From positions 1 to 57,928 of IMG/VR virus record IMGVR_UViG_3300045996_001284: a stretch of DNA of 57,928 bases; one strand, written 5' to 3'. Within the stretch, counting starts at the first letter, position 1. Each line of letters begins with the position of its first letter. The notes beneath the pieces are model-generated. The model had not been told where the DNA came from. It saw nothing but the letters and a program-made list of their open reading frames with translations, and searched no databases. Both the position numbers and the translations under genes were made by a program. The stretch is from a virus (lineage: Duplodnaviria; Caudoviricetes). This document shows positions 1 to 57,928 of this stretch, piece by piece.

Positions 1-94
1 TGCCGGCAACCAGCAGCCCATTGAAGCCGGCCAAGCAGACGCCGTGAGCCGCAGTCGCTAGCCCAGCGATGGTGGACAAAGTTTCACTTAGCAT
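1..94 (-). CDS. Partial hydrophobic protein (MLSETLSTIAGLATAAHGVCLAGF...), runs off the window edge
   Basis: ATG at 94, frame open to position 1; read manually. Confidence 0.35.
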   Translation of the reverse strand, partial: MLSETLSTIAGLATAAHGVCLAGFNGLLVAG

Positions 95-348
95 AGTGAT
101 ATTCCGCACGGGCGTTTGCCCGAGACGAGCTTAGAAGCTGAGCGGCCATCGCATCCCTCAACACAGGGGTGTGTGGTAGGGCCGGGCGCGGAGGATCAGT
201 CCGCGTTCGGCCCGCTGCTTAATGATGGACGCTTACACGACTTTCCCGCGTTAGGCTAATGACACCGTGGGTCGCGGCTTGATAGAGCGCGATCGAGAGG
301 ATAAGGCCGCCAGCGCAGAGGATGGCGATGTCTCGGGCCATCGTGCGG

Positions 349-774
349 TCAGAGGCCAGGAGCGTGCGCCACGCCGTCGATCATTCTCGGCGCCTCGGCG
401 GAAACGCCTATCCGCGTGAAGGCCCTGCGACGAGCGCCGCTGTACGCCATCTCGTCAGGGTTCTCGGGCCTAGCGTCGGGGTCAACTTCCTGCGGTGCCG
501 CCGGAGCAGGAGTTGGCGGTCTCGCCACAGCTACCGTCCCGACCAGCCCGGCTAGGCGGTTGATGGCAGCGAAGGCTTCCGCAGTGGCGGCGGCGTTTGG
601 GTTCGACCCGTAGGTAAACCCCAGACCATCCGGCCCCTCAAAGGTGGCGCTCGTGTCGGTCAGGAACCGCTGGAACGAGACCTTGCACGCTCCCTGGCGC
701 AGGTCAGCGCAGTCGAGCTGGCCGGCAGCACAGCCGCCGAGAGCGAGCAGGAGGAGAGGGGCGAGGCGGATCAT
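349..774 (-). CDS. Predicted lipoprotein in the lysis region (possible spanin component)
   Basis: MIRLAPLLLLALGGC signal peptide with lipobox; GAGG RBS; start trimmed to ATG 774. Confidence 0.6.
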   Translation of the reverse strand: MIRLAPLLLLALGGCAAGQLDCADLRQGACKVSFQRFLTDTSATFEGPDGLGFTYGSNPNAAATAEAFAAINRLAGLVGTVAVARPPTPAPAAPQEVDPDARPENPDEMAYSGARRRAFTRIGVSAEAPRMIDGVAHAPGL

Positions 775-781
775 GCTGACC

Positions 782-1009
782 TCATGAAGGTGGTGGCGGC
801 GCAGCTTGCACGCCAACTCGCCAGTTCCACAGATACCACCAGGCGCTCTCGACCTTCGTCGGCCCATGCGCCAAGAGCAGCCCCGCATAGGTGAGAGCGA
901 TGAGAAGCCACCACAGGACCAGTCGGCCAGGACGGACGGACCGGACGCCAGCCCACCACGATGCCCGCCGCTCCGCCGTCGGCCTGCCCAGCAGGGTTTC
1001 CCTGTTCAT
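782..1009 (-). CDS. Small single-TM membrane protein
   Basis: MNRETLLG...LVLWWLLIALTYAGLLLAH; ATGA overlap with the upstream gene. Confidence 0.55.
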   Translation of the reverse strand: MNRETLLGRPTAERRASWWAGVRSVRPGRLVLWWLLIALTYAGLLLAHGPTKVESAWWYLWNWRVGVQAAPPPPS

Positions 1010-1284
1010 CGAGACCCGCTCTTCTCGATGCCGACGAAGAGGTCCCGAGCCTTGTCGTTCGCGCGGATCAGCTCGTCGAGCTTGGCCTGGATCGCCCGCT
1101 CCTGAGTGTTTTGCGAGCGCTGGATCAGGATCGCGACCAGCCATGTCAAAACCGAGATGAGCGCGATGAAGAAGTCGTAGGTGGCTGGAACAGACATGCC
1201 GATCGCGCACAGCACGACATTGGTGATGAAGAACCACGGGGCGCCGACCTGATCCGAACACCACTCCGCGAAACGGTCGAACAT
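1006..1284 (-). CDS. Low-affinity iron permease (Fet4-like) family small membrane protein
   Basis: FDRFAEW...GAPWFF...LIQRSQN...AIQAKLDELIRA matches the family pattern as I recognise it. Confidence 0.7.
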   Translation of the reverse strand: MFDRFAEWCSDQVGAPWFFITNVVLCAIGMSVPATYDFFIALISVLTWLVAILIQRSQNTQERAIQAKLDELIRANDKARDLFVGIEKSGSR

Positions 1285-1565
1285 CAGAGCGGCTGCCCAT
1301 ACTCACACCGCCACCGCCTCAGCGTGGCACCCGGCGCGTGCTTCGCGATCCACGCCTGAGCTAGAGGCGTCGCCCCCATGGCGCAGGCATAGACCCCTCC
1401 CTCAATCGGCAGCTCCACGATCTGGCAGGCTGAGCCCGTGCAGATCACCATAGTGAGCCAGACGGAAATCATGCCCGCCGCCTGAACGGGAGGAGGGACG
1501 CGCTCTTTTTCGCGGGCGGGAACATCGCCTCCCAGTAGGCCAGCCAGCCTATCCAGCAGGCGCAC
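1284..1565 (-). CDS. Hypothetical protein
   Basis: ORF coupled to neighbour; Cys-containing C-terminus. Confidence 0.5.
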   Translation of the reverse strand: MRLLDRLAGLLGGDVPAREKERVPPPVQAAGMISVWLTMVICTGSACQIVELPIEGGVYACAMGATPLAQAWIAKHAPGATLRRWRCEYGQPL

Positions 1566-1604
1566 CAGTGCCGGACCATGAAGCGGGGGATGTTCTCGGC
1601 CACG

Positions 1605-1805
1605 CTAGCCGACCCTAACCATGCCGCCGGAGAGCAGGCCGAGCGCGCCCAGAAGCCACAGCACAAAGAGGCAGACCACGAGCACGTACAGCACCGTGAC
1701 GACCGGCGCCGGCAGGCCGATGGTTGGGGCCAACGTGCGGAGCGCCCATAAGGCCAGCGCGAGGAGGAGGACAGCGACAATGATGCTCACGATGGGTAAA
1801 GTCAT
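1605..1805 (-). CDS. Two-TM membrane protein, holin candidate
   Basis: MTLPIVSIIVAVLLLALALWALR...VLYVLVVCLFVLWLLGALGLL; downstream of the endolysin; GAGG RBS. Confidence 0.6.
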   Translation of the reverse strand: MTLPIVSIIVAVLLLALALWALRTLAPTIGLPAPVVTVLYVLVVCLFVLWLLGALGLLSGGMVRVG

Positions 1806-1826
1806 AGCTGCCTCGCTAAGGAGAGT

Positions 1827-2066
1827 GTGTTGAACAAGCTGCCGCCGCTGAACCACATGGACGACGCCCTGCGCGACGCGGAAATCGTCCTCTTCCTGAA
1901 AACAGGCGAAACGGTGGCTGCCGAATGGGTCGAGCACTGGACCGCCTGGAGCCCGCAGGGTGGCCCCACCGACCGAGAGATGGGTATGGGCTACCAGTAC
2001 GACCGTCGCATCAAGCCCGACCAAGTGCTGGGCTGGTGGCCTATGCCGGAAGTTTCCCTAGCCTGA
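1827..2066 (+). CDS. Small antisense hypothetical protein (DUF551-like WWPMPE end)
   Basis: AGGAG RBS; C-terminal LGWWPMPE. Confidence 0.5.
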   Translation: MLNKLPPLNHMDDALRDAEIVLFLKTGETVAAEWVEHWTAWSPQGGPTDREMGMGYQYDRRIKPDQVLGWWPMPEVSLA

Positions 2067-2517
2067 GCATCTCCGCGTTCCTGACCGCGCGGGCCGGTGC
2101 CTGCTTGGCGTAGAGGCTGTCGAGCAGTTCCTCGGCGGCGGCGTCCCATGCCGAACATGCGAGAGCATCCCGCATGCGGACGAAGCCCCCCAGGCCAGTG
2201 GGACCAAGATTGTGAGCTAGATCGAGAATGACGACACGTCTAATGTCGTTCAGTTCCTGCCAGAGGGACTCGCCAAGATAGACTCTTGCAGCCTCTTCCG
2301 CGCCAGCAAGGTCATTGAGGAATAGGTAGTCTGCCTCGACCTTGGAGATGCCCTTCACATCTAACGCACGACCATACCCGACGGTCACATGGCCTTTGAT
2401 CTTGGAGCCGGAGACCACTGGCTTGCCGGTCCCGCAGTCATAACAAAAAAGTCTAAGCCCTTCATTTTCACGAATGAGCTTGGTCGCAAGAGCGATGAGG
2501 CTGCTCAAGTTCGTCAT
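2041..2517 (-). CDS. Endolysin, T4-lysozyme-like (GH24)
   Basis: ENEGLRL..YD...TVGYGR and WDAAAEELLDSLYAKQAPARA. Confidence 0.88.
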   Translation of the reverse strand: MTNLSSLIALATKLIRENEGLRLFCYDCGTGKPVVSGSKIKGHVTVGYGRALDVKGISKVEADYLFLNDLAGAEEAARVYLGESLWQELNDIRRVVILDLAHNLGPTGLGGFVRMRDALACSAWDAAAEELLDSLYAKQAPARAVRNAEMLRLGKLPA

Positions 2518-3097
2518 CCCTCAGATGTCTCCAGGCCAAGCCCCGTCTGATCGCGCTAACGTGCGAGAGGGACAACCCAAAGCGCCTAGCAGCAGCGCTG
2601 TGCGAGCCCTGGAAAGATCGTATCTCTCGGATCGTTGGTTCGGTTAGCTTGGCGCAACCGTGGCTCTCACCGTGGCTGTGCCGGCCCTTCCGGATTTTGT
2701 CGTCCATATTGTCTTTGGGAGTTCCAACGAAGAGATGCTCCGGCTTACAGCAAGATGGATTATCGCAGTGATGGCAGACTAGGAGGTCATCCGAAACTGG
2801 CCCGTACCGGTGCTGGTAAAACAGCCGATGCGTCTGCCAAATCTTCGCTGACCCACGCGGTCCTATCGAAATATGGCCGTAGCCCCTAACGCAAGCCCCC
2901 TGCCACTCCCAGCAACCAGTCACTCTATTTAGACGAAGTTGACGGAGTATCTTTCGATGTAACGGCGCGCTCCGAGATGCAGCCGATATGCTCGTACTGC
3001 CATGGCGCCATCGCCTCTTGTAGTGCGTGCCGCAGAGTCCCGTTGATTTCACGGACTTGCCGCACCCCTCAACCGAGCATAGGCTGCTCTCGGCCAT
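2468..3097 (-). CDS. Free-standing HNH homing endonuclease
   Basis: CSVEGC...LCGTHY, CWEWQG, VCHHCDNPSCCKPEHLFVGTPKDNMDD, C-terminal HTH. Confidence 0.9.
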   Translation of the reverse strand: MAESSLCSVEGCGKSVKSTGLCGTHYKRRWRHGSTSISAASRSAPLHRKILRQLRLNRVTGCWEWQGACVRGYGHISIGPRGSAKIWQTHRLFYQHRYGPVSDDLLVCHHCDNPSCCKPEHLFVGTPKDNMDDKIRKGRHSHGESHGCAKLTEPTIREIRSFQGSHSAAARRFGLSLSHVSAIRRGLAWRHLRDDELEQPHRSCDQAHS

Positions 3098-3168
3098 CTC
3101 GCTGTCTCCTCAGCGGTGTGGTCAGGGCTGGGCCGAGGTCGCCACCTCGTCTCAGCCCGCTTAGTCTA

Positions 3169-3555
3169 TCACTTCCGCAACCCGCCGAACAACCGCACTG
3201 CCGCCCAGTAGACCGAGCCAACCGCCGGCCATAGCGGCTTCAGCCAGGCATCCTCTACCTCGGCCACCGAGCAGATGCATTCGCGCAGGTCGTCGTCCGC
3301 CTTCTTCCGCTCGGCCTCGGTTTCCATGAAATGATAATCCATATCGTGGACCCGGCAGCAAGGCCGGACGATCTCCGGCGCCATGGTGCAGCCGTCCCAG
3401 TCGTCCACCTTGTACGGCTTGATCCACGGCTTGGCTGCGTGCCGTCGGTTGGCTTCGTCCTGAGCCCACGCCCGGAATGCCGCCTCATAAGAGGCGCTCG
3501 ACGCAGCATCCCGCATCGCCTTGCGGAAGGCGCGGAAGCGCTGGATGGCGGTCAT
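3169..3555 (-). CDS. Phospholipase A2-like protein
   Basis: DGCTMAP...PCCRVHDMDY...ERKKADDDLRECI (C-x-x-HD-x-x-Y and AD motifs). Confidence 0.6.
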   Translation of the reverse strand: MTAIQRFRAFRKAMRDAASSASYEAAFRAWAQDEANRRHAAKPWIKPYKVDDWDGCTMAPEIVRPCCRVHDMDYHFMETEAERKKADDDLRECICSVAEVEDAWLKPLWPAVGSVYWAAVRLFGGLRK

Positions 3556-4280
3556 GGGGTGAAGGGCTTCTCGCGAAGCCACGCCTCATCAATGGGGCCG
3601 AGCAGGTCGAGGTAGGGCTGCTGCTTCTTGGGCATATGGCGCTTCATGGTCCGATGAAACTGCCGCCAGTTGCCCTGAAACCTGCCCTCGTTCCACGTCC
3701 GTACGAGGGTGACGGTCATCAGGCCACCGGCACGGGTGTCCGCCGATGTAGCAGTATCCTCGCAACCACTCAGGGTGATGACGTTCGCCTGGATGGCCTT
3801 ACCGCGGTCCCGGTCCATGTGACGCAGCGCGTTCTGCACTGCCGTGCGGTCGCGACCCATCGTGGCACTGTGACAAGCATCGCACGTGAAGATCACCCGG
3901 ACGCCGGGCCTGAAACCGGCAAAACACTGGTTGATCTCGTCGTCGAGAAAGGTCGATCCCCATAGGCAGATAGCCTCGTCCAGCCCGTCCGGCTCGGGGT
4001 CGGAGCCGACTGCCGGGAGCTGGACACCATGCCCACTGAAACAGAGCATAAACGTGTCGCCGGACTGCATCCTGGCCGCCTGCTCTTCCAGCACGACCTT
4101 CAGCGCAGCGCCCGTCGCCTCTGCATCGCGGAAGGATTGCAGCACCTCGAAACCGGCGTCGCCCGCCAGCTTCATCATCAGGTCGCTGTCCTTCCAACAG
4201 CCGGACAGGCGACCATCCCAGCCATCATAGGCGACGGGATCGAGGGAGTTGAGGGCGAAGCTCGCCATGCGTGCGGTCAT
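3552..4280 (-). CDS. Metacaspase (peptidase C14)
   Basis: LSGCWKD, FSGHG, EPDGLDEAIC, DACHS catalytic His/Cys motifs. Confidence 0.88.
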   Translation of the reverse strand: MTARMASFALNSLDPVAYDGWDGRLSGCWKDSDLMMKLAGDAGFEVLQSFRDAEATGAALKVVLEEQAARMQSGDTFMLCFSGHGVQLPAVGSDPEPDGLDEAICLWGSTFLDDEINQCFAGFRPGVRVIFTCDACHSATMGRDRTAVQNALRHMDRDRGKAIQANVITLSGCEDTATSADTRAGGLMTVTLVRTWNEGRFQGNWRQFHRTMKRHMPKKQQPYLDLLGPIDEAWLREKPFTP

Positions 4281-4828
4281 CGGTCGTCCCGTCGATATGC
4301 GGCCCTGAGTTCTGAGACATCGTAAGGCAACATCCGATCCGGATACTCTTCCCGGTCTGGCCAGTCGGTCGCCATGACGCTGATGTCGATGGAGTTCGCG
4401 GCATCCTCGGCGTGCAAGAGGCCCATCGCGTGGCCGACTTCGTGGAGGCCGTGGCAATAGACCCGTGTTCCGGGCGACCAATCCATATCCGCAAGCTTCG
4501 GATGGTGGAACACAGCCCCGCTCCGGTGCTGCCGCTTACCCGGTGAAAAACCGTACCCCCATCGCGCCACCACGCCCGACATGGCCACCCTGATCTGCGC
4601 GTCCTCCGGCTCGACCTCCTCGAACCGCAGCCCGATCTGGTCGCCTATGGTGGCGAGGATGAGCCGGTGCGCGTCCGCCACCCGCGCGGGCGCCGGCTCC
4701 CAGGAGTAGGTGAAGGGGCGGTCGTAGCCGTCGGCCCGCAGGTCGCCGCGCCACTCGAAGTCATCGGCTGGGAAGCCGAAGCGGATGACGCGACCGGGCC
4801 AGCGGCTGCCCGAGAAGAACTGACCCAT
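4277..4828 (-). CDS. Metzincin zinc metalloprotease (M10 matrixin/serralysin-like)
   Basis: HEVGHAMGLLH plus Met-turn SVMA and downstream YDV..LRAAY. Confidence 0.85.
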   Translation of the reverse strand: MGQFFSGSRWPGRVIRFGFPADDFEWRGDLRADGYDRPFTYSWEPAPARVADAHRLILATIGDQIGLRFEEVEPEDAQIRVAMSGVVARWGYGFSPGKRQHRSGAVFHHPKLADMDWSPGTRVYCHGLHEVGHAMGLLHAEDAANSIDISVMATDWPDREEYPDRMLPYDVSELRAAYRRDDR

Positions 4829-4862
4829 TGCGATCCTGCGGCTGGTGGTGGATAGAGAGGGC

Positions 4863-4984
4863 AGCGCGCTCGCTGTGTGGTAGCACCACATCCGGACAAG
4901 AGCGCTTCGCCAAGATCGGGTAGCCGGAAGCTGAGATGTCTCCGGTCCGCGACGGTTGCCGGTATAGGCCCGGCCGAGCGCGCT
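4863..4984 (+). ncRNA. tRNA-like RNA with expanded anticodon domain (copy 1)
   Basis: 10-bp closing stem AGCGCGCTCG/CGAGCGCGCT; D-like hairpin GTGTGG-TAGCA-CCACAT; CCGGA/TCCGG stem enclosing 44 nt; variable hairpin; T-like arm GCCGG-TATAGGC-CCGGC. Confidence 0.55.
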
Positions 4985-6182
4985 ACTCTCCCCGCAGTGC
5001 GATGCCACCAGCCTTCGCCGCGCCCTCGTAGCACTCCGCGAACCACAGGCCCGTCTCCATCTCCCGACCGCGGTCATCGACCGACGCCCTAGCCCACGAC
5101 TCCTCGGTCTTGGCGCGGATGCGCTGAAGCTGAGCCTTCACAGCCTGCTGCATCCGGAAGGCGCTGAGGTCAGGGCGCGGCACCGGCTGGTCGCGGCGCA
5201 GGCGGACCGCCTGGATGACCTTTACGTCCTCATCGCTCATGCCAGGGTCAACGATGCAGTCGGTCGCCGGAAACTTCTTCTGCTTGTCGTTGAAGGCGAA
5301 CCCAACCGTCACCGACTTAACGCGCGCGACGCTCACCTGATACGAACACTGCATATTGTGTCCGCCCTGAGGCTCATGCACCGCACCGTCCGTGCCGCCT
5401 GACCCTGGCTCCCAGCTCCCGAGCTTTCCGAACAAATTGCCGGAATACAGTATAACCCGACAGTCAGGGCAATCGCTGATGAGGTGAGGACCGCAGCGAG
5501 TGGTGACGTTCCAGCACTCAGGGCAGTTATAGACGAGGCTGCCGACACCGTGCCGTATGCGGACGGTGAACTTTCCGGTGCAGCCGATGATCGCGACGTG
5601 CGACGACTTGATCTCGAAGTCGTCGCTCAGCGTGTTGTTGCGAAAGTCCACGCCAGAGAACAGCAGTCCATAGTCGTCGTCGCTGGTCTGCCAGTTCTCG
5701 CCGGGGTAAAAGGCCATGGTGCCGTGCTCGCCGCCGCCACCACCTGTCGGCTTGCGCAGCTCGCTGACCTCACAGTCGTAGAAGATTGCCCCGTCGCCCT
5801 GCGGTCCCTTGAGAACGCAGCGCTCGGCGTCCGTGAACTTGGTCCGCCGGATGAGGACGTTCTTTTTTCCCCGCAGGCTCATGAACGGGTTGCCATTACC
5901 GCCAGTGCCGCCGCGGAAGACCTGATCCTCGATAACGTTGTTCCAGTCCGGCGGCGGTGGAAGCGGGTCAGGATGCGGGCCGGGAATGACCGGAGGTGGT
6001 GACGGGTCGGTATCAGAGGGCGGGACCGTGGCGACCTTTTTCACGGTCAGGTTGACCCGAACGTCGTACCTTCCCGGCTTCGCCGGGGCCTGCCCGGCTG
6101 GGATAGGCTCTCCAGGCTTGCACTTTCCAGCGCGGTTGATGCGCTTGACCGCGGCACGGTCCGTCGCCCTCTCGGCCGACAT
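4983..6182 (-). CDS. Right-handed beta-helix protein, PL6-like polysaccharide lyase candidate
   Basis: Pro-rich linker, then beta-helix repeats; DFEIKSS...RIRHG motif; AAGGAG RBS. Confidence 0.6.
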   Translation of the reverse strand: MSAERATDRAAVKRINRAGKCKPGEPIPAGQAPAKPGRYDVRVNLTVKKVATVPPSDTDPSPPPVIPGPHPDPLPPPPDWNNVIEDQVFRGGTGGNGNPFMSLRGKKNVLIRRTKFTDAERCVLKGPQGDGAIFYDCEVSELRKPTGGGGGEHGTMAFYPGENWQTSDDDYGLLFSGVDFRNNTLSDDFEIKSSHVAIIGCTGKFTVRIRHGVGSLVYNCPECWNVTTRCGPHLISDCPDCRVILYSGNLFGKLGSWEPGSGGTDGAVHEPQGGHNMQCSYQVSVARVKSVTVGFAFNDKQKKFPATDCIVDPGMSDEDVKVIQAVRLRRDQPVPRPDLSAFRMQQAVKAQLQRIRAKTEESWARASVDDRGREMETGLWFAECYEGAAKAGGIALRGE

Positions 6183-6276
6183 GACGTTCTCCTTTAATGA
6201 GTGGTTAGTGCGATTGGTCACTGCCGGACGCACCGACCGGCCCTACGTTCCCCTGCCTCAGAAGGAGGGGAATGCG

Positions 6277-6945
6277 ATGCGAATGATTGCTCTTGCCGCC
6301 ATGCTCGCGGCCATGCCGACGTTTGCAGAGGCAGCCAAGCTCTCGCTCGGGCAAGGCATAAACGACGACCTGCCCACAGTGGGTGCCATGGACCGGCACA
6401 CGGTCTACCTGCGCAAGGGGAGTGACTACGCCATCGAGTACCTGGCCGGCGACAGTGCCAAGACGGTCTGGACCATGCGCTCGCCGTCAGGCTCTGTGCT
6501 GAAAAGCTGGGAGGCCAGCAGCGCCAAGAGCTACGGGTTCGAGTTCCGCGCAGCGGTCACCGGCACCTATCGCATCGAGGGGCGAGCGGTGGAAGCGGGC
6601 ACGTCCTACCTGTTGCGCGCCGCCAAGGACTGCCGAAACAAGCTGCCGACCGGATGTTTCCTCAACGTCGGCGCCACCCAGAGCCGGCGAGCCGATTATG
6701 GCCATGACCTCGACTATATACGTCTAGCCGGGCTCACGGCAGGGAAGCTCTACACGGTGACCATGGCGACCGACGGTGGAGCGGCGACCCCCACTTTTCA
6801 GCTCGTTGACGCGCGGGGCACCGTGTTCTCTGAGGGCGATAACGCCACGTTCCGGCTGTACACGACGGTGCTGTTTCTGCGCTTCCGGCAGGACAACGAC
6901 CGCGGCGGCGGACCCTACAAGGTGACTTTGAAAAGTCAGCCTTGA
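6277..6945 (+). CDS. Secreted beta-sandwich (PPC-like) protein, antisense moron
   Basis: Signal peptide MRMIALAAMLAAMPTFAEA; GGAGG RBS; two beta-rich repeats. Confidence 0.7.
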   Translation: MRMIALAAMLAAMPTFAEAAKLSLGQGINDDLPTVGAMDRHTVYLRKGSDYAIEYLAGDSAKTVWTMRSPSGSVLKSWEASSAKSYGFEFRAAVTGTYRIEGRAVEAGTSYLLRAAKDCRNKLPTGCFLNVGATQSRRADYGHDLDYIRLAGLTAGKLYTVTMATDGGAATPTFQLVDARGTVFSEGDNATFRLYTTVLFLRFRQDNDRGGGPYKVTLKSQP

Positions 6946-7301
6946 TACCAGCCCGGCGACACGAAGACCGAAATAGTTGTGCTGGTCCCCGAAATCATCG
7001 CCATCGCCGCGGCTTTGTTGTTCGTCCCGGCGGCAGGAGCGGCATTCACCCCTTGCCCAGAAGCATTGGTTGTCAGGGTCATCCCGCGCCCGATCGCCCC
7101 TGACACCTCCAAGTTGCACTCACCGAGCACGCACACATCAACCGCGGCAGCGTCAACAGCGTCGTCAGGACCGATGTAGACGCCAAGTATTCGGTCAGTG
7201 ACCGCGCTGGATTGAATGACCTGGGTGTCGCTGGAGCCAAACTTCACCAGCCGATTCTTCGTGATGGCTCCCTCGGCGACCATTCGCTTAACCCACAGCA
7301 T
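6936..7301 (-). CDS. Capsid cement/decoration-like protein (DUF2190-like), second copy
   Basis: AEGAITKNRLVKFG...ILGV...VDVCVLG...GAIGRG..LTTNASGQGV. Confidence 0.65.
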   Translation of the reverse strand: MLWVKRMVAEGAITKNRLVKFGSSDTQVIQSSAVTDRILGVYIGPDDAVDAAAVDVCVLGECNLEVSGAIGRGMTLTTNASGQGVNAAPAAGTNNKAAAMAMISGTSTTISVFVSPGWYQG

Positions 7302-8809
7302 TACGACGCCCTCCTGTACCCGTTCAGCATCGGGTAGCTCGCGCCGGTAGAGATTTTTACGGCCTTGCCGGTCCGGTCAGTGCAGTTGGTCGCAGAAAAC
7401 GAACTGCCGTAGTTAAACCAGATGCTTTCGCCAGATACCGCGCCGTAAAGGTCCACCCCGCGGAAATGCACGTTAGTAGGCGGGCCAGTGGTGGAGCTTC
7501 CGACACTCGCCAGACGGCTCTTGGTCGCCCCGGATATGCCCAACGAACCGCCCTCAAAGACAATATCCGCGTAGGGATAGCCGGTATAGGTCTCGCTTGG
7601 AATAGTGACAACTTCCTGATTCTGCGTCCCACCATGTCGGAAGTTGCAGTTTCGTACGCGGACCTGGTAGCCCTTGATTTGGGCAAGGCCCAGCGCCGCG
7701 ACAAACCGCTCATCCAGAAAGCAGTCGATGTCATCCATTTGGATGTGGCAGGCTTGCTCCCCGATGTGGATCGGAAAGTTCTGCGTCTCGCCAGTCTGCA
7801 AAGTGGTAAGGCCATTAAAGCTGGCTTTGAAGTTACGCATCACCACATCAAAGCTATTGCACGATGGCTCAATAAGTCGTCCAGAATACTGCCCAAACCA
7901 GTTCTCGGCTACCACATGCGTCATCGTCGCGCCGACGAATCCATGATGGATGTCGAGCATGTGGATGTTGCGGAAGATGCTGTTATAGGCACATGCCTTT
8001 GACGAAAGCACCGCACGGCCCTTAAAGCCCATGTTCTCAATCACTACGTTTTCCACCGGAGTGATCGGCTGGCTCAAGTTGGTGCCTGCCATCTTGAAAA
8101 TCTTGGCGCCGCTGGCGATGGATCGAACGATATTGTCTGCCAGCCTGATCTGCCCCGATCCTGGGAGGGCCTGAACCTTGGTCTGCTGACCGTGGCTTCT
8201 CACGCCACTGACGTTGGCGGTGGTGCCGACATAGACCAGCTCGCCAACTGAAAAGTTGGCGGCCTCGCCCGAGGTCGTGCATGTAACGAGATTGGTCGGC
8301 GCAGTAATGGCGTTAAGCGCGTAGTCATCCAGGCTATCATAAAGAAGAGGGTGCATCAGACCAACCGACAAACATGCGTCCAAGTCAATCGTGGCGTTGG
8401 TCTTGTCATTGAACAGAACTGAAGAGGCGCCATCGCCGTACAGGTGCGTGTTTGAAAGGATGGGAAGCCACTGTTTGTAGAGGTAGATGCCCTCCGGCAG
8501 ATACATTGATCGGCAGACCAGGGCTGCATCAAGCAGTTTGGAGGTATTGTCGGCCGACCCGTCGCCGACCAAGCCGAACCGACGCTTGAGGTTGACGTTT
8601 TCGTCCTCTAGCCAGTCTTCGAGTGACCGAACAACGGCAGGGGCGGCTGGCAGGCCGAAGCTTACCGCTGCGCTGAGGTCGTCTAAGACATAGCTCTTAA
8701 TCTGGTCGGAGCTTGCCCGCCGGCTCGCTGCGCTCTGCGCGCACGGGAATGCCTCTGTGCCGTCGAGCGTTGAAGCCGCGGTCAGAGCCGAGGTTTTCGT
8801 ATTAGCCAT
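7301..8809 (-). CDS. Tailspike / pectin-lyase-like beta-helix
   Basis: MANTKTSAL N-terminus; VNLKRRFGLVGDGSADNT..L, MYLPEGIY, LYGDG. Confidence 0.8.
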   Translation of the reverse strand: MANTKTSALTAASTLDGTEAFPCAQSAASRRASSDQIKSYVLDDLSAAVSFGLPAAPAVVRSLEDWLEDENVNLKRRFGLVGDGSADNTSKLLDAALVCRSMYLPEGIYLYKQWLPILSNTHLYGDGASSVLFNDKTNATIDLDACLSVGLMHPLLYDSLDDYALNAITAPTNLVTCTTSGEAANFSVGELVYVGTTANVSGVRSHGQQTKVQALPGSGQIRLADNIVRSIASGAKIFKMAGTNLSQPITPVENVVIENMGFKGRAVLSSKACAYNSIFRNIHMLDIHHGFVGATMTHVVAENWFGQYSGRLIEPSCNSFDVVMRNFKASFNGLTTLQTGETQNFPIHIGEQACHIQMDDIDCFLDERFVAALGLAQIKGYQVRVRNCNFRHGGTQNQEVVTIPSETYTGYPYADIVFEGGSLGISGATKSRLASVGSSTTGPPTNVHFRGVDLYGAVSGESIWFNYGSSFSATNCTDRTGKAVKISTGASYPMLNGYRRAS

Positions 8810-9924
8810 CAGGCTTCCAGCAGGAGCTTAGACGAATTGTCTTCGAGCAGCAGGAAGTCGCCGCTTTCGAGCAGCAGGGCCGACTCCGGCAGCGTGGACG
8901 TCCCGGTGTGTGCCTTGAACACCGTCACCTGCGGCTTCTCGCTGCCGGCAAGCGTCGGGATCGGATCGAGGTTGAGGAAGTAATCCTCGCCAGTCGAGGC
9001 ATTGTACCACCACGGACCACCAGCCCATCCCGTGAAGCCAATCCACACGTCGCGATTGGCGTCCATGAACTCCAGCTCGGCCTCAAGCTCGGCCAGGGCG
9101 GCGGAGCTTGTGCCAACGCCGGTCTCACCGAGAAAGAGCTTCTTATTGTTGCTGCGCGCCCAGCTTGTCGCCGCGCCCAATACGGTGGAGCCGGCGCCAG
9201 TAACCACGGTCGGACTGGTGCCGCTATAGTCGCTGTCGAGGTACTGGTGCAACTCGTAGGCATAGTTATTCTCGGGGTCCACCACTCCGAGCATCGTCGC
9301 CGCGTTTCCGCTGGAGACCCAACTATGAGCGCCACTCCAATACGATCCGGGCACGAGGCAAAGCTGTTTCGCGCCCTGCGCTCTGATGGCCGCGAGAGCC
9401 TGATTGTTTGCGATTAGCCAGTTTGCTGAGCTTATCCCGTTGGTGACGGTGGGCGCCATCGGCTCATTGCAAATGCCGAGGACGACGTTGTCCTTGTCCT
9501 TGATGTCGTCTGCGAGCTGGCTCCAGTATGAAACGAACAGGGCACGAGCAGTGCTGTCAGAAACGACCACGTGCTCGCCATCCAGTACCACCTGAGCATA
9601 ATGGTGGGGGTCCAGGATGCAGCGCCCGCCCTTGCCGGCGATGTAATCGACGAGGCCGAGCAAAATATCGCGGTCTTCATCGCGTGCAATTCGCTCGAAC
9701 AGAAAGGGCAGTCGGATGCAGTTGAAGCCTTTGCTGACTAGGTAATAATCAACCTCGGCCCTCGTCGGCCACGTATAGTCAGTGTCTCGCTTGCCAGGCA
9801 CTTTCGCCAAGTCGGTATGGCCGAACTCGGCGCCTGCGAGGTTTACGCCCGTAAGCCAGATTTGCGGTGACGTGGTGGGCGTTAGGCCGCGACTACTGCT
9901 CGCTATCACGCCTGCGAGGATCAG
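8809..9924 (-). CDS. GH5 endoglucanase (cellulase) domain virion-associated protein
   Basis: GVNLAGAEFG, IRLPFLFER, LDPHHY, NEP acid/base, HQYLDSD, GETG nucleophile, WAGGPWW; start is CTG 9924 or GTG 9909. Confidence 0.88.
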   Translation of the reverse strand: MILAGVIASSSRGLTPTTSPQIWLTGVNLAGAEFGHTDLAKVPGKRDTDYTWPTRAEVDYYLVSKGFNCIRLPFLFERIARDEDRDILLGLVDYIAGKGGRCILDPHHYAQVVLDGEHVVVSDSTARALFVSYWSQLADDIKDKDNVVLGICNEPMAPTVTNGISSANWLIANNQALAAIRAQGAKQLCLVPGSYWSGAHSWVSSGNAATMLGVVDPENNYAYELHQYLDSDYSGTSPTVVTGAGSTVLGAATSWARSNNKKLFLGETGVGTSSAALAELEAELEFMDANRDVWIGFTGWAGGPWWYNASTGEDYFLNLDPIPTLAGSEKPQVTVFKAHTGTSTLPESALLLESGDFLLLEDNSSKLLLEA

Positions 9925-10352
9925 GTCAGGTCTCCACCCAGCAACCACTCGTTGGTGCCGAGCTTGCGCAAGAAGCCCGTGCTGTATTGAGCGCGGAGTG
10001 ACATGCCGCGGTCCAGCGGCTTGTGGATAGTGACGCTCGTTCCAGGAGCTATGATGAAAGCCCCAGTGTTCTTCCGGCACAGGTTAATGACCGTGCCAAT
10101 CGGGAACGCGACAATGCCGTTCGGGCGCACGGTGCCGGTCACGGACGAGGTCGAGTTCGAGTCGACGAAGCAAAGCGGCGCGGCATCGGCGAGCCCGAAG
10201 TCAAACGCTCCGGTCTTGTTCCGCGTCGCTACCTGCGTGCCGAGATATTGCAAAAGGCTCTTCAGCAGCGCGTTAACAAGCGCCGTGTCGGGCCTCGGCG
10301 AGCCGCTGGCCGCGACCGCGGCGTCAATTTCCGTGGTGGTCGGGAGAGGCAT
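9921..10352 (-). CDS. Tail-fibre-associated hypothetical protein
   Basis: VAFPIGTVI...LRAQYS...NEWLLGGDLT, a common phage fibre module. Confidence 0.7.
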   Translation of the reverse strand: MPLPTTTEIDAAVAASGSPRPDTALVNALLKSLLQYLGTQVATRNKTGAFDFGLADAAPLCFVDSNSTSSVTGTVRPNGIVAFPIGTVINLCRKNTGAFIIAPGTSVTIHKPLDRGMSLRAQYSTGFLRKLGTNEWLLGGDLT

Positions 10353-10355
10353 CGC

Positions 10356-11231
10356 TTACTTCACCGCATGCAAGACGATGCGCCAGTTAGCGGGCGTCAG
10401 AGTGCCAGACGCGCCATTGGTCCAGTTGATGATGCTGATGGGGTCGTCATTGCACACGAACCCCACCTTAGTGCTGTCGGCCCAAATCATGATGTCGGAG
10501 CGCGGCACCTCGATCTCATTGCCGGTGGTCCAACCAAGCTGAGCGGTCTTGCAGACGAGATTGCCCCAGAACTTACTCGGAACGCTGCCGAGGCCGTGGT
10601 CAAAGTCGTTCTTGACCCCAGCCCCGATGGTGAACTCGTCACTGGCCTGCGGGCGGTAGCGCTTAAGCCGGCGTGGCGTGATAATAGCGTCGACCTTGGT
10701 GCCAGCGTCCGCGTCAGAGAGGCTGGACTCGCCCCAGGTTGCGCCGCCCGCGAGGCCAAGGAAGCTTCGGAAGGCCGCCTTGTCGCTGCCATACCACCGG
10801 CCGTACTCCAGCCACTGGCTACCGGTGTAGACCAAGCACAGCCGGGTGCCGGTGCTTCCCATTAGGAAGTCGGTCGTATCCGCGAGGAACACCTCGCTGG
10901 TCGAGCCGGCGTTGTGCTTGACCGTAACCTTGCGGGAACTGTCTGCGATCCGTAGCCACAGCACGCCGTGGCTGTTGCCGTTCGTGGTTGGCATGTTGGT
11001 GAGGTCGATGCCGACAAGGTCATCCGTAGCGGCTCCACCAAAGGTGTCGACACGGTTGAAGCACCGGGTCGGTGCTATCTTGCCGTTGGCGTCCAGGGTA
11101 ACGATCTGTTCGCGGGCACCGCCAGGAAGTTGCTTGGTCGCCTCCAGCCAGTCCTCGAAAAGAGCTTCTACGTCAGCATTGGATTTGCCAACCTCGGCCT
11201 CAAAAGAGGTCTCGGGAGGAAAAGCCGCCAT
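10356..11231 (-). CDS. Tail fibre-related protein
   Basis: Position; N-terminal domain similar to 13311..15329; HGLGSVP motif. Confidence 0.7.
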   Translation of the reverse strand: MAAFPPETSFEAEVGKSNADVEALFEDWLEATKQLPGGAREQIVTLDANGKIAPTRCFNRVDTFGGAATDDLVGIDLTNMPTTNGNSHGVLWLRIADSSRKVTVKHNAGSTSEVFLADTTDFLMGSTGTRLCLVYTGSQWLEYGRWYGSDKAAFRSFLGLAGGATWGESSLSDADAGTKVDAIITPRRLKRYRPQASDEFTIGAGVKNDFDHGLGSVPSKFWGNLVCKTAQLGWTTGNEIEVPRSDIMIWADSTKVGFVCNDDPISIINWTNGASGTLTPANWRIVLHAVK

Positions 11232-11827
11232 TAGCTAATCCTCCTGAAATCACCCCAGATCGTGTCCATGCCAAAGCCAGTGTAAATCATGAGATAGCCA
11301 GTAGTCATTCCGCCGATGATGGCCGAGGAGTGGCTAACGCTGATGCCAAGGTTGACTGCCGTCAGTGTCGCGGTATTTCCGCTCACCGATAGTTCCAGTT
11401 CGTGCTCAACGTTCAGGCCGAGGTTGACCAGCACATCACTCGTGTATTGCGTCCGCGTGCCATCGCCGTTGTAGGTCTGCATGCGGAACTTGTTGCTGAA
11501 CTCAGGGCTCAGCGTGTTAATGTTGCCCGGCGAGAACCTGAAACCCTTGAGGAAGCGCTGGACCTCCGTGTCACGAGTGGCCGTGGTGCCTGGCCAATTA
11601 GCCGGGATAGACGTAGGGGCGGAACTCGTGGCAATGACCCAGCCGTAGAGATTGAAAGCGCCCTCGGCCGTCGTAACGGGCGTAAGAACCTTACGGGTGC
11701 ATTTGCATCTGACCTTGAAAGGCTTGGTCAGTGCCGCGCGCGAGTACATCCGCACGCCACTCTCAAGGTCATCGTAAGCGCCGCCCGCGAGCCTGACCGC
11801 ATTCGTGAGCTGAGTGAGAGTGCCCAC
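11231..11827 (-). CDS. Hypothetical beta-rich (lectin-like) protein
   Basis: Coupled ORF within the fibre block. Confidence 0.6.
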   Translation of the reverse strand: MGTLTQLTNAVRLAGGAYDDLESGVRMYSRAALTKPFKVRCKCTRKVLTPVTTAEGAFNLYGWVIATSSAPTSIPANWPGTTATRDTEVQRFLKGFRFSPGNINTLSPEFSNKFRMQTYNGDGTRTQYTSDVLVNLGLNVEHELELSVSGNTATLTAVNLGISVSHSSAIIGGMTTGYLMIYTGFGMDTIWGDFRRIS

Positions 11828-11832
11828 GGCTG

Positions 11833-13314
11833 CTAGGACTCCGAGCCGAACGGCCCGACATCGACTGTCGTGAGCTTCTTGGGGGCTGCCGGCCGTGGGT
11901 ATGAGGTGATGCCGCGGCGGCCGAAGGTGCCTGAAATGGTGGTCACGATGCCGGTGCAGTTTTCGAGGATTGTGCGTAGCGGTGGCTTGGGAGGAGGATT
12001 ATTCGCATTCCAGCCCCCAATCTCGATGCTGCCGTCATGATCGATTGCAACAGCATCTTCGGCATAAACGATACCGCTGTCTCCAGAACGGAGCTGGTCC
12101 CCAGAAATCTGCCCACCGTTAACCCCGAGCTTGCCTTTGTTCCTGACTGCAATCGAGTTGTGATCGCTGAGCTGAAGATCGCCGCCTTCGACCCAGTTAC
12201 GGCGATAAACGTTGCGCATGCCGTGCCGGTTGTTGATATTAGTCGCCTGACCGGCGCCACCGAGTACCGTGTTCCCCTCAACCACATTATCACTCGATTT
12301 TATTTCGATGCCGTTGTTCTCATCATTCGCGTAAACAAGATTTTCGATAATCTGGCATTTAAATGCCTTAGCGCTGTCGGCCTTGCTCCCTCCAGAAGAG
12401 ATGACCGCGCTTGGCGTCCCGGGCGCCGTTGCTGTCTTGCCGGTCAGTACGCACCGCTTGATGGTGTTGCGAAAGCCGGCATTGCGAATACCCTCTTTGT
12501 CAAAGCCGGAGGTCTCACACCAGTCAGCCGTACAATCATCACCATTAATTATGATTGTATTCCGATCGGCGTTTCGGACACCATTACACCGGCAGCGATG
12601 CGCGCGGGTCCGGTCGCCGTTGAGGTCGATGCCTTTAGGTACATCGCAGCGAGCGATGATGACATTGGCTGAGCTTAGCGTTACCCGACCTGTAATCCTC
12701 GCCTTCAAGGTGGAAGAGGCATAAATCTGGATCGGGTCGTTGGTTGTGCCTGTTGACCGGGTGACAGTGAGGTTCCCCGTATAGTCACCGTCCGACAGGA
12801 TAATGCGCCGCCCGGCGGGCGCGATGCTCAACGCAGAAGTCAGCGCGGCCATGTTGGCTACGGTTACGGTGCTGAGCGGGGCAGGCAATCCGGCGACGGG
12901 CTCGGGCGGATCGGCTCCATCGCCGAGCTGAACCCCCCAATTCACCGCATAGTTGCTGCCAATGGCTATATCGCCGTCAGGCGGCTCCTCGATCGGCGAA
13001 ACCCTGGCTTCGCGTAGCGCCTCGAAGCCAAACCGGGTCGGCTTGACCAGAACATCATCCGTGCCAGCCGGCAGCTCTGCAATCGAGATGAACAACGAAA
13101 ACGTAGTTTTGAGATAGGATGCGCTTCCCCAGGCGACGCCGGAAGCTAGTGCCGTCTTGACGATATAGCCCGTGAAGTCATCCGGCTCCTGGTAGGTCCA
13201 GACGACACGGTCATCCTCGACTCGAATGTCCGTAATCGGGTCCGGCGCCAGAATGGGTGGCTTCTCCACGAAGCCCACAGGGGCCGCGTGGACCAGGGAA
13301 AGGCCGGGAATCAC
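11833..13314 (-). CDS. PL6-like (chondroitinase B/alginate lyase) beta-helix depolymerase with N-terminal FN3-like domain
   Basis: ALTSALSIAPAGRRIILSDGDY...GTTNDPIQI; IEIKSSDN...NNRHG. Confidence 0.75.
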   Translation of the reverse strand: MIPGLSLVHAAPVGFVEKPPILAPDPITDIRVEDDRVVWTYQEPDDFTGYIVKTALASGVAWGSASYLKTTFSLFISIAELPAGTDDVLVKPTRFGFEALREARVSPIEEPPDGDIAIGSNYAVNWGVQLGDGADPPEPVAGLPAPLSTVTVANMAALTSALSIAPAGRRIILSDGDYTGNLTVTRSTGTTNDPIQIYASSTLKARITGRVTLSSANVIIARCDVPKGIDLNGDRTRAHRCRCNGVRNADRNTIIINGDDCTADWCETSGFDKEGIRNAGFRNTIKRCVLTGKTATAPGTPSAVISSGGSKADSAKAFKCQIIENLVYANDENNGIEIKSSDNVVEGNTVLGGAGQATNINNRHGMRNVYRRNWVEGGDLQLSDHNSIAVRNKGKLGVNGGQISGDQLRSGDSGIVYAEDAVAIDHDGSIEIGGWNANNPPPKPPLRTILENCTGIVTTISGTFGRRGITSYPRPAAPKKLTTVDVGPFGSES

Positions 13315-15329
13315 GAGGTAGGGCCGAGAGCCAGGACAGCGATGGTGGACGATGCGACCTTCGCTGCTACCGATCCGTCCGCCGACGCGTACTTTGTCGC
13401 GAAAGTGTCGGTGGTAAGCGAGCGCGCAAGCAAGGTCATTGCACCCCAGCTCATCGGGGAATACTGGAGCGTGACGCCGCTCACGACGCGCCCGGAATGG
13501 ATCGCCTGGGGACCGACTGCCGAGCCATTGCGCTGAAACTCGACCTTGCAGCCCATGCCCGCATCGTCATTGGCGGCATGAGCCTGCATGGTCGCCAGCA
13601 CCAGCGACCGCCAGCCGGACTGCAAGTTGGTGTCCTTGCTCACCTTGTTCTGGAGCGTGGCGCTGGTCGTGGTGCCACTCTCGGCGATGCTCTCGCCGCT
13701 GTCGAAAGTCTGGAAGCGGGCGGCAGCCAGGATGAAGACGATGCCGTGCGTGGCCGTCGCCGTACCGCCAGAACCACCGCTCTTGATCTGGACGGTGACA
13801 GTCGTGCTGCCGCTGAGGCTCAGGACACGGAAGGTCGAGAACAGCCCCTTGCCAGGGTCGATATTGGAACAGAGGGTCTCGTTGTAGCTGGTGCCGCCCG
13901 CCGTAATCTTGCCGTAGAAGCGGTGGTCCGTCGACGTTGCCACCGTGAACTGGCCGCCTACAACGTAGGTGCCGGCCGGCAGCGTCATCGTCTTGGTGGC
14001 AACTATCTGATAAGTCTCGGCGTCGTCGTCAGCGACGCCGCTCTGGCTGGCAAAGCCCTCGTCCGTCTCCAGCTTGAGAGCCAGGAACTCGGGGCTCTGC
14101 ACGCGGGTGCTGTAGGTGCTGCTGGAGCCGTTGGCTGCCTCCAGCCGATAGGTCTGGGCGGTCGGCGACGCGCCGAAGGTCGCGCCCAGCATGAAGACGC
14201 TACGCTGCACCTGCGAAGCCACGCGCGGCCTGCCGACCTCGCATAGCGCCGTGGTCGGGGCCGCAGTGTTTACCAGTCGCGCACTGGAATTGTTCGTCGT
14301 GTTAATCGCGTCTGCGCTCAGCGTCATGTCGCAGAAGAGGAGGTAATCGGACGAGGCGGCGGGCGTGAACGTGAGGCTGCCGCAGGCAACGAAGGCCGTG
14401 CTGCCTGTCGGCAGATTGACGGTGGGAAGCGGCGTCGTGTTGCGGGCGTAGCTGCGGACGATGGCGCCGCCGCCACCGCCATCGTCCGCCGTCTCGCCGT
14501 GTAGCCACCAAGCCAGGGTGCCGTTGTTCTGCTCGCGCAGGATACTCTGGACTACCGCCCCGTCACCCATCCCGCGATCGTGGTTCAGTACGTGGTTCGG
14601 CGTAGTCCCGGTGTGCGTGACGAAGGTGAGGAGCGAGGCGCACTGGCTCCAAGTGACGTTGTGGCCCTTTAGCCACCCACTGCCGGTCTCGTTCGGGTCC
14701 GGCAACTCGACCTCGCAATCCTCGCGGATATCCTTCCACTTGCCGCTGTCGGTCAGGATGGCGACGTACTCACCGCCGACGACGAGAGCATCTTCCATCG
14801 TCCAGCGGAGGCGGGACACCGGCTGGTCGCCGCCGTCGAGCGGCTCTGTCAGCTCGCCCGTGAATCCGCTCGTGCCGGCGAACCCGTCGCGTCGCAGCTC
14901 GTAAATGGTGGAGCCGCGCCGCTCGACCGTGATGCTTTTCTCTAGGCTGTCGAGCCGGACCGTACCGCCGGCCTCGTCTACCGCATTGAGACTGAACTCG
15001 CCGCCGCCCGTGCCGGCGTTGCTGAGGTGGACGATATCCACGACGTGGCCGAAGTCCGCCTGCCGGAGCCGAACCTCTAGGTTTTCGGGCAGAGTATCGA
15101 GGTCAATCTCGGTCAGTTGGTCGAGGCTGGCGGCCCCTTCTGTCTGGACGAGCACATTGCGGCTGCTGTCGAGGCTGAGCACACCGGAGATAAGCGTGCG
15201 CGTCTCTGCGGCTGCAACGTCCGGGCTCTGCGCCAACACCTCGGCCGCATCATAGAGGTTCTGGAAGGTCTGGCCTTCGTTGACCCCGGTCGCTGGCAAC
15301 GACTTGATAGGCAAGTCAGTATCCGCCAA
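13311..15329 (-). CDS. Tail fibre protein
   Basis: Follows the J-like gene; Ser/Thr/Gly-rich repeated beta domains. Confidence 0.75.
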   Translation of the reverse strand: MADTDLPIKSLPATGVNEGQTFQNLYDAAEVLAQSPDVAAAETRTLISGVLSLDSSRNVLVQTEGAASLDQLTEIDLDTLPENLEVRLRQADFGHVVDIVHLSNAGTGGGEFSLNAVDEAGGTVRLDSLEKSITVERRGSTIYELRRDGFAGTSGFTGELTEPLDGGDQPVSRLRWTMEDALVVGGEYVAILTDSGKWKDIREDCEVELPDPNETGSGWLKGHNVTWSQCASLLTFVTHTGTTPNHVLNHDRGMGDGAVVQSILREQNNGTLAWWLHGETADDGGGGGAIVRSYARNTTPLPTVNLPTGSTAFVACGSLTFTPAASSDYLLFCDMTLSADAINTTNNSSARLVNTAAPTTALCEVGRPRVASQVQRSVFMLGATFGASPTAQTYRLEAANGSSSTYSTRVQSPEFLALKLETDEGFASQSGVADDDAETYQIVATKTMTLPAGTYVVGGQFTVATSTDHRFYGKITAGGTSYNETLCSNIDPGKGLFSTFRVLSLSGSTTVTVQIKSGGSGGTATATHGIVFILAAARFQTFDSGESIAESGTTTSATLQNKVSKDTNLQSGWRSLVLATMQAHAANDDAGMGCKVEFQRNGSAVGPQAIHSGRVVSGVTLQYSPMSWGAMTLLARSLTTDTFATKYASADGSVAAKVASSTIAVLALGPTS

Positions 15330-18300
15330 CCGTCACGTCGACCACGGCCGCCACACTGGCGCCGGTTGCGTCATAGGCCGTGATGCGGGGCTGGAGCGTC
15401 CCCTTAGATTCGTGCTTGACCACGATGGCACTCGTCCCATCCTCCAACGTGCTGTGTATCCAGTCGATGCCGCGATAGTCGCTGGCGAGCGGGAGCCGCG
15501 TGCCGCCTGCCGGCAGGGTGAAATCGGCCACCGCTTCCTTGATCTCCGCGCCCATGACGATGATTTTGGCCGCGAGGATGCGGGCACGAACCGCGGTGCC
15601 GCCGCGACCGATGACGCGAAAGCGGATGACCTCGCCCGCGATCGGGCGCAGGCCATCACGCCAAGGCGTGAAGGGGCGACTGCTCGCAGTGCCGGACAGA
15701 TAGAAGCCAAGGGGCACCCAGCCTGGCGGCAGAAGCTCCTCGGCAGGCGGAAGAAGATTATCAGCGTACTGAGAGACCTGATCAGTCGCCCAAGTGTAGG
15801 CGATCCGCAGCTCGCCCTCGGTCAGGCGCTCGAACATAAGATAGTCTGTCGAGCGAACGTTGCTTGGGCAGGTGTACTCAAATTCCCAAGTGAACGTCTC
15901 AAAGCTGCCTGCCAGCCAGTCTGCGTCTTGTGGCGACAGCCAGTCGCCATCCGCCGGGCCAAGCCATACTGAGTTGTCCAGAGCTTCGAGCACGCCGCCG
16001 TTGATCTCAGCGCCCGTGATGGCGCCGCCGCTGGTCGGGCCGCTCCACTTCGTCGTGCCGGTCGGGGTCGTCCAATCCACGTCACCAGCCGCCGAGGTCC
16101 AACTTAGCTGAGCCGACGCGGCGCCCACCGCGGGGAAGCCCTCGGCCGCCAAGTCGCGGCTGAAAACCCTGTAGGCGGTCGGACGTGGGATGCCAGCCAC
16201 GAGCACCCGACCGGCGATTGCAGACTGCACGCCGGCTGTCGTCTCGGCCTTGACCAGAAGCTCAACGGCATCGCTCGGGACTTCGAGCAACAGCACGTAG
16301 TCGGTGAGGACCAAGCCATCCGTCAGGCGTTCGGCTGCATCCCAGCCTTGCCCCGACGTGGTCGTGAAACGGACGCGGAAGCCAGCATGATCGGGCGGCA
16401 GCGGCGGTGACAGCCAGGAGATGCGGTCACCCGCGACGTAGACGACCGTCACATCCGAGGGAGCCAGCGACGGGCCGCCGAGAGTGTGCGTGACCGTAGG
16501 CGACCAGCCCCCATACTGCGGCTGGCCTTTCTTGCTGTTGCCCAGGATGTACCGGGCGCGAATGTCGTAGGTTTCGCCCTTCCTCACGTCATCGTACCGG
16601 ATCACTTCCGCCGAGGCCGGGTGTTCGCGATGGCGGGCGGGGTCTCCGGTGCTCACCTCCTGCACGCTCAACTGCACGCCCGTCACCGTATGGCTGCGGA
16701 CGGTCGAACTGCGGCGCAAGCGGACCACGACGGCCAGCTTGTGGCTGCCGTCAGCATCGCGGAGCAACGAGCCTTCGTCCGAGGTCACGATGTCGATGTA
16801 GGGAACGACAGCCTCACGCGGCGCGGTCACCAATGCATCCCACGGCGGGATAGGGCCATCTTCCGCGTTGAACACGCCCGCCCCGTAAGGAATCAGCGTG
16901 ACGGTGGCTGACAGTTCCGGACCGGGCCGGATGTTGGTGACCAACACCTCCATCGACTCGCGACCAGACATGCCGACCATGACCATATCGCCAACAGCCG
17001 GCTCGCCATCGCCGTCATCGTCGCCGACGCGGGTGAGGACGTTATTCTCGCCACTCCAGTTGGTGATCGGTGACGTGTAGGTACTGCCATCGGCGCAGCG
17101 GACGCGCACGACCAGCGAGCCCGTACCATCCCAAACAATCCGTTCATCCAGAATCAGGTCGGTGCCGTCAATTTCCTTGATGCGACCAAAGCCGGAGCCG
17201 ACCAACACAGTGTCATAACTGAGGCGACCTTTCGATCCGCGCATGAATGTTAGCCATTCCCAATCCATCTCGACTTCGTATTGTTCTGGCCTGAGTTTTA
17301 TCTCCGCTAGCCGCTTGCGCCCGTGCTTGTAGATGAGGTCGTGCCGAGTAACTCCCGGCATCTCCCAATCTTCGTACCTGTCCGAGTTGTTCTCGTCGTA
17401 GCCATCATCGTAAACGTCTTTGGTTCGCTCTTTCCAGTCGTTGTCCTCGTCTACGAAGCTGACCCGTAGCGCATGCGGCTGCTTGGCGAATATCTTGCGC
17501 CAGCGCACGTTACGACAGTTACGGGGCGTCAGGTGAAATTCGTCGGTTGTCTTGGGCACGTCTATGCATACGGTGTACTTTCCGTCGATCTCCATCGGCC
17601 TGGCGCGCCCGCAGCCGGCGACAATGTGCAGCAAGTCATCCGTCGAAATGTCTTTGTCGTTGACGAAATTGCACGTCCAATTGTAATACTCGCACAACCC
17701 GTGCCAGTATTCCAATGTGGTTAGGTCGATTTCGTCGTCATCAACTCTGTTCGGGTTGGCGTAGCTCTGGAGCACATGCCGGAACAGACTGGCCGGGTTC
17801 TGCGTCGGTGTCTGGACCCAGCTATCACTACTGCTCTTATAGTCCTTGCAGATAGTGGTAGCGATGATGGAGAAGTCGTCAATCCGGCCTTCAAGTTGCC
17901 GCGAGGCGCGGATGCGGAGCGCATAGAGTATGCTATACTTGTTGCGGACCGGCCGCTCGTTCTGGAAGCTTCGGACAAGCTCGATCCACGAGCGATGCTG
18001 GCGACGGTTGGACTCGTAGTCTTCCGTCGTGCGGCGGATTTGGATGTCGTACTGGCCTTTATCTGGGAACGAAAAATTCATCGTCCTGACAACCGGACGC
18101 CCTGTCCTTCCCTCGTACCGGCGCTCTTCCTCCTCAGACCAGTCGTCGGTTCCCGTCAAAGCCCATCGGGTGTGGACGTGGACGGCCTGCGGAGCAATGT
18201 CGCCGTCGCTATGCGTCCACTGCAACCCCTGCCGGAATGCAAGATCAAGCTGCGCCTTGTCGCAGTCGGGACGGGTAGTAAAAGTCACCGGTCCGTCCGC

Positions 18301-19080
18301 TTCCGTGATCTCGCGGCCCTCAGCGTCTTCTACGACGGACCTTTTAAAGAGGCTGACTTCCTGATCCTCGCCGGGAACGCCGGACGAAGTCTCAGTGTCT
18401 ACGTCGTCATACTTGTCGAGCCCGTTCTCACCGATACGCGGGTCCTGAAGATGCAGCGGACCATAGCCAAGGTCCATGAGCATGCAGAAGTATTGTTCGT
18501 CTTCCTCGTATTCGCTGTATGACTGCGCCGCGAGGTCGGGAAAGATACGGTGCCGCCCGAGCACCTGCATGACCGGGCCTTTCAGGCGCGCGCGGTTGCT
18601 GGCGCCCTCGATGGCGTAGTGCTCGCCCTCGCTGGGGGCGCTGTTGTTGGCTAGCTGCGGGACCTCGGGCGGGATCAGCGCATTGATGGCCATCATGCCA
18701 GCGATGGTGATGCTGGCTGACAGCAGTGCGCCGCCGAGCGTGCCGGCTCCCATGCCAAGGGCAGCCGGGGCCGCATACGGCGCGGCAATAGCCGCGGCGA
18801 TAACCGCCACCGTCAACGCGATGCGGAGCCCGCCGCCGCCCTCCGGGACGGGTACGATGATGACCGCAGTGCCGGTCTTGGGCCGGTAATGCTTCCAGAA
18901 CGTCTGGGGGACCGGATCGCCGTTGACTTGGCACTTCAGGACCGGGCGCAGCTTCGCCGGGAACGGGATGGCATCGGCCATCGCCTGAAGCGATGTGCCT
19001 TCAGGAAAAGTGAATGGCTCGGCAATCTGCGAAAACGGCCTGGTACGGGCCGCGACGCGAACCTGACGCTCAGAAAGCAA
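15316..19080 (-). CDS. Tail tip / host-specificity protein J-like (with I-like N-terminus)
   Basis: 1254 aa; VLGRHRIFP, DLGYGPL, TQNPA, FN3-like C-terminal region. Confidence 0.88.
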   Translation of the reverse strand: MLSERQVRVAARTRPFSQIAEPFTFPEGTSLQAMADAIPFPAKLRPVLKCQVNGDPVPQTFWKHYRPKTGTAVIIVPVPEGGGGLRIALTVAVIAAAIAAPYAAPAALGMGAGTLGGALLSASITIAGMMAINALIPPEVPQLANNSAPSEGEHYAIEGASNRARLKGPVMQVLGRHRIFPDLAAQSYSEYEEDEQYFCMLMDLGYGPLHLQDPRIGENGLDKYDDVDTETSSGVPGEDQEVSLFKRSVVEDAEGREITEADGPVTFTTRPDCDKAQLDLAFRQGLQWTHSDGDIAPQAVHVHTRWALTGTDDWSEEEERRYEGRTGRPVVRTMNFSFPDKGQYDIQIRRTTEDYESNRRQHRSWIELVRSFQNERPVRNKYSILYALRIRASRQLEGRIDDFSIIATTICKDYKSSSDSWVQTPTQNPASLFRHVLQSYANPNRVDDDEIDLTTLEYWHGLCEYYNWTCNFVNDKDISTDDLLHIVAGCGRARPMEIDGKYTVCIDVPKTTDEFHLTPRNCRNVRWRKIFAKQPHALRVSFVDEDNDWKERTKDVYDDGYDENNSDRYEDWEMPGVTRHDLIYKHGRKRLAEIKLRPEQYEVEMDWEWLTFMRGSKGRLSYDTVLVGSGFGRIKEIDGTDLILDERIVWDGTGSLVVRVRCADGSTYTSPITNWSGENNVLTRVGDDDGDGEPAVGDMVMVGMSGRESMEVLVTNIRPGPELSATVTLIPYGAGVFNAEDGPIPPWDALVTAPREAVVPYIDIVTSDEGSLLRDADGSHKLAVVVRLRRSSTVRSHTVTGVQLSVQEVSTGDPARHREHPASAEVIRYDDVRKGETYDIRARYILGNSKKGQPQYGGWSPTVTHTLGGPSLAPSDVTVVYVAGDRISWLSPPLPPDHAGFRVRFTTTSGQGWDAAERLTDGLVLTDYVLLLEVPSDAVELLVKAETTAGVQSAIAGRVLVAGIPRPTAYRVFSRDLAAEGFPAVGAASAQLSWTSAAGDVDWTTPTGTTKWSGPTSGGAITGAEINGGVLEALDNSVWLGPADGDWLSPQDADWLAGSFETFTWEFEYTCPSNVRSTDYLMFERLTEGELRIAYTWATDQVSQYADNLLPPAEELLPPGWVPLGFYLSGTASSRPFTPWRDGLRPIAGEVIRFRVIGRGGTAVRARILAAKIIVMGAEIKEAVADFTLPAGGTRLPLASDYRGIDWIHSTLEDGTSAIVVKHESKGTLQPRITAYDATGASVAAVVDVTVGGY

Positions 19081-19450
19081 GGCGGTGGAAGCTCACGATG
19101 CGGGCTGCCCAAAGAGCGCTGCGGTAGCTGGTCACGACCGAGGTCTTGCCCTGCTCCAGGTGCAACATGTTGTTTCTGCCCACCACGAGCCCGCAGTGCG
19201 TACCGTGGTCGAAGAGCACTACGTCCATGGGGCGCTCCCGACCGTCAGGGACGATCTGCCAAGCGGCGAACACGCGACGGGCAGCCGGAATGACTTCGCG
19301 CGCGACAGTCGGCGGAACAGTGTCATAGGTGGGAAGATCGACGCCAAGGAACTCGCGATAAACGGGCGTAACGATGCCGGACCAGCATGTACAGTCGGGA
19401 CTCCACTGCCTGCCGACGTAATTGCTCAAGTCAATCAAGCAGCGTTCCAC
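19070..19450 (-). CDS. NlpC/P60-like tail tip protein (K-like)
   Basis: YVG...DCTCW...HCGLVVG...MLH. Confidence 0.75.
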   Translation of the reverse strand: MERCLIDLSNYVGRQWSPDCTCWSGIVTPVYREFLGVDLPTYDTVPPTVAREVIPAARRVFAAWQIVPDGRERPMDVVLFDHGTHCGLVVGRNNMLHLEQGKTSVVTSYRSALWAARIVSFHRLAF

Positions 19451-19920
19451 AGCGCCGGATAGTGCCTTTCCAGAAATCGGTGTGCCGGATAGCGCGCACT
19501 AGTCGTATCGTCCCGTTCCGCGCGCGCTTCCCACGACATGGCGTCCGGCGTATTGGCCTCGACCAGCTTAAACTTCTGCCAGCGCTGAACCAGTTCGTCA
19601 GGATCGGTCAGCCTGACCAGTTCTACCTTCAGGTAGATGAAAGGCTCTAGCTGCCGCAAATTCGCCATGATGCTGCGGTCGATGAGGTCAGCCACGAACC
19701 GCATCTGCGGCGGGGTTTTCTCTTCTTCCGCGGCGAGCACGACATCAACGGCGCTGGCCTTGAAGAGGTCGCCACGGCTGGTCACGTCGACCGGATTGCG
19801 CACAAACCGCACCGGCTGCATCTGCGAGTGCGTGAGGGTCACCAGGACGAGCGCGCCTTCATCGGTCGTCTGCTTCAGGATTTCAGTCACCATCCCGAGC
19901 GAAATTCCCGGACGAGCCAT
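19435..19920 (-). CDS. Minor tail protein (DUF1833/L-like)
   Basis: LVTLTH...PVRFVRN..DVTSRG..F; synteny. Confidence 0.75.
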   Translation of the reverse strand: MARPGISLGMVTEILKQTTDEGALVLVTLTHSQMQPVRFVRNPVDVTSRGDLFKASAVDVVLAAEEEKTPPQMRFVADLIDRSIMANLRQLEPFIYLKVELVRLTDPDELVQRWQKFKLVEANTPDAMSWEARAERDDTTSARYPAHRFLERHYPALWNAA

Positions 19921-19957
19921 GCCGTGGTATCCTGCGGGAAGTAGAGGAAAGAGCGAA

Positions 19958-20230
19958 CTAGAGGGTCAGCGCCGCTTGAAGCAGCGCCTGCGCGCGGTCA
20001 TGCACAGCACCCACCGATGAGCGATATGTGCCCAGCATCCCATCCGGGACATCGCGAGCGGCGATTGCCGCAATAGCGTTGTCGCCCTGAAGGATGGCGC
20101 GAGCCGTCTGCATCTTGCTGGCGACGAACTCGGGTGAAAACGACGCATCCTGCGCCAACTCGGCCGCAATCATCGTGACGCAGACGGTGAGGAAGTCGCG
20201 GGCCGCTTGGTCGTAGATGCCATCCGTCAC
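19958..20230 (-). CDS. Hypothetical protein
   Basis: GTGA overlap with the upstream gene. Confidence 0.5.
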   Translation of the reverse strand: MTDGIYDQAARDFLTVCVTMIAAELAQDASFSPEFVASKMQTARAILQGDNAIAAIAARDVPDGMLGTYRSSVGAVHDRAQALLQAALTL

Positions 20231-20580
20231 GGCAGGATGTAGAGCCGCATGCGGGCCAGCACGTTGCCGGCCTCCAGATCAGAGTAGGTAACGCCTTTTT
20301 TACGAAACTGCATCACGCAGGCAGCTCGTGTGGACGGGCGAACCCAGTCAAAGGGAATTGCCCCGAATAGAAGCGTGCTCTCGAAGAAGGCGTCAAAAAT
20401 CAGGTACTCGTCATAGCTGTAGGTGATGGCCCCCTCGACTGGGCGAAAGCCCGCCGTGAAGCGGCGCCTCGTCTTGTACGGGCCGGCGTCCATCGGGGTT
20501 TCTAGCAGAACGTCGGGCGGCTCCTCGGTCCACGAGCCTGCATCGAAATACTGCGGCAGCGTCAGCGGATAGGTTGGCAT
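20227..20580 (-). CDS. Distal tail protein (M-like)
   Basis: YPLTLP...TPMDAGPYKTRRRFT...FDAFF..TL..GAIPFDW. Confidence 0.8.
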   Translation of the reverse strand: MPTYPLTLPQYFDAGSWTEEPPDVLLETPMDAGPYKTRRRFTAGFRPVEGAITYSYDEYLIFDAFFESTLLFGAIPFDWVRPSTRAACVMQFRKKGVTYSDLEAGNVLARMRLYILP

Positions 20581-23500
20581 CTAGCGGAGCTGCCGGGCCA
20601 TCTTAAATCGCCCCTGAAGCGTGCGGTCGAGACGACCGCTGGCGATGTTCTCATTCTGCTCACGACGGATCATGAGCTTGATGGTTTCCATGCCGTTGCC
20701 GTCCCGGCTGCTCTCCTGCTCGATTGGAGGCGCATCCTTGCCGCGCTGATCATAGACCTCGATCTTGGTCCCGCCGCCGCGCTGCGCGGCTACTTCCTGC
20801 CGCGACTGCACCCTTTCGCCACGCTGGGCGATGATGGGCACCTCGTCCCGGCCGAGCACGAGGCCGCCGGAGTGGTAGCGGGGAGCATCCTTGAACCACA
20901 TCGGGTCGGCCATGCGACGAGCGCCGCCCTCACCGACGATACCGCCCTGATGAAGCGTTGCAGTGCCGCCTGAGCCGCCGGCCGCGGCACCGAAGCCCCC
21001 GCCCATGCCGAGGCTGCCGAGGATGGCCTTCATGATCAGAACCTTGGCCATCTCGGCGGCAATCTGCTCGCCGAAGTTAGCCAGGCCCTCGCCCAGTGAG
21101 TCCCATGTGAGGTCGCCGGCCTGCAAAAGGTCGACAAAACCGCTCACGCCTTGGTCGAGCGCGCCGGACAACTGGCCACTGATGTTTTCCGACAGCGTTC
21201 CCGTCTCGTCCTGAAGCCGCCGCAGGCCAGCCTCTACGCCATCAAATGGGTTTTCCGTTTCCTCCAGTTCTTCCGCGCGGTTGCGGTTGAACTCCTTGTC
21301 ATCCCGCCGCCGCTTCCGCGCCGCCTCGCTTGCGCCCAAGCCTTGCGATTCAGCCAGGGCGGTTTCGAGCATAGCATCACGCAGTCGCGTGCTGGCGCTG
21401 GCATACTCGTCCGTGAGTTGCGTGGCCAGTTCAATGCCCTGCGCCCGGCGGCGCGAGGCGATGTCCGTCTCGATCAGAGCCTTTGCCGCCGCAGCCTCCG
21501 TCGTCCCGAGAATGCCCAACACCTTGTTCTCGGCTGCGATGCGGTTTTCCATCTCCTGCCGGGCAGCAGCCGTGCCGCGGATCACGCTGGCCAGCCGCTC
21601 CTGCTGTTCGGCTTCCAGGGTCAGTTGCGCGGTGGCGCGGGCGCCCTTCGTCCCATCATCGGCTGTCTTGCGCAGGTCGAAAGCCTGGTTAGCGCGGTCC
21701 GTCTCGCGGGCGATGACCTCGGGCGGCTGGTCGCCGAGCTTCTCCACCACGCCACGCACGAACTCAGCCCGCGCCACCACCTCGTCGATCGCCTGCGGCG
21801 TCAGGCCGACGAGCTGCGGCAGGTCTAGTTCCTGGCCGGCTGCTCCAAGCCCAGGCGCAGCCGTCGCACGACGGATGATGTTGTCCAAGTCCTTGCGGAC
21901 GGCGGCCTGCCGCTGGAGGGCCTCGGTCTCATCGCGGATGCTGGCTGCCCGCTGGAGAACCTGCTGGCCCTCGCGGGTCGTGAGGTCGAAGCCGGCGGCG
22001 CGCACGCGGCGCATGACCTCCAGAACGTTCGCCTGCTTCTCGTAGGCAGCCGAGCCTTGGTCGACGGCGCCCTTCAGCGCGGCAAGCTGTTCGGTCTCCT
22101 GATCCAGCCCGGTCGAAAACTGCGAGCGGCGATCGGCAACGCCCTGAGCCTTGGCCGCGGCAGAGTTAGATGCCTCGATGGCCTTGGTCTGATCATACTT
22201 GGCGAGCGCGAGCTTCTTGGCCCGGTCGGCCAGCGCCGCGTCGCCTTCCGTCTGTGCCAGCGTCGTGGCGTAGGCTTCCTCGCCCGCCCGCTTACGCGCG
22301 TCAGTGGCGAACGTCAGTTCTTTCTCGACTATGGACAGACGGGCCGCAGCGTCAGCTCGCTTTTCATTGCGAGCCACCTCTTCCTGGCCGACGAAGATGG
22401 CATCCGCCTTCTGTCGAATCGTCTCGGTCTTTTCCGCTCGATCCTTCGGGTCCGCTATATCGCCGACGCCGCTCGTCCGAATCTGCTCCTGAATGAACTG
22501 CTCGCGCTTGTTCGTGCCGAGCTTCAGACCCTGAAGGCGCTGGTCTAGGCTCTCAATGGTGTTCTGATACGAGGTGACGGCATCCTGTGTCTTCTTGATG
22601 CTGTCCTGATTCGCCTTCCACGCCCGGTCTTGATCATCAAGCGTACCGGTCAGAGCATGGACCGCATAACGCGCAGCCGACTCACGCTGTTCAGTGGCGG
22701 CGAGGTTGGTGGCCAGTTCCCGAACGGAAGCGATGCGCGCATCGGTTTCGCGAGCGTTGAGTCCCTGTGCTTCGGCAAGCCGCCGCGTGGCCTGCTCCAC
22801 CTGACCAATGGTGGCCTGCCCTTCGCGGTAGGCATTGATGGTCTCTTGGACTTGCGCGGACTCAGCTAGGCCCGAGCTTCCTGATTGGGCGGTAGCCAAA
22901 CCGCCCCCTGAGAAGAAACCTGCTCCGCTGCCGAAGGTCGAGCCGACGGCAGAAAGTTGTTCGACCTGCTTTCTAACTGCGTCTGCCTCTTCGCGCGCCC
23001 TATCAAAACCGGCTAGAATGTTACTCGACACCGCGCCCTGTTGCGCTTCGGTCAGCAGGTTGAAGGCTGCGGCCAGCTTATCAACATTGTCCTTTGCGAT
23101 GCCGAGCGTGCTCAGAAGGTCTTCGGTTTTATCCTTCTGCAGCTCTGCCGCCTTGGCTGCCTTCTCTTGGGCCGAGCCCATGACGCCGAAGCCGATGGCA
23201 GCGGCAGCAGCAATGGCAATAGCAGCGCCGACAGCCACCCCGACGGGGCCAAAAGCGCTCGCAATCTGCGGTCCCTGCTGCGCCAGAATGATGAGGGCGC
23301 TGGTGCCGGACGAAGCCTGGACGGCCACATCCTGAAGCTGCGCGCCAAGGTTGCCGAAGTCGACGCGGGCGCCCTTGGCGCTTTGGCCCGCCGCCGTTGT
23401 CGCTTGGCCGTGCGCCGTCGTGGCCTGCGTGGCCTGCTTCGTTACCTGAGCCTGAGCAGTGGTCGCCTGAACCGCCTGCGTGGTGGCTTGCGCCGTGCGG

Positions 23501-23817
23501 GCCGTCGCCTGCCCGTAAGTGGCGGCGCTGGTTGCCGCCTGCGCGAGGGATGCCGCCGCCGCTTGGGCTGCTTGCGCCGCCTGCTGCGTTGATTGCGCCG
23601 CCTGGGCTGTGGATCGCGCCGCTGCCGCCGTAGCCTGAGCCGAGGCATTAGCGCCGGTAATGATGGCCTGAGAGCCGCGAGAAACGAGGTCAGCAGCCTG
23701 CGCCAGTTGTATCTGGGCGCGAGTTAGCTCCTGAGTGGCTGCCGCGGCGGCACGATAGCCCGCGACTGCAGCAGAGCTATCGACGACGATATTCAAAGCA
23801 GCGATGGTATCAGCCAC
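20581..23817 (-). CDS. Tape measure protein
   Basis: 1078 aa, Ala/Gln-rich helical; QLQDVAVQ...QQGPQI; C-terminal HQGG/PRYHSGG. Confidence 0.92.
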   Translation of the reverse strand: MADTIAALNIVVDSSAAVAGYRAAAAATQELTRAQIQLAQAADLVSRGSQAIITGANASAQATAAAARSTAQAAQSTQQAAQAAQAAAASLAQAATSAATYGQATARTAQATTQAVQATTAQAQVTKQATQATTAHGQATTAAGQSAKGARVDFGNLGAQLQDVAVQASSGTSALIILAQQGPQIASAFGPVGVAVGAAIAIAAAAAIGFGVMGSAQEKAAKAAELQKDKTEDLLSTLGIAKDNVDKLAAAFNLLTEAQQGAVSSNILAGFDRAREEADAVRKQVEQLSAVGSTFGSGAGFFSGGGLATAQSGSSGLAESAQVQETINAYREGQATIGQVEQATRRLAEAQGLNARETDARIASVRELATNLAATEQRESAARYAVHALTGTLDDQDRAWKANQDSIKKTQDAVTSYQNTIESLDQRLQGLKLGTNKREQFIQEQIRTSGVGDIADPKDRAEKTETIRQKADAIFVGQEEVARNEKRADAAARLSIVEKELTFATDARKRAGEEAYATTLAQTEGDAALADRAKKLALAKYDQTKAIEASNSAAAKAQGVADRRSQFSTGLDQETEQLAALKGAVDQGSAAYEKQANVLEVMRRVRAAGFDLTTREGQQVLQRAASIRDETEALQRQAAVRKDLDNIIRRATAAPGLGAAGQELDLPQLVGLTPQAIDEVVARAEFVRGVVEKLGDQPPEVIARETDRANQAFDLRKTADDGTKGARATAQLTLEAEQQERLASVIRGTAAARQEMENRIAAENKVLGILGTTEAAAAKALIETDIASRRRAQGIELATQLTDEYASASTRLRDAMLETALAESQGLGASEAARKRRRDDKEFNRNRAEELEETENPFDGVEAGLRRLQDETGTLSENISGQLSGALDQGVSGFVDLLQAGDLTWDSLGEGLANFGEQIAAEMAKVLIMKAILGSLGMGGGFGAAAGGSGGTATLHQGGIVGEGGARRMADPMWFKDAPRYHSGGLVLGRDEVPIIAQRGERVQSRQEVAAQRGGGTKIEVYDQRGKDAPPIEQESSRDGNGMETIKLMIRREQNENIASGRLDRTLQGRFKMARQLR

Positions 23818-24274
23818 GGTCGCCGCCCTTTCCGCCCTTGTCGCGCCGTGCTTCAGCCAGCTTCGCGCACTCGTCTAGGTATGCGTTGTCCATCGTGCGC
23901 AGGGCCGCGGCCTCCCAGCGCTCGATGTCGGCGCCGGTCATGCGGTCATAGGCGTCGATGTCGCCCCAGACGATAGCCTCGGGGCCTGAGAAGCCCTGCC
24001 CGCGGGCATTGGACAGGTCGAAGAACAGCATCCAGAGGCGCTCGCCGCCGTTGGGCAGGGGCTCAGATGAAGGTTCTAAGGCGTTAGCCTTCGGAGGTTC
24101 ATAGGTTCTGCCCTCCTTTTTCGCCGCCAGTCGCGCCCGCAGAGCCTGGCCCTTGCGCTTCTGCGCCTGATGGTCAGCGACGGAACCGCCGCCCGCACGC
24201 TGCCGCAGTCTCAGGTCTCGTCGGATGCGCTCGCAGAGGGCGTGGACGATGATCCGCCTTTGCGACTCAAAAAA
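23810..24274 (-). CDS. Tail assembly chaperone, C-terminal (GT) part read via -1 frameshift
   Basis: -1 frame is open from the slippery site through ...ERLWMLFFDLSNARGQGFSGPEAIVWGDIDAY. Confidence 0.8.
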   Translation of the reverse strand, partial: FFESQRRIIVHALCERIRRDLRLRQRAGGGSVADHQAQKRKGQALRARLAAKKEGRTYEPPKANALEPSSEPLPNGGERLWMLFFDLSNARGQGFSGPEAIVWGDIDAYDRMTGADIERWEAAALRTMDNAYLDECAKLAEARRDKGGKGGDRG

Positions 24275-24675
24275 TTGGCACGCTGACCCGCATTAGCGTC
24301 GGCCTGAAGCGCGATCCAGTAGTGCTCGCGGAAGAGCCGGTCGAGATTGTCCCGCGTCGGCGGCAGGTCGTTGCCGTCCTCATCCCGGAACCCCCGCCAG
24401 TCGAGCACGATCATGGGCACGCACTCGGCCAGCGCGCGCTCCTCTTCCTTCGGGTCTGTCTCGCCGGTCGCCGATGCCTGCCGCAGCCGGGCCATGCGGC
24501 GGGCATACTCGCGGATATAGGCCCGGTGCTTGTCGCTGTCCGGGCCTGCCAACTTCAGCTCCAGCGTCTGGCCGTCGATCTCCACCGGCTGGCCGCCACG
24601 AAGGTGACGAACTGGAAACCAGACGCCTTCCTCCGCGAGAGGGCGAGGGTTGAGGTCTGAAAGACCGAGGAACAT
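24211..24675 (-). CDS. Tail assembly chaperone (G)
   Basis: Between tail tube and TMP; LAGPDS, VLDWRG, ends ANFL; AGGAG RBS. Confidence 0.85.
   Translation of the reverse strand: MFLGLSDLNPRPLAEEGVWFPVRHLRGGQPVEIDGQTLELKLAGPDSDKHRAYIREYARRMARLRQASATGETDPKEEERALAECVPMIVLDWRGFRDEDGNDLPPTRDNLDRLFREHYWIALQADANAGQRANFLSRKGGSSSTPSASASDET
24268..24274 (-). other. -1 ribosomal slippery heptamer T TTT TTG
   Basis: GCC AAT TTT TTG; the -1 frame joins ORF 23810..24031 with no stop. Confidence 0.8.
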
Positions 24676-24683
24676 TTTCTCTC

Positions 24684-25574
24684 CTACGGGGTTACGTCTC
24701 TCACGACTGTGCATTTGGTCCCAGAACTGAGACCTGCGTCGAACTGGAATGTCTGAAGGCGCTCTGGGTCGGTGGTGACCGGCGCATCCCAGCCGGTCGT
24801 GCTCACGGCGGGAAAGGTGAACGTGTGCGACAGCCCGCCGAACGCCATCACGAACTCTAACGCATTGGTCGTGCCGTCGAGCGCGTCGTCCAGGCGGTCG
24901 CGGTTGCTGTAGGCGAGGGTCATCTCGCCCGACACCGCGTCCAGATTGCGAATTTTCCGATCCGGGAACCGTCCGGCGAACACGGCGTAGCGGTTCTCGA
25001 AGTTGTTCGAGAACGTCACGCGGAGGCTGGTGACTGTGACGCTGCCGCCAGCATAGGTGAGCGAGCCGCTCCATGTGTCATAGGGCGCGTGCGTGTCAGC
25101 GGCGACGGGCGAGCCAGTGGCCGTGCCGCTGATACTCACGTTCTCGGCCAGCAGCTCGATGGTCGTTTCCACCAGACCGTTCGGCTGGAAGTTGAAGGAC
25201 ATCGAGTTAACCTCGGCGTCCTCGTAAACGACGTAGCTGGTGGCGTCGGTCTGCCGGTCCTCAAAGGTAAAATACTTGCGCGTGCTGCCCTGGGTGAGGG
25301 TATTGGTCGACCAGGAGTTCTGGAAAGCGGCGGCGAGCAAGTCATCGTAACACGTAGGCGCGAACTCGACAGTCAGCGTCGGGTTCACCGGCACCGTACC
25401 AGCGCGGCCAGGAGTAGAAAACCGCGAGACCTGAGAAGTCTGGGCCTGGACACGGTTAAAAGTAATGCCCGAGGACCATGAGACCTTGGGCAAATACTTC
25501 AGGCCGCTGCTCTCTGGCGCATTACGCGCGCTCTGCGCCTTGAAAGCGATGTCAAATGCTGCACGATCGGCCAT
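24684..25574 (-). CDS. Major tail tube protein
   Basis: YDDLLAAAF...RKYFTFE...VNSMSF; synteny. Confidence 0.85.
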   Translation of the reverse strand: MADRAAFDIAFKAQSARNAPESSGLKYLPKVSWSSGITFNRVQAQTSQVSRFSTPGRAGTVPVNPTLTVEFAPTCYDDLLAAAFQNSWSTNTLTQGSTRKYFTFEDRQTDATSYVVYEDAEVNSMSFNFQPNGLVETTIELLAENVSISGTATGSPVAADTHAPYDTWSGSLTYAGGSVTVTSLRVTFSNNFENRYAVFAGRFPDRKIRNLDAVSGEMTLAYSNRDRLDDALDGTTNALEFVMAFGGLSHTFTFPAVSTTGWDAPVTTDPERLQTFQFDAGLSSGTKCTVVRDVTP

Positions 25575-25658
25575 GGCTCAAGCCCTCAAAGCGGCGCCAG
25601 GGCGGCCCGCGCGGTCGGTGATGGGGTGGGTTGGGTAGAAAGGAAGGAAGATAGCTAG

Positions 25659-26099
25659 CTAGGCGGCAACGCCGTAGGTCACTGTCCAGACGCACGAAAT
25701 CGGCACAAAGAACCCCGTCTCACCCTCGGGCGCCTGCACGCCAAGGTCGCGGCTGTTGCTCACGATGCGGACGGCCACGGTCGGGCCGATGATGGTCATG
25801 CCGCGGGGAAAGCGGCTGCGGACGTTGGCGGCGAGCGCATCAACCCCGCCGGGGCCGGAGCCCTCAGGGCCGAAGCAGTCCACGAGAAACAGCCCGCTTT
25901 CCTGCACGAGCTGGTCACCAGTGCCGAGGACCGTCCGCCCTTCCTGCGTACCGTAGACGACGCGGGCGCGGAGCCAGAGGCGGGCGCCGGTCGTGGGGGG
26001 TGTAAACGGGCTGTTCTCCCAGGCAATCGGGGGCACACCACTCATCGTGGCGAGCCTCTGTTCCAGGAGGCGCCTTATCTCTTGATCTGGCTGGGTCAT
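25659..26099 (-). CDS. Tail terminator
   Basis: IAWENSPFTPP...WLR...GLFLVDCFGPEGSG...F.RG. Confidence 0.8.
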   Translation of the reverse strand: MTQPDQEIRRLLEQRLATMSGVPPIAWENSPFTPPTTGARLWLRARVVYGTQEGRTVLGTGDQLVQESGLFLVDCFGPEGSGPGGVDALAANVRSRFPRGMTIIGPTVAVRIVSNSRDLGVQAPEGETGFFVPISCVWTVTYGVAA

Positions 26100-26290
26100 C
26101 AGCCAGCTAAATGATACCTGTTGATTGCCGACTCAGAGCGCCCGTCAACATACAACGGGCCAGCTAGCCAGAAGGTCACCCGCATCATAAGGGGGATGAT
26201 GAACCGTGCGGCAATGTAGCCGAGCCAGATAACGGGGTACTCGATACACGCCAACGGCACCAACAGAGCGATCAGCAGAGACTTACCCAT
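26099..26290 (-). CDS. Small membrane protein
   Basis: Hydrophobic ORF inserted in the neck operon. Confidence 0.45.
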   Translation of the reverse strand: MGKSLLIALLVPLACIEYPVIWLGYIAARFIIPLMMRVTFWLAGPLYVDGRSESAINRYHLAG

Positions 26291-26717
26291 TTGACCTCAC
26301 CTTGGCTACGATCTCGCGCACGTAGAGCGGGATATCCGCCGCCACGCCGCGGATCACGGGGTGGCCGGGCCGGTTTCGGCTCGGGACACCGAACTCCTCG
26401 TAGATCGCATAAGGCGTGGCGTTGGTGATGTAGACCCGGTCGCCCATCTTCGCCCGCTTGGTCTCAGGCAGGTTACGCGCCTTCATGGCCGAGCGGCTGG
26501 TGTCCTTGCGGTTCTCGTCATAGGTCATGTCGGCGCCGTTGATGCCGATGTTCCAGTTGCCGATCATGCGCCCGGTCCAGATGTGGTTCCGGTTGCTAAT
26601 CTCGGTCACGATGCGGGCGGACACGTCCTGCACGACCTTGTCGATATTACGTGCTGCAACATCGTTAAACCTGACGACCTGCTGGCTCAGGTTGCCACTG
26701 ATGCGGAGGACCGGCAC
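26283..26717 (-). CDS. HK97 gp10-like tail completion/neck protein
   Basis: TGRMIGNWNIG...VYITNATPYAIYEEFG. Confidence 0.8.
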   Translation of the reverse strand: MPVLRISGNLSQQVVRFNDVAARNIDKVVQDVSARIVTEISNRNHIWTGRMIGNWNIGINGADMTYDENRKDTSRSAMKARNLPETKRAKMGDRVYITNATPYAIYEEFGVPSRNRPGHPVIRGVAADIPLYVREIVAKVRSNG

Positions 26718-26718
26718 C

Positions 26719-27060
26719 TCAGTAGGGCCGTACGCTCACGATGGGGATGGCGTGGAATTTGCCGGCACCGGGGGCGCCCACAACCTCGATGCTGCCGCCC
26801 GACGCCGGAAACATCACCCAGTCCTTTTCGCCTTGGTCATACTGGACGGCGAGCGGATCATCGACTGTCGGCGCTACGCCATCGACGCGGACGAAAAACG
26901 GTCCAGTACCTCGCGCATGGACGCGCACGCCATCAGCACCGGTGAACGGCCCCATGGTCTTGGCGTTGCCGTCCATATTCACAGACAGCACACCGCCGCC
27001 ATAGTCCAGGATGGGGAATGCCGACTCGCCGTTCTGCGTTCGGGCCATGTGGATTGCCAT
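26719..27060 (-). CDS. Hypothetical structural protein
   Basis: AGGAG RBS; within the neck operon. Confidence 0.6.
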   Translation of the reverse strand: MAIHMARTQNGESAFPILDYGGGVLSVNMDGNAKTMGPFTGADGVRVHARGTGPFFVRVDGVAPTVDDPLAVQYDQGEKDWVMFPASGGSIEVVGAPGAGKFHAIPIVSVRPY

Positions 27061-27069
27061 GCGTGCTCC

Positions 27070-27435
27070 TCAGCGTCCTAAGTCACAGGCCCAGCCGATG
27101 AACCCACCCTGGATGATCAGCGGCTTGATGTTGCCGATCTCACTTTCGGCGCCGGTCAGGCTGTCCACGATGCGGTCATCGGAGTTGGGCGCTGCCCGCC
27201 CGTCGCCTGTGTCATCGAGGGCAGGAATGAGAACGCCGGCTTTTTCACGGACGATGAGTGAACCGGCCATGTTCACTTGGCCTGGGCTGAGTGGCAGAGC
27301 GATGATTTCCTCTTCCTCGACTGTCTCAGCCGCTTGACCAGTCGCGGGGTCATAAGCGCCCTTCGTGACACGCTTGAGCGTGTGCAAGTGGCCGTACTTC
27401 CGGACCTGACGGCTTACGGTGGCGACGAAGGTCAC
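27070..27435 (-). CDS. Head-tail adaptor/closure protein
   Basis: KYG..TLKR..GAYDPATG. Confidence 0.75.
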   Translation of the reverse strand: MTFVATVSRQVRKYGHLHTLKRVTKGAYDPATGQAAETVEEEEIIALPLSPGQVNMAGSLIVREKAGVLIPALDDTGDGRAAPNSDDRIVDSLTGAESEIGNIKPLIIQGGFIGWACDLGR

Positions 27436-27908
27436 GGGCGCCAGGTCGAATAGGGCCAGGGATAGCGCTGGGTGGAGCTGAACGCCGGCAGCGGCCGGTC
27501 GCGGTCCTGGTCTACGCTGTTCATCTCGTCCGCGTCCACACCGCCGACAAACGGCGCGGCGATGACCGCCGTGGAGCCGCCGCCGCCGACCACACCCTCG
27601 CCGGCTGCGGTTGCCATGGCGGCATATTTTTCAGCCAAGGCTAGATAGTGCTTATGCTGATCGGAACTGTTCTCAGAGATTCCGGCAGAAGCCAGTGTGG
27701 AGCTGACCTGCGTCGCAAAGCGAGCGGCCAGCGTGTAGCACAGGTCAGAGGCAGCGCGGTAATAGCCACCGCTGATCCCGTACTGAAACGAAATCTCCTG
27801 GTCAGTAAGCAGCCATGGGTCCGGGCCAACATCTCCAATCATCGCCCGCAGACGAGTGACGGAATTGAGGCCCGGATTACCAGGATCATAGGTGAAGGTG
27901 ATTGGCAC
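27432..27908 (-). CDS. Head-tail connector (gp6-like)
   Basis: FTY...RLRAMIGD...LLTDQEI. Confidence 0.75.
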   Translation of the reverse strand: MPITFTYDPGNPGLNSVTRLRAMIGDVGPDPWLLTDQEISFQYGISGGYYRAASDLCYTLAARFATQVSSTLASAGISENSSDQHKHYLALAEKYAAMATAAGEGVVGGGGSTAVIAAPFVGGVDADEMNSVDQDRDRPLPAFSSTQRYPWPYSTWRP

Positions 27909-28103
27909 TTAGGCCGCCTTCTCGTCCTGCTTTGCCTGCTTCTCAATCTCGGCAGACTTGGCAGCCGCGCGCTTGGCCTTGTCGGCAAGCTCGGCCTTGT
28001 GCTCGCTCAGGTAGCGCTTGGTGTTGGCCGCAGCCGCCGCGCGCTGCGCCTCCAGCCGACGCTCGTCTGCGTCGGCGGGAGCCACATCCTTCTTCGCGCT
28101 CAC
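27909..28103 (-). CDS. Hypothetical charged protein
   Basis: Coupled ORF after the capsid gene. Confidence 0.55.
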   Translation of the reverse strand: MSAKKDVAPADADERRLEAQRAAAAANTKRYLSEHKAELADKAKRAAAKSAEIEKQAKQDEKAA

Positions 28104-28360
28104 TACTTCTCGGCCTTCTCGCGAGCCTTGGTGACGCGCTCGCGCGCCTCGGGCGTGGCACTCTCGTCCACCACCTGAAGGCCCATGTCGGCCTCGACCT
28201 CGCCCGGAACCGGGGGATTGCTCTCGACCGTCTGCTGCTCGGGCAAGGTCCCGCCACGACCAGCGGCGGCGTCCTTCTCGGCCCGCTCCTGCGCCTGCTT
28301 CTCCTCAAGCTCGGCGCGCTCACGCTCTAGCTTGGCCTCTTCGTCAGACTTCTTCGGCAT
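28103..28360 (-). CDS. Hypothetical charged protein
   Basis: MPKKSDEEAK...; GAGGAG RBS. Confidence 0.55.
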   Translation of the reverse strand: MPKKSDEEAKLERERAELEEKQAQERAEKDAAAGRGGTLPEQQTVESNPPVPGEVEADMGLQVVDESATPEARERVTKAREKAEK

Positions 28361-28688
28361 TGCCGCTCTCCTCGCTGCGTACCTTGGGCGGACGCCCACG
28401 GAGACGGGGAGCCTCACCGGGCTCCTCGGCACCATTGTCCGCAAGCTGCGCTTCCAGCTCGGCCACGCGCTGCTTCAGCGCCTCGTTCTCCTGCCGCAGG
28501 GCATCGTCACCGGGACCCCGGGTCTGCTGCTGTGGCGAGGAGGCTTCAGCGATCAGCTTGCGCGCAACCAGAACCTCGATATCGGCGTCAGGCACCTCAT
28601 GACCATCGCCGGGGAATGGCTCTCCCGCCGAGTAATCACGGCCGGAGGTGTGGAACCCCCGGCGTGCCTTGTAGGTCTTCTCAGCCAT
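28344..28688 (-). CDS. Hypothetical protein following the major capsid gene
   Basis: MAEKTYKARRG...YSAGEPF...RGRPPK; coupled to the MCP stop. Confidence 0.65.
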   Translation of the reverse strand: MAEKTYKARRGFHTSGRDYSAGEPFPGDGHEVPDADIEVLVARKLIAEASSPQQQTRGPGDDALRQENEALKQRVAELEAQLADNGAEEPGEAPRLRGRPPKVRSEESGNAEEV

Positions 28689-29680
28689 CAGGCTACGAGG
28701 CTCGTGAAGAACACGCCGAGGCTTGCGTCCATGATCTTCATGTCCCACGCCGCAAGCGCGTTGAGCTGGTCCGAGTAAGCCAGCCCGATGCGGTGCCACC
28801 CGAATACCGTCCCGTCTTCATTGGCAGCGCCGTTGTGCAGCCCCTCCCAGCCGAAGATGCCGATAGCGGTGCGGGTGGCGCCGCCTGCGGCCAGCGGGTT
28901 ACGGTGCAGCAGCAATGCGCTTTTGGCGTTGACGGTATAGCTGAAGCTATCCGTCGCCCCCTCCAGGGCACTGTTGTAGACCGACCGTGCGACAAGAATC
29001 TCATCGACCATGAAATACTGGCGTAGCGCGTCGTCCATGACGATGTTCGGCGCATTGTCGCCGGCCAGCGCCGTCAACTGCGGATGACGACGCAGCCGCA
29101 GGTAGGTGGTGGCGCCGAGCACCAACACGTTCGGCATGAAGCCGGTCGCGAGGAACATCGTCTCGCGCTCAGCCTCGATGTCATCGTAGGGCGTGCTGGC
29201 CGCATCGTTCCACTGCTTGACCTGAGCGCCCGAGGGCGTGCCCGAGACGCCGGTCACGTCACGGCCCCAGACGCCGGTCGTCATCGCCTGGACGGCGAAG
29301 AACCGATCACGGCGGATGGAGTGCTTCCGCATCAGGATGTCACGAGCGTTCTGGTCTAGCACCAAACGCTTGCTGTTGTTGGCACGCTCGCGATCGTCAA
29401 TGCGATGACCGAGACCATATTCCTGACAGTTGTAGGTCCCATCGCTGGTGCCGTAGGTAACCAGCTCGACCTCGCCACCGAGCGGGCGGGTTTTGACCTC
29501 ATCCCGGAACCAATCGCCCCGGTTGTAGATCATGAACTTCCCGGTCTGAAACATGACCGGAATCGGCGTTCCGGCACGGTAAGCGACCGAGCCGGGGTTG
29601 GTGCGTTCGAAACCGAGCGAGGTGTCGGTCAGGAACTGGTCGTAGTGGATGTCATTGCGACCGTTATTGAAGGCGGGCAT
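28688..29680 (-). CDS. Major capsid protein
   Basis: 330 aa after decoration gene; DQFLTDTS, TGFMPNVLVLG, LRRHP; GGAGG RBS. Confidence 0.9.
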   Translation of the reverse strand: MPAFNNGRNDIHYDQFLTDTSLGFERTNPGSVAYRAGTPIPVMFQTGKFMIYNRGDWFRDEVKTRPLGGEVELVTYGTSDGTYNCQEYGLGHRIDDRERANNSKRLVLDQNARDILMRKHSIRRDRFFAVQAMTTGVWGRDVTGVSGTPSGAQVKQWNDAASTPYDDIEAERETMFLATGFMPNVLVLGATTYLRLRRHPQLTALAGDNAPNIVMDDALRQYFMVDEILVARSVYNSALEGATDSFSYTVNAKSALLLHRNPLAAGGATRTAIGIFGWEGLHNGAANEDGTVFGWHRIGLAYSDQLNALAAWDMKIMDASLGVFFTSLVA

Positions 29681-29697
29681 TTGAGTTCCTCCCCCGC

Positions 29698-30075
29698 CTA
29701 CAGAGCAACGTGCGGGTTGAGTTCGATCTCGAAGATCACGTTGGACGACGCCGCGGAGTAGCTGGTCCCGATGGCGTTCTGTCCGGTGGTGGCGGTCACG
29801 ACCTTGCCGCTCGCGTCCGTGGTCACGGAGAGGCCAGCGCTGGCGACGGTGCCGCCCGCGATAACCTTGACCTTGCCGCGGATGCAGACGGAGACGCCGC
29901 GATTAGCAGCGGCGCCCTCGTGGATGACCCCCTTGAGCTGAGCCGTCGCATTGGCGCCTGCGAGCGCCCACTTCCCCGACGTGTTGTAAAACGCAATGTA
30001 GCGCTCTTTGCCGGTGAGGTCCGCCGCGGCATCGCCAGAGCGAAGATTTACCGGATCGTAAAGTTCAGTTGCCAT
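29698..30075 (-). CDS. Capsid decoration/cement protein
   Basis: AAADL...GVIHE...GKVKVIAGG...TTDASGKVV. Confidence 0.75.
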   Translation of the reverse strand: MATELYDPVNLRSGDAAADLTGKERYIAFYNTSGKWALAGANATAQLKGVIHEGAAANRGVSVCIRGKVKVIAGGTVASAGLSVTTDASGKVVTATTGQNAIGTSYSAASSNVIFEIELNPHVAL

Positions 30076-30832
30076 TGACCAGGCCCTCCCGCTCGTCGGC
30101 GTAGCGCTTGGCGAGCTGCTCGTTGCTGTTCATGACCAAGCGGCCTGCTTCAGCACGGCTGAGCTTCGGGTCTGCCTGCATCATCTTGGTGACCTCGGCC
30201 TGATACTCGGCCTGGGCGCTGCCCATGACGGGCTTGCCTGCCTTGCCGACCTCGCGCATGAGCGTGGCGAAGGCGCCCTCGGCCTCGCGCATGCCCTTCA
30301 GGATGCGGTCCTTTGCGGGACCGTCGGCCATCTTGTGGACCGCCCGCAGCGCCTCGCCCTTCTCCACAGCAGTGCCGGGGGTGTAGGGAAAGTCAGCCTC
30401 GGCCCGCTTCTGAAACTCCATGGTTTCGGCCTTCTCGACGGCCTCCTCATGGCTCTTGCGGAGGGCCGCAAGCTCGGCCTCGGTCTTCTCAATGCGGGTC
30501 TGCTCGGCCTTGGCGAGCTTCGCCGTCTCCTCGACCTTGGCCTCAGCGGCCTTGGCCTTCTCCTGCTCCTGAGCCAGCGCCGCCTGGACTGTGGCGAGCT
30601 GGTCCTGGAGCGCCTTGACCTCTTCGTCGGTCATCGTGCTCTCACCAGTCTTGCCGTCACCAGCGGCGCCAGAAATGGAAACGGCCGGGGGTGAGCCGGC
30701 CGTCTGGTCACCACCACCGTTGCCGGCGGGGCTTTCGTCACGCTTGAAGAGCAGGACGTGCGCGCCTGGGTTGGCGCCCCTGTCTACAAGCGAAACTTCA
30801 TTGAACGTGAGCTTGCGCAGTCTAGTCGCCAT
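30065..30832 (-). CDS. Scaffolding protein with N-terminal protease-fold fragment
   Basis: EVSLVDRGANPGA..LFKR followed by coiled coil. Confidence 0.8.
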   Translation of the reverse strand: MATRLRKLTFNEVSLVDRGANPGAHVLLFKRDESPAGNGGGDQTAGSPPAVSISGAAGDGKTGESTMTDEEVKALQDQLATVQAALAQEQEKAKAAEAKVEETAKLAKAEQTRIEKTEAELAALRKSHEEAVEKAETMEFQKRAEADFPYTPGTAVEKGEALRAVHKMADGPAKDRILKGMREAEGAFATLMREVGKAGKPVMGSAQAEYQAEVTKMMQADPKLSRAEAGRLVMNSNEQLAKRYADEREGLVNGN

Positions 30833-31250
30833 CTGTGATTTCCTCGCGGATGGCCCTGCCCCCAATTGAGAACATTGGGAGTTCACCTGACTCTACTTTG
30901 GCGACTATTTCGGCTGGCAGCTCCATACAGCCGAGCCAGCCCACCTTGCCGAGGTCCACGCCGAGTGCGGCCTGCAAGCCCTCGGTGAGCACGACGCTCT
31001 CGACGACGTCGCCGATCGCCTCGCCCTGGTGCATGACCTTGGCGTGGCGGTACGCCTTGGAGAACCCGTGCGCAGCGGCGACCAGCTCGGGCTCCTCGAT
31101 CACGTCGCCCTGGCTGTCCACGACCGGCTTGCCACCTTCCTTGATGACGGAGAACCAGCCCCAGACGAGGCGCTTCTCAACGTCGACCTTCAGGACTTCG
31201 GCCGTGAGCGAGGCATCCACCTGCGCGTTCGCGGGTGACTGATCGGGCAT
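30822..31250 (-). CDS. XkdF-like prohead protease domain
   Basis: RLVWGW...DSQGD...MH...VVES...GELPMFSIGG. Confidence 0.85.
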   Translation of the reverse strand: MPDQSPANAQVDASLTAEVLKVDVEKRLVWGWFSVIKEGGKPVVDSQGDVIEEPELVAAAHGFSKAYRHAKVMHQGEAIGDVVESVVLTEGLQAALGVDLGKVGWLGCMELPAEIVAKVESGELPMFSIGGRAIREEITDGD

Positions 31251-31288
31251 GGCGGAGTATCCTGGGAAAGAAGTCGATGGAGATGGCT

Positions 31289-31528
31289 ATGGACGAGCTT
31301 GTGCCCGACAAGTTCTATTGGATAGACTACTTCGGCGAGCTAACGGTTGCTCAGCTCAAACTTAGCCATTACGGCGAACGCTATCTCTTGCGGATTGGCG
31401 TTGACTGCTACGGCGCGATTCAAGAAAGCAGCAAGGAATGGGAACGGGGCTATTGCCGCGTGATAGCGGAGGCTAAGCCGCCCGAGCTATCGAGTAGGTC
31501 AACCAACACCGACAATTCGCAGTGTTAG
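31289..31528 (+). CDS. Small antisense hypothetical protein
   Basis: GGAG RBS before MDELVPDKFYWI; lower GC. Confidence 0.5.
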   Translation: MDELVPDKFYWIDYFGELTVAQLKLSHYGERYLLRIGVDCYGAIQESSKEWERGYCRVIAEAKPPELSSRSTNTDNSQC

Positions 31529-32426
31529 CCAACGGCGCGCTCGGATCGTGCGGGTAAAGTATCCCACCGTAGGGCGAGGCGAAGCGCCCGAAAAGCGGCA
31601 CCCCCTCGGGGTTCATGGTCGGGATTTGCAGGTGGGCGTCGCGCACCCGACCGTCGGATAGGTGGTTCCACCGCTTGCGCGTCTGCTGGGCGTCAATCAG
31701 CCCATCCTCGGCCGCTTGCTCCCACACCCGCTGCGTTGCGATGGCAGCGGCGCGCCTGCTCTCAGCGTCGGCGATGAACCCGGCCCGCATGTGCTCGGCA
31801 CGACGGCGATAGCGCTCCAAAGCGGCATCTGCCTGCGCTCGCGTGCGCCGTGGCTGCCTTGCGCCATCACGCGCGGCCTCTGCTGCTTCCGTCGTTGCTT
31901 GGCGCTGTAGGCCCGTCTGCAACGCCTCTGCGCCTCTCACTTGCTGTTCGGTCAGCCCTATGCTCTGGAGCACCGCCCGCGCGAGTTGTGCTGGCGTCTG
32001 CTGGGAGGGAGCCGATCCCAGGACAACCCGCACCACGGCCGCGCGGACGGTCTGCTTGAGGTAGCTGGTGACGCTACCTATCCATGTCTGAGCTGCGGTA
32101 ACGGTGGCGGGGGCGAAGGCGCGGAAGCCCCACGGAGCGCGCTTGCGGACGAACGTGGTCGCCAGCTCGTCGCCTATGAGCTTGCCGGCGGAGATGAGGG
32201 CTTCGTGGAGGGCGGTTTCGAGGGGGCGGAAAGGCTCAGCGGCGAGGGCAGCGTCGACAAGTCGAACAGCACCGTAGCTGTCGCCACGCGCAAGAGCTGC
32301 GGCCAACTCGTGACGCTTGATGTGCCCCCTGATTCTGGCAACGGATAGTAGGAACGCGGCACGTATTTCACGGCGGGAGCGCTCAGCGGCTCGCTCCTGG
32401 AGGTTGGCTTGCGCGATACGGTTCAT
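31473..32426 (-). CDS. Head morphogenesis protein (SPP1 gp7/MuF-like)
   Basis: KRWNHLSDGRVRDAH...YPHDP...ANCRC. Confidence 0.88.
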   Translation of the reverse strand: MNRIAQANLQERAAERSRREIRAAFLLSVARIRGHIKRHELAAALARGDSYGAVRLVDAALAAEPFRPLETALHEALISAGKLIGDELATTFVRKRAPWGFRAFAPATVTAAQTWIGSVTSYLKQTVRAAVVRVVLGSAPSQQTPAQLARAVLQSIGLTEQQVRGAEALQTGLQRQATTEAAEAARDGARQPRRTRAQADAALERYRRRAEHMRAGFIADAESRRAAAIATQRVWEQAAEDGLIDAQQTRKRWNHLSDGRVRDAHLQIPTMNPEGVPLFGRFASPYGGILYPHDPSAPLANTANCRCWLTYSIARAA

Positions 32427-32664
32427 TAACTAATGCCGCCTGCTTGGCCGCCCATTCGTCAACGACCATCTTGCAGAGCATATAGAGCACCGCTTGGTCG
32501 GCGACATCTTGAGCTAAATTGCCCAGGATGGCGTCCCACCGTGCCTTGAACCGCTCTTCCTCGGTCCTGACCCAAAGCACGACCTTCTCTTTGGCCGCCT
32601 CGTACCGAGCATAATCCTCTGGCGACAGCCGATGCTGGAGTATCAGCTCACCGTCGACCTTCAC
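32383..32664 (-). CDS. Hypothetical protein
   Basis: Coupled ORF. Confidence 0.5.
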   Translation of the reverse strand: MKVDGELILQHRLSPEDYARYEAAKEKVVLWVRTEEERFKARWDAILGNLAQDVADQAVLYMLCKMVVDEWAAKQAALVNEPYRASQPPGASR

Positions 32665-32885
32665 CGACCCTCTCCTGGAGGGCTGCTTGGGCGGCTCGGT
32701 TCATCCTTCAGGTGCTCGCCCGCTTCGATCGCCCGCGCAATCTCGGTGAATTCCATGGCCACATCAGGCCATCCCATCTCGTGCTGCTTCCACAGCCAAG
32801 CCACAATGCGGCTGCGCTCGCGCTCCTCGGCCGCCTGGAACAAATCTTCCGCGGGGATGAAGTAGGGCCTCGGCCAGTCGCTCAC
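32661..32885 (-). CDS. Hypothetical protein
   Basis: ERERSRIVAWL...IARAIEAGEH, a common phage small-protein pattern. Confidence 0.55.
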   Translation of the reverse strand: MSDWPRPYFIPAEDLFQAAEERERSRIVAWLWKQHEMGWPDVAMEFTEIARAIEAGEHLKDEPSRPSSPPGEGR

Positions 32886-33397
32886 GGCCGTGCCCTCGGC
32901 CGCACGCCGCCATCAGCGGTGAACTCGACGCCACCTTCCTTGAGAGCACTCACCATAGCAGTGAGATTACCTCTAATGGGCGTCCGCCGACCGCACTCAA
33001 ACTCCATGAGAGTGCGTAACGCGATGTTGGCCTTCTCAGCAAGCTGAGGCTGAGTCCAGTTTACGAAGTACCTTGCCGCCTTCATCTGGAGCGGCGCCGG
33101 GAAACAGGTGACGGGTCTAGGAGCGCGCCGCGCACGCGGCCATCTCGGAACCTGTCTGTTCTCAAGACGCTCTGGCCCGATAAGATGGATCAACCGCGTC
33201 TCGGCGTCTCTAGCCTCATCCGCTGAAAGGCCGCTCGCCACGATTTCGAAGGCCATCGAACGGGCCTTGGCATTCAACCTCGCTCGCTCGGGGGAACCTT
33301 GCCCTACATACCGGACATGCCCGGCTCTATCCCAGAGGAGATAGACGCAGCTGCCGGACCTTCGTAGCTCCTCACGCCCCTCGTCAGCGCCTCGCAA
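32882..33397 (-). CDS. GIY-YIG-like domain fused to XRE-type HTH
   Basis: VYLLWD...RYVGQG...R...EARDAETRLI...LEN plus MKAARYFVNWTQPQLAEKANI; TTG start inferred from GGAG RBS. Confidence 0.6.
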   Translation of the reverse strand: MRGADEGREELRRSGSCVYLLWDRAGHVRYVGQGSPERARLNAKARSMAFEIVASGLSADEARDAETRLIHLIGPERLENRQVPRWPRARRAPRPVTCFPAPLQMKAARYFVNWTQPQLAEKANIALRTLMEFECGRRTPIRGNLTAMVSALKEGGVEFTADGGVRPRARP

Positions 33398-33540
33398 GCC
33401 AGCTCCACCGGCTTCGGCACCGGCAAGTCGCCCTTCTCGTAGAGCTGAAGCGACGCTCGACTGACCCCGATGGCCTCGGCCGCCACTCGCTGGCTCCAGC
33501 CCATCCACTTCCGCCATGTCCTCAGTCCGTCCTTGGTCAT
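33304..33540 (-). CDS. XRE-family HTH regulator
   Basis: LRTWRKWMGWSQRVAAEAIGVSRASLQLYEKG..PVPKPVELAC. Confidence 0.85.
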   Translation of the reverse strand: MTKDGLRTWRKWMGWSQRVAAEAIGVSRASLQLYEKGDLPVPKPVELACEALTRGVRSYEGPAAASISSGIEPGMSGM

Positions 33541-33593
33541 GACGGCTGTATAAGGGCTAGGCCAAAAAAGTGCAATAGGTCTGCATTTCCCTG

Positions 33594-33649
33594 TTGACGC
33601 CCTGGCCGGAAGGGCCTAATGATTAGGCCATCAGCAAGGGAGAGAACAG
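33594..33649 (+). promoter_or_regulatory. Promoter-leader cassette with palindromic operator GGCCTAAT-G-ATTAGGCC
   Basis: TTGACG -35; perfect 8-bp inverted repeat 33613-33629; CATCAGCAAGGGAGA leader. Confidence 0.7.
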
Positions 33650-33877
33650 ATGCTTAAGAAGGTGACGAAACGGCAGGCCAGCCTGATCAAGCGCGGTTAT
33701 GCCTACGTCCGCTACCAGCACTACGAGAACAACGGCGTTGAGGCCGGCACCGTTCTCTCAGTCCACAAGGACAGCTTCTCAGCCCACCGCGCGGCGCCGA
33801 CCACCTGGGATGTCGGCATTGACGAGGTGAGCATAACCCCCGACCGCTTCGGTCACTGCGACGTGGTCGTCGACTAA
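33650..33877 (+). CDS. Hypothetical accessory protein
   Basis: Cassette promoter and RBS. Confidence 0.7.
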   Translation: MLKKVTKRQASLIKRGYAYVRYQHYENNGVEAGTVLSVHKDSFSAHRAAPTTWDVGIDEVSITPDRFGHCDVVVD

Positions 33878-33952
33878 CACCTCAACCGGGCCGGCGGGCG
33901 CTAGCAACACCCGACCGGCCCTAACCACCCAACTCAGTGGGAGTGAGTCACG

Positions 33953-34258
33953 ATGGCTACGGCCACCTACAACCTTCGCTCGGTCATGCACAAGGCTTGG
34001 GCCACGGCCCGCTACAACGCCCGCCGGCATGGCGGTTCCGTCCGCACCTACATCGCCGCCGCCCTGCGTGAGGCATGGGCATTCGAGAAGCGGTTGCGGG
34101 TCGAGATGGCCGCCAGCAACGCCCGCGTTCAGGCTGCCATCGAGGCCATCAAGGCGAGCCACAGCGCCGAGGGTGTGGCCAAGCGCGCCGCCGACATGGC
34201 TGGCTGGCAGGCCCGCTGCGGCATGCCCCAGCGCAGCTACGGAAGGGCATGGCGGTGA
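33953..34258 (+). CDS. Hypothetical protein
   Basis: YNLRSVMHKAW...AALREAW phage motif; structured leader. Confidence 0.7.
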   Translation: MATATYNLRSVMHKAWATARYNARRHGGSVRTYIAAALREAWAFEKRLRVEMAASNARVQAAIEAIKASHSAEGVAKRAADMAGWQARCGMPQRSYGRAWR

Positions 34259-34494
34259 GAGACGCTAAGGAGATCGAGCGGCTGCGTCAGATCATTCACG
34301 ATCTCTGCGTCCGCGCCGAGAATGCCGAGGCCGAGCGCGACGAACTCCGCGAGGTGCTGCGCGACCTCCTCACGCTGCGGCAGGCCGAGACTGACGGTGT
34401 CAACGGCCAGTATCGCAACCTCGCCCAGCGCGAGCGTGACGCCTGGAAGGTCGCTGCCGACCTCACCCACTTTGAGGACGGGCCATCGTCATGA
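34255..34494 (+). CDS. Hypothetical coiled-coil protein
   Basis: GTGA overlap; EIERLR. Confidence 0.55.
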   Translation: MRDAKEIERLRQIIHDLCVRAENAEAERDELREVLRDLLTLRQAETDGVNGQYRNLAQRERDAWKVAADLTHFEDGPSS

Positions 34495-34736
34495 CCACCG
34501 ACCTCCTGCCCCTGACACAGCCCAGCTACCAGCGCCCGCTCGTCCACATTGACGACATCGGCCGCGCCCTCGACCGGGCGAGAATCTTACTCGATAGCTC
34601 CATTCGAGAGCTTCGTTCGGCAGCGCATGTGGCGCCGGAGGCCGAGGGGTTGGCCGAGGAGTTGGCAGCGGTGAAGGCCAAGCTTGTGAAGGTTTGGAAC
34701 GAGCTTGAAGAGCCCGAACTCCCGCTGGAGAACTGA
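34491..34736 (+). CDS. Hypothetical protein
   Basis: ATGA overlap. Confidence 0.6.
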   Translation: MTTDLLPLTQPSYQRPLVHIDDIGRALDRARILLDSSIRELRSAAHVAPEAEGLAEELAAVKAKLVKVWNELEEPELPLEN

Positions 34737-34738
34737 CG

Positions 34739-34981
34739 ATGAGCAAGCCGAAGATTGTCGGTCCGGCCAGTGAGCTTATGACCGTCCACAGCATGCCAGC
34801 GGTCTGTACCTGCTGCGAGCGCCCGCTAAAGGGCAATGTGGCATGGCTGGAGCTAGACCAGCGAGACGACACCTATCACGACCGGGGCGACGTGCCGCCA
34901 GAGAGGTCACAGGGATGGTTCCCGTTCGGCATCACCTGCGCCACCAAGCTCAACGCTGCGGCACGTACCGCTTCGCAGTGA
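34739..34981 (+). CDS. Small Cys-containing hypothetical protein
   Basis: CTCCERPL...WLELD...SQGWFPFGITCA. Confidence 0.65.
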   Translation: MSKPKIVGPASELMTVHSMPAVCTCCERPLKGNVAWLELDQRDDTYHDRGDVPPERSQGWFPFGITCATKLNAAARTASQ

Positions 34982-35167
34982 GTGACGTGGAGGATGAGTA
35001 CGGTGACGGCTTCTGGCTACGTGAGATTACTCGCTGCCGCGCCGTGCTCAGCCCTAGCTACGGCTACACGGTAAGGCCCGATGAAGGCCGGCACTGCCAG
35101 CAGTGGGCGGCCAAAAGCAACTAACCACTCACGGGCGGGGCTGCGGCTCCGCCCAACACAGGAGAGG

Positions 35168-35338
35168 ATGATGTCAGTTCACAAACCCAGCCCGTGGCAG
35201 CCCAAGCCTCGTCGCTATTGCAGCGAGGAATGTAAGGCTGCCGATGAGAAACGCCTCGCTGAGGCAGAGAAGGCGTTCGGCCAGCGCAAAGCTGGCCGCC
35301 CCGCGCCCGAAATGGCCACACCTAAGGTTAAGGACTAA
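35168..35338 (+). CDS. Small hypothetical protein
   Basis: AGGAGAGG RBS; RRYCSEECK. Confidence 0.5.
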   Translation: MMSVHKPSPWQPKPRRYCSEECKAADEKRLAEAEKAFGQRKAGRPAPEMATPKVKD

Positions 35339-35397
35339 CTACCCGCGGGGCGGAGCTTTCGGCTTCGCCCTAAGCGCGTCCACTGGAGAGAACGACT

Positions 35398-35934
35398 TTG
35401 AGAAAAGGCACCACCTTCTGGCGTACCGTAGATGTCGCCCACATTCAGGCACGCTTCTGGGCCAAGGTTGAGAAGACCGAAAGCTGTTGGATTTGGAAGG
35501 GCTCTCTGAGTGGCAAAGGCAACTACGGCTATCTATGGGTTGTTGACCGCATCCAGCGAGCGACAAGGGTATCTTGGTGGATCGCGACTGGAGAGTGGCC
35601 TGACGCGGCGCTTGATGTCTGCCACAAATGCGACACGCCGGCATGCGTGAACCCAGACCACCTCTTTCTAGGCTCTCGTTCAGAGAACCTCTTTGATGCT
35701 TCGCGCAAGAGAAGGCTCGGCGTTCAGCGTAACCCTGAAGCATACACGGCCGTAATTGAGCGGTTGGCCGATAGGGAACGGTGCAAGACGCATTGCCCGC
35801 ATGGGCATGAGTACACTCCAGAGAACACGATACAGACCAAGAAGCAGAGAAGATGCCGCACATGCTGGAACCGGATTAACAATCTTCGAAGGCGGAAGAA
35901 GAGAGCGGAACGGTCAGGGCTGCTTGGCCCGTAG
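35398..35934 (+). CDS. Free-standing HNH homing endonuclease
   Basis: RFWAKV..CWIWKG...[22 protein letters not shown]; [10 protein letters not shown]. Confidence 0.9.
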
Positions 35935-37317
35935 AGCTTCAACCTCAGCCTGTTGAGCTTCCAGTTGCATTTCCCGATCTTCTTCGGCCTGAGCCTCGCG
36001 CTCGCTAAAGGTCTCTTCATCTATAAGTGGGAGATCAGCCGCTTCACGGAGACTGTTTTCTGTCTCCAGATGGGCAGCGATGGGCACACCAGCCCCGCTG
36101 ATCTTGGCCACGAAGTTCGCGAGCGCATCGAGGTCTACCTGCGCCACCCGGCCGTGGGCCAGCTTCGGCATGAGGCGATAGTCCAGCGCGTTGAGCGCCC
36201 ACAGCCGGGGCAGCTGGTGCCGGTTGATGGTGTCCTGGATCACGTCCACGAACCAGGTGATGGCGGCGACGAACAGGTTTGACTTGTCCTTGCTGAGCGC
36301 AAACGACCCCTGCTTGCCGGCGCCCAGCAGCATGAAGTCAGCCATGCTATTTCTGAACACATCCCCAGCCAGACGCGCTATCGTCCCGTTGGTGTCGATG
36401 CTACGCGTGCCACCGGATGTGATCAGGTCCACGTCATACTGAGGCAGACTGGACGGCTTGCCGTCTGCATCGAGCCAGGGGTCGCTTGGGTAGATCAGCC
36501 CGCCCTGCTCGTTCTTTTTGAGGTCGCGGGCGATTGACTCGTACTTCGCATAGACCGCTTGGCGAGCGGCCTCCTCGGCCGGGTCGGCTTTGGCAATCAG
36601 GAGTGTCGACGGCACCTTGACCCGCGGCAGGCCCGTCAGCTCACGCTCGATGCCGACCAGTTCAATCTGTTCGACGTGGCGTCGGGCACGGAAGGCCAGG
36701 TAGGCAGAGCGCAGAGCCGAACGCCCCTCGGGGCTGCCCATCTCGCGCGCGGTCCTGAACAGCAGCCCACGCTCGATCGGGATGCGCACGCCGTCGGGCT
36801 TGCCCTCGACCTCCTGCACGAACGCCTGGACACCGCCTGTCTCATCCAGGTCCCAGCGCTTTAGCGTGAGCTGGCTGCGGCCCACCATCTTGCGAATGCC
36901 GATGCGGCCGTCGTCGAAGTCGCTGCGCAGCGCAGGGTCCGCCTGGTCTGGGCCAACGCGGCGCTTGTAGACCGTCTCCAGGAACGACCACCCGAACACC
37001 ACCATGCTCATGGCGTCGGTGATCATGTCGTCGAAGCTGTGGCTCATGTCCCGCAGGAACACGCCCTCGACGAACTCAGCCTCCTCCTGTGCGCTAGCGC
37101 TCTCGTCCGCGGGCTCAACGCTCCAGCCCACGCCCCGGCACAGCAGCTCGATGGCAGTGACGACCGCCCCGGCGACGGGATCGGTGTCGCGCATCTCGTG
37201 CAACCGCTCGCGGCCATCCTTGCCGTTCAGCTCACGAAGCGCGGTGCGGTAGATGTTGCCGCTATAGTCGGTGCGGTAGCCCGCAGAGCCGAGTTCGACG
37301 AAGGGGCTTGCTGCCAT
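35914..37317 (-). CDS. Portal protein (DUF935/gp29-like)
   Basis: 467 aa; [32 protein letters not shown]. Confidence 0.88.
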
Positions 37318-37345
37318 CCGGCGTCCAATGCATTAGGATGGCGAT

Positions 37346-37480
37346 GCGCACACGCGGTGTGGAGGGACACACCCAGCAGTAGCCGAGTGTTTCAGGCGCC
37401 GGCCTTGCCCGGAGAACGCTGGTTCGAATCCAGCCTGCTGAGAGGGGACGCCCTAGCCGGTATCAAGCCCGGCCGTGCGC
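37346..37480 (+). ncRNA. tRNA-like RNA (copy 2) containing a nested tRNA-like fold at 37374-37440
   Basis: Outer GCGCAC/GTGCGC stem, GTGT/ACAC arm, AGGG-GACG-CCCT arm, GCCGG-TATCAAGC-CCGGC arm; inner CAGCAG/CTGCTG stem, TAGCC D-arm, GCTGG-TTCGAAT-CCAGC T-arm. Confidence 0.6.
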
Positions 37481-37488
37481 GCGCCCCG

Positions 37489-37851
37489 CTAGTCCGCGGC
37501 CAGCCGCTCAGCCACCGCCTGGAGGTCTATGCCGAGCGTGCGGGCCAACTTCTGGAGCGCGAGGGCACATGCCTCCTCTTCGCGCCAGCACGTCGCATGC
37601 TTGCCGATCGCGATGCCCATCAGCGTGGGGCTGCAAGGCAGGCCGAGGAGCGCTGCCAGGATGTGGTGAGTTAGCTCGTGATCACGGGACATGCGCGCTG
37701 TGTCAGCGCCGTAGCCAAGCTCACGAGCCCGCGCCTTGTATCCATCCGTCGCCTGCGGGTACGCCGCAACCTCGCCCTCTGGGTAGACCGTAACGGTTAG
37801 CGGGTCATCGTGGAGGCGGATGTCTGCACCAGCCAGGTGGATGGTCTTCAC
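37489..37851 (-). CDS. Hypothetical protein with HExxH motif
   Basis: RDHELTHH; GTGA overlap with the methyltransferase stop. Confidence 0.6.
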   Translation of the reverse strand: MKTIHLAGADIRLHDDPLTVTVYPEGEVAAYPQATDGYKARARELGYGADTARMSRDHELTHHILAALLGLPCSPTLMGIAIGKHATCWREEEACALALQKLARTLGIDLQAVAERLAAD

Positions 37852-39662
37852 GCGGCAGCCGAGGTGAAGAGCGGGCCGACTTCACCGGGCTCTACAGCGG
37901 GCTTCTCAGCCCCGCCCAGGCGTCTCACGATGTCCTGGATGTATTCGGCCTCGCGCTCCACGAGCACAGCCTGGAAGCCCTCGGCGACCGCCGCAGCTCC
38001 AGTCGTGCCGCTGCCGGCAAACGGGTCGAGCACGGTGCCGCCGGGGGGCGTGACCATGCGGACGAGCCAGCGCATGAGGGAGAGGGGCTTTATGGTCGGA
38101 TGAGATGACCCTGCTCGATCAACCTTCCCCGCCTTCGCGCTGTAGTGGAACCGCAGCTCCTCGCGCGTGAGCGGGCAGGGCTGGAAGAAGCGGGCGGCTG
38201 AACCGCGGTCGTGATAGCTGCCCCAGCAAGTGCGGTCAGCAAACTCCCCGTAGACCGTCTGCGTCTTTGAGCTTGGGGCACTCGGACGGATGTTGCCGCC
38301 GGCCACCCGCTCCCCGAACAGGTCGAACGCCGCCAGCACTTCCTCGTCGCCTGAGTGGACTAGGTTGGCGGGCCAGCGGCCTACTGCGTTGTAGGTCGGC
38401 TGCTCATGGTCAGAGCGGAGCCCGCTCGCCTCGCCTTCTTTCCACGTCACGCGAGCGGAGCGCTGCCGCTGCACCTTGGCAGGATCGTACTCCTCGCCCA
38501 TAACAACCCTGCACCCGTCGATATTCAGCGCCCCCGTGCCCCAGCGCAGCACGTTTAAGTGGATGCTGGGCTCACTTAGAGATTTCCTCGCCAAGCAAAT
38601 CGGCTCATGGCTGGGTTTTAGGGCTCCCGAGAACCCACCGAACTCCGGCGAGAGTTTGCCGCATCTCGGGCAGCAGCCACCGTCTCGTAGTGCTCGTCCA
38701 TCCAGTGCTCCAGATGGCTCGCATAGACCTTCAGGTTGTCCAGCCGGTTGTCTGCCCGATCCAGATTGCGATGATGCACTTCCTCGCCCGGTTCCAGCGA
38801 GCGGCCTAGCATCTGCTCCGCTACCAAGATGTGTTCGCAGACGTAACCGTTCTTCCGCGCCCTCGGATGGTCCCGCTTCAGCACCATCACGTAGCCTTTG
38901 CCCGGCTCGACGTAGCGCCCGCCCTTCCAAGCCGGGTTGTTCTCTCCCGCTAGCTTCGGGTTCGGACCCCGTGGGCCATAGCTCCGATGGACTGTGTTCC
39001 GGCAAGCGCGGGAGCAGAACTTCCCCTCGTTCGTCGTCATAGTAGACGGGCGGCGGTAGATCGGCTTGTCGCAAAGGTCGCAAGTCGTGTTCGGCCGCCT
39101 GTTGGTCATCGCACTCACACCACTCAATGCCTGAGCGGTTTTTTAGCAGACCAACTTTTGCAAATCCAGTCCCATAAATCCACGCGAGCTGATCGCGGAC
39201 CTCGAACCCCGCATCCTCGATCGCGCACACCATGCGGTGGTAGGTGCGGGTGCCGCCGAACGCCACGAGATGGGCGCCGGGCTTGAGCACGCGGTAGACC
39301 TCGCGCGCCCACTCCTCGCACCAGTCTTGAAAGGCCCGCATCTGCCGGACGCGAGTGGCCTCGCGCGCCTCATCCCACTGTGGCGCGTCGCAGGTGCATG
39401 GCTTTGCACCCCGGCGCCGACCGCCACACGCTAGGCAGTTGGCATTGCGGGTGCCACCCCAGCCACCTGGCGTAGCGCGCTCACGATCGCCGAAGAGCTT
39501 TGACTTGCCGCCGAGCTGCCAGGGGGCATCCCACTCGCGCCCCATGAACTCCAGCCCATAAGGCGGGTCCGTCACCACCGCCTCGATGCTGTCCGAGTCG
39601 AGCGTCCGCAGCACGTCCAGGCAGTCGCCGTGGTGAAGCGTGGCCCCGCCGACCTGGATCAT
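37848..39662 (-). CDS. DNA methyltransferase (beta class, DPPY, probably N6-adenine) with in-frame insertion
   Basis: HGDCL, VTDPPY, RVLKPGA, ALKPSHEPI, HPTIKP, VLDPFAGSGTT; start ATG 39662 via ATGA overlap. Confidence 0.9.
   Translation of the reverse strand: MIQVGGATLHHGDCLDVLRTLDSDSIEAVVTDPPYGLEFMGREWDAPWQLGGKSKLFGDRERATPGGWGGTRNANCLACGGRRRGAKPCTCDAPQWDEAREATRVRQMRAFQDWCEEWAREVYRVLKPGAHLVAFGGTRTYHRMVCAIEDAGFEVRDQLAWIYGTGFAKVGLLKNRSGIEWCECDDQQAAEHDLRPLRQADLPPPVYYDDERGEVLLPRLPEHSPSELWPTGSEPEASGREQPGLEGRALRRAGQRLRDGAEAGPSEGAEERLRLRTHLGSGADARPLAGTGRGSASSQSGSGRQPAGQPEGLCEPSGALDGRALRDGGCCPRCGKLSPEFGGFSGALKPSHEPICLARKSLSEPSIHLNVLRWGTGALNIDGCRVVMGEEYDPAKVQRQRSARVTWKEGEASGLRSDHEQPTYNAVGRWPANLVHSGDEEVLAAFDLFGERVAGGNIRPSAPSSKTQTVYGEFADRTCWGSYHDRGSAARFFQPCPLTREELRFHYSAKAGKVDRAGSSHPTIKPLSLMRWLVRMVTPPGGTVLDPFAGSGTTGAAAVAEGFQAVLVEREAEYIQDIVRRLGGAEKPAVEPGEVGPLFTSAAA
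38618..39109 (-). CDS. HNH endonuclease nested in the +1 frame of the methyltransferase
   Basis: CDLC...FCSRAC, GENNPAWKGG, HPRA...GYVCEHILVAEQMLGRSL..GEEVHHRNLDRADNRLDNL. Confidence 0.88.
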   Translation of the reverse strand: MTNRRPNTTCDLCDKPIYRRPSTMTTNEGKFCSRACRNTVHRSYGPRGPNPKLAGENNPAWKGGRYVEPGKGYVMVLKRDHPRARKNGYVCEHILVAEQMLGRSLEPGEEVHHRNLDRADNRLDNLKVYASHLEHWMDEHYETVAAARDAANSRRSSVGSREP

Positions 39663-41173
39663 GCGACAGCCTCTGCGAACAGGGGCGCATCGCCCCGCAA
39701 CCGCTCGGCACCCATCGCGACGTAGGCGGGACTCATCTCGATGCCCACGCTGCGGCGCTGGAGACGCTCGGCCACGAGGAGCGTGGTGGAGGCCCCGGCG
39801 AACGGGTCGAGCACGGTTCCGCCGGCAGGACAGCCCGCCTTGATGCAACGCTCGGCCAGCTCGGGGGGGAAGGTTGCAAAGTGATCCGTAATTGTGGTAT
39901 CTTCCTCGCATGTACACGTGCGAGCGTTGCCATCAGCCGTTTGTCCCGAGGGATGCTTCGGCTGCTCACCAGAAGAGAAACCCTGCTCGGTTCTGCTCTC
40001 GGGACTGTGGCCGGACATGGCGCCGGAAGCAGGTTGAGGTTCACTGCCGCCAGTGTGGGCAGGTGATGCTGCGGCGACAGTCCCATGCTGCGAAGTCCCA
40101 GGAGCGAGGCCCGTTCTGCGGCTTTCGTTGCTATGCGGACTGGCAGGCGACGAACACTCGTGGAGCAGCGAACCCGAACTATCAGGCGTCCAGCCCTCGA
40201 CGAGGCTCGTCTGAATGGGAGCGGGCGCGTCTAGTGGCTCTGGATCGGGACAGGCATTGCTGCCAGGACTGCGGGCAGACTGAGAAGCGGCTTGTGGTCC
40301 ACCATATCCAGCCGTGGACGCCTCAGTCCGCCGCTCCCCATGCAGTGGGCAATCTGGTGACACTTTGCGACCGCTGCCACCGGCTGCGCCACGCAGCAGA
40401 TGAGCGCCGCTGAAAGGCTGGGTGGCGATCGTCCAGACGGAGCGGATGTTGCGGCCGGTCTGGGCGAGATGTTCGGCGGCTCGGTCGCCGAGCATCTTCA
40501 TGCCGTCGGGCCTGCCACTGTCGTAAGGGCGCTTGTTGCCAGGAGGGCTCACGCCAAGCGTTAGAGGCTCCTTCACCGCCTCCGCATCGAAGAAGTATCG
40601 CGGGCTCTTCGCGAGCAGGAACAGGTACTCATGCGCCTTGGTCGGGCGGTCGGTGACGCTCTCCGGCATCGGGTTGGGTTTCGCCCAAATGATGTCCGAG
40701 CGCAGCCACCAGCCGTCGTCTTGCAGCGCGAACGCCACGCGCCAGGGAACGCCGACGAGGTCTTTCGGCTTGAGGCCGTCCGTGGGCTTGCGCTGTCGAG
40801 CCTTACCGGCAAGCTCGGAATGCTTGCCCGTCCCGGTCCCGTATGCCGCGGCCCTACGAGCTAGGTCACCAACTCCGCAGTCATCCCGGCCGATTTTCCC
40901 GCCTGCGAAAGAGTCGCCCAGGTTCAGCCAGCACGTCCCATCCGCCCGCAGCACGCGCCGCACCTCGCGGAAGATCGCGACCAGCTTCTCGACGTACTCG
41001 CCGACCGTGGGCTCGAGGCCGAGTTGCCCGGCCACGCCGTAGTCGCGCAGGCCCCAATAGGGCGGGCTGGTGACGCAGCAGTGGACGCTGTCGGCCGGCA
41101 GCCCCACCAGCACCTCGCGGCAGTCGCCGTGCAGCAGCGTGGCCCCGCCGACCTGGATCATCCCGGAACTCAT
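39659..41173 (-). CDS. DNA methyltransferase (beta class, SPPY, probably N4-cytosine) with in-frame insertion
   Basis: VTSPPYWGLRDY, KPNPMPESVTDRPT, RSVWTI, HFATFP, VLDPFAG. Confidence 0.9.
   Translation of the reverse strand: MSSGMIQVGGATLLHGDCREVLVGLPADSVHCCVTSPPYWGLRDYGVAGQLGLEPTVGEYVEKLVAIFREVRRVLRADGTCWLNLGDSFAGGKIGRDDCGVGDLARRAAAYGTGTGKHSELAGKARQRKPTDGLKPKDLVGVPWRVAFALQDDGWWLRSDIIWAKPNPMPESVTDRPTKAHEYLFLLAKSPRYFFDAEAVKEPLTLGVSPPGNKRPYDSGRPDGMKMLGDRAAEHLAQTGRNIRSVWTIATQPFSGAHLLRGAAGGSGRKVSPDCPLHGERRTEASTAGYGGPQAASQSARSPGSNACPDPEPLDAPAPIQTSLVEGWTPDSSGSLLHECSSPASPHSNESRRTGLAPGTSQHGTVAAASPAHTGGSEPQPASGAMSGHSPESRTEQGFSSGEQPKHPSGQTADGNARTCTCEEDTTITDHFATFPPELAERCIKAGCPAGGTVLDPFAGASTTLLVAERLQRRSVGIEMSPAYVAMGAERLRGDAPLFAEAVA
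39874..39903 (+). promoter_or_regulatory. Putative sigma70 promoter for the antisense HNH (leaderless)
   Basis: TTGCAA-N18-TATCTT with extended TG; ATG follows 6 nt after the -10 box. Confidence 0.5.
39910..40413 (+). CDS. HNH endonuclease nested antisense within the methyltransferase
   Basis: Two Cys fingers, GAANPNY, W..AR..ALDRDRHCCQDCG...VHHIQP...NLVTLCDRCHRLRH. Confidence 0.88.
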   Translation: MYTCERCHQPFVPRDASAAHQKRNPARFCSRDCGRTWRRKQVEVHCRQCGQVMLRRQSHAAKSQERGPFCGFRCYADWQATNTRGAANPNYQASSPRRGSSEWERARLVALDRDRHCCQDCGQTEKRLVVHHIQPWTPQSAAPHAVGNLVTLCDRCHRLRHAADERR

Positions 41174-41385
41174 CTCTCGTATTGGGGTGGTTTCGTGATG
41201 CAGTTCTGAGACGCTGGCGTGCTTGGCCGCGTCCGCTCAGTGAGAGACTATCAAAAACGGTCGTTTGCGGGGTACGCGCTGCGTGCATAAGAGGCATGCT
41301 GAAAGAGCATTAGCGGAAGCACGCAATGCGTGGCATAACCCTTCTCACGCCAGGGCAATCAAGCCCGGCGAAAGGGAGGCCCCCG

Positions 41386-41574
41386 ATGGCCACTTCTCCT
41401 TCTCTTCCCCCCCTGCGGCGCCGCCTGCGCGGCCTGCCGGCCAGCTGCCACAAGCAGCTGTGCGGAGGCTACCTCCGCGAGGCGGAGCGGCTTCAGGGCC
41501 GCAACCCGGCCCGCGAGGCCGAGCTTCTCTCCCTGGTGGAGCGGTGGCTCCCCTACGCGGAGGCGGCGCGATGA
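41386..41574 (+). CDS. Hypothetical accessory protein
   Basis: GGGAGG RBS. Confidence 0.55.
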   Translation: MATSPSLPPLRRRLRGLPASCHKQLCGGYLREAERLQGRNPAREAELLSLVERWLPYAEAAR

Positions 41575-41786
41575 GCGCCGTTACCTTCCGCCCGGCAACG
41601 GGCGAGGGCGGCTTCGTCGAGATCGGCGTCCGTGACGCCATCTCCGGCGAGATCGTCGGCCTCATCAGCCGGCCCTGCACCGGGGCTAAATGGCTGGTGT
41701 ACGGCCGCACCGGGGTCCGGCCGGTAGCTCGGATGCGCAGCCGCAAGGCTGCCGAGGAGTTCTTCCTCAACGGGAGCGGGGCTTAG
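41571..41786 (+). CDS. Hypothetical accessory protein
   Basis: GGAGG RBS, ATGA overlap. Confidence 0.6.
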   Translation: MSAVTFRPATGEGGFVEIGVRDAISGEIVGLISRPCTGAKWLVYGRTGVRPVARMRSRKAAEEFFLNGSGA

Positions 41787-41802
41787 GCCCCGTTTTTCGT
41801 TT
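41777..41802 (+). terminator. Rho-independent terminator
   Basis: CGGGGC-TTAG-GCCCCG then TTTTTCGTTT. Confidence 0.75.
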
Positions 41803-41841
41803 GCGGGAGGCAAAAAAGTTGGCGCTCGCTGAAGAAAGCTG

Positions 41842-41895
41842 TTGACCACTAGCACGCACTGCGTATACTCAGGGCATCAGCAAGGGAGAACGCAG
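41842..41895 (+). promoter_or_regulatory. Promoter-operator-leader cassette
   Basis: TTGACC-N16-TATACT, operator ACGCACTGCGT, leader CATCAGCAAGGGAGA. Confidence 0.8.
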
Positions 41896-42114
41896 ATGAC
41901 CAGCACCGAGATGCAGAGCCTTACCACCTACGAGTGCATCGGCATGGCCGACCTAGAGCCTCACATGGTCCGCGACGAGGGCTTCCGCCGGCAGGAAATC
42001 GCGATGAAGAAGCTGGCAAAGCTCCAGAAGCAGGTTGAGGCAGCGAAGAAGGCACTGGCCGAGGCCGGCATGATCGCGGCGGCTGGCATGGCCGAGATAG
42101 CGAAGGCAGCATGA
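41896..42114 (+). CDS. Hypothetical accessory protein
   Basis: Cassette promoter and RBS. Confidence 0.7.
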   Translation: MTSTEMQSLTTYECIGMADLEPHMVRDEGFRRQEIAMKKLAKLQKQVEAAKKALAEAGMIAAAGMAEIAKAA

Positions 42115-42368
42115 AGGAGATGGTACGTGAGGCCCGGCGCTCACTGGGCCTCACCCAATCCCAAGCCGGCCACCTCTTCGGCGCCACTCTGCGTACATGG
42201 CAGGACTGGGAGAGCGGCAACCGCAAGCCGCACGGTTCGGCGCTGCTGCTGATCGAGCTGGCGTGCGAGAAGCCCGAGGTGGTGGACTGGCTGGAAGCGA
42301 AGCGGGCAAAGCAGGAGACGGCGGACGCGCTTGGCGAGCTGGCTGGAGCGGACGCAGAAAACCTCTAG
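42111..42368 (+). CDS. XRE-family HTH regulator
   Basis: ARRSLGLTQSQAGHLFGATLRTWQDWESGNRKP. Confidence 0.85.
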   Translation: MKEMVREARRSLGLTQSQAGHLFGATLRTWQDWESGNRKPHGSALLLIELACEKPEVVDWLEAKRAKQETADALGELAGADAENL

Positions 42369-42385
42369 CTGGCAGAAGAAAGCTG

Positions 42386-42440
42386 TTGACGGTACACGCA
42401 TCGCGTATATAATCAGGGGCATCAGCAAGAGAGACAGAAG
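42386..42440 (+). promoter_or_regulatory. Promoter-operator-leader cassette
   Basis: TTGACG-N16-TATAAT, operator ACGCATCGCGT, leader CATCAGCAAGAGAGA. Confidence 0.8.
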
Positions 42441-42719
42441 ATGCAGGCCACCGAGTTCCTCTACCCCGCCACCGCCGAGAAGGCGGACCTGCTCCGCTCT
42501 CTGCTCGCCACCTGCGGCGTCCAGGGCGCCCGCGTCCGTGTCATGCGCAACGGCGCTGCCCGTCTCGTCCTCCGCAACGCCAGCGACCGTGACGGCGCCC
42601 GTGACGCCCTCGTTCTCGCCGCCGCCCGCACCACCACCGGTGGCACCTTTGCCAACCCCGACAGCCGCTTTGCCTGGAACGGCCCGGTTGAGGTCTTCGT
42701 CCGCTTCGGCGCTCCGTGA
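42441..42719 (+). CDS. Hypothetical accessory protein
   Basis: Cassette promoter and RBS. Confidence 0.7.
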   Translation: MQATEFLYPATAEKADLLRSLLATCGVQGARVRVMRNGAARLVLRNASDRDGARDALVLAAARTTTGGTFANPDSRFAWNGPVEVFVRFGAP

Positions 42720-42748
42720 AAAATTCACGGTCTGCCTAAAGAAACCCG

Positions 42749-42802
42749 TTGACGTGACACGCGCTGCGTGTAGACTGGGCACATCAGCAAGGAAGAGCGC
42801 AG
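42749..42802 (+). promoter_or_regulatory. Promoter-operator-leader cassette
   Basis: TTGACG-N16-TAGACT, operator ACGCGCTGCGT, leader CATCAGCAAGGAAGA. Confidence 0.8.
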
Positions 42803-43264
42803 ATGACCACCGAGACCAGCATCCGCAGCCAGCTTCGCTGCATCATCCGCGACAACGCCAGCAATCCTGAGCTGGGCCGCAAGCGGGCCATCGCCTACCT
42901 GACCAAGGGCGCCGAGGCTCCCGTCTACGCCAAGACCGAGCCCTTCCGCAGTCGCCAGGAAGCAGAGCGCGAGGCTTACCGCGTGGTGCTGGCCGAGTTC
43001 ACCGCTGAGCCGAAGCCGGCCGAGGAGACCGAGAAGCAGGCACCGGTTAGCGTCGATGAGCAGTACAGCGAGCTTCGGCAGAGCGGCATGAGCGTCAGCG
43101 AGGCCGTCTCTGCCCTGCGGAAGAATGGCTTCTCGCTGAACGAGGCAGCCGACGCATCATGGCGTGGCGAGAGCGGTAAGCCGGCGCCGAATATGAAGCG
43201 CAATGCTAGGGCCGCGTCATCCTGGTATCGCGGCCGGGAGAGAAGTGAGAGCGGTCACTACTGA
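42803..43264 (+). CDS. Hypothetical accessory protein
   Basis: Cassette promoter and RBS. Confidence 0.7.
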   Translation: MTTETSIRSQLRCIIRDNASNPELGRKRAIAYLTKGAEAPVYAKTEPFRSRQEAEREAYRVVLAEFTAEPKPAEETEKQAPVSVDEQYSELRQSGMSVSEAVSALRKNGFSLNEAADASWRGESGKPAPNMKRNARAASSWYRGRERSESGHY

Positions 43265-43302
43265 CAGTAGCCCCACCCCACCCACACACAGGGAGAGACG
43301 AG

Positions 43303-43563
43303 ATGACGATGACCTTGGTGAAGTGCTGTACCGCAACCGGCAAAAGCGGCCCGACCATGGCCCAGCTCAAATCCGGCTTTGTTGCTCAGGTCCGGTCGCC
43401 CTTTGACAACCGCTTGCGCGCTGAACTGGCGTTGCAGGACGGCCGAGTCATCATGACCGGCTGGAAGCCAGACGGAAGAACGAGCCAGCACACCCTTTTC
43501 GCAGAGACGACCAACACCTACCGCCTGCGGGCTCATTGGCGAGGCTTCTGTATGTCCTACTAG
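43303..43563 (+). CDS. Hypothetical accessory protein flanked by direct repeats
   Basis: GGGAGA RBS; TAGCCCCACCCC(C)ACCCACAC on both sides. Confidence 0.65.
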   Translation: MTMTLVKCCTATGKSGPTMAQLKSGFVAQVRSPFDNRLRAELALQDGRVIMTGWKPDGRTSQHTLFAETTNTYRLRAHWRGFCMSY

Positions 43564-43584
43564 CCCCACCCCCACCCACACGAG

Positions 43585-43613
43585 CGGCCCCCTCACCGGG
43601 GCCGTTTTCGTTT
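43585..43613 (+). terminator. Rho-independent terminator facing the terL end
   Basis: CGGCCCC-CTCACC-GGGGCCG then TTTTCGTTT. Confidence 0.75.
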
Positions 43614-44965
43614 CAGCCCGGCATCGGGAAGGCAAACCCAGCCGGCCCACCGCCGGCCTGCACGGGCGCGACGATCTTCGGCTCGAATCCGCCCAGCATG
43701 AGGTCCGATAGGCTCCAAACCATCGCATCGAGTCTATCCGGCGAGCCGCCGCCCTCGTACCCGCCGGGCTTCATCGAGCACATCTGGTCTTCAAGCTGCG
43801 GGAACACGCCCGCTAGCTTCACGCGGCCCTGCTCGAACAAGGCGCTTACCGGCTCCGCTCGTGCCACCTTGCCCCGGCTGGCCGTCATGACCCGCACGGG
43901 CGCGTGCTTCATGGCCGTCTGGATGGTGTGGCGGACCATGCCGCCTCCGAAGTTCGTCTCTGCCACGATGCGGTCTGCGCCCCAGCCCTGATACGCGCCA
44001 ATGACTCGGCGGCCCCACTCGCCGGGAAGCTCACGGCAGGAAACGTCCGCCAGAACGTATCCGAGCCCATCAACGCCAAGCCCAGCAACGATGATGCCCT
44101 GCTCGTCGCCAGCCTCAAGTCCCTCGTCCTTGCCGCTAGGATCGACGCCGACAACCACGCGCTGCATTTCCGGCGCTTGCGTGACGCGCGCTGCTTCCAC
44201 CATCTCCCGCGTCCAGAGGGCGCCTGGGAGGTCGCCGAGGATTTCCGCCTCAAGTTCCTGCCTTCCTAGCCGGGTGCCTTCGTAGCGGCGTTTTATCTGC
44301 TCCAGGAACGAGGGGGCAAGGTTGGCATGATTGTCGAACGTCGAGCCCCGGATTAGCCGCACATCCTTGCGGGTAGGGTCCGCGATCTGGCGGACCAGCG
44401 GGGTCGGCTTAGGCGTAGTGGTGATGATGCAGCGCGGGTCTGTGCCCAGGCGCAGCGTCATCATGAGCATGTCCCACGCTTCGGTGCGTGGCCATGCGGC
44501 TAGCTCGTCGCAGTAGGCCCGGTGAAACTGCGGGCCGCGAAGCCTCTCAAAGGCGTCGGCGGAGAAACCCTGAATAAGGCTTCCGTTTGCGAAATGAAGC
44601 TCAAAGAGTGAGCGATTGTAGGCGACATCCAGAGACCCCCCTCGGAGGCACTCAGGCGGCGTTGACGCCGTAATCCCGCTCTCACCCTCAAAGCATGTAC
44701 GCCGAAGGTCACCCGCCGTAGGCGCGACAACCGCCGTTCGCGATCCCTCGTTCTCAACAGCATACCACCACGCATCCTCGGCAAAGGCCCGGGTCTTTCC
44801 GAACCCTCTGCCAGCGAGGATAAGGCAGATGAACCAGTCGCCGCCAGGGATGATCTGCTTCGGCCTGGCCTGCTCCAGCCAGCGCGTGCGGGCGATGATA
44901 GCGGGGGCCATCCATGGCGGGAGAACGCGAAGCTGGGCGGCTAGCCGGTCGACGCCGCTGATCAT
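43613..44965 (-). CDS. terL: Terminase large subunit
   Basis: AGRGFGKT Walker A, LRGPQF...DELAAW, VVVGVDPS, SPDRLDA. Confidence 0.95.
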   Translation of the reverse strand: MISGVDRLAAQLRVLPPWMAPAIIARTRWLEQARPKQIIPGGDWFICLILAGRGFGKTRAFAEDAWWYAVENEGSRTAVVAPTAGDLRRTCFEGESGITASTPPECLRGGSLDVAYNRSLFELHFANGSLIQGFSADAFERLRGPQFHRAYCDELAAWPRTEAWDMLMMTLRLGTDPRCIITTTPKPTPLVRQIADPTRKDVRLIRGSTFDNHANLAPSFLEQIKRRYEGTRLGRQELEAEILGDLPGALWTREMVEAARVTQAPEMQRVVVGVDPSGKDEGLEAGDEQGIIVAGLGVDGLGYVLADVSCRELPGEWGRRVIGAYQGWGADRIVAETNFGGGMVRHTIQTAMKHAPVRVMTASRGKVARAEPVSALFEQGRVKLAGVFPQLEDQMCSMKPGGYEGGGSPDRLDAMVWSLSDLMLGGFEPKIVAPVQAGGGPAGFAFPMPG

Positions 44966-45082
44966 GCCTAGCCGCCACAGGAAACAGGCCGGACAGTTGG
45001 CGCCGTCCGGCCTGCGATGTGTTGCTCACAAAACGAGTGCAGGCCGCTTCTAAGCCGCCTCGCTTTGAGGCACAAGGCTCGT

Positions 45083-45415
45083 CTAGGCACCCTCGGTCTT
45101 CTTCGTCGCGAGGTGCCGCATCAGCTCGGCTACCGACTGCATGGCCTCTCGGGCGCTGATGTCGATGGCGTGCTCGATGGCGCCACCCTCTGGGCCACTG
45201 TGCTCGACCGCCTTGCGCTTCGGGGCAACGTACTGCGCAAGCTCTGAGAACATCTTGCCCCTCAGCTCGCGGGAGCTTTCGGGATCGAGGGCCAGTTGGG
45301 CCATGCCAATTAGCGGGTCACACCCTAGAGCCGCGAGCTTCGCTTCAATGCCCTGATTGATTTTGTCTCGCGCTCCCTTGGGGCGGCCGGCGCCTGGGCG
45401 CTTGCCACCGGGCAT
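45083..45415 (-). CDS. terS: Terminase small subunit
   Basis: GGKRPGAGRPKG...ELAQYVAPKRKAVEHSG; upstream of terL. Confidence 0.8.
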   Translation of the reverse strand: MPGGKRPGAGRPKGARDKINQGIEAKLAALGCDPLIGMAQLALDPESSRELRGKMFSELAQYVAPKRKAVEHSGPEGGAIEHAIDISAREAMQSVAELMRHLATKKTEGA

Positions 45416-45436
45416 TAGATTTCCTTCCGATAAAAA

Positions 45437-45754
45437 TCAGCCGGCCCTCTCAGCTTCCCGCCGCCGCTCGACCTGCTCCCGCGCCATGCGGGCGGTCGAG
45501 AACTCGATCACGCCGCCGTACTCACTGAGCCACTCACCCCCCATCTGCGCCCACCACTTGTCACCGACCGGCATGATGCGGGCGTTGAGCTTGGCGCTCG
45601 TGTAGCCGGTCTCATCCGTGCCGACCCAGGAGTCCACGGGCGGCGGGGTGACGACGGGCCAGATGCTGGCGGGGTGGGCGTAGCCCCACGGGCCGGTCAT
45701 CAGCACTTGACCCCAGAAGTGGACTGGGTAAGCGTCAAAAGCGCCTATCGCCAT
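45437..45754 (-). CDS. Hypothetical protein
   Basis: First ORF after the late promoter; start uncertain. Confidence 0.45.
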   Translation of the reverse strand: MAIGAFDAYPVHFWGQVLMTGPWGYAHPASIWPVVTPPPVDSWVGTDETGYTSAKLNARIMPVGDKWWAQMGGEWLSEYGGVIEFSTARMAREQVERRREAERAG

Positions 45755-45768
45755 GGCGTGGGCTCCGG

Positions 45769-45795
45769 AAACGCAAAAACCGCCCTTGTGGCGGT
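45769..45795 (-). terminator. tR'-like terminator after the late promoter
   Basis: ACCGCC-ACAAG-GGCGGT then TTTTGCGTTT. Confidence 0.7.
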
Positions 45796-45829
45796 CCTGT
45801 GACGCGTCTCCGCGCGTAGTGATTTGGGG

Positions 45830-45858
45830 GTGTAAAACATGCTATGGTCCCATGTCAA
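45830..45858 (-). promoter_or_regulatory. pR'-like late promoter
   Basis: TTGACA-N17-TTACAC at the end of the Q-like gene, followed by a terminator. Confidence 0.6.
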
Positions 45859-46427
45859 GCGTATTTCTTCCCAATCGCGTCCAGCCCCCTCTTGAGCATC
45901 CCTATCGCCTCCTCGGCCGTGAGCGCCCGGCGCCGCATGGTCTCCGCCACTGCGCTGGATGGGCTTTTGTTCTCCAGCACGATCTTGCGCGTAATCATCT
46001 CCACGAAATGCCCCTGCGGCAGCGCGAGCATGGCGTCCCGGCCCTCCTGCCACCTGCGCCAGGCGACGAAGTCAACCTGCGAGGCAGCCAGCATGTCACC
46101 GCCACCACCGCCCCTCGCCTCATTGACGTTGAGACAGGATTTCATCGGAGCCAGCGAGACGGCATGGTCGGCTGCCCACTGCTCGGCCGCCTGAAGCTGG
46201 CGCAGCGTGAGCTTGCCCGCCTTGTGGAGGCGTCGCACCTGCGGACCGCGGTGCTGCGACTTGCGCGCTCGCTCCTCGAGACGCTCATCCGCCGCCGTGA
46301 TGGGATCGGTGGTTCTGGGCTTATCCTGCGCGCGCAAGATGCGTCGCACCTCCGAGCGTCCCTTGCCGGGATACATGGCGAGGGCCGATTCGACCCGGCG
46401 GCGTAGGCTGGTCGCGGGTGCCATCAA
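45855..46427 (-). CDS. Late-gene regulator / antiterminator Q-like
   Basis: Position before pR'/tR'; LHKAGKLTLRQLQAAE...LKRGLDAI. Confidence 0.6.
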   Translation of the reverse strand: MMAPATSLRRRVESALAMYPGKGRSEVRRILRAQDKPRTTDPITAADERLEERARKSQHRGPQVRRLHKAGKLTLRQLQAAEQWAADHAVSLAPMKSCLNVNEARGGGGGDMLAASQVDFVAWRRWQEGRDAMLALPQGHFVEMITRKIVLENKSPSSAVAETMRRRALTAEEAIGMLKRGLDAIGKKYA

Positions 46428-46666
46428 GCGCCGTGTCCCTCGTCTTCGGGCTTCCGGTGTTCCCCGCGCTCATACCGGCTTGCTGCCTTGCGGAGCCAAT
46501 CAGCGGCGATCTCGCCGTCGCGCGCGACATCCCCTTCGGCCTCTTCGCGATCAGCCCACTCGCGCAGGTCCCGGACGATAGCCATGCGTTCCACATTGCG
46601 ACCCGCCTCAACGCCCATCTTGCGAGTCTCCACGATGAGATTCTGGTGCTCTCGCAAGGTGCTCAT
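46424..46666 (-). CDS. Hypothetical protein
   Basis: Coupled ORF. Confidence 0.5.
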   Translation of the reverse strand: MSTLREHQNLIVETRKMGVEAGRNVERMAIVRDLREWADREEAEGDVARDGEIAADWLRKAASRYERGEHRKPEDEGHGA

Positions 46667-47088
46667 CCGAAATCCCTCTGCGCCTGCCGCCACTCCTCAT
46701 CCCTTACCACGCGATATCCACCGGTGCAGTGGTCCGCAGGTATAGTCGCCATACAACGACGCACACCTGTGCCACGGGATTCGGCAACTGGCTCATGGTC
46801 CTCCAGGGCCAGCTTGCGCCAGCGGTCACGCTCCTGCTCCGCCTCGCGGAGGCGGCTGGCGAGGGCAACGAGCGCAGTCGCAATATCGCCCCTCACCGCG
46901 GAATCGTCCCGCTCGTCCATGCTGAGGCGGCGTCGCTTGCCGTCCCAGGCGTCACCGGCCGCGATGGCGGCAGCCATGCGTGGCCCGAAGTAGTCGAGCG
47001 CCCAGCATTCTCTTGGCTGGCCTTTGGCTTCGCATATGCAGCCGTTTTGGCAGCAGAACGCGCGTGACATGCGCTCGTGCTTATCCAC
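46663..47088 (-). CDS. Hypothetical protein
   Basis: Coupled ORF. Confidence 0.5.
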   Translation of the reverse strand: MDKHERMSRAFCCQNGCICEAKGQPRECWALDYFGPRMAAAIAAGDAWDGKRRRLSMDERDDSAVRGDIATALVALASRLREAEQERDRWRKLALEDHEPVAESRGTGVRRCMATIPADHCTGGYRVVRDEEWRQAQRDFG

Positions 47089-47320
47089 CCGCGTCCTCCC
47101 CCTGCCGTGCGCCGGGCTGGACGAGGGCGGCGCGTACGTCCCGCAGCAACCCGACCGTCGTCGTGATGACGCTCTGGTCGGTCAGCACCGCGCCATGCCG
47201 GGCCTCCCAGTCGGCCAGCTTGTCGAGCAGCGGCTTGAGTGCCGCGCGGGTTTGGCGCAGCTCGAGGTCCGGGTTCTGCTGGCGCGTGCTGGGGTCGCGC
47301 CACTCGGCGGGGGCGGTCAT
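47081..47320 (-). CDS. Hypothetical protein
   Basis: GGAGG RBS before MTAPAEW. Confidence 0.5.
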   Translation of the reverse strand: MTAPAEWRDPSTRQQNPDLELRQTRAALKPLLDKLADWEARHGAVLTDQSVITTTVGLLRDVRAALVQPGARQGEDAGG

Positions 47321-47658
47321 CGGTAAACCTCCACCGTCACCTCTCCTCCCGTCTCGCTCTTGCGTCTTGCAGGGCAAGTAGACCCATCGCTAGGGCGCAG
47401 ATGCCGGAAACCCACCCCAAAGTTCGCAGAGGCCCATCCATGCCTGCGTAAGCGATAAACAGACCGGCGAAGACACCACTCCAGAACTGCATGGTCACTG
47501 GTTGTCCTTAATGGCTTGGAACGCATCCGCAGCGGCGTCAGCTACGCCGATGGCCTCCGTGTCCCAGCCCATGTCCTGGAGCATTGCGATGACGCCCTTG
47601 GCGCAGGACAGCATCTCGGCGCTCATATCGCAGTCACAGGGGTCGTGGTCGTGCTCAC

Positions 47659-48009
47659 TCACCGCGTGTCTCCATCGCCCCGCAGTGTGCCCCTAGCCTT
47701 CCGGTCCGCGAGCTTGCGGAGGTTCATGCTGGCAATGTCCGCGAGGCTGAATCCCAGAAGCCGGGCGAGATTGGCGACGTACCAGAGCACGTCGCCCAGC
47801 TCGCGGGCCATGAGGTCGGTTTGCTCGTCGGTGAGTTCGCCGCCGTGGTCCCGGTAGAGCTTGCCGAGTTTTTCCGAGAACTCGCCGGCCTCTCCCGTGA
47901 GCTTCAGCGTGCAGTAGACCATCGGCGGGATACCGAGGTCACGATCGGACCAGACGGCGGTCTGCCATGCCCGCTCCTGGTAGTCGTCGAGGTCGTGGAC
48001 GACGTTCAT
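47659..48009 (-). CDS. mazG: MazG-like nucleotide pyrophosphohydrolase
   Basis: YQERA..TA, LTGEAGE..EK, ELGDVLWY, NLRKL..RKARGTLRGDGDTR. Confidence 0.9.
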   Translation of the reverse strand: MNVVHDLDDYQERAWQTAVWSDRDLGIPPMVYCTLKLTGEAGEFSEKLGKLYRDHGGELTDEQTDLMARELGDVLWYVANLARLLGFSLADIASMNLRKLADRKARGTLRGDGDTR

Positions 48010-48147
48010 GCTCGATCCTCCTGCGCCGCTGCTAGAGCCGCGTCCGCGATGCCGATGGCCTCCTCGTAGCTCAGGCCCTCGTGCAGTGCGGCCTCCAGGG
48101 CTGCGTACCAGACGGCCATGCTCGGCCTCTCGGTTTGGTCGCTCATG

Positions 48148-49467
48148 CTACAGTTCCGCCAGGTGGGGGCCGTGGGGGTGGATGAAGAACGCGGGCTGGT
48201 CCGTTTCCCCGATAGGGTCGCCCGTACCGTCGCGCGACTTGGCCACGTCCATCCACAGCGTCGTGACCGCGCCCAAATCAGGATGGAGGAATTTTTCCTC
48301 CTCCTTGTTGATCCGGGCGAGCCAATCGCAGGCGCGCATCAGGCCGTCGCTGCCCAACGTGTGGCCGTCTCGGTTCTGCTGGCTGGCAATGAACCACGTG
48401 GCACCATGTTTTGAGGCGAAAGCCTGGAGCCAGTAGGCGACCTCTTCGAGGTGTTGGCTCCGGTTGTCGCAGCGCCCGTCAGGGGTGACGAGCTGGTAAT
48501 AGTCGAGGAAGAAAACCTGACACTTGCGCCGCGTAAGATGCTCGCTAGCAAGCTGCTTTAGCTGAGCGAACGTTATTCCAGGGCAGTCCTCAATAACCAA
48601 CTCTTTCGGCAGCGTCGGAGCCAGTCTAGCCATTTCTGAGACAAGGCCGGCATTGGGGTAGCGAAAACGTTGGGATTTAAAAGACCCCAGGTGACCCATC
48701 ATGCGCTTTGCTAGACGCATACGCCCCATCTCAGCGGCGAAGTAACAGCAGGGAACACCACTCATCGCGATATTGACCGCAACGGTATGAAGTGTTCCCG
48801 ACTTGAAGCCAGCCGGTCGGGCTTCAAAGCCTACGATGTAACCGTAGGGGACTCCTCCGCCGACCGACTCGTCCAGCCTAGCGAGGCCGGTCGAGAGCAT
48901 TTCTCGCGGGTTGAGCATCTCGTCCGAGATGTCGCTCGCCACATCGAACAGGCTCTTGCCCAGCGACTTCGCATCATCGCGGGCGGCTGCTTCCAGGGCT
49001 CCACCCATCTCCGCCCAGATGACAGCCGCATCGGCGTTATCGGCGCGGTTGTCAGCCCGGTCTGCCATGGCTCGGGCTGCCTCAGCCAAACGGCGGCGGC
49101 GAGCGGCGTCCCGAACCGTGCGGGCATACTCGACCGCGTTCACGATGGACTCGGCGCGCGCGCCAAGCTCCGCGAGGTATTTTCTTCCTCCAAGCTCGAT
49201 GAGAGCGGGCTCGGTCTCAAACCACATACCGAGCGACACGGGGTCGGAAAGCCGGCCAGCCTCAACATCAACGCAGAGCCGGGACCAGATGCGACCGTGA
49301 ACGGGCTCGAAGAAGTCCCCGGCACTCAGGAACGGCGCTCGGCGCACCACCGCGTTGTTGACGAGTGCGGCGCCCAGAATTGCTTGCTCGGCCTCGACGT
49401 TGTGCAAGGGAGCAGAGCGAGGGGCAGAATTTTGGCCGTACAGGTAATGTACCTCAGCAGCGCGCAT
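48148..49467 (-). CDS. DnaB-like replicative helicase (divergent Walker A)
   Basis: HNVEAEQAILGA, STGLARLD, EM, LDYYQLV, SQQNRD, VAKSRDG. Confidence 0.85.
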   Translation of the reverse strand: MRAAEVHYLYGQNSAPRSAPLHNVEAEQAILGAALVNNAVVRRAPFLSAGDFFEPVHGRIWSRLCVDVEAGRLSDPVSLGMWFETEPALIELGGRKYLAELGARAESIVNAVEYARTVRDAARRRRLAEAARAMADRADNRADNADAAVIWAEMGGALEAAARDDAKSLGKSLFDVASDISDEMLNPREMLSTGLARLDESVGGGVPYGYIVGFEARPAGFKSGTLHTVAVNIAMSGVPCCYFAAEMGRMRLAKRMMGHLGSFKSQRFRYPNAGLVSEMARLAPTLPKELVIEDCPGITFAQLKQLASEHLTRRKCQVFFLDYYQLVTPDGRCDNRSQHLEEVAYWLQAFASKHGATWFIASQQNRDGHTLGSDGLMRACDWLARINKEEEKFLHPDLGAVTTLWMDVAKSRDGTGDPIGETDQPAFFIHPHGPHLAEL

Positions 49468-50314
49468 CGGCTATCTCCCGCATCCGGGCGACGACAGCCC
49501 TGCCTCCTTCAGCCGTGTAGACATCGAGTCCAGTTGCCGCGATTTCGAGCCTAGCCTGCCTCTCGATCTTCGGACGCTCAAACTTGTCGAGGAGAAGCTG
49601 GTCACCCTTCGAAACAGCGGGCTTCTTGTTCCCGCCAGAGCGCTTCAGCTCGTCCACCATCCAGCTTTTCGGCTCAGCCGGGGTAGACTTGAGAGCCTTG
49701 AAGTAGGCTGCGAAGACCGGGCCTTCGCCGTGGTCCCGGCACCATGCCGCAATCAGCCGGCCAGGGTCTTTGCCCCCGAGCCAAGCCTTCATCTCAGCCC
49801 AGAGCAGGACCTTGGCGCCCCCCTCGGGGCGCGTCTGAGACGCTGTGTTGGTAGGGAGATTCCTACCCTTCGTAGAGGACTCCTGATTCTTAGATTCTTC
49901 TCTTTCTTGTTCTGTGCGTTGGGCCTGCGTTAGGTCTGCGTTAGATGCCCCGTTAGGCTTTGCGTTAGCCTCTGCGTTAGGCGTGTCGCCTCCCGACTGG
50001 TAAGTGTCGAAATTCGTTATGGTAATCAGCGTAAGCCCTGCGTTAGCCTCTGCGCTAACCATTGCGTTACGCTGCAGCGCAGCTAGTGCAGTGCGGAAAT
50101 TCTGGTACGTCATGCCGGAACGCTCGGCAAAGTCCCTGGCAGACACCACCAGCTGGCCCCTTTCCAGCTTCACCGCCTTGCTCCGGAACGTCACCGTGCA
50201 GGGCTTGAAGGCTGCAGCGGCGACCATGCGGAAGAAAGCCGCGAAATTGTTCGGGGCGTGCAGCACGGGGTGGTCGAGCGCTGCACGGTGAAGCTTCACC
50301 CATCCGTCGCTCAC
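49454..50314 (-). CDS. Replication initiator protein (lambda O-like)
   Basis: MSDGWVKLHR, LERGQLVVS, LITITNFDTYQ; internal iterons. Confidence 0.85.
   Translation of the reverse strand: MSDGWVKLHRAALDHPVLHAPNNFAAFFRMVAAAAFKPCTVTFRSKAVKLERGQLVVSARDFAERSGMTYQNFRTALAALQRNAMVSAEANAGLTLITITNFDTYQSGGDTPNAEANAKPNGASNADLTQAQRTEQEREESKNQESSTKGRNLPTNTASQTRPEGGAKVLLWAEMKAWLGGKDPGRLIAAWCRDHGEGPVFAAYFKALKSTPAEPKSWMVDELKRSGGNKKPAVSKGDQLLLDKFERPKIERQARLEIAATGLDVYTAEGGRAVVARMREIADARC
49915..49982. repeat. Iteron array (six CTAACGCA-like units, 11-12 bp period), probable origin
   Basis: Repeated TGCGTTAG on the + strand inside the initiator gene, next to a strand-asymmetric A/T-rich tract. Confidence 0.75.
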
Positions 50315-50520
50315 AGCCCGCCTCCCGCCTGGAGGTCGGCAATCACAGCCTGCATGTCTGCCGTCACGGCGCGGAGGCGCTCGATCTCGGCTATGGCGTC
50401 GCGCATCTCGTCACGAATGATGGGCCGCGTGAACCCGTCTTCGGACCGAGCACGCAGCCGCACAACGATGTCAGAAGAATCTTGACGTGCGGGGGCATCT
50501 GCCCCATTGTCACGGGACAT
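50311..50520 (-). CDS. Hypothetical protein
   Basis: DIVVRLR...AIAEIERLR. Confidence 0.55.
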   Translation of the reverse strand: MSRDNGADAPARQDSSDIVVRLRARSEDGFTRPIIRDEMRDAIAEIERLRAVTADMQAVIADLQAGGGL

Positions 50521-50955
50521 CGACGAGCCTTTCGCATTCGACGCGGCCGGTATCCTTGGCGGGGTGACCGGCCGCAGTCATGTTGAACCCGGAATTGCTA
50601 GCACACTCCGCGCGCGCGGGCCACATTTTCATGGCCCCGCCTTCGCCCTTGCCTTGGTCGCAAGCCACGCCTGCAAGTCGCGTAAGCGAGCGCAGACCTT
50701 TGCCGCGACCCAGTAGCCTGGCATGCCCCAGCGCCAGAAGTCGAGCGCTATCACACGCATCTCCTCCGCCTTGCGGCGGTACTCGGCGGCGGACAAAGGC
50801 TCGCTCATGGCTGCCTCGCCCGCAGCACTTCCCGCAGTGCGGCTAGGCGCAGTCTTTCGACTAGTTCGCTATTCGGGAACCGCTCAGTCAGCGCCGCCGC
50901 GAGCGCGTAGAGCCGGGTCGCATGCATGCGTGCATGCGTGCGTGCATCGGGGGCT

Positions 50956-51360
50956 TCAGTCATGGGGCGGCTCCCCGCTCTGCATTAGCCGCCACCAGCC
51001 TTGGCCGTGCGTTATCTCGCGGTCGTTTATGGATGAGCAAATGAAATAAGGGACCCCTTTCATAGTGAAATGCTCGGCGTCGAGACAAAATCCTCGAATG
51101 TGAAATGTCGGGAAGCCCTCTTCGCTAAGTCCTGTGTAAATACGGGTCAGAAAATGGGGTCGTGGATCGCCGTCCCGCCTCAGCTCGAACGGCGTGCCGT
51201 CGCTGGGCGGGAAATGGGCCAGCCCCAGCCGCGTCCACCCGCCCCGCAGGCGCTCGATTTCGGCCTCGGCCTCGTAGAGGGTCGCAGCAGGACCCCGCCA
51301 GCCCTGCTCATCCGCGAACAGGGCCAAGCTGCGGACCTTCTCTAGGATGTCCTCATCCAT
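50956..51360 (-). CDS. Hypothetical protein
   Basis: MDEDILEK...EAEAEIERLR. Confidence 0.55.
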   Translation of the reverse strand: MDEDILEKVRSLALFADEQGWRGPAATLYEAEAEIERLRGGWTRLGLAHFPPSDGTPFELRRDGDPRPHFLTRIYTGLSEEGFPTFHIRGFCLDAEHFTMKGVPYFICSSINDREITHGQGWWRLMQSGEPPHD

Positions 51361-51556
51361 CCGCGGCGGCCTCGACGGCTCGCAACTCCGCCGCTTGGCG
51401 GTACTCCTCGGCAAGAGCCAGGAACGCCATCGCCTCCAGCGGCTCGCCTTCGGCCTTAAGCGCGTCGGCTCGGCGGATGCAGTCCTCAGCCTTATCGCGC
51501 AGCGTCTCAGGCCGCTCGTGGAGGCCTATGGGGAGGTAGTCGCGGCCACGAGTCAT
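51353..51556 (-). CDS. Hypothetical protein
   Basis: Coupled ORF. Confidence 0.55.
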   Translation of the reverse strand: MTRGRDYLPIGLHERPETLRDKAEDCIRRADALKAEGEPLEAMAFLALAEEYRQAAELRAVEAAADG

Positions 51557-51861
51557 GCGTCTATTACCTCCCGCAAAAACTCCTGCCGCTCATCCTCGCT
51601 GGCTAACCTCCAGGCGCTGCGGAGGTTGGCGAGCCTGCTCTTCGGCTTGCGGATGCCGGCCTGCACGCTGGCGTCGGTTACGCGCATGCGGCCAGCCTCG
51701 ACCTCACGCACGAGCTGGAGGAGAGCCGGGTTTTCGGCTGCTGCGCGGCGGAGGCGACCGAGGCTGTCACGGCCCACACCGCCCTTCAGCGGCAGCGCTT
51801 GCCTCTCCCATCCGGCACGGGCCGCCGAAGCCAGCTCGCGAAGGCGGTCGGCGATGCTCAT
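51553..51861 (-). CDS. Hypothetical protein, paralogous to the C-terminus of 51858..52550
   Basis: VEAGRMRVTDASVQAGIRK...AWRLASEDERQEFL. Confidence 0.65.
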   Translation of the reverse strand: MSIADRLRELASAARAGWERQALPLKGGVGRDSLGRLRRAAAENPALLQLVREVEAGRMRVTDASVQAGIRKPKSRLANLRSAWRLASEDERQEFLREVIDA

Positions 51862-52550
51862 GCCACGCGACTCTCGTGGCGATACCATTCCGCGATGTAT
51901 TCCTCGAATTGGCCTCGTTCGGCCTCGGATGCCCGGCGCCACGCAGCACACAGCTCCTGGTAGGGCGTGCGCTGCTTGCGCCAGCCCATCTCGACGGCGG
52001 CCTTGTGCGGACTCAGCTTGCCGGCCGTTACCTGATCCCACAGCCTGGAGGCTTCAGGGTCACCATCCTCTCTGGCTTCCCATAGCTGCTTGACGGCTTT
52101 CGCCCTTGCGTTTCCTTTGGGGGCAGCCGGGAGGTCAAGAGATACATTGTTACTCTTGACCTCCTCACGCTGATGCTGATTGTTGCCGTTCGGATTGCGT
52201 AGTCCGCCGTGGGGCCTCTCAATGGCCTTCAACCATAAGGCGAGCGCCTCCGCGTTGTCCGAGATTAGTCTCTCAACCGTCGCATAATCGGAGTTTAGTC
52301 CTATCGGAGCGGGATTGTGAACGAGGTTGTAGATGCTTCCGGCGCTGACAACCCGGCCAAGCTCAGAGCGGCGATCTTCCCATGCGCGGGTTTCAAGGAT
52401 CAGCTTCACCCAAACTGCCGCATCCTTGGCGCGGCCAATGCCCGTCAGGCAGTGGAATAGCTGGGTGACGTAACTGCCCCTGACATTGATGAGCCGCTCC
52501 TCCTCATTCGCCGGGAGCTGCACGAACTGCCGATGGATGACGTTGGTCAT
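51858..52550 (-). CDS. Hypothetical DNA-binding-like protein
   Basis: HGG.RNPNGNNQH, GNARAKAV..L, VTAGKLSPHKAAVEMGWRK...AWRRASEAERGQF. Confidence 0.7.
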   Translation of the reverse strand: MTNVIHRQFVQLPANEEERLINVRGSYVTQLFHCLTGIGRAKDAAVWVKLILETRAWEDRRSELGRVVSAGSIYNLVHNPAPIGLNSDYATVERLISDNAEALALWLKAIERPHGGLRNPNGNNQHQREEVKSNNVSLDLPAAPKGNARAKAVKQLWEAREDGDPEASRLWDQVTAGKLSPHKAAVEMGWRKQRTPYQELCAAWRRASEAERGQFEEYIAEWYRHESRVA

Positions 52551-53995
52551 GCTGCCTCGTCCTTCATCTCGGCCATGTCCATCAGGATGCGGGCAACATC
52601 GGCGACACTCATGCGGGCATAGTAGTCATCCCGACGCATGAAGATTCGTGCCTTGTCGAGCCACGCCGGCGAGATGTCCCGTTTGCCGAAAATGATCCCG
52701 CGCTGCTCAGCCTCCGAGCTGATAATAGTAACGTTGCGATGAGCGCCGCGATTAATGGCGCCAGTTGCTCCGGCCTTCTCCTCGCCCAAGGCATGCCTGA
52801 CTTCCTTGTCGATCTCCAGAGCCCATTTCTTCAGGTCGGGATCGCCAGGAATGAACATATATGCCCGCTCGGCCTCGGCCGCCTTCTGGACACGGACCAG
52901 CCGACCGACCGCTTGGCGGAAGCGAAGCGAGGTGCGGACAACGGTGCAGTATGCGCCGACTCGCAGCCGTGGAATGTCCACGCCCTCGCTCACCATGTTG
53001 ATAGCGACCAGCCAGCGATGAGTGCCGCCGGCAAAGTTCTCGATCAGCTCAGCAGCGCGAGGAACCTCCTGCGTCACCACTACCGGGTCTTCGCCGCTGA
53101 TCTCCCGGATCACACCAGCGAGGCGCTCCACATGCTCGGTATTCCAGCCGATCGCCAAGCCGCCGGCTGTTTCATGATACCCACCTTGCGCGCGTATCTC
53201 GGATAGCTTCTCGTTCGCAAGCGTGAGAAGTTCCCGGCAGCCATCGGTGTCCGGGTCAACGGCCGCCCTGAGACGAGCACCGAAATCCCGCTTGCGGATT
53301 TGGTCCGTAAAGCTCGCCGCGGACCGTACATCGCCGCGTTGCCACTGGTGCAAGCCGTCCAGCCACGGCAGTTCCACCGGCCGGCACACGCCTTCACTGA
53401 TGGCTGCCGTATACCCATAGGTGCAGTCGGCAACGCTCTGCCGGGTCTCCGGGCTGTAAAAAACGTAAGGAATGGGGCAGTCGTCCTCCCTGAACGGAGT
53501 GCCGCTCAACAGCATGCGATAAGCTGCGGCATTGAACGCCACCTTGACCTTGTCGCCCCAGTCCTTTGACTGACCACAATGGTGAATCTCGTCCAGGATG
53601 ACCATGGTCGGAGCAAGCTCAAGCCATTCAGCAATGGCTTCCGGCATGGTGATGACCTGCTGATAGGTCATGACGACGGCCTGCACGCCAAACGGCAGGG
53701 GCTCCTGCGTAAGGTCGGCCGTCCTTGTCACTAGCGCTTTGGCGTTGATCCCGACCTCGGCACACTTGCGGACCCACTGCGAGCGCAAAGCGTCTGATGG
53801 ACAGACGATCACGATGCGCTGGAGCGGAAGCGCGTCAAGCAGGCGCCTGGCACACATCAGCGACGCCATGGTCTTGCCGGCTCCAGGCGTAGCGACCAGA
53901 AGGAAGTCCTTGCTCCGGTTAACGACGGCGTGTTTGAGGCACAACCCGATCGCTTCGATCTGCCAAGCCCTCGGCTTCAACTCGTTAAAGTCCAT
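52547..53995 (-). CDS. Superfamily 2 (DEAD/DEAH) helicase
   Basis: ATPGAGKT, ILDEIHH, LSGTPFRED, MVSEGVDIPRL, QAVGRLVR. Confidence 0.92.
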   Translation of the reverse strand: MDFNELKPRAWQIEAIGLCLKHAVVNRSKDFLLVATPGAGKTMASLMCARRLLDALPLQRIVIVCPSDALRSQWVRKCAEVGINAKALVTRTADLTQEPLPFGVQAVVMTYQQVITMPEAIAEWLELAPTMVILDEIHHCGQSKDWGDKVKVAFNAAAYRMLLSGTPFREDDCPIPYVFYSPETRQSVADCTYGYTAAISEGVCRPVELPWLDGLHQWQRGDVRSAASFTDQIRKRDFGARLRAAVDPDTDGCRELLTLANEKLSEIRAQGGYHETAGGLAIGWNTEHVERLAGVIREISGEDPVVVTQEVPRAAELIENFAGGTHRWLVAINMVSEGVDIPRLRVGAYCTVVRTSLRFRQAVGRLVRVQKAAEAERAYMFIPGDPDLKKWALEIDKEVRHALGEEKAGATGAINRGAHRNVTIISSEAEQRGIIFGKRDISPAWLDKARIFMRRDDYYARMSVADVARILMDMAEMKDEAA

Positions 53996-54016
53996 TTCTG
54001 TGCTCCGCTCCGCGCG

Positions 54017-54370
54017 CTAGAGAACGATCACGTTGAGATGCCGCGCCCGCAGTGCCGCCCGCTTGGCCCGGCTCGCCTGAGTGTCCCGACCCTTCACGTC
54101 CACCAGCCGCCCACGAAACGTGCCGTCTGGATAGACCTCCAGAATGGCCAGAGCGTCGGCGCGGTAGCGGACTGCCCGGCCCTGCTCGTCGCGCCCCATC
54201 TCGAAGCCGGGTTGAGGTATCCAATCCAAGATTAAGCCGGCCGTCTTCTCGGCGTTCATCTCCATCGCGATACGGGCCTCTTTCTTGGAGTCATAGAGCC
54301 GCAGCGCGCCTGTCGGATCGGGCGCTGGTGTTCGCTTGTTGCGATACTTCGTGCCAGTCCATCCCTTCAT
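54017..54370 (-). CDS. DUF1064-like PD-(D/E)xK endonuclease
   Basis: KYRNKRT...YDSKKEA...QP.F...YRAD...VDVKG. Confidence 0.75.
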   Translation of the reverse strand: MKGWTGTKYRNKRTPAPDPTGALRLYDSKKEARIAMEMNAEKTAGLILDWIPQPGFEMGRDEQGRAVRYRADALAILEVYPDGTFRGRLVDVKGRDTQASRAKRAALRARHLNVIVL

Positions 54371-54663
54371 CGGCAGCCACCAGCCAGTCGCAGCTCCAGC
54401 GCCCGCACGCCTGATCGCAGCGCCTCAACGCGCGTCGCCAGAGCTAGTGGACCGGTCACCAGTGGCAGCGCCGCCTCGGCCTCCAGTCGGTGCAGCGCCC
54501 GCTCCAGCATCGGGCTCTGTCGTTGCGGAGCGCCGACCCGTGCCCGAGCCAACACCCGGCGATAGCGTGCCTCCAGAGCGTGCTCAGGGCCGCAGTGCTT
54601 TGACTGCACGCCGTTCGTGTGGCGCGGGACATGGATGCCGCAGATCGGGCAGCGGACGGTCAT
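54367..54663 (-). CDS. Small zinc-finger hypothetical protein
   Basis: CPICG...KHCGPEH. Confidence 0.55.
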   Translation of the reverse strand: MTVRCPICGIHVPRHTNGVQSKHCGPEHALEARYRRVLARARVGAPQRQSPMLERALHRLEAEAALPLVTGPLALATRVEALRSGVRALELRLAGGCR

Positions 54664-55559
54664 GCTCGTGCTGCTCTAGCGATCATCTCTTCCACGGACA
54701 TCACCCGACCCAGGACGTACCACCTCTCGTCGTCACCATTCGGGGGTGCGTAAGGGTTGGTCTCAGCACTCAGTGGGTAGACTGCGCCGAGCCGCCGGAG
54801 CCGACGAACAACCGCCTCCAGGTGCGCGGAGTAGAACTCACTCGCAAATGGCGTGTCGCGCGGCTGTCGGTTGCCCTTGGGGCGCGGGCCAGTAGGCTTA
54901 GGAGCCAGCGCTCTACGTGGCTTCGGGCGCTCCGTTGATGCGGTGTCCTTCGGCGACCGCCTAGCCACCTCACGGCACGCCGAGCAGCAATAGCGACGCG
55001 CTTCGAAGTGGTTGCGGCCCTCCTCCGCCCGCTGGACGACCTGGTTCTGGCAGGTGGGCAGCTTGCACGGCTTGGTCAGCCGAGGCGCCGATCTCGGAGA
55101 CGTTGGCCTCCGCTCAGGCTTTGCCTTTCGCTTCGCCTCGCCAGCAGCTCGCTTGACCGCGACATCGCACGCCGCCGAACAATATTTGCGTTTCGCGAAC
55201 TCACTGGCACTGCTTCCCTTAGCCTTGATGATCTTCTCCGGGCACCCCGGTCTGGCGCATGGCTTCTCTGGTCGCACGTCCCCGTGCGCTCCATGCACCT
55301 GCATGCACTGGCAGACATGCGAACAATATTGTCGCTTTTCCCATCGCTTAGGACCTTCCCCACGGCGTCTCGTGAGGATGTTGGCGCACCCGGTGCGCTT
55401 GCATGTCTTGCTCGATGCAGGTGCCCTCTTATCCGCATAACCGCACTCGTGAGAGCAATATTTCCGCTTGGCGAACTTGTTCGGAGTCTCGCCTTCGTGC
55501 CGGACGACGGGGGCGGAGCATTCCGAGCGGGCGCACAGCTTAGCCTGTTGCTCGCACAT
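54660..55559 (-). CDS. Protein with four tandem Cys4 zinc-finger repeats
   Basis: C-x4-C...R-x-YC-x3-C repeated four times. Confidence 0.75.
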   Translation of the reverse strand: MCEQQAKLCARSECSAPVVRHEGETPNKFAKRKYCSHECGYADKRAPASSKTCKRTGCANILTRRRGEGPKRWEKRQYCSHVCQCMQVHGAHGDVRPEKPCARPGCPEKIIKAKGSSASEFAKRKYCSAACDVAVKRAAGEAKRKAKPERRPTSPRSAPRLTKPCKLPTCQNQVVQRAEEGRNHFEARRYCCSACREVARRSPKDTASTERPKPRRALAPKPTGPRPKGNRQPRDTPFASEFYSAHLEAVVRRLRRLGAVYPLSAETNPYAPPNGDDERWYVLGRVMSVEEMIARAARA

Positions 55560-55801
55560 CAGCCTACCTCGTGCCCTGGCCGAAAGGCACGAGGGACGCC
55601 GGCCATCTGCGCCTGCTCGATTATTTCCTCAGGGATGGGCTCCTCCATGGCCGCGTGCCAGCCGTAGGCCCAGGCGCAACCTCGATACCAATCGCAAAAC
55701 GGATTGGCGGTGGCCGGCTGGCCGAGACGAGCATCGTCGTGGCCAAGGCGCTCGGCGTCATAGATCGTGAGACGAGAATAGTCCGGCTCCTCCCCCTTCA
55801 C
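55559..55801 (-). CDS. Rmf/CrpP-like small protein
   Basis: GHDDARLG...NPF...AWAYGW. Confidence 0.5.
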   Translation of the reverse strand: MKGEEPDYSRLTIYDAERLGHDDARLGQPATANPFCDWYRGCAWAYGWHAAMEEPIPEEIIEQAQMAGVPRAFRPGHEVG

Positions 55802-56091
55802 TTCGTCAGCTCCACGACATACGCCTTAACGAACTCGCTGAGCTTGCGCTGATAGAGGGTGGCCCTGCCCTTTTCGTACAGGTTCCAGACGTCGCGTCTG
55901 GCGTCGCGAGCTATGCTTTTGGTCGCGCCCTGCTTCTCCGCCTGTATTTCGCGCTCGCATGCCTCTGCGAGGTTGCCCGCCCAATAGACAATCGAGGAGC
56001 CGGGCTGCGCGATATTGGACCACGCCCAAACATTCGGAGGCTCAAAGTTGGTCTCTGGGGTTGGCGTTAGGCTGTCGCGACGAGGGGTCAT
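55798..56091 (-). CDS. Hypothetical protein
   Basis: AQPGSSIVYWAGNLA...LYQRK. Confidence 0.6.
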   Translation of the reverse strand: MTPRRDSLTPTPETNFEPPNVWAWSNIAQPGSSIVYWAGNLAEACEREIQAEKQGATKSIARDARRDVWNLYEKGRATLYQRKLSEFVKAYVVELTK

Positions 56092-56103
56092 GCATCATCT
56101 CCG

Positions 56104-56430
56104 CTCAGCCCAGGGCCGCAGTGGCGAGAGCCCTTGATGGAGGACCACCACGGCCCTGGGCTGAGGAGAGAAAGTGCGGCCGAGCCGGAGCCCGGCCGCA
56201 AAGTCGGATCAGGGAGGCAAATGCTGGCAACGACGTCACCAGCGGTGAGCAGCCGACAGTGTCGGACCGGGGTAGCCGGCTGCTCACCGTTAGCGACGAA
56301 GAAGAGGCCGGACCCGAAGGCCCGGCCCAGTGTCATGACGCGCTGATCTCGCCCGAGGGAGGTAACGGGCGCCGCAACGTACAATCCGGCCGTCCGTTCG
56401 GCGCCGGCATCGACCTGTTGCGGCAGGCCG
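56104..56430 (-). ncRNA. Multi-hairpin intergenic RNA with CCUCCC motifs (cuckoo-like candidate)
   Basis: At least six stems, including 15-bp and 13-bp perfect ones; CGCCCG-TTACCTCCCT-CGGGCG hairpin. Confidence 0.45.
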
Positions 56431-56442
56431 AAACTCATGGGG

Positions 56443-56964
56443 TCAGGCAGCCGGCGTCTCGGGGGCCGGCTGGTCCTCGACGGTCACGGTCGTGCCGGCG
56501 AAGACGATTCCCTCCCCCTCGACCTCGAACGTCTCGGAGATGCGGAACTCTTGGCCGTCAGCACTTCCGGTGCCGCGCAGGGTGGCGAGACCGGCGCTGC
56601 CTGGGGTCGCGACGATACGCACGCGCGATTGGTCACCAGCCTCGCTGGCATCCTCGAACCGGCCCACGCCGTCGGGATCGTCATATTCCCACACGATATC
56701 GACGTCTCTCTGGGCGCCCGAGAGACGGCCCTTGAAGTCCGGGTCAACGACCGCCTGCTGGTCGCTGCGCATCCTAGTGGTGCCCATCGGGAGGATCCTT
56801 GCTGCTGATGGTGGAGGCTGGTCAGTGATGGTGATGGTGACGCGCTGGTCGATTGGCTCCGGCGCTACTCCCAGATCGCGCTCGCGCAGTCGAAGAGCGT
56901 TGCTGACCGCACGGCGCAAGCCGTCGGGGGCGCCCTCGAACTCGATGCGGAGACGCTCCGTCAT
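56443..56964 (-). CDS. Hypothetical protein
   Basis: MTERLRIEF...; GGAG RBS; beta-rich C-terminus. Confidence 0.6.
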   Translation of the reverse strand: MTERLRIEFEGAPDGLRRAVSNALRLRERDLGVAPEPIDQRVTITITDQPPPSAARILPMGTTRMRSDQQAVVDPDFKGRLSGAQRDVDIVWEYDDPDGVGRFEDASEAGDQSRVRIVATPGSAGLATLRGTGSADGQEFRISETFEVEGEGIVFAGTTVTVEDQPAPETPAA

Positions 56965-57137
56965 CGGTGGGTCTCCCCACCCGCGAGCCCGCAGCCCCAG
57001 GCAATCCACACCACCGTGCCGACCAGCAGCGCCGCCCCGATCATCGCGAGGTCGCCCAGCGTGGTCGGGCTGTGCATGTCGTGGACTTGGCCGGCAGAGA
57101 TGCGCTGGCCGTGGCGGAGGAAGGGGCGGGCGCTCAT
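56961..57137 (-). CDS. Small membrane protein
   Basis: MSARPFLR...LAMIGAALLVGTVVWIAW; ATGA overlap; read manually. Confidence 0.45.
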   Translation of the reverse strand: MSARPFLRHGQRISAGQVHDMHSPTTLGDLAMIGAALLVGTVVWIAWGCGLAGGETHR

Positions 57138-57407
57138 GCCGCACCAAGCGTGTCAAGCCTCTGTCCGCTACCAGACGGACAGCGCCAAGGATCGTGAACG
57201 ACAAGGCTGACGCAAGTTAGCGCGCTCTGTCCTATACCACAGGGCGTCCACCGCACCGCACCACAAACCGCGGCGTTAGAGAGTAGAATGTCCCAGGGGG
57301 AAAGACGCTTGCCTAAGCTGTTGGAATAGCGTGCATCACAAGTTGAGCTGAAATCGCTGGCGGGAAACCGCTGAGACACGAGCCCATCATGTGGATACAC
57401 GTTCATG

Positions 57408-57677
57408 TCACGCGAACTCGGAATTAATAATGTCGTTGTTGCTCATTTTGCCCGTCAGGCATATAACGGCCTCCGTCGGGGAAAAGTGAGCCTCCAGCAG
57501 CGCCCGCACCCCGATCTCGCCGCCAGTCGCGGCGGCGATGCGCGCTATCAGCGCTGCACTGGGCCGTCGCTGTTTGTGAACGAGCCGGGTAAGCGTGGAC
57601 GGCGAGACGCCGACCCGCTCCGCCAGCCGGTAGAGGGAAACGTTGTGAGTCTGTGCATAGCGCGTGAGAGGGTGCAT
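57408..57677 (-). CDS. Cro-like HTH regulator
   Basis: LAERVGVSPSTLTRL...RRPS...IAAATGGEI; divergent from the repressor. Confidence 0.85.
   Translation of the reverse strand: MHPLTRYAQTHNVSLYRLAERVGVSPSTLTRLVHKQRRPSAALIARIAAATGGEIGVRALLEAHFSPTEAVICLTGKMSNNDIINSEFA
57448..57462. promoter_or_regulatory. Operator copy TTGCCCGTCAGGCAT
   Basis: Matches the three switch operators. Confidence 0.6.
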
Positions 57678-57686
57678 GCGCCATCT

Positions 57687-57770
57687 ATGCCCCAAGGGCA
57701 AAAATCGTCAAGCGTAAAAAGCGCAGAGCTTGCCTGCGGGGCAGTTGTAGGAACTTTGCCCGTTAGGCAA
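57687..57770. promoter_or_regulatory. Immunity switch: three TGCC-N5-GGCA operators and the cro promoter
   Basis: 57687-57701, 57730-57744, 57756-57770; minus-strand TTGACG -35 at 57706-57711. Confidence 0.75.
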
Positions 57771-57779
57771 GGTGTGGAC

Positions 57780-57928
57780 ATGCCCCGCGGTCGCCCCAGG
57801 GCCACAGCCGAGCCCATAGAGCCAGCCAATCGCATCGGCTTCTTGCGCATTGAGCGAGGCATGACGCAGCAGCAGCTTGCTGACATCGTCGGCTGCGAGG
57901 CGAGTACCATCTACCGACTAGAGAGCGG
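57780..57928 (+). CDS. CI-like repressor, partial
   Basis: NRIGFLRIERGMTQQQLADIVGCEASTIYRLES; truncated by the window edge. Confidence 0.8.
   Translation, partial: MPRGRPRATAEPIEPANRIGFLRIERGMTQQQLADIVGCEASTIYRLES

Follow-up and report, generated by a model that had tools for sequence, protein, structure and literature searches.

The window is a stretch of 57,928 nucleotides from a virus (Duplodnaviria; Caudoviricetes; IMG/VR record IMGVR_UViG_3300045996_001284, positions 1 to 57,928). It carries a DNA methyltransferase gene that stays free of stops across a long segment in which the same strand, in another frame, encodes an HNH endonuclease. The question raised by this locus is why the methyltransferase frame is open there, and what becomes of the insert. 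Until recently, two ways were recognised in which a selfish nuclease gene can survive within a coding gene: splicing, as in introns and inteins, and splitting of the gene. A read-through alternative has been proposed for an out-of-frame HNH inside mycobacteriophage methylases, the 'ShiLan domain', at loci that are all of high GC in the available part of that report (Arsenault et al., Genes 2025; PMC11855218).

Methyltransferase, insert and nested HNH_3 gene

The host gene (37848..39662, minus strand) encodes a beta-class N6-adenine/N4-cytosine DNA methyltransferase of 604 aa, insert included. It is part of a minus-strand ORF (37848..39917), is read from ATG 39662 and begins MIQVGGATLHHGDC; its start codon and the upstream methyltransferase's stop overlap in ATGA. 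The product matches PF01555 (Pfam, E 1.2e-30) and phrog_67 (PHROGs, E 1.1e-71). DPPY and DPFAGSGTTG are present, with DPPY (motif IV) N-terminal of FxGxG (motif I), as in the beta class (CcrM/M.RsrI fold). The AlphaFold model matches CcrM (6pbd, E 1.3e-10); M.BceJIV, M.PvuII and M.RsrI also match. The N-terminal part (aa 1–169, up to YGTGFAK; 39156..39662, minus) aligns with insert-free homologues and is modelled with pLDDT mostly of 81–98 (41–66 at residues 41–70 and 161–170). The C-terminal part (37848..38636, minus) runs from GFSGALKPSHEPI via HPTIKP and DPFAGSGTTG to the stop. Catalytic motifs are kept and the GC3 pattern is normal in both parts flanking the insert. As modelled, the host enzyme with its CcrM-like fold looks intact.

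The insert (38637..39155, minus; about aa 170–342, boundaries within a few codons) is stop-free and of low complexity in the host frame. About 170 such codons had been claimed in the earlier note, and 173 are counted between YGTGFAK (aa 163–169) and GFSGALKP (aa 343–350), the first residues being VGLLKN and the last PEFGGF. Between the same motifs 10 or 50–80 residues are found in insert-free homologues and 170–198 in insert-bearing ones. The host-frame insert matches no Pfam or NCBIfam family at E <= 1 and no PHROG at E <= 0.001. Residues 196–325 have a pLDDT below 50 (AlphaFold); in the model the CcrM-like fold is intact and the insert forms a disordered loop on it. Codon-position GC signal inside the insert follows the HNH frame, with GC up to 0.75–0.88 at host-frame position 1 and down to 0.33–0.42 at position 3.

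The nested ORF (38618..39109, minus, frame +1) encodes an HNH_3 endonuclease of 163 aa from a conserved ATG at 39109. A longer reading (38618..39127; TTG start at 39127) gives 169 aa. The motifs GENNPAWKGG and EHILVAE..LGR.L...EEVHHRN.D..DNRLDNL are present. The ORF matches PF13392 HNH_3 (E 9.4e-10; 38.4 bits against a gathering cutoff of 24.8) and phrog_20891 'HNH endonuclease' (E 1.3e-25). The catalytic core, EHILVAE...EEVHHRNLDRADNRLDNL (38729..38833, minus), is matched by Pfam HNH_3 over residues 99–133 of the 169-aa ORF. H112, H113, N121, N125 and H135 are invariant in an alignment of nine homologues. Third positions of the HNH codons collect the most substitutions between homologues (97/92/170 at positions 1, 2 and 3 for L012–L014; 44/37/73 for the window against L005). 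These sequence data mark the nested ORF as a genuine gene, under purifying selection and with intact catalytic residues.

This ORF fills the insert almost wholly; a few tens of nucleotides are unoccupied. Its stop TAA (38618..38620, minus) lies, as had been claimed, inside the codons of the conserved A-L-K-P: the host codons are GCC CTA AAA CCC, and the TAA, read from 38620 to 38618, straddles CTA/AAA (L348-K349). The HNH stop stands at the identical ALKP place in 30 of 63 sense-nested loci (window counted) and not more than 30 nt away in 17 more.

The neighbouring methyltransferase (39659..41173, minus) has an insert of its own, with an HNH ORF of PF01844 (E 2.5e-9) at 39892–40413 on the plus strand, antisense to the methyltransferase. 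Since the neighbour's HNH is of a different type and is encoded on the other strand, the nested nucleases of the two genes are independent. Every statement on the sequence in the earlier note proved correct. Its description of two adjacent genes with different nuclease types and orientations is confirmed (sense HNH_3 of PF13392 in the +1 frame here; antisense PF01844 in the neighbour).

Recurrence and probable mobility of the nuclease gene

Loci were collected by HNH-seeded searches, in which recovery is independent of the openness of the host frame. Homologues in protein databases are predicted proteins, so broken genes would be under-represented there; the HNH-seeded DNA scans are free of this bias. 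The same +1 nesting with an open host frame is found in 8 of 13 loci on viral contigs and in 62 of 80 on metagenome contigs, and the HNH frame of sense-nested loci is always the host +1. Antisense nesting at the same site, also with an open host frame, occurs in 12 further of the 80 metagenome loci. The antisense arrangement of the neighbour type is found in 4 of 8 loci. These counts support the view of the earlier note that overprinted nucleases in methyltransferases are recurrent and not accidental, and they favour a selected arrangement. The open host frame is not peculiar to this genome, because many HNH-seeded loci, viral and metagenomic, share it. By sequence comparison across contigs, the out-of-frame HNH arrangement was found to be widespread in phages. 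The HNH scan of genome contigs gave one short, uninformative match in a Bacteroidota MAG contig.

Free-standing HNH homologues are present at L009, L010, L013, L016, L099, L100 and L103. The methyltransferase tree ('quick' search, insert columns left out) has 86 rows, the subset of 121 (120 homologues and the window) in which the motif anchors were found. Presence of the insert requires at least 15 changes on it, at least 11 of them forced by well-supported branches; 0 of 500 shuffles gave a number as low. P0002 and P0006, the nearest relatives of the window on this extein tree, are without the insert. On the HNH tree, also a 'quick' search, free-standing, sense, antisense and probably intein-borne forms interleave (14 state changes against a minimum of 5). 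Interleaving of this kind, as it appears in the tree, is the pattern of a mobile gene. Going by the patchy distribution and this interleaving, the HNH is predicted to be active in homing.

The phage is present at low depth in two soil DNA runs. One contig in each run skips 38556–39171, with unknown letters between and 85% likeness. These contigs are given no weight, because 85% likeness points to methyltransferases of other organisms, which they probably represent.

The preferred reading, held with good confidence, is that of a free-standing-type HNH_3 homing gene in a non-spliced insert in the variable (target-recognition) region of a soil phage beta-class methyltransferase. Ribosomes would read the methyltransferase straight through the insert in frame 0. 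The resulting enzyme, of 66 kDa, would include a loop of about 173 residues whose sequence would mostly be a by-product of HNH coding. The sole clear demands on the loop would be the absence of stops and a CxC...CxxC at its base. The HNH protein would be made separately, from the internal ATG at 39109 in frame +1 to the TAA in the host L-K codons. Among RNA runs, none was found that contains the region. Methyltransferase alleles without the insert would be cut by the nuclease, and repair would copy the insert in (homing). In this proposal the open host frame keeps the methyltransferase usable, and the element would therefore cost the phage little.

It is unlikely that the HNH has lost its homing activity, with the insert now a fixed, domesticated loop or the HNH serving the phage otherwise, for example by binding or nicking DNA alongside the methyltransferase. 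Such a change of role would fit an HNH ATG without a Shine-Dalgarno signal: upstream of it no enrichment is seen over 48 loci (median duplex energy -3.05 against -3.0 for random positions). It would also fit the conservation of the loop base in the host frame, and phage HNH proteins with other roles are described in the available part of the ShiLan report (PMC11855218). Against it stand the purifying selection on an HNH with intact catalytic residues, the patchy occurrence of the insert on the extein tree and the interleaving of free-standing, sense, antisense and intein-borne forms on the HNH tree.

Fate of the insert and openness of the host frame

Rfam at E <= 1 over 37000–42000 gives tRNA only and no group I/II intron. 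A group I/II intron in the insert was rejected on this result and on the few nucleotides left outside the HNH ORF. An intein in the window insert was likewise rejected, no intein family of Pfam or NCBIfam being matched at E <= 1. Relatives of the HNH do occur in intein-like surroundings. At L011, L012, L014 and L015 a homologous HNH, again in the +1 frame, is carried by elements whose ends resemble those of inteins (CL[ST][ED]DTEI ... TGN|SGFPK). Sub-threshold intein matches of these elements are PF14890 (E 3.8e-4), TIGR01445 (E 0.015) and NF038136 (E 1.7e-5, 0.002 and 0.046). By their sequences these four are probably intein-borne versions of the HNH. A PDB sequence search with the L014 intein-like segment gave only two chance-level WYL matches (E 0.7).

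An intein would need exactly such an open frame. This and the intein-like relatives are what speaks for removal of the window insert, be it by an intron that escaped recognition, by an unconventional intein-like reaction or by ribosomal bypassing, with the open frame serving that process. Removal is nevertheless judged improbable. Hint-type motifs are absent from the window insert, which neither begins with Cys/Ser nor ends in (H)N + Cys/Ser/Thr. No room is left for a splicing domain, 163–169 of the 173 codons being HNH ORF, and the Rfam and intein-family searches were negative. The ShiLan analysis, in its available part, likewise found no intron or intein (PMC11855218). We infer that the window insert is not spliced.

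Read-through, the preferred reading, would leave the loop ends in the enzyme, and there two cysteine motifs stand in the host frame. The CxC (C182 and C184; 39111..39119, minus) immediately precedes the HNH ATG and is not part of the HNH coding sequence. The only HNH sequence overlapped by the CxxC (C331-C334, CPRCGKL; 38661..38672, minus) is the C-terminal tail, which is poorly conserved; HNH tails vary among subgroups, and the host-frame CxxC is retained. As aligned, these motifs are unexplained by HNH coding. Both motifs are present in 46 of the 62 sense-nested metagenome loci (neither in 13, one in 3) and in 42 of 47 scorable cluster representatives (neither in 3, one in 2). The antisense-nested class has the CxC...CxxC pair in 11 of 11 sequences covering both ends. 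The blocks within residues 171–190 (CxC) have pLDDT of 82 and 74, and block 331–340 (CxxC) of 88. The motifs are not obligatory, since they are absent in 13 of 62 loci, the lowest-GC ones among them. None of 8 intermediate-length homologues inspected has an 'empty clasp', a CxC...CxxC around a short loop that lacks an HNH.

Motif conservation and pLDDT suggest that the pair is a putative zinc clasp joining both loop ends. A wider idea is offered tentatively, at somewhat less than an even chance: conserved host-frame Cys/His pairs at the insert base (CxC...CxxC here, CxxH...CxC in the neighbour) would form a metal clasp that makes a surface loop of the enzyme a 'safe harbour'. If so, any polypeptide between the clasp halves would be looped out. 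A homing gene encoded in a different frame or antisense would then be tolerated within the loop, with no need of an intron, an intein or a split gene. This would be a fourth, non-splicing route for selfish nuclease genes into coding sequence, and one HNH lineage would be moving among clasped loops, inteins and free-standing positions.

Chance openness of the host frame was calculated exactly, with the HNH protein fixed and synonymous codons drawn by codon usage. For the window P is 7.2e-4 when codons follow extein usage and 1.4e-3 when they follow that of the HNH itself. Among 5882 stretches of 169 codons taken from 21 further long ORFs of the window, 26 (0.44%) are open in the same relative frame; the window-specific P ranges overall from 7e-4 to 4e-3. 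The insert has 0 stops in the host frame and 10 in the third frame. Host frames of the 8 nested viral loci are open for 527–823 aa at GC of 0.29–0.64 (P from 1e-2 down to 6e-18), and their third frame is closed (open stretches of 11–45 aa). The equivalent (-1) frame is closed in the 5 free-standing viral homologues (open stretches of 2–36 aa). The per-locus chance of an open frame in the sense-nested metagenome loci is 8e-3 to 3e-17 (median 3e-6), and 24 of the 62 have GC below 0.45. All loci together span GC of 29–69%. Selection is shown, within this codon-level model, to keep the host frame open.

Chance, by which the frame would have stayed open in DNA of 63% GC after HNH insertion in a dead, merely intact-looking methyltransferase, has next to no standing: stops in the frame concerned are rare at high GC3, 0.44% of comparable stretches in this phage are open and the value reaches 1.5–3% in mycobacteriophage ShiLan-type loci, but the window's own P is 7e-4 to 4e-3, all nested viral loci (8 of 8) and all sense-nested metagenome loci (62 of 62) have an open host frame, the exteins retain catalytic motifs and a normal GC3 pattern, and the reading is already contradicted by the 24 sense-nested loci with GC below 0.45 (P of 1e-7 to 3e-17). 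An open frame of 160 codons at GC down to 29% is essentially impossible without selection. The low-GC loci turn a curiosity into demonstrable dual coding over about 500 nt. Testable details are the stop borrowed from conserved host codons, the conserved host-frame cysteine pair, and the occurrence of one nuclease lineage in sense, antisense and probably also intein-borne form. Annotators who meet a long 'methyltransferase' whose middle is disordered are advised to scan it in all six frames.

Comparison with known systems

An HNH gene within a host gene is reportedly known from phage Aeh1, where mobE, said to have been described by Gibb & Edgell in 2007, lies in nrdA and both products are made. 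mobE is said to split its host gene into two polypeptides; the window host frame would instead be read through.

Free-standing phage HNH_3 (phrog_20891) has the same domain and the same N-terminal CxxC...CxxxC finger. It differs in being intergenic and in having the -1 frame closed. Its likeness to I-HmuI-like free-standing HNH_3 is taken from the comparison in the available part of the ShiLan report (PMC11855218).

Inteins with an antisense or out-of-frame homing endonuclease are alike in that the nuclease is overprinted on a host segment that must stay open; as described in the available part of the source, they splice, whereas the window insert is without a splicing domain (bioRxiv 10.1101/2025.01.02.630785). 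L011, L012, L014 and L015 resemble such inteins, and their HNH is homologous to that of the window. An out-of-frame HNH in a methylase intein is not listed in the available part of that source (bioRxiv 10.1101/2025.01.02.630785).

Pacc40 gp60 is another phage methylase with an out-of-frame nuclease insert, an independent case; related free-standing copies adjoin insert-free methylases, as at L100. Going by its description in the available part of the report, it is set apart by another methylase family and another nuclease (PMC11855218).

The ShiLan domain is the nearest counterpart in arrangement and in sequence. Its available description agrees in a PF01555 host with alignable exteins, the same strand, a stop-free host frame, patchy distribution, an HNH ORF that stops right where the insert ends, and no intron or intein detected (PMC11855218). 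The ShiLan HNH is homologous to that of the window (41–43% identity over 75% of the query, E 1e-14 to 5e-17), and tblastn matches to the window HNH fall under annotated 'DNA methyltransferase' CDS at ShiLan-type loci. Such methylases may be dispensable according to the ShiLan authors, and 'zinc' in the available part of their paper refers to the HNH's own fingers (PMC11855218). The site differs: the window insert precedes G.G.ALKP, whereas that of ShiLan follows ALKPSYEPV..KP with a duplicated motif. The frame differs as well, being +1 in the window and +2 ('third frame') in Bipolar, Mantra and MISSy. ShiLan loci are without the host-frame CxC...CxxC seen in the window type. The window type ranges far beyond actinophages (GC 0.29–0.69), and its chance openness is 1e-3 to 1e-17, against 1.5–3% for ShiLan loci. 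The principle is already published for mycobacteriophages; in the window a homologous HNH occupies another site and another frame. New, at the level of sequence, is that low-GC phages prove the maintenance of an open host frame; also new are the cysteine 'clasp', the antisense versions at the same site and the probable intein-borne versions.

Host methyltransferase and nested HNH gene

The host ORF extends from 39917 to 37848 on the minus strand and is read as a methyltransferase of 604 aa from the ATG at 39662, in an ATGA overlap with the stop codon of the methyltransferase gene upstream. The product matches PF01555 (E 1.2e-30) and phrog_67, with DPPY close to the N-terminus and DPFAGSGTTG close to the C-terminus; its AlphaFold model (86 homologues) matches CcrM (6pbd, E 1.3e-10), M.BceJIV, TTHA0409, M.PvuII and M.RsrI. 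The protein belongs to the beta-class N6-adenine/N4-cytosine DNA methyltransferases. The insert comprises 173 codons between YGTGFAK (aa 163–169) and GFSGALKP (aa 343–350), where insert-free homologues have 10 or 50–80 residues.

The nested HNH_3 endonuclease ORF (38618–39127, minus, frame +1 of the host, conserved ATG at 39109) matches PF13392 (E 9.4e-10, score above the gathering threshold) and phrog_20891 (E 1.3e-25). Its TAA stop is formed from the host codons CTA AAA, the L-K of ALKP. The earlier note was right in every detail of this arrangement: frames, domains, insert and TAA within the ALKP codons. GC periodicity within the insert is phased to the HNH ORF rather than to the host gene. 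Evidence in the sequence points to a functional HNH gene. Catalytic His/Asn positions do not vary in an alignment of nine homologues, and differences are concentrated at the third codon position of the HNH. In all 48 loci examined, an ATG precedes the conserved PN..C..C finger by 4–33 codons. Shine-Dalgarno sequences are not enriched before this ATG (median -3.05 kcal/mol vs -3.0 at random positions).

The neighbouring methyltransferase (39659–41173, minus) has an insert carrying an antisense PF01844 HNH (39892–40413, plus), bracketed by an analogous conserved host-frame pair, SPDCP[LIV]H ... CTC, in the window and in homologous loci L018–L020. This nested arrangement is present in four of eight loci with a homologue of the neighbour's HNH (L018–L021; GC 0.59–0.66); the probability of an open host frame is 5e-4 to 6e-2 per nested locus. 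Both methyltransferase genes begin with the same approximately 30 nt (39633–39662 and 41132–41161), coding for MIQVGGATL.HGDC; these lie in a 78-nt repeat (78% identity) that recombination between the genes may have left behind. A tRNA is placed at 37373–37442 (plus) by Rfam (46.5 bits, E 7e-8); ARAGORN finds no tRNA in the whole window.

Openness of the host frame

A host frame open by chance is already unlikely in the window. With the HNH protein fixed and synonymous codons drawn from the usage of the extein (the methyltransferase parts flanking the insert) or from that of the HNH itself, the probability is 7.2e-4 or 1.4e-3, respectively. The third frame of the insert contains 10 stops. The same relative frame is open in 26 of 5882 stretches of 169 codons (0.44%) from 21 other long ORFs of the window.

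Relatives give the decisive evidence. The searches that yielded them used the HNH as query, so that an open or closed host frame had no influence on which loci were retrieved. Thirteen loci on viral contigs encode an HNH relative, eight of them nested in a PF01555 gene. In these eight (GC 0.29, 0.37, 0.37, 0.39, 0.48, 0.57, 0.60 and 0.64) the HNH is always in host frame +1, the host frame is open over 527–823 aa, the third frame is closed (open stretches 11–45 aa), and the probability of openness ranges from 1.3e-2 down to 6e-18. In the five loci without methyltransferase flanks the equivalent frame is closed (open stretches 2–36 aa).

Metagenome contigs were searched with an alignment of nine HNH sequences, and the best 80 of 391 relatives were classified. 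Sense-nested with the host frame open over the whole HNH match, 62 loci; sense-nested and cut by a contig end, two; antisense-nested at this same site and likewise open in the host frame, 12; others, four (L100, L099 and L103, of which the latter two have an HNH without methyltransferase, and L094, of ambiguous class). GC of the 62 is 0.29–0.69, below 0.45 in 24; for the 58 scorable the probability of openness has a median of 3e-6, a maximum of 8e-3 and a minimum of 3e-17. No host-frame stop occurs inside the insert of any sense-nested locus among these 80. The open frames of the low-GC relatives prove that the host frame is kept open by selection. The recurrence of overprinted HNH genes in methyltransferases, proposed in the earlier note, is thereby supported, with open nesting in 8 of 13 viral loci and in 62 of the best 80 of 391 metagenome relatives.

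Several metagenome loci have individual features. L083, whose contig contains Ns, is frameshifted in the N-terminal part, upstream of the insert. L058 (2125–3740, 36% GC) has host-frame TGA at conserved glycines outside the insert (e.g. HGDC, YGSGFPK), which suggests that the phage reads TGA as Gly and that the gene is not broken; its insert is free of every stop codon type in the host frame. Two contigs each carry two identical nested copies (L075/L076 and L088/L090), approximately 29.4 kb apart in one and 39.5 kb in the other; this probably reflects concatemeric assembly of phage genomes that are circular or terminally redundant.

Fate, cysteine pair and mobility of the insert

Removal as an intron or intein finds little in its favour in the window. 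Rfam detects no intron in the insert region, junction residues of intein type are absent, and the insert read in the host frame matches no family in Pfam, NCBIfam or PHROGs. The HNH ORF covers 163–169 of the 173 codons, and neither a ribozyme core nor a Hint domain would fit in what is left. AlphaFold pLDDT is below 50 for residues 196–325 and high over most of the flanking methyltransferase core. The most economical reading is that the insert would be a loop translated by read-through, without removal, as was also concluded for the published ShiLan-type element (PMC11855218).

Elements of 291–345 aa occur in the same methyltransferase in low- to mid-GC viral loci (L011:2089–3114, L012:1885–2913, L014:2059–3093, L015:2206–3078), a few residues upstream of the window's insertion site. 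Their ends are intein-like (YG|CL[ST][ED]DTEI ... VF[IV]TGN|SGFPK), with sub-threshold matches to PF14890 (E 3.8e-4), NF038136 (E 1.7e-5, 0.002, 0.046) and TIGR01445 (E 0.015). A homologue of the window's HNH lies in frame +1 of their middle part.

Cysteine motifs in the host frame are not accounted for by the coding of the HNH. C182-x-C184 is encoded immediately before the HNH ATG; C331-x-x-C334 (CPRCGKL) overlaps the HNH C-terminal tail, which varies between subgroups while the host-frame cysteines over it are conserved. The motifs are jointly present or jointly absent in most loci: both in 46, neither in 13 and one only in three (two cut by contig ends) of the 62 sense-nested metagenome loci from the best 80 of 391; of the 62 cluster representatives that the host-frame insert matched in a library of 1.84 billion proteins, 47 were scorable, with both in 42, neither in three and one only in two. 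The 12 antisense-nested loci of the best 80 (L041, L050, L053, L054, L068, L080, L081, L082, L093, L096, L102, L104) encode a close relative of the HNH on the strand opposite to the host gene, and their host frame is open over 381–852 aa (three cut by contig ends). Regulatory and coding constraints of the HNH there fall on ends opposite to those of sense-nested loci, and the pair is present as FCQC ... C..CGKP in all 11 that cover both ends. Predicted pLDDT is 74–82 and 88 for the two cysteine blocks vs 31–48 for the loop between. The pair is hypothesized to form a metal clasp at the loop base; the proposed clasp is dispensable in the lowest-GC subgroup.

An extein tree, with insert columns left out, was built from 86 of 121 methyltransferases (120 homologues and the window's) picked by presence of motif anchors. 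Insert presence (30 rows) requires at least 15 changes, at least 11 of them forced by branches with SH-aLRT >= 95; the nearest relatives of the window's methyltransferase (P0002, P0006) are without insert. The HNH tree is a quick search of 90 rows with many weakly supported branches, and needs 14 state changes vs a minimum of 5. Nine of 11 antisense-nested copies form, with L094, one well-supported clade, which the other two adjoin; all 11 are inside a well-supported clade (95) shared with eight sense-nested copies. Intein-like copies occur at two places and three free-standing copies among nested ones. These distributions are as expected of a putative homing gene. In L100 (2400–3591) a methyltransferase of the same family, without insert, is directly preceded by a free-standing HNH homologue, an arrangement from which invasion could plausibly begin.

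Comparison with published elements

This methylase family is a recurrent target of nuclease inserts, a point already made in papers of 2023 and 2025. Mycobacterium phage Mantra gp64 (L002:1437–3761) has a ShiLan-type insert and an in-frame LAGLIDADG segment (LAGLIDGEGCF) near the N-terminus; P0004 and P0020 likewise join PF00961 with PF01555. Another methylase with an out-of-frame HNH is given in a genome announcement (PMC12613952). Inteins with antisense or out-of-frame nucleases are surveyed in bioRxiv 10.1101/2025.01.02.630785, where the types given do not appear to include a methylase intein with its HNH out of frame. No paper on homing endonuclease overprinting was found; supplementary files may hold more.

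The closest system is the ShiLan domain of mycobacteriophage methylases (Arsenault, Gosselin, Gogarten, Genes 2025, PMC11855218), described as an insert without host-frame stop, with an HNH hidden in the third frame and no detectable intron or intein; Pacc40 is given there as a second case. Term searches of its text return no mention of GC content or antisense copies. In tblastn against phage records the window's HNH has matches of 41–43% identity under 'DNA methyltransferase' CDS, including Bipolar, Mantra, MISSy and ShiLan. The finding is real, and its principle is already published; the window holds a variant of a recently described arrangement. The ShiLan insert follows ALKPSYEPV..KP, with the motif duplicated, has the HNH in frame +2, lacks the cysteine pair and has a chance openness of 1.5–3%, whereas the window's insert precedes ALKP, has the HNH in frame +1 and contains the pair. 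New are the low-GC relatives proving selection on the host frame, an insertion site and frame other than ShiLan's, the candidate clasp, and the occurrence of a single HNH lineage around one methyltransferase motif, whether sense, antisense, intein-like or free-standing.

Follow-up and report, generated by a model that had tools for sequence, protein, structure and literature searches.

Conserved Host-Frame Cys/His Motifs Bracket Hidden HNH Inserts in Two Viral DNA Methyltransferase Genes: A Candidate Zinc Closure

Introduction

The closest described system is the "ShiLan domain", a hidden, out-of-frame HNH endonuclease gene within phage methylase genes (Arsenault, Gosselin and Gogarten 2025, PMC11855218; 2023, PMC9957025). 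Inteins have also been described, among them the methylase intein shared by ShiLan and Dorothy and inteins with antisense or out-of-frame endonucleases (Gosselin et al., preprint 10.1101/2025.01.02.630785). No antisense hidden HNH gene was seen in sections 3.1, 3.2 and 4.4 of PMC11855218. On the subject of zinc, cysteines or CxxC motifs in the host frame, PMC11855218 treats only zinc fingers of the HNH frame and PMC9957025 nothing (main texts). A host-frame Cys/His bracket was not found mentioned in print.

In Aeromonas phage Aeh1, the free-standing homing gene mobE splits its host gene nrdA; the host protein then consists of two separate chains, and its function is retained. The sequence CPxCG is the classic signature of the rubredoxin or zinc-ribbon knuckle. 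The present analysis concerned two adjoining methyltransferase genes of a virus (Duplodnaviria; Caudoviricetes; IMG/VR record IMGVR_UViG_3300045996_001284). The window is the whole stretch analyzed, 57,928 nt, and all positions refer to it.

Results

Interrupted Methyltransferase Genes

Two minus-strand genes, MT1 and MT2, encoded DNA methyltransferases, with the start of MT1 overlapping the stop of MT2 (ATGA):

37848..39662, minus strand: MT1 gene, beta-class N6/N4 DNA methyltransferase, 604 aa plus stop (Pfam PF01555, E = 1.2e-30)
39659..41173, minus strand: MT2 gene, second N6/N4 DNA methyltransferase, 504 aa plus stop (Pfam PF01555, E = 5.8e-44)

CcrM, TTHA0409 and RsrI were matches of the MT1 model, and MT2 was 50–54% identical to uninterrupted phage methylases of ~300–360 aa. 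Relative to uninvaded homologues, each gene carried an insert of ~150–170 extra codons with Cys/His motifs exactly at its ends:

38655..39119, minus strand: insert 1, read in the MT1 frame from C182 to K336 and consisting of CEC, ~145 low-confidence residues and CCPRCGK
39884..40399, minus strand: insert 2, read in the MT2 frame from L259 to D430 (172 codons) and separating ...QPFSGAH / FATFP...

MT2 homologues without an insert read RSVWTIATQPFSEAHFATFP, uninterrupted, and 75 of the 79 short MT2-type sequences had empty sites lacking Cys. MT1 relatives without an insert had a Cys-free segment of ~20 to 90 residues; within the MT1 subfamily itself the empty site was seen in protein P0054 as 'GFNKVGYIRDPATKEIVREGWAGSLKPS', again with no Cys. 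Soil-metagenome contigs joined position 39883 to position 40421 via 18 other letters, a length equal to the six codons of an uninvaded allele.

The first-pass annotation had regarded both inserts as disordered-looking junk. The disordered look was borne out: AlphaFold2 confidence (pLDDT) was below 50 at residues 192–319 of MT1 and at residues 283–313 and 316–414 of MT2 (values 29–38), and PF01555 was the only host-frame Pfam match, leaving no domain in the sequence between the motifs. The term junk did not stand, as the filler is what the host frame makes of a real HNH gene of the published type:

38618..39127, minus strand, in another frame of the MT1 strand: hidden HNH_3 endonuclease ORF, HNH1 (PF13392, E = 9.4e-10), with TTG at 39127, a likely ATG at 39109 and the stop at 38618–38620
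39910..40413, plus strand, antisense to MT2: hidden HNH endonuclease ORF, HNH2, 167 aa plus stop (PF01844, E = 2.3e-9)

Nesting was found in 63 of 80 related loci of the insert-1 type and in 15 of 18 of the insert-2 type, where the relatives of HNH2 lay antisense within methylase ORFs. Free-standing halovirus HNHs in the phage collection were only ~30% identical to HNH2. Among the MT2-type and MT1-type loci listed, HNH identity was 25–69% and GC content 39–65%; these were not near-identical copies.

Cys/His Motifs at the Insert Ends

Translation of both minus-strand ORFs agreed with the first-pass annotation that each insert has a CxC at one end and a CxxC or CxxH at the other; of its limits, 38655 falls on the K of ...CPRCGK and 40360 on the S of SPDCPLHG. 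The two pairs are referred to as brackets 1 and 2:

39111..39119, minus strand: bracket 1, N-side, C182-E-C184 (IEW-CEC-DD), columns at least 90% conserved, pLDDT ~75
38661..38672, minus strand: bracket 1, C-side, C331-P-R-C334 followed by G, a CPxCG-type knuckle, at least 90% conserved, pLDDT ~86
40340..40351, minus strand: bracket 2, N-side, C275-P-L-H278 followed by G (SPD-CPLH-G), present in 39/40 proteins and 14/14 loci
39908..39916, minus strand: bracket 2, C-side, C420-T-C422 (RT-CTC-EE), overlapping the start codon region of the antisense HNH2

The C-side context in MT1 was GG-C330-C331-P-R-C334-GK, with C330 directly before the knuckle. MT2 contained no C.C, C..C or C..H motifs besides bracket 2, and the only other such motifs in MT1 formed a separate short pair with no insert between its halves:

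39390..39437, minus strand: CxxCG-x9-CxC pair near the MT1 N-terminus (CLACGG...PCTC), CLAC at 39437–39426 and CTC at 39398–39390

A pair of this N-terminal type occurred in 9 of 112 homologues, always with 9–18 residues between the halves.

AlphaFold2 does not model zinc, and the evidence drawn from it is pLDDT, not Cys-Cys distances. In MT2 the block containing CPLH (residues 271–280) reached a pLDDT of 70 against 43 and 46 on either side, and the CTC region (residues 415–423) scored at least 50, outside the segments below that value. The MT1 model had isolated beta-bridges at residues 181, 330, and 337. The pLDDT peaks were local, and the support from MT2 was the weaker. The conserved RSVWTIATQPF just before insert 2 itself had low pLDDT (48 and 37), and the MT2 model therefore shows no normally folded neighborhood.

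Proposed Zinc Closure of the Inserts

Each insert may be understood as a homing-endonuclease cassette that does not splice and resembles the hidden HNH genes published for ShiLan: its HNH gene uses a different frame or strand from the methyltransferase, and its host frame is free of stops. Because the methyltransferase frame is kept stop-free, the ribosome would read straight through the insert, placing ~150–170 residues of disordered filler in the methyltransferase. The cassette ends would encode two host-frame half-sites, one a CxC and the other a CPx(C/H)G knuckle, that jointly bind one Zn(II), as a Cys4 site in MT1 and a Cys3His site in MT2. The Zn(II) would close the filler into a loop with its ends a few angstroms apart. 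The methyltransferase fold would then need to accommodate only a surface loop bearing a small zinc knuckle, and RNA or protein splicing would be unnecessary. From the sequences and the structure models, it is probable, though well short of certain, that four-ligand zinc closure of the ends of these non-splicing inserts lets the methyltransferase fold.

Conservation and History of the Bracket

The first-pass annotation had named conservation of the motifs in homologous inserts as a check, and there they were conserved. Both CxC and CxxC were present in 53 of 56 MT1-type long-insert sequences, one alone in none and neither in three, while CxxH and CxC were present in 39 of 40 MT2-type insert-bearing proteins, counts that are not phylogenetically independent. 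All four MT2-type ligands were kept in 14 of 14 distinct DNA loci. In a 50-sequence alignment with a mean column identity of 19%, C182, C184, C331, and C334 were each at least 90% conserved. The MT1-type C-side motif occurred as CPRCG, CARCG, CERCG and other variants, and the MT2-type N-side motif as CP(L/V/I)HG; one MT2-type protein (P0161) had CPIY instead of CPxH.

The bracket was lacking in 6 of 49 same-strand related loci, or about one in eight. Two loci (L080 and L081) had two CxxC motifs each, both on the N side, and one (L095) had the C-side motif only. Bracket-less loci were scattered over the HNH tree (five changes by parsimony, at least two of them forced by well-supported branches), and in the loci of that analysis both motifs were missing together. 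The bracket is dispensable for tolerating such inserts, as ShiLan and the six same-strand loci lack one. It was also absent where the HNH_3 family lay inside an intein (L023, L024, L026, and L109). Several independent in-frame HNH deletions, of at least four kinds, had left the bracket in place. All four Cys were kept in proteins whose deletions had four different end-points (P0031/P0052, P0034, P0039, and P0040), and the bracket was likewise kept after HNH loss in P0064, P0044, P0156, and P0158. At one locus (L096) bracket and filler occurred at another methylase site. By this distribution among homologues, the bracket appears to travel with the cassette. Motifs present or absent together, their retention after HNH deletion, their absence in inteins, and the pLDDT peaks fit a joint structural role.

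A broader proposal is put forward tentatively, at less than even likelihood: the cassettes would carry their own host-frame zinc staple (CxC + CPx(C/H)G) neutralizing the insertion structurally, a staple that, by origin or by recruitment, came to serve two unrelated HNH families in either orientation and at no fewer than three methyltransferase sites, and that was left as a small zinc knuckle after endonuclease decay and deletion.

An unlikely, though serious, alternative is that the bracket is a native small zinc-ribbon module (e.g., a DNA-contacting element of the variable region), older than the HNH genes that colonized its tolerant loop, with the motifs kept for methylase function. This history also predicts zinc binding and loop closure, and therefore differs from the zinc closure proposed above mainly in the order of events. 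It would account for the short knuckle pairs without inserts, which were found at the MT1 N-terminus, in P0055, P0104, P0164, and P0220, and as a CxxCG...CxC knuckle between FPxxL and VLDPF in L011 and L012; one bracket also holds HNH genes of both orientations, which fits repeated colonization of one loop. However, the empty alleles of both sites are Cys-free, and in L096 bracket and filler are together elsewhere in the methylase. Moreover, the short bracket-only forms hold filler remnants with varying end-points and are therefore deletion products, not ancestors.

Open Host Frame and Condition of the Methyltransferases

After shuffling of synonymous codons in the HNH core, the host frame was still open in 0 of 1000 shuffles for insert 1 and in 12 of 1000 for insert 2. 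This figure was below 5% in 51 of 53 MT1-type and 11 of 14 MT2-type loci, a sample composed only of loci already seen to be nested. It was 5% or higher at five loci: L034 (0.119), L037 (0.132), L042 (0.063), L084 (0.08), and L089 (0.857). The open host frame through the inserts is selected, beyond chance. The open-frame loci were diverged, some having 39–49% GC. The catalytic motifs DPPY/SPPY and DPFxGxG were kept in insert-bearing methylases 38–55% identical to MT1 and MT2; judged by these motifs, the insert-bearing methylases look alive.

The contrary reading, that the inserts inactivate the methyltransferases, that the open frames and the motifs arose recently by accident, and that the Cys/His motifs have no function, is very improbable. 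Methylase activity is a prediction from sequence, AlphaFold2 confidence was low around insert 2, and motif I of MT2 is FAGAS, departing from the G found at the last position in at least 90% of relatives. Against this stand a host frame open far beyond the shuffle expectation in dozens of diverged loci, catalytic motifs preserved at the identities given above, and ligands that stay constant where the overlapping HNH residues vary.

Splicing Signatures

Rfam intron covariance models, run over positions 37500–41500 on both strands at E ≤ 1, gave no intron match, only two chance hits. Pfam gave no Hint, intein or Intein_splicing match in the host frame of either insert. Cysteines stand at both junctions, as in inteins, and the ShiLan work likewise could not exclude an unusual splicing element (main text of PMC11855218). 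Still, it would be very surprising if the flanking cysteines were catalytic and the filler were removed by unrecognized protein splicing or self-cleavage through thioester chemistry. Neither a Hint fold nor intein blocks are present, and the downstream Cys has no conserved preceding Asn or Gln. The pattern of CxC and CPxCG, with a His substitution in MT2, is that of a metal site rather than of nucleophiles, and after a cut between the cysteines MT2 would still be ~30 residues too long. In bracket-only deletion forms the four residues all persist with nothing left to splice.

Independence From HNH Coding

The first-pass annotation had raised the question of whether HNH codons force the motifs, and they do not: the position of the 5' CxC, the varying HNH residues and the loci with inverted HNH genes all speak against it. 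Most MT1-type loci had the CxC 16–55 nt upstream of their likely HNH ATG, often just past an HNH-frame stop; in a few, the window included, the distance to that ATG was only 7–10 nt. The MT1-type CxxC overlapped the variable HNH tail, which was read differently among subgroups. Where the HNH gene was inverted (L084, L089, L105, and L110), the host order CxC...CxxCGKP was unchanged. The host Cys of MT2-type loci lay over an HNH D, G or S, always encoded by a Cys-keeping codon, and in one locus the HNH His had changed to Arg with the host His retained.

That the motifs are a by-product of codons needed by the overlapping HNH gene has a negligible likelihood: the MT2 CPxH does overlap the conserved ...GNLVTLC... 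motif and CTC the HNH start, and CxxC overlaps ...ENLVLFAN... in one MT1-type subgroup, but a synonymous HNH coding has only a 1/6 to 1/2 chance of keeping a given ligand while all four are kept in each of the 14 MT2-type loci, the HNH residues change over constant ligands, CxC usually lies beyond the HNH coding sequence, the host order survives inversion and the motifs outlast HNH deletion. Taken with their conservation, this independence supports the zinc clasp suggested in the first-pass annotation as a reading of the sequences.

Discussion

In its main text, the published hidden-HNH work leaves unexplained how a methylase survives ~170 nonsense residues in its core, and a four-ligand site would be a concrete answer. 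If true, zinc closure would be a third route, besides RNA and protein splicing, by which a homing element is made harmless to its host gene, and would offer a simple guide to building large loops into enzymes. On the broader zinc-staple proposal, the small, patchily distributed zinc ribbons of these methylases, and perhaps of other enzymes, would in part be scars of selfish elements. The phenomenon itself, so far a matter of a few mycobacteriophages, was extended to metagenomic viral loci numbering well over a hundred. An antisense form was added, as was a path of decay from an HNH-bearing insert to a bracket-only knuckle.

Comparison With Known Systems

Like the ShiLan domain as presented in its main text, the HNH gene lies in another frame of a PF01555 phage methylase gene, the host frame is open, there is no intron or intein signature, and the filler is predicted to loop out. 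HNH1 was 41–43% identical to ShiLan-type hidden HNH, and MT1 and ShiLan gp65 are members of one methylase family. Although HNH1 and the ShiLan HNH gene are homologous, the insertion site is not shared: ShiLan is inserted ~10 residues farther downstream (ALKPSYEP / ... / TAFEPIVVARKP), without CxC/CxxC flanks. Insert 2 differs further in that its HNH gene is antisense, of another HNH family (PF01844), and in another methylase subfamily and site.

Inteins, as described in the text of the preprint cited above, are likewise selfish, endonuclease-bearing segments that sit in a conserved gene, are translated together with it and are rendered harmless at the level of the protein, and the HNH_3 family is also found out of frame in homologues of the ShiLan/Dorothy methylase intein (L023, L024, L026, and L109). 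In contrast to inteins, the MT1 and MT2 inserts have no Hint domain or splicing residues, and are proposed to be retained and pinned by metal rather than excised.

As in the rubredoxin knuckle and zinc ribbons, two short half-sites conserved across homologues would supply four Cys/His ligands. Here the half-sites, known from sequence, are 120–250 filler residues apart instead of on a short hairpin or loop, and one half is CxC, not CxxC. As with mobE in nrdA, an HNH-type homing gene that does not splice lies within a phage gene that is essential or conserved and whose function would be retained; unlike in nrdA, the host frame of MT1 and MT2 is continuous and selected to stay open.

Two methylase genes with concealed endonuclease genes

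The 57.9-kb window, an IMG/VR virus record, contains two tandem DNA methyltransferase genes on the minus strand, MT2 and MT1, each interrupted by an insert (insert 2 and insert 1, respectively) that conceals an HNH endonuclease gene (HNH2 and HNH1). The MT2 stop codon shares an ATGA with the MT1 start codon at 39659-39662, which suggests translational coupling of the two methylases. The features of the region are listed below; N-side and C-side half-sites are Cys/His motifs read in the host (methylase) frame.

41173-39659, minus strand: MT2, 504 aa (Pfam PF01555 N6_N4_Mtase, E = 5.8e-44)
39662-37848, minus strand: MT1, 604 aa (Pfam PF01555 N6_N4_Mtase, E = 1.2e-30)
39910-40413, plus strand, antisense to MT2: HNH2 in insert 2 (HNH, PF01844, E = 2.3e-9)
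39127/39109-38618, minus strand, in a frame other than that of MT1: HNH1 in insert 1 (HNH_3, PF13392, E = 9.4e-10)
40351-40340, minus strand: MT2 N-side half-site, C275-P-L-H278, then G
39916-39908, minus strand: MT2 C-side half-site, C420-T-C422
39119-39111, minus strand: MT1 N-side half-site, C182-E-C184
38672-38661, minus strand: MT1 C-side half-site, C331-P-R-C334, then G
39390-39437, minus strand: MT1 N-terminal knuckle, residues 76-91, CxxCG-x9-CxC, CLACGGRRRGAKPCTC, in the N-terminal variable region

Each methylase exceeds its uninvaded relatives by approximately 170 codons. In Pseudomonas phages LESphi3 and MR13 the corresponding methylases (ca. 300-360 aa, 50-54% identity to MT2) contain an unbroken GAHFATFPP, whereas MT2 reads PFSGAH, then 172 codons, then FATFPPEL. 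MT1 is a member of the actinophage ShiLan/ThulaThula methylase family, with its extra segment located between GxGF(P/A)K and ALKP, and its structure model resembles the beta-class enzymes CcrM, TTHA0409 and RsrI. Motif I of MT2 (residues 458-462, about 39788-39802) is FAGAS; its last position is Gly in at least 90% of aligned relatives.

In the host frame, Pfam identified the methylase domain and nothing else in either protein, and the genome contained no further copies of HNH1 or HNH2. An intron reading was rejected, as no Rfam intron model matched within 37500-41500 (E ≤ 1); the two matches at that threshold, mir-1549 and the GRIK4 3'UTR, were chance matches. Scanning 38400-40600 for sigma-70 promoters and for terminators returned zero sites and was uninformative on the expression of either HNH gene.

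Searches of viral and metagenome contigs with both HNH proteins and their alignments gathered 80 loci of the HNH_3 type and 18 of the MT2 type. The HNH gene lay wholly within a longer open frame bearing methylase motifs in 63 of the HNH_3 loci and in 15 of the MT2-type loci, antisense in every one of the latter. At each locus the synonymous codons of the HNH core were permuted 1000 times. For insert 1 the host frame was open after none of the 1000 permutations, and for insert 2 after 12 of them. Among distinct loci the open-frame share was below 5% in 51 of 53 of the HNH_3 type (exceptions: L084, 0.08; L089, 0.857, a short 82-codon match) and in 11 of 14 of the MT2 type (exceptions: L034, 0.119; L037, 0.132; L042, 0.063). 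The permutation covered loci already seen to be nested, including loci of 39-49% GC, and even with this nested-only set the observed nested shares far exceed the shuffle expectations.

A Cys/His bracket at the insert ends

The first-pass annotation had described a CxC at one end and a CxxC or CxxH at the other end of each insert, and had proposed that these residues form a zinc clasp. Translation of both proteins confirmed the motifs as written, and together they are termed the bracket. Apart from the brackets and the N-terminal CLACGG...PCTC of MT1, neither methylase contains another C.C, C..C or C..H.

The N-terminal CxxCG...CxC knuckle was present in 9 of 112 MT1 homologues, its halves being 9-18 residues apart each time, and also in ShiLan gp65. 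None of the 112 homologues carried a long insert within it. This knuckle may be the scar of a lost cassette (an insert with its HNH gene) or a small independent module.

Conservation of the bracket among homologues

MT1 residues 150-380, used as a protein query, returned 120 proteins, to which the window and five loci were added; anchoring succeeded for 125 of the 126 sequences. Long segments (at least 150 residues) numbered 56; in 53 of them a CxC close to the N end was paired with a CxxC close to the C end, and none had a single motif. The C-side motif was almost always CPxCG-like (CPRCG, CARCG, CERCG, CGRCG and so on). The three long segments lacking both motifs were L020 and P0065, with HNH filler (the translated-through host-frame residues) but no flanks, and P0110, with a different, helical insert. 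In a 50-row alignment with a mean column identity of 19%, C182, C184, C331 and C334 were each at least 90% conserved.

At the DNA level, 38 of 49 distinct same-strand HNH_3 loci had both motifs, two of them (L096 and L108) classed by eye, as were L080, L081, L109 and L133. Six loci had neither motif (L087, L090, L103, L111, L120, L128), L095 had the C-side motif only, L109 lay in an intein and L133 was cut by the locus end. The remaining two, L080 and L081, had a pair of CxxCG motifs spaced by about 30 residues, both N-side of the filler, and no C-side motif; this placement implies a different predicted zinc arrangement, unable to clasp the insert ends.

For MT2, a search with residues 235-450 returned 40 insert-spanning proteins, the window's own included, and 80 others. 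Both the CxxH (mostly SPDCP[LVI]HG) and the CxC, a few residues ahead of (D/S)HFATFP, were found in 39 of the 40; one protein had CPIY...CAC instead. Conservation in homologous inserts thus held for both methylases. Anchoring worked for all but one of the 80 other proteins, and 75 of the 79 had no Cys at the site, typically RSVWTIATQPFSEAHFATFP. The bracket is not the sole solution, being absent in ShiLan and in about one in eight related loci.

Relation of the bracket to the HNH reading frames

Position, codon use and inverted HNH genes indicated, across both locus types, that the bracket is not dictated by HNH codons. In most HNH_3-type loci the CxC preceded the likely ATG by 16-55 nt; in a few, the window among them, the distance was only 7-10 nt. 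The CxC often followed immediately after an HNH-frame stop, and the HNH-frame reading over it was not conserved. The CxxC was within the HNH C-terminal tail, 19-118 nt ahead of the HNH stop, where the HNH-frame reading varied between HNH_3 subgroups. In four loci (L084, L089, L105, L110) the HNH_3 gene was inverted relative to the methylase, and the host order CxC...CxxCGKP was unchanged. These inverted genes fall in the window's own clade, as a sister group (support 100/95). An antisense HNH_3 gene in a constant bracket means that the endonuclease gene was flipped or replaced inside it.

In MT2-type loci the CxC was 5' of the HNH start or spanned it, and the host Cys of CPxH sat over an HNH-frame D, G or S followed by N. 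The Cys-giving codon ending (GAC, GGC or AGC) was used in 14 of 14 distinct loci, while only one-sixth to one-half of the synonymous choices would give the host Cys. The host His lay over an HNH-frame CAT in 13 loci and over CAC in none; in L036 the HNH residue is now Arg (CGT) and the host His is kept.

Structure prediction

AlphaFold2 models of MT1 and MT2 were built from alignments mixing insert-bearing and insert-free relatives. The MT1 model (mean pLDDT 61.8) scored 75 at residues 181-190, 86 at 331-340 and below 50 over 192-319, with isolated beta-bridges at residues 181, 330 and 337. The MT2 model (mean pLDDT 64.3) scored 70 in block 271-280, with flanks of 43 and 46, and 29-38 in the filler blocks; residues 415-423 were outside the below-50 segments. 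The conserved segment directly before the MT2 insert (241-260) scored just 48 and 37.

Cassette or host property

The main rival to the clasp holds that the bracket is a native zinc knuckle of the methylase whose loop is a safe harbour for HNH genes. The difference between the two readings is chiefly historical. Three kinds of sequence are evidence that the bracket would instead belong to the cassette: empty alleles, locus L096 and short HNH-less forms. Empty alleles without a bracket comprise P0054, a protein of the window's MT1 subfamily, and the 75 Cys-free MT2-type sequences. In L096:2089-4245, bracket and filler (YCGC...ICARCGKP) lie between YG and SGFPK, which is the intein site, and not after GFPK, so within a single protein family this type of cassette has at least two insertion sites. 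In P0031/P0052, P0034, P0039 and P0040 the HNH gene is gone and the four ligands are kept, with four different deletion end-points; the bracket was thus retained though nothing was left to hide. These deletion forms belong to one lineage, compared against P0018-P0020, and other lineages contain comparable short forms (P0064, P0044, P0156, P0158). On the HNH tree, whose bootstrap was not fully settled in that run, loci without a bracket were scattered, requiring five changes by parsimony, at least two of them forced by well-supported branches. At each bracket-less case both half-sites were gone together.

Two MT2-type proteins, P0164 and P0220, carry a compact CxxxCxxC...CxC of about 40 residues without an HNH gene at the exact insert-2 site, between RSVW and HFATFP. 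A bracket cassette may have matured into this segment, which would then be a zinc ribbon. A CxxCG...CxC segment of approximately 60-90 residues was found between FPxxL and VLDPFxGxG in the host frames of L011 and L012 and in P0129, P0132 and P0148. Such segments are frequent in MT2-type methylases, and this interval is a third place where a knuckle pair brackets extra sequence.

Inteins with the same HNH family

Four loci (L023:2193-4571, L024:2079-4547, L026:2205-4304, L109:1864-4587) carried HNH_3 out of frame inside homologues of a published methylase intein, with no bracket; protein P0120 is of the same type. These ShiLan/Dorothy-type homologues read CLSxDTEI...VWCVKVPTGAFVARRNGKVFxTGN, followed by SGFPK, and their endonuclease region is host-frame filler hiding HNH_3 in another frame. 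The intein assignment was based on BLASTP comparison with the intein ends published for ShiLan gp65, with which the ends of L024 align; among the intein-bearing relatives, Pfam gave an Intein_splicing match for L023 only, below threshold (E = 0.0035). A preprint on actinophage inteins (10.1101/2025.01.02.630785) describes out-of-frame EndoVII-like and antisense LAGLIDADG/VSR endonucleases within inteins; its available text contained no out-of-frame HNH inside an intein.

Soil-metagenome contigs

Two soil-metagenome DNA runs contained parts of the stretch, and no RNA run was among those listed for it; no contig covered all of it, and both inserts were partly uncovered. Contigs of one run joined 39883 to 40421 via 18 other letters, equal to the six codons of an uninvaded allele, and 39871 to 40425 via 34. 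In one contig from each of the two runs, 38556-39171 was replaced by 310 other letters. Because their matching sides are short (33-50 letters, likeness 85% or more), the insert-spanning joints probably come from related phages. The joints hint that empty alleles coexist.

Interpretation and comparison with the ShiLan domain

The zinc clasp proposed by the first-pass annotation, set in its known context, is the best reading and is supported by the comparative evidence. The hidden-HNH cassettes would be non-splicing. A CxC and a CPx(C/H)G knuckle, specified by the cassette ends in the host frame, would share a single zinc ion and so hold the translated filler as a closed loop. This reading predicts zinc binding, an active methylase and no splicing. 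The same bracket type occurs with two unrelated HNH families, in two methylase subfamilies and in both orientations, which argues that it is conserved for function rather than by descent.

Within the available text of Arsenault, Gosselin and Gogarten 2025 (PMC11855218), zinc and cysteine appear only in connection with HNH-frame zinc fingers and intein chemistry, and neither word appears in that of a 2023 paper (PMC9957025). A literature search found no further papers on the ShiLan domain or, from 2023 onward, on out-of-frame HNH methylase insertions. PMC11855218 describes the ShiLan domain as a stop-free host-frame insertion in mycobacteriophage methylases that hides an out-of-frame HNH. It shows the features of neither an intron nor an intein, and the prediction is that it loops out from the enzyme. 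HNH1 shares 41-43% identity with the ShiLan-type hidden HNHs. Relative to insert 1, which is bracketed, the ShiLan insert is shifted downstream by about 10 residues, between ALKPSYEP and TAFEPIVVARKP, and has no Cys flanks. The kind of element was therefore described in 2025; what is new here is the bracket and one antisense case.
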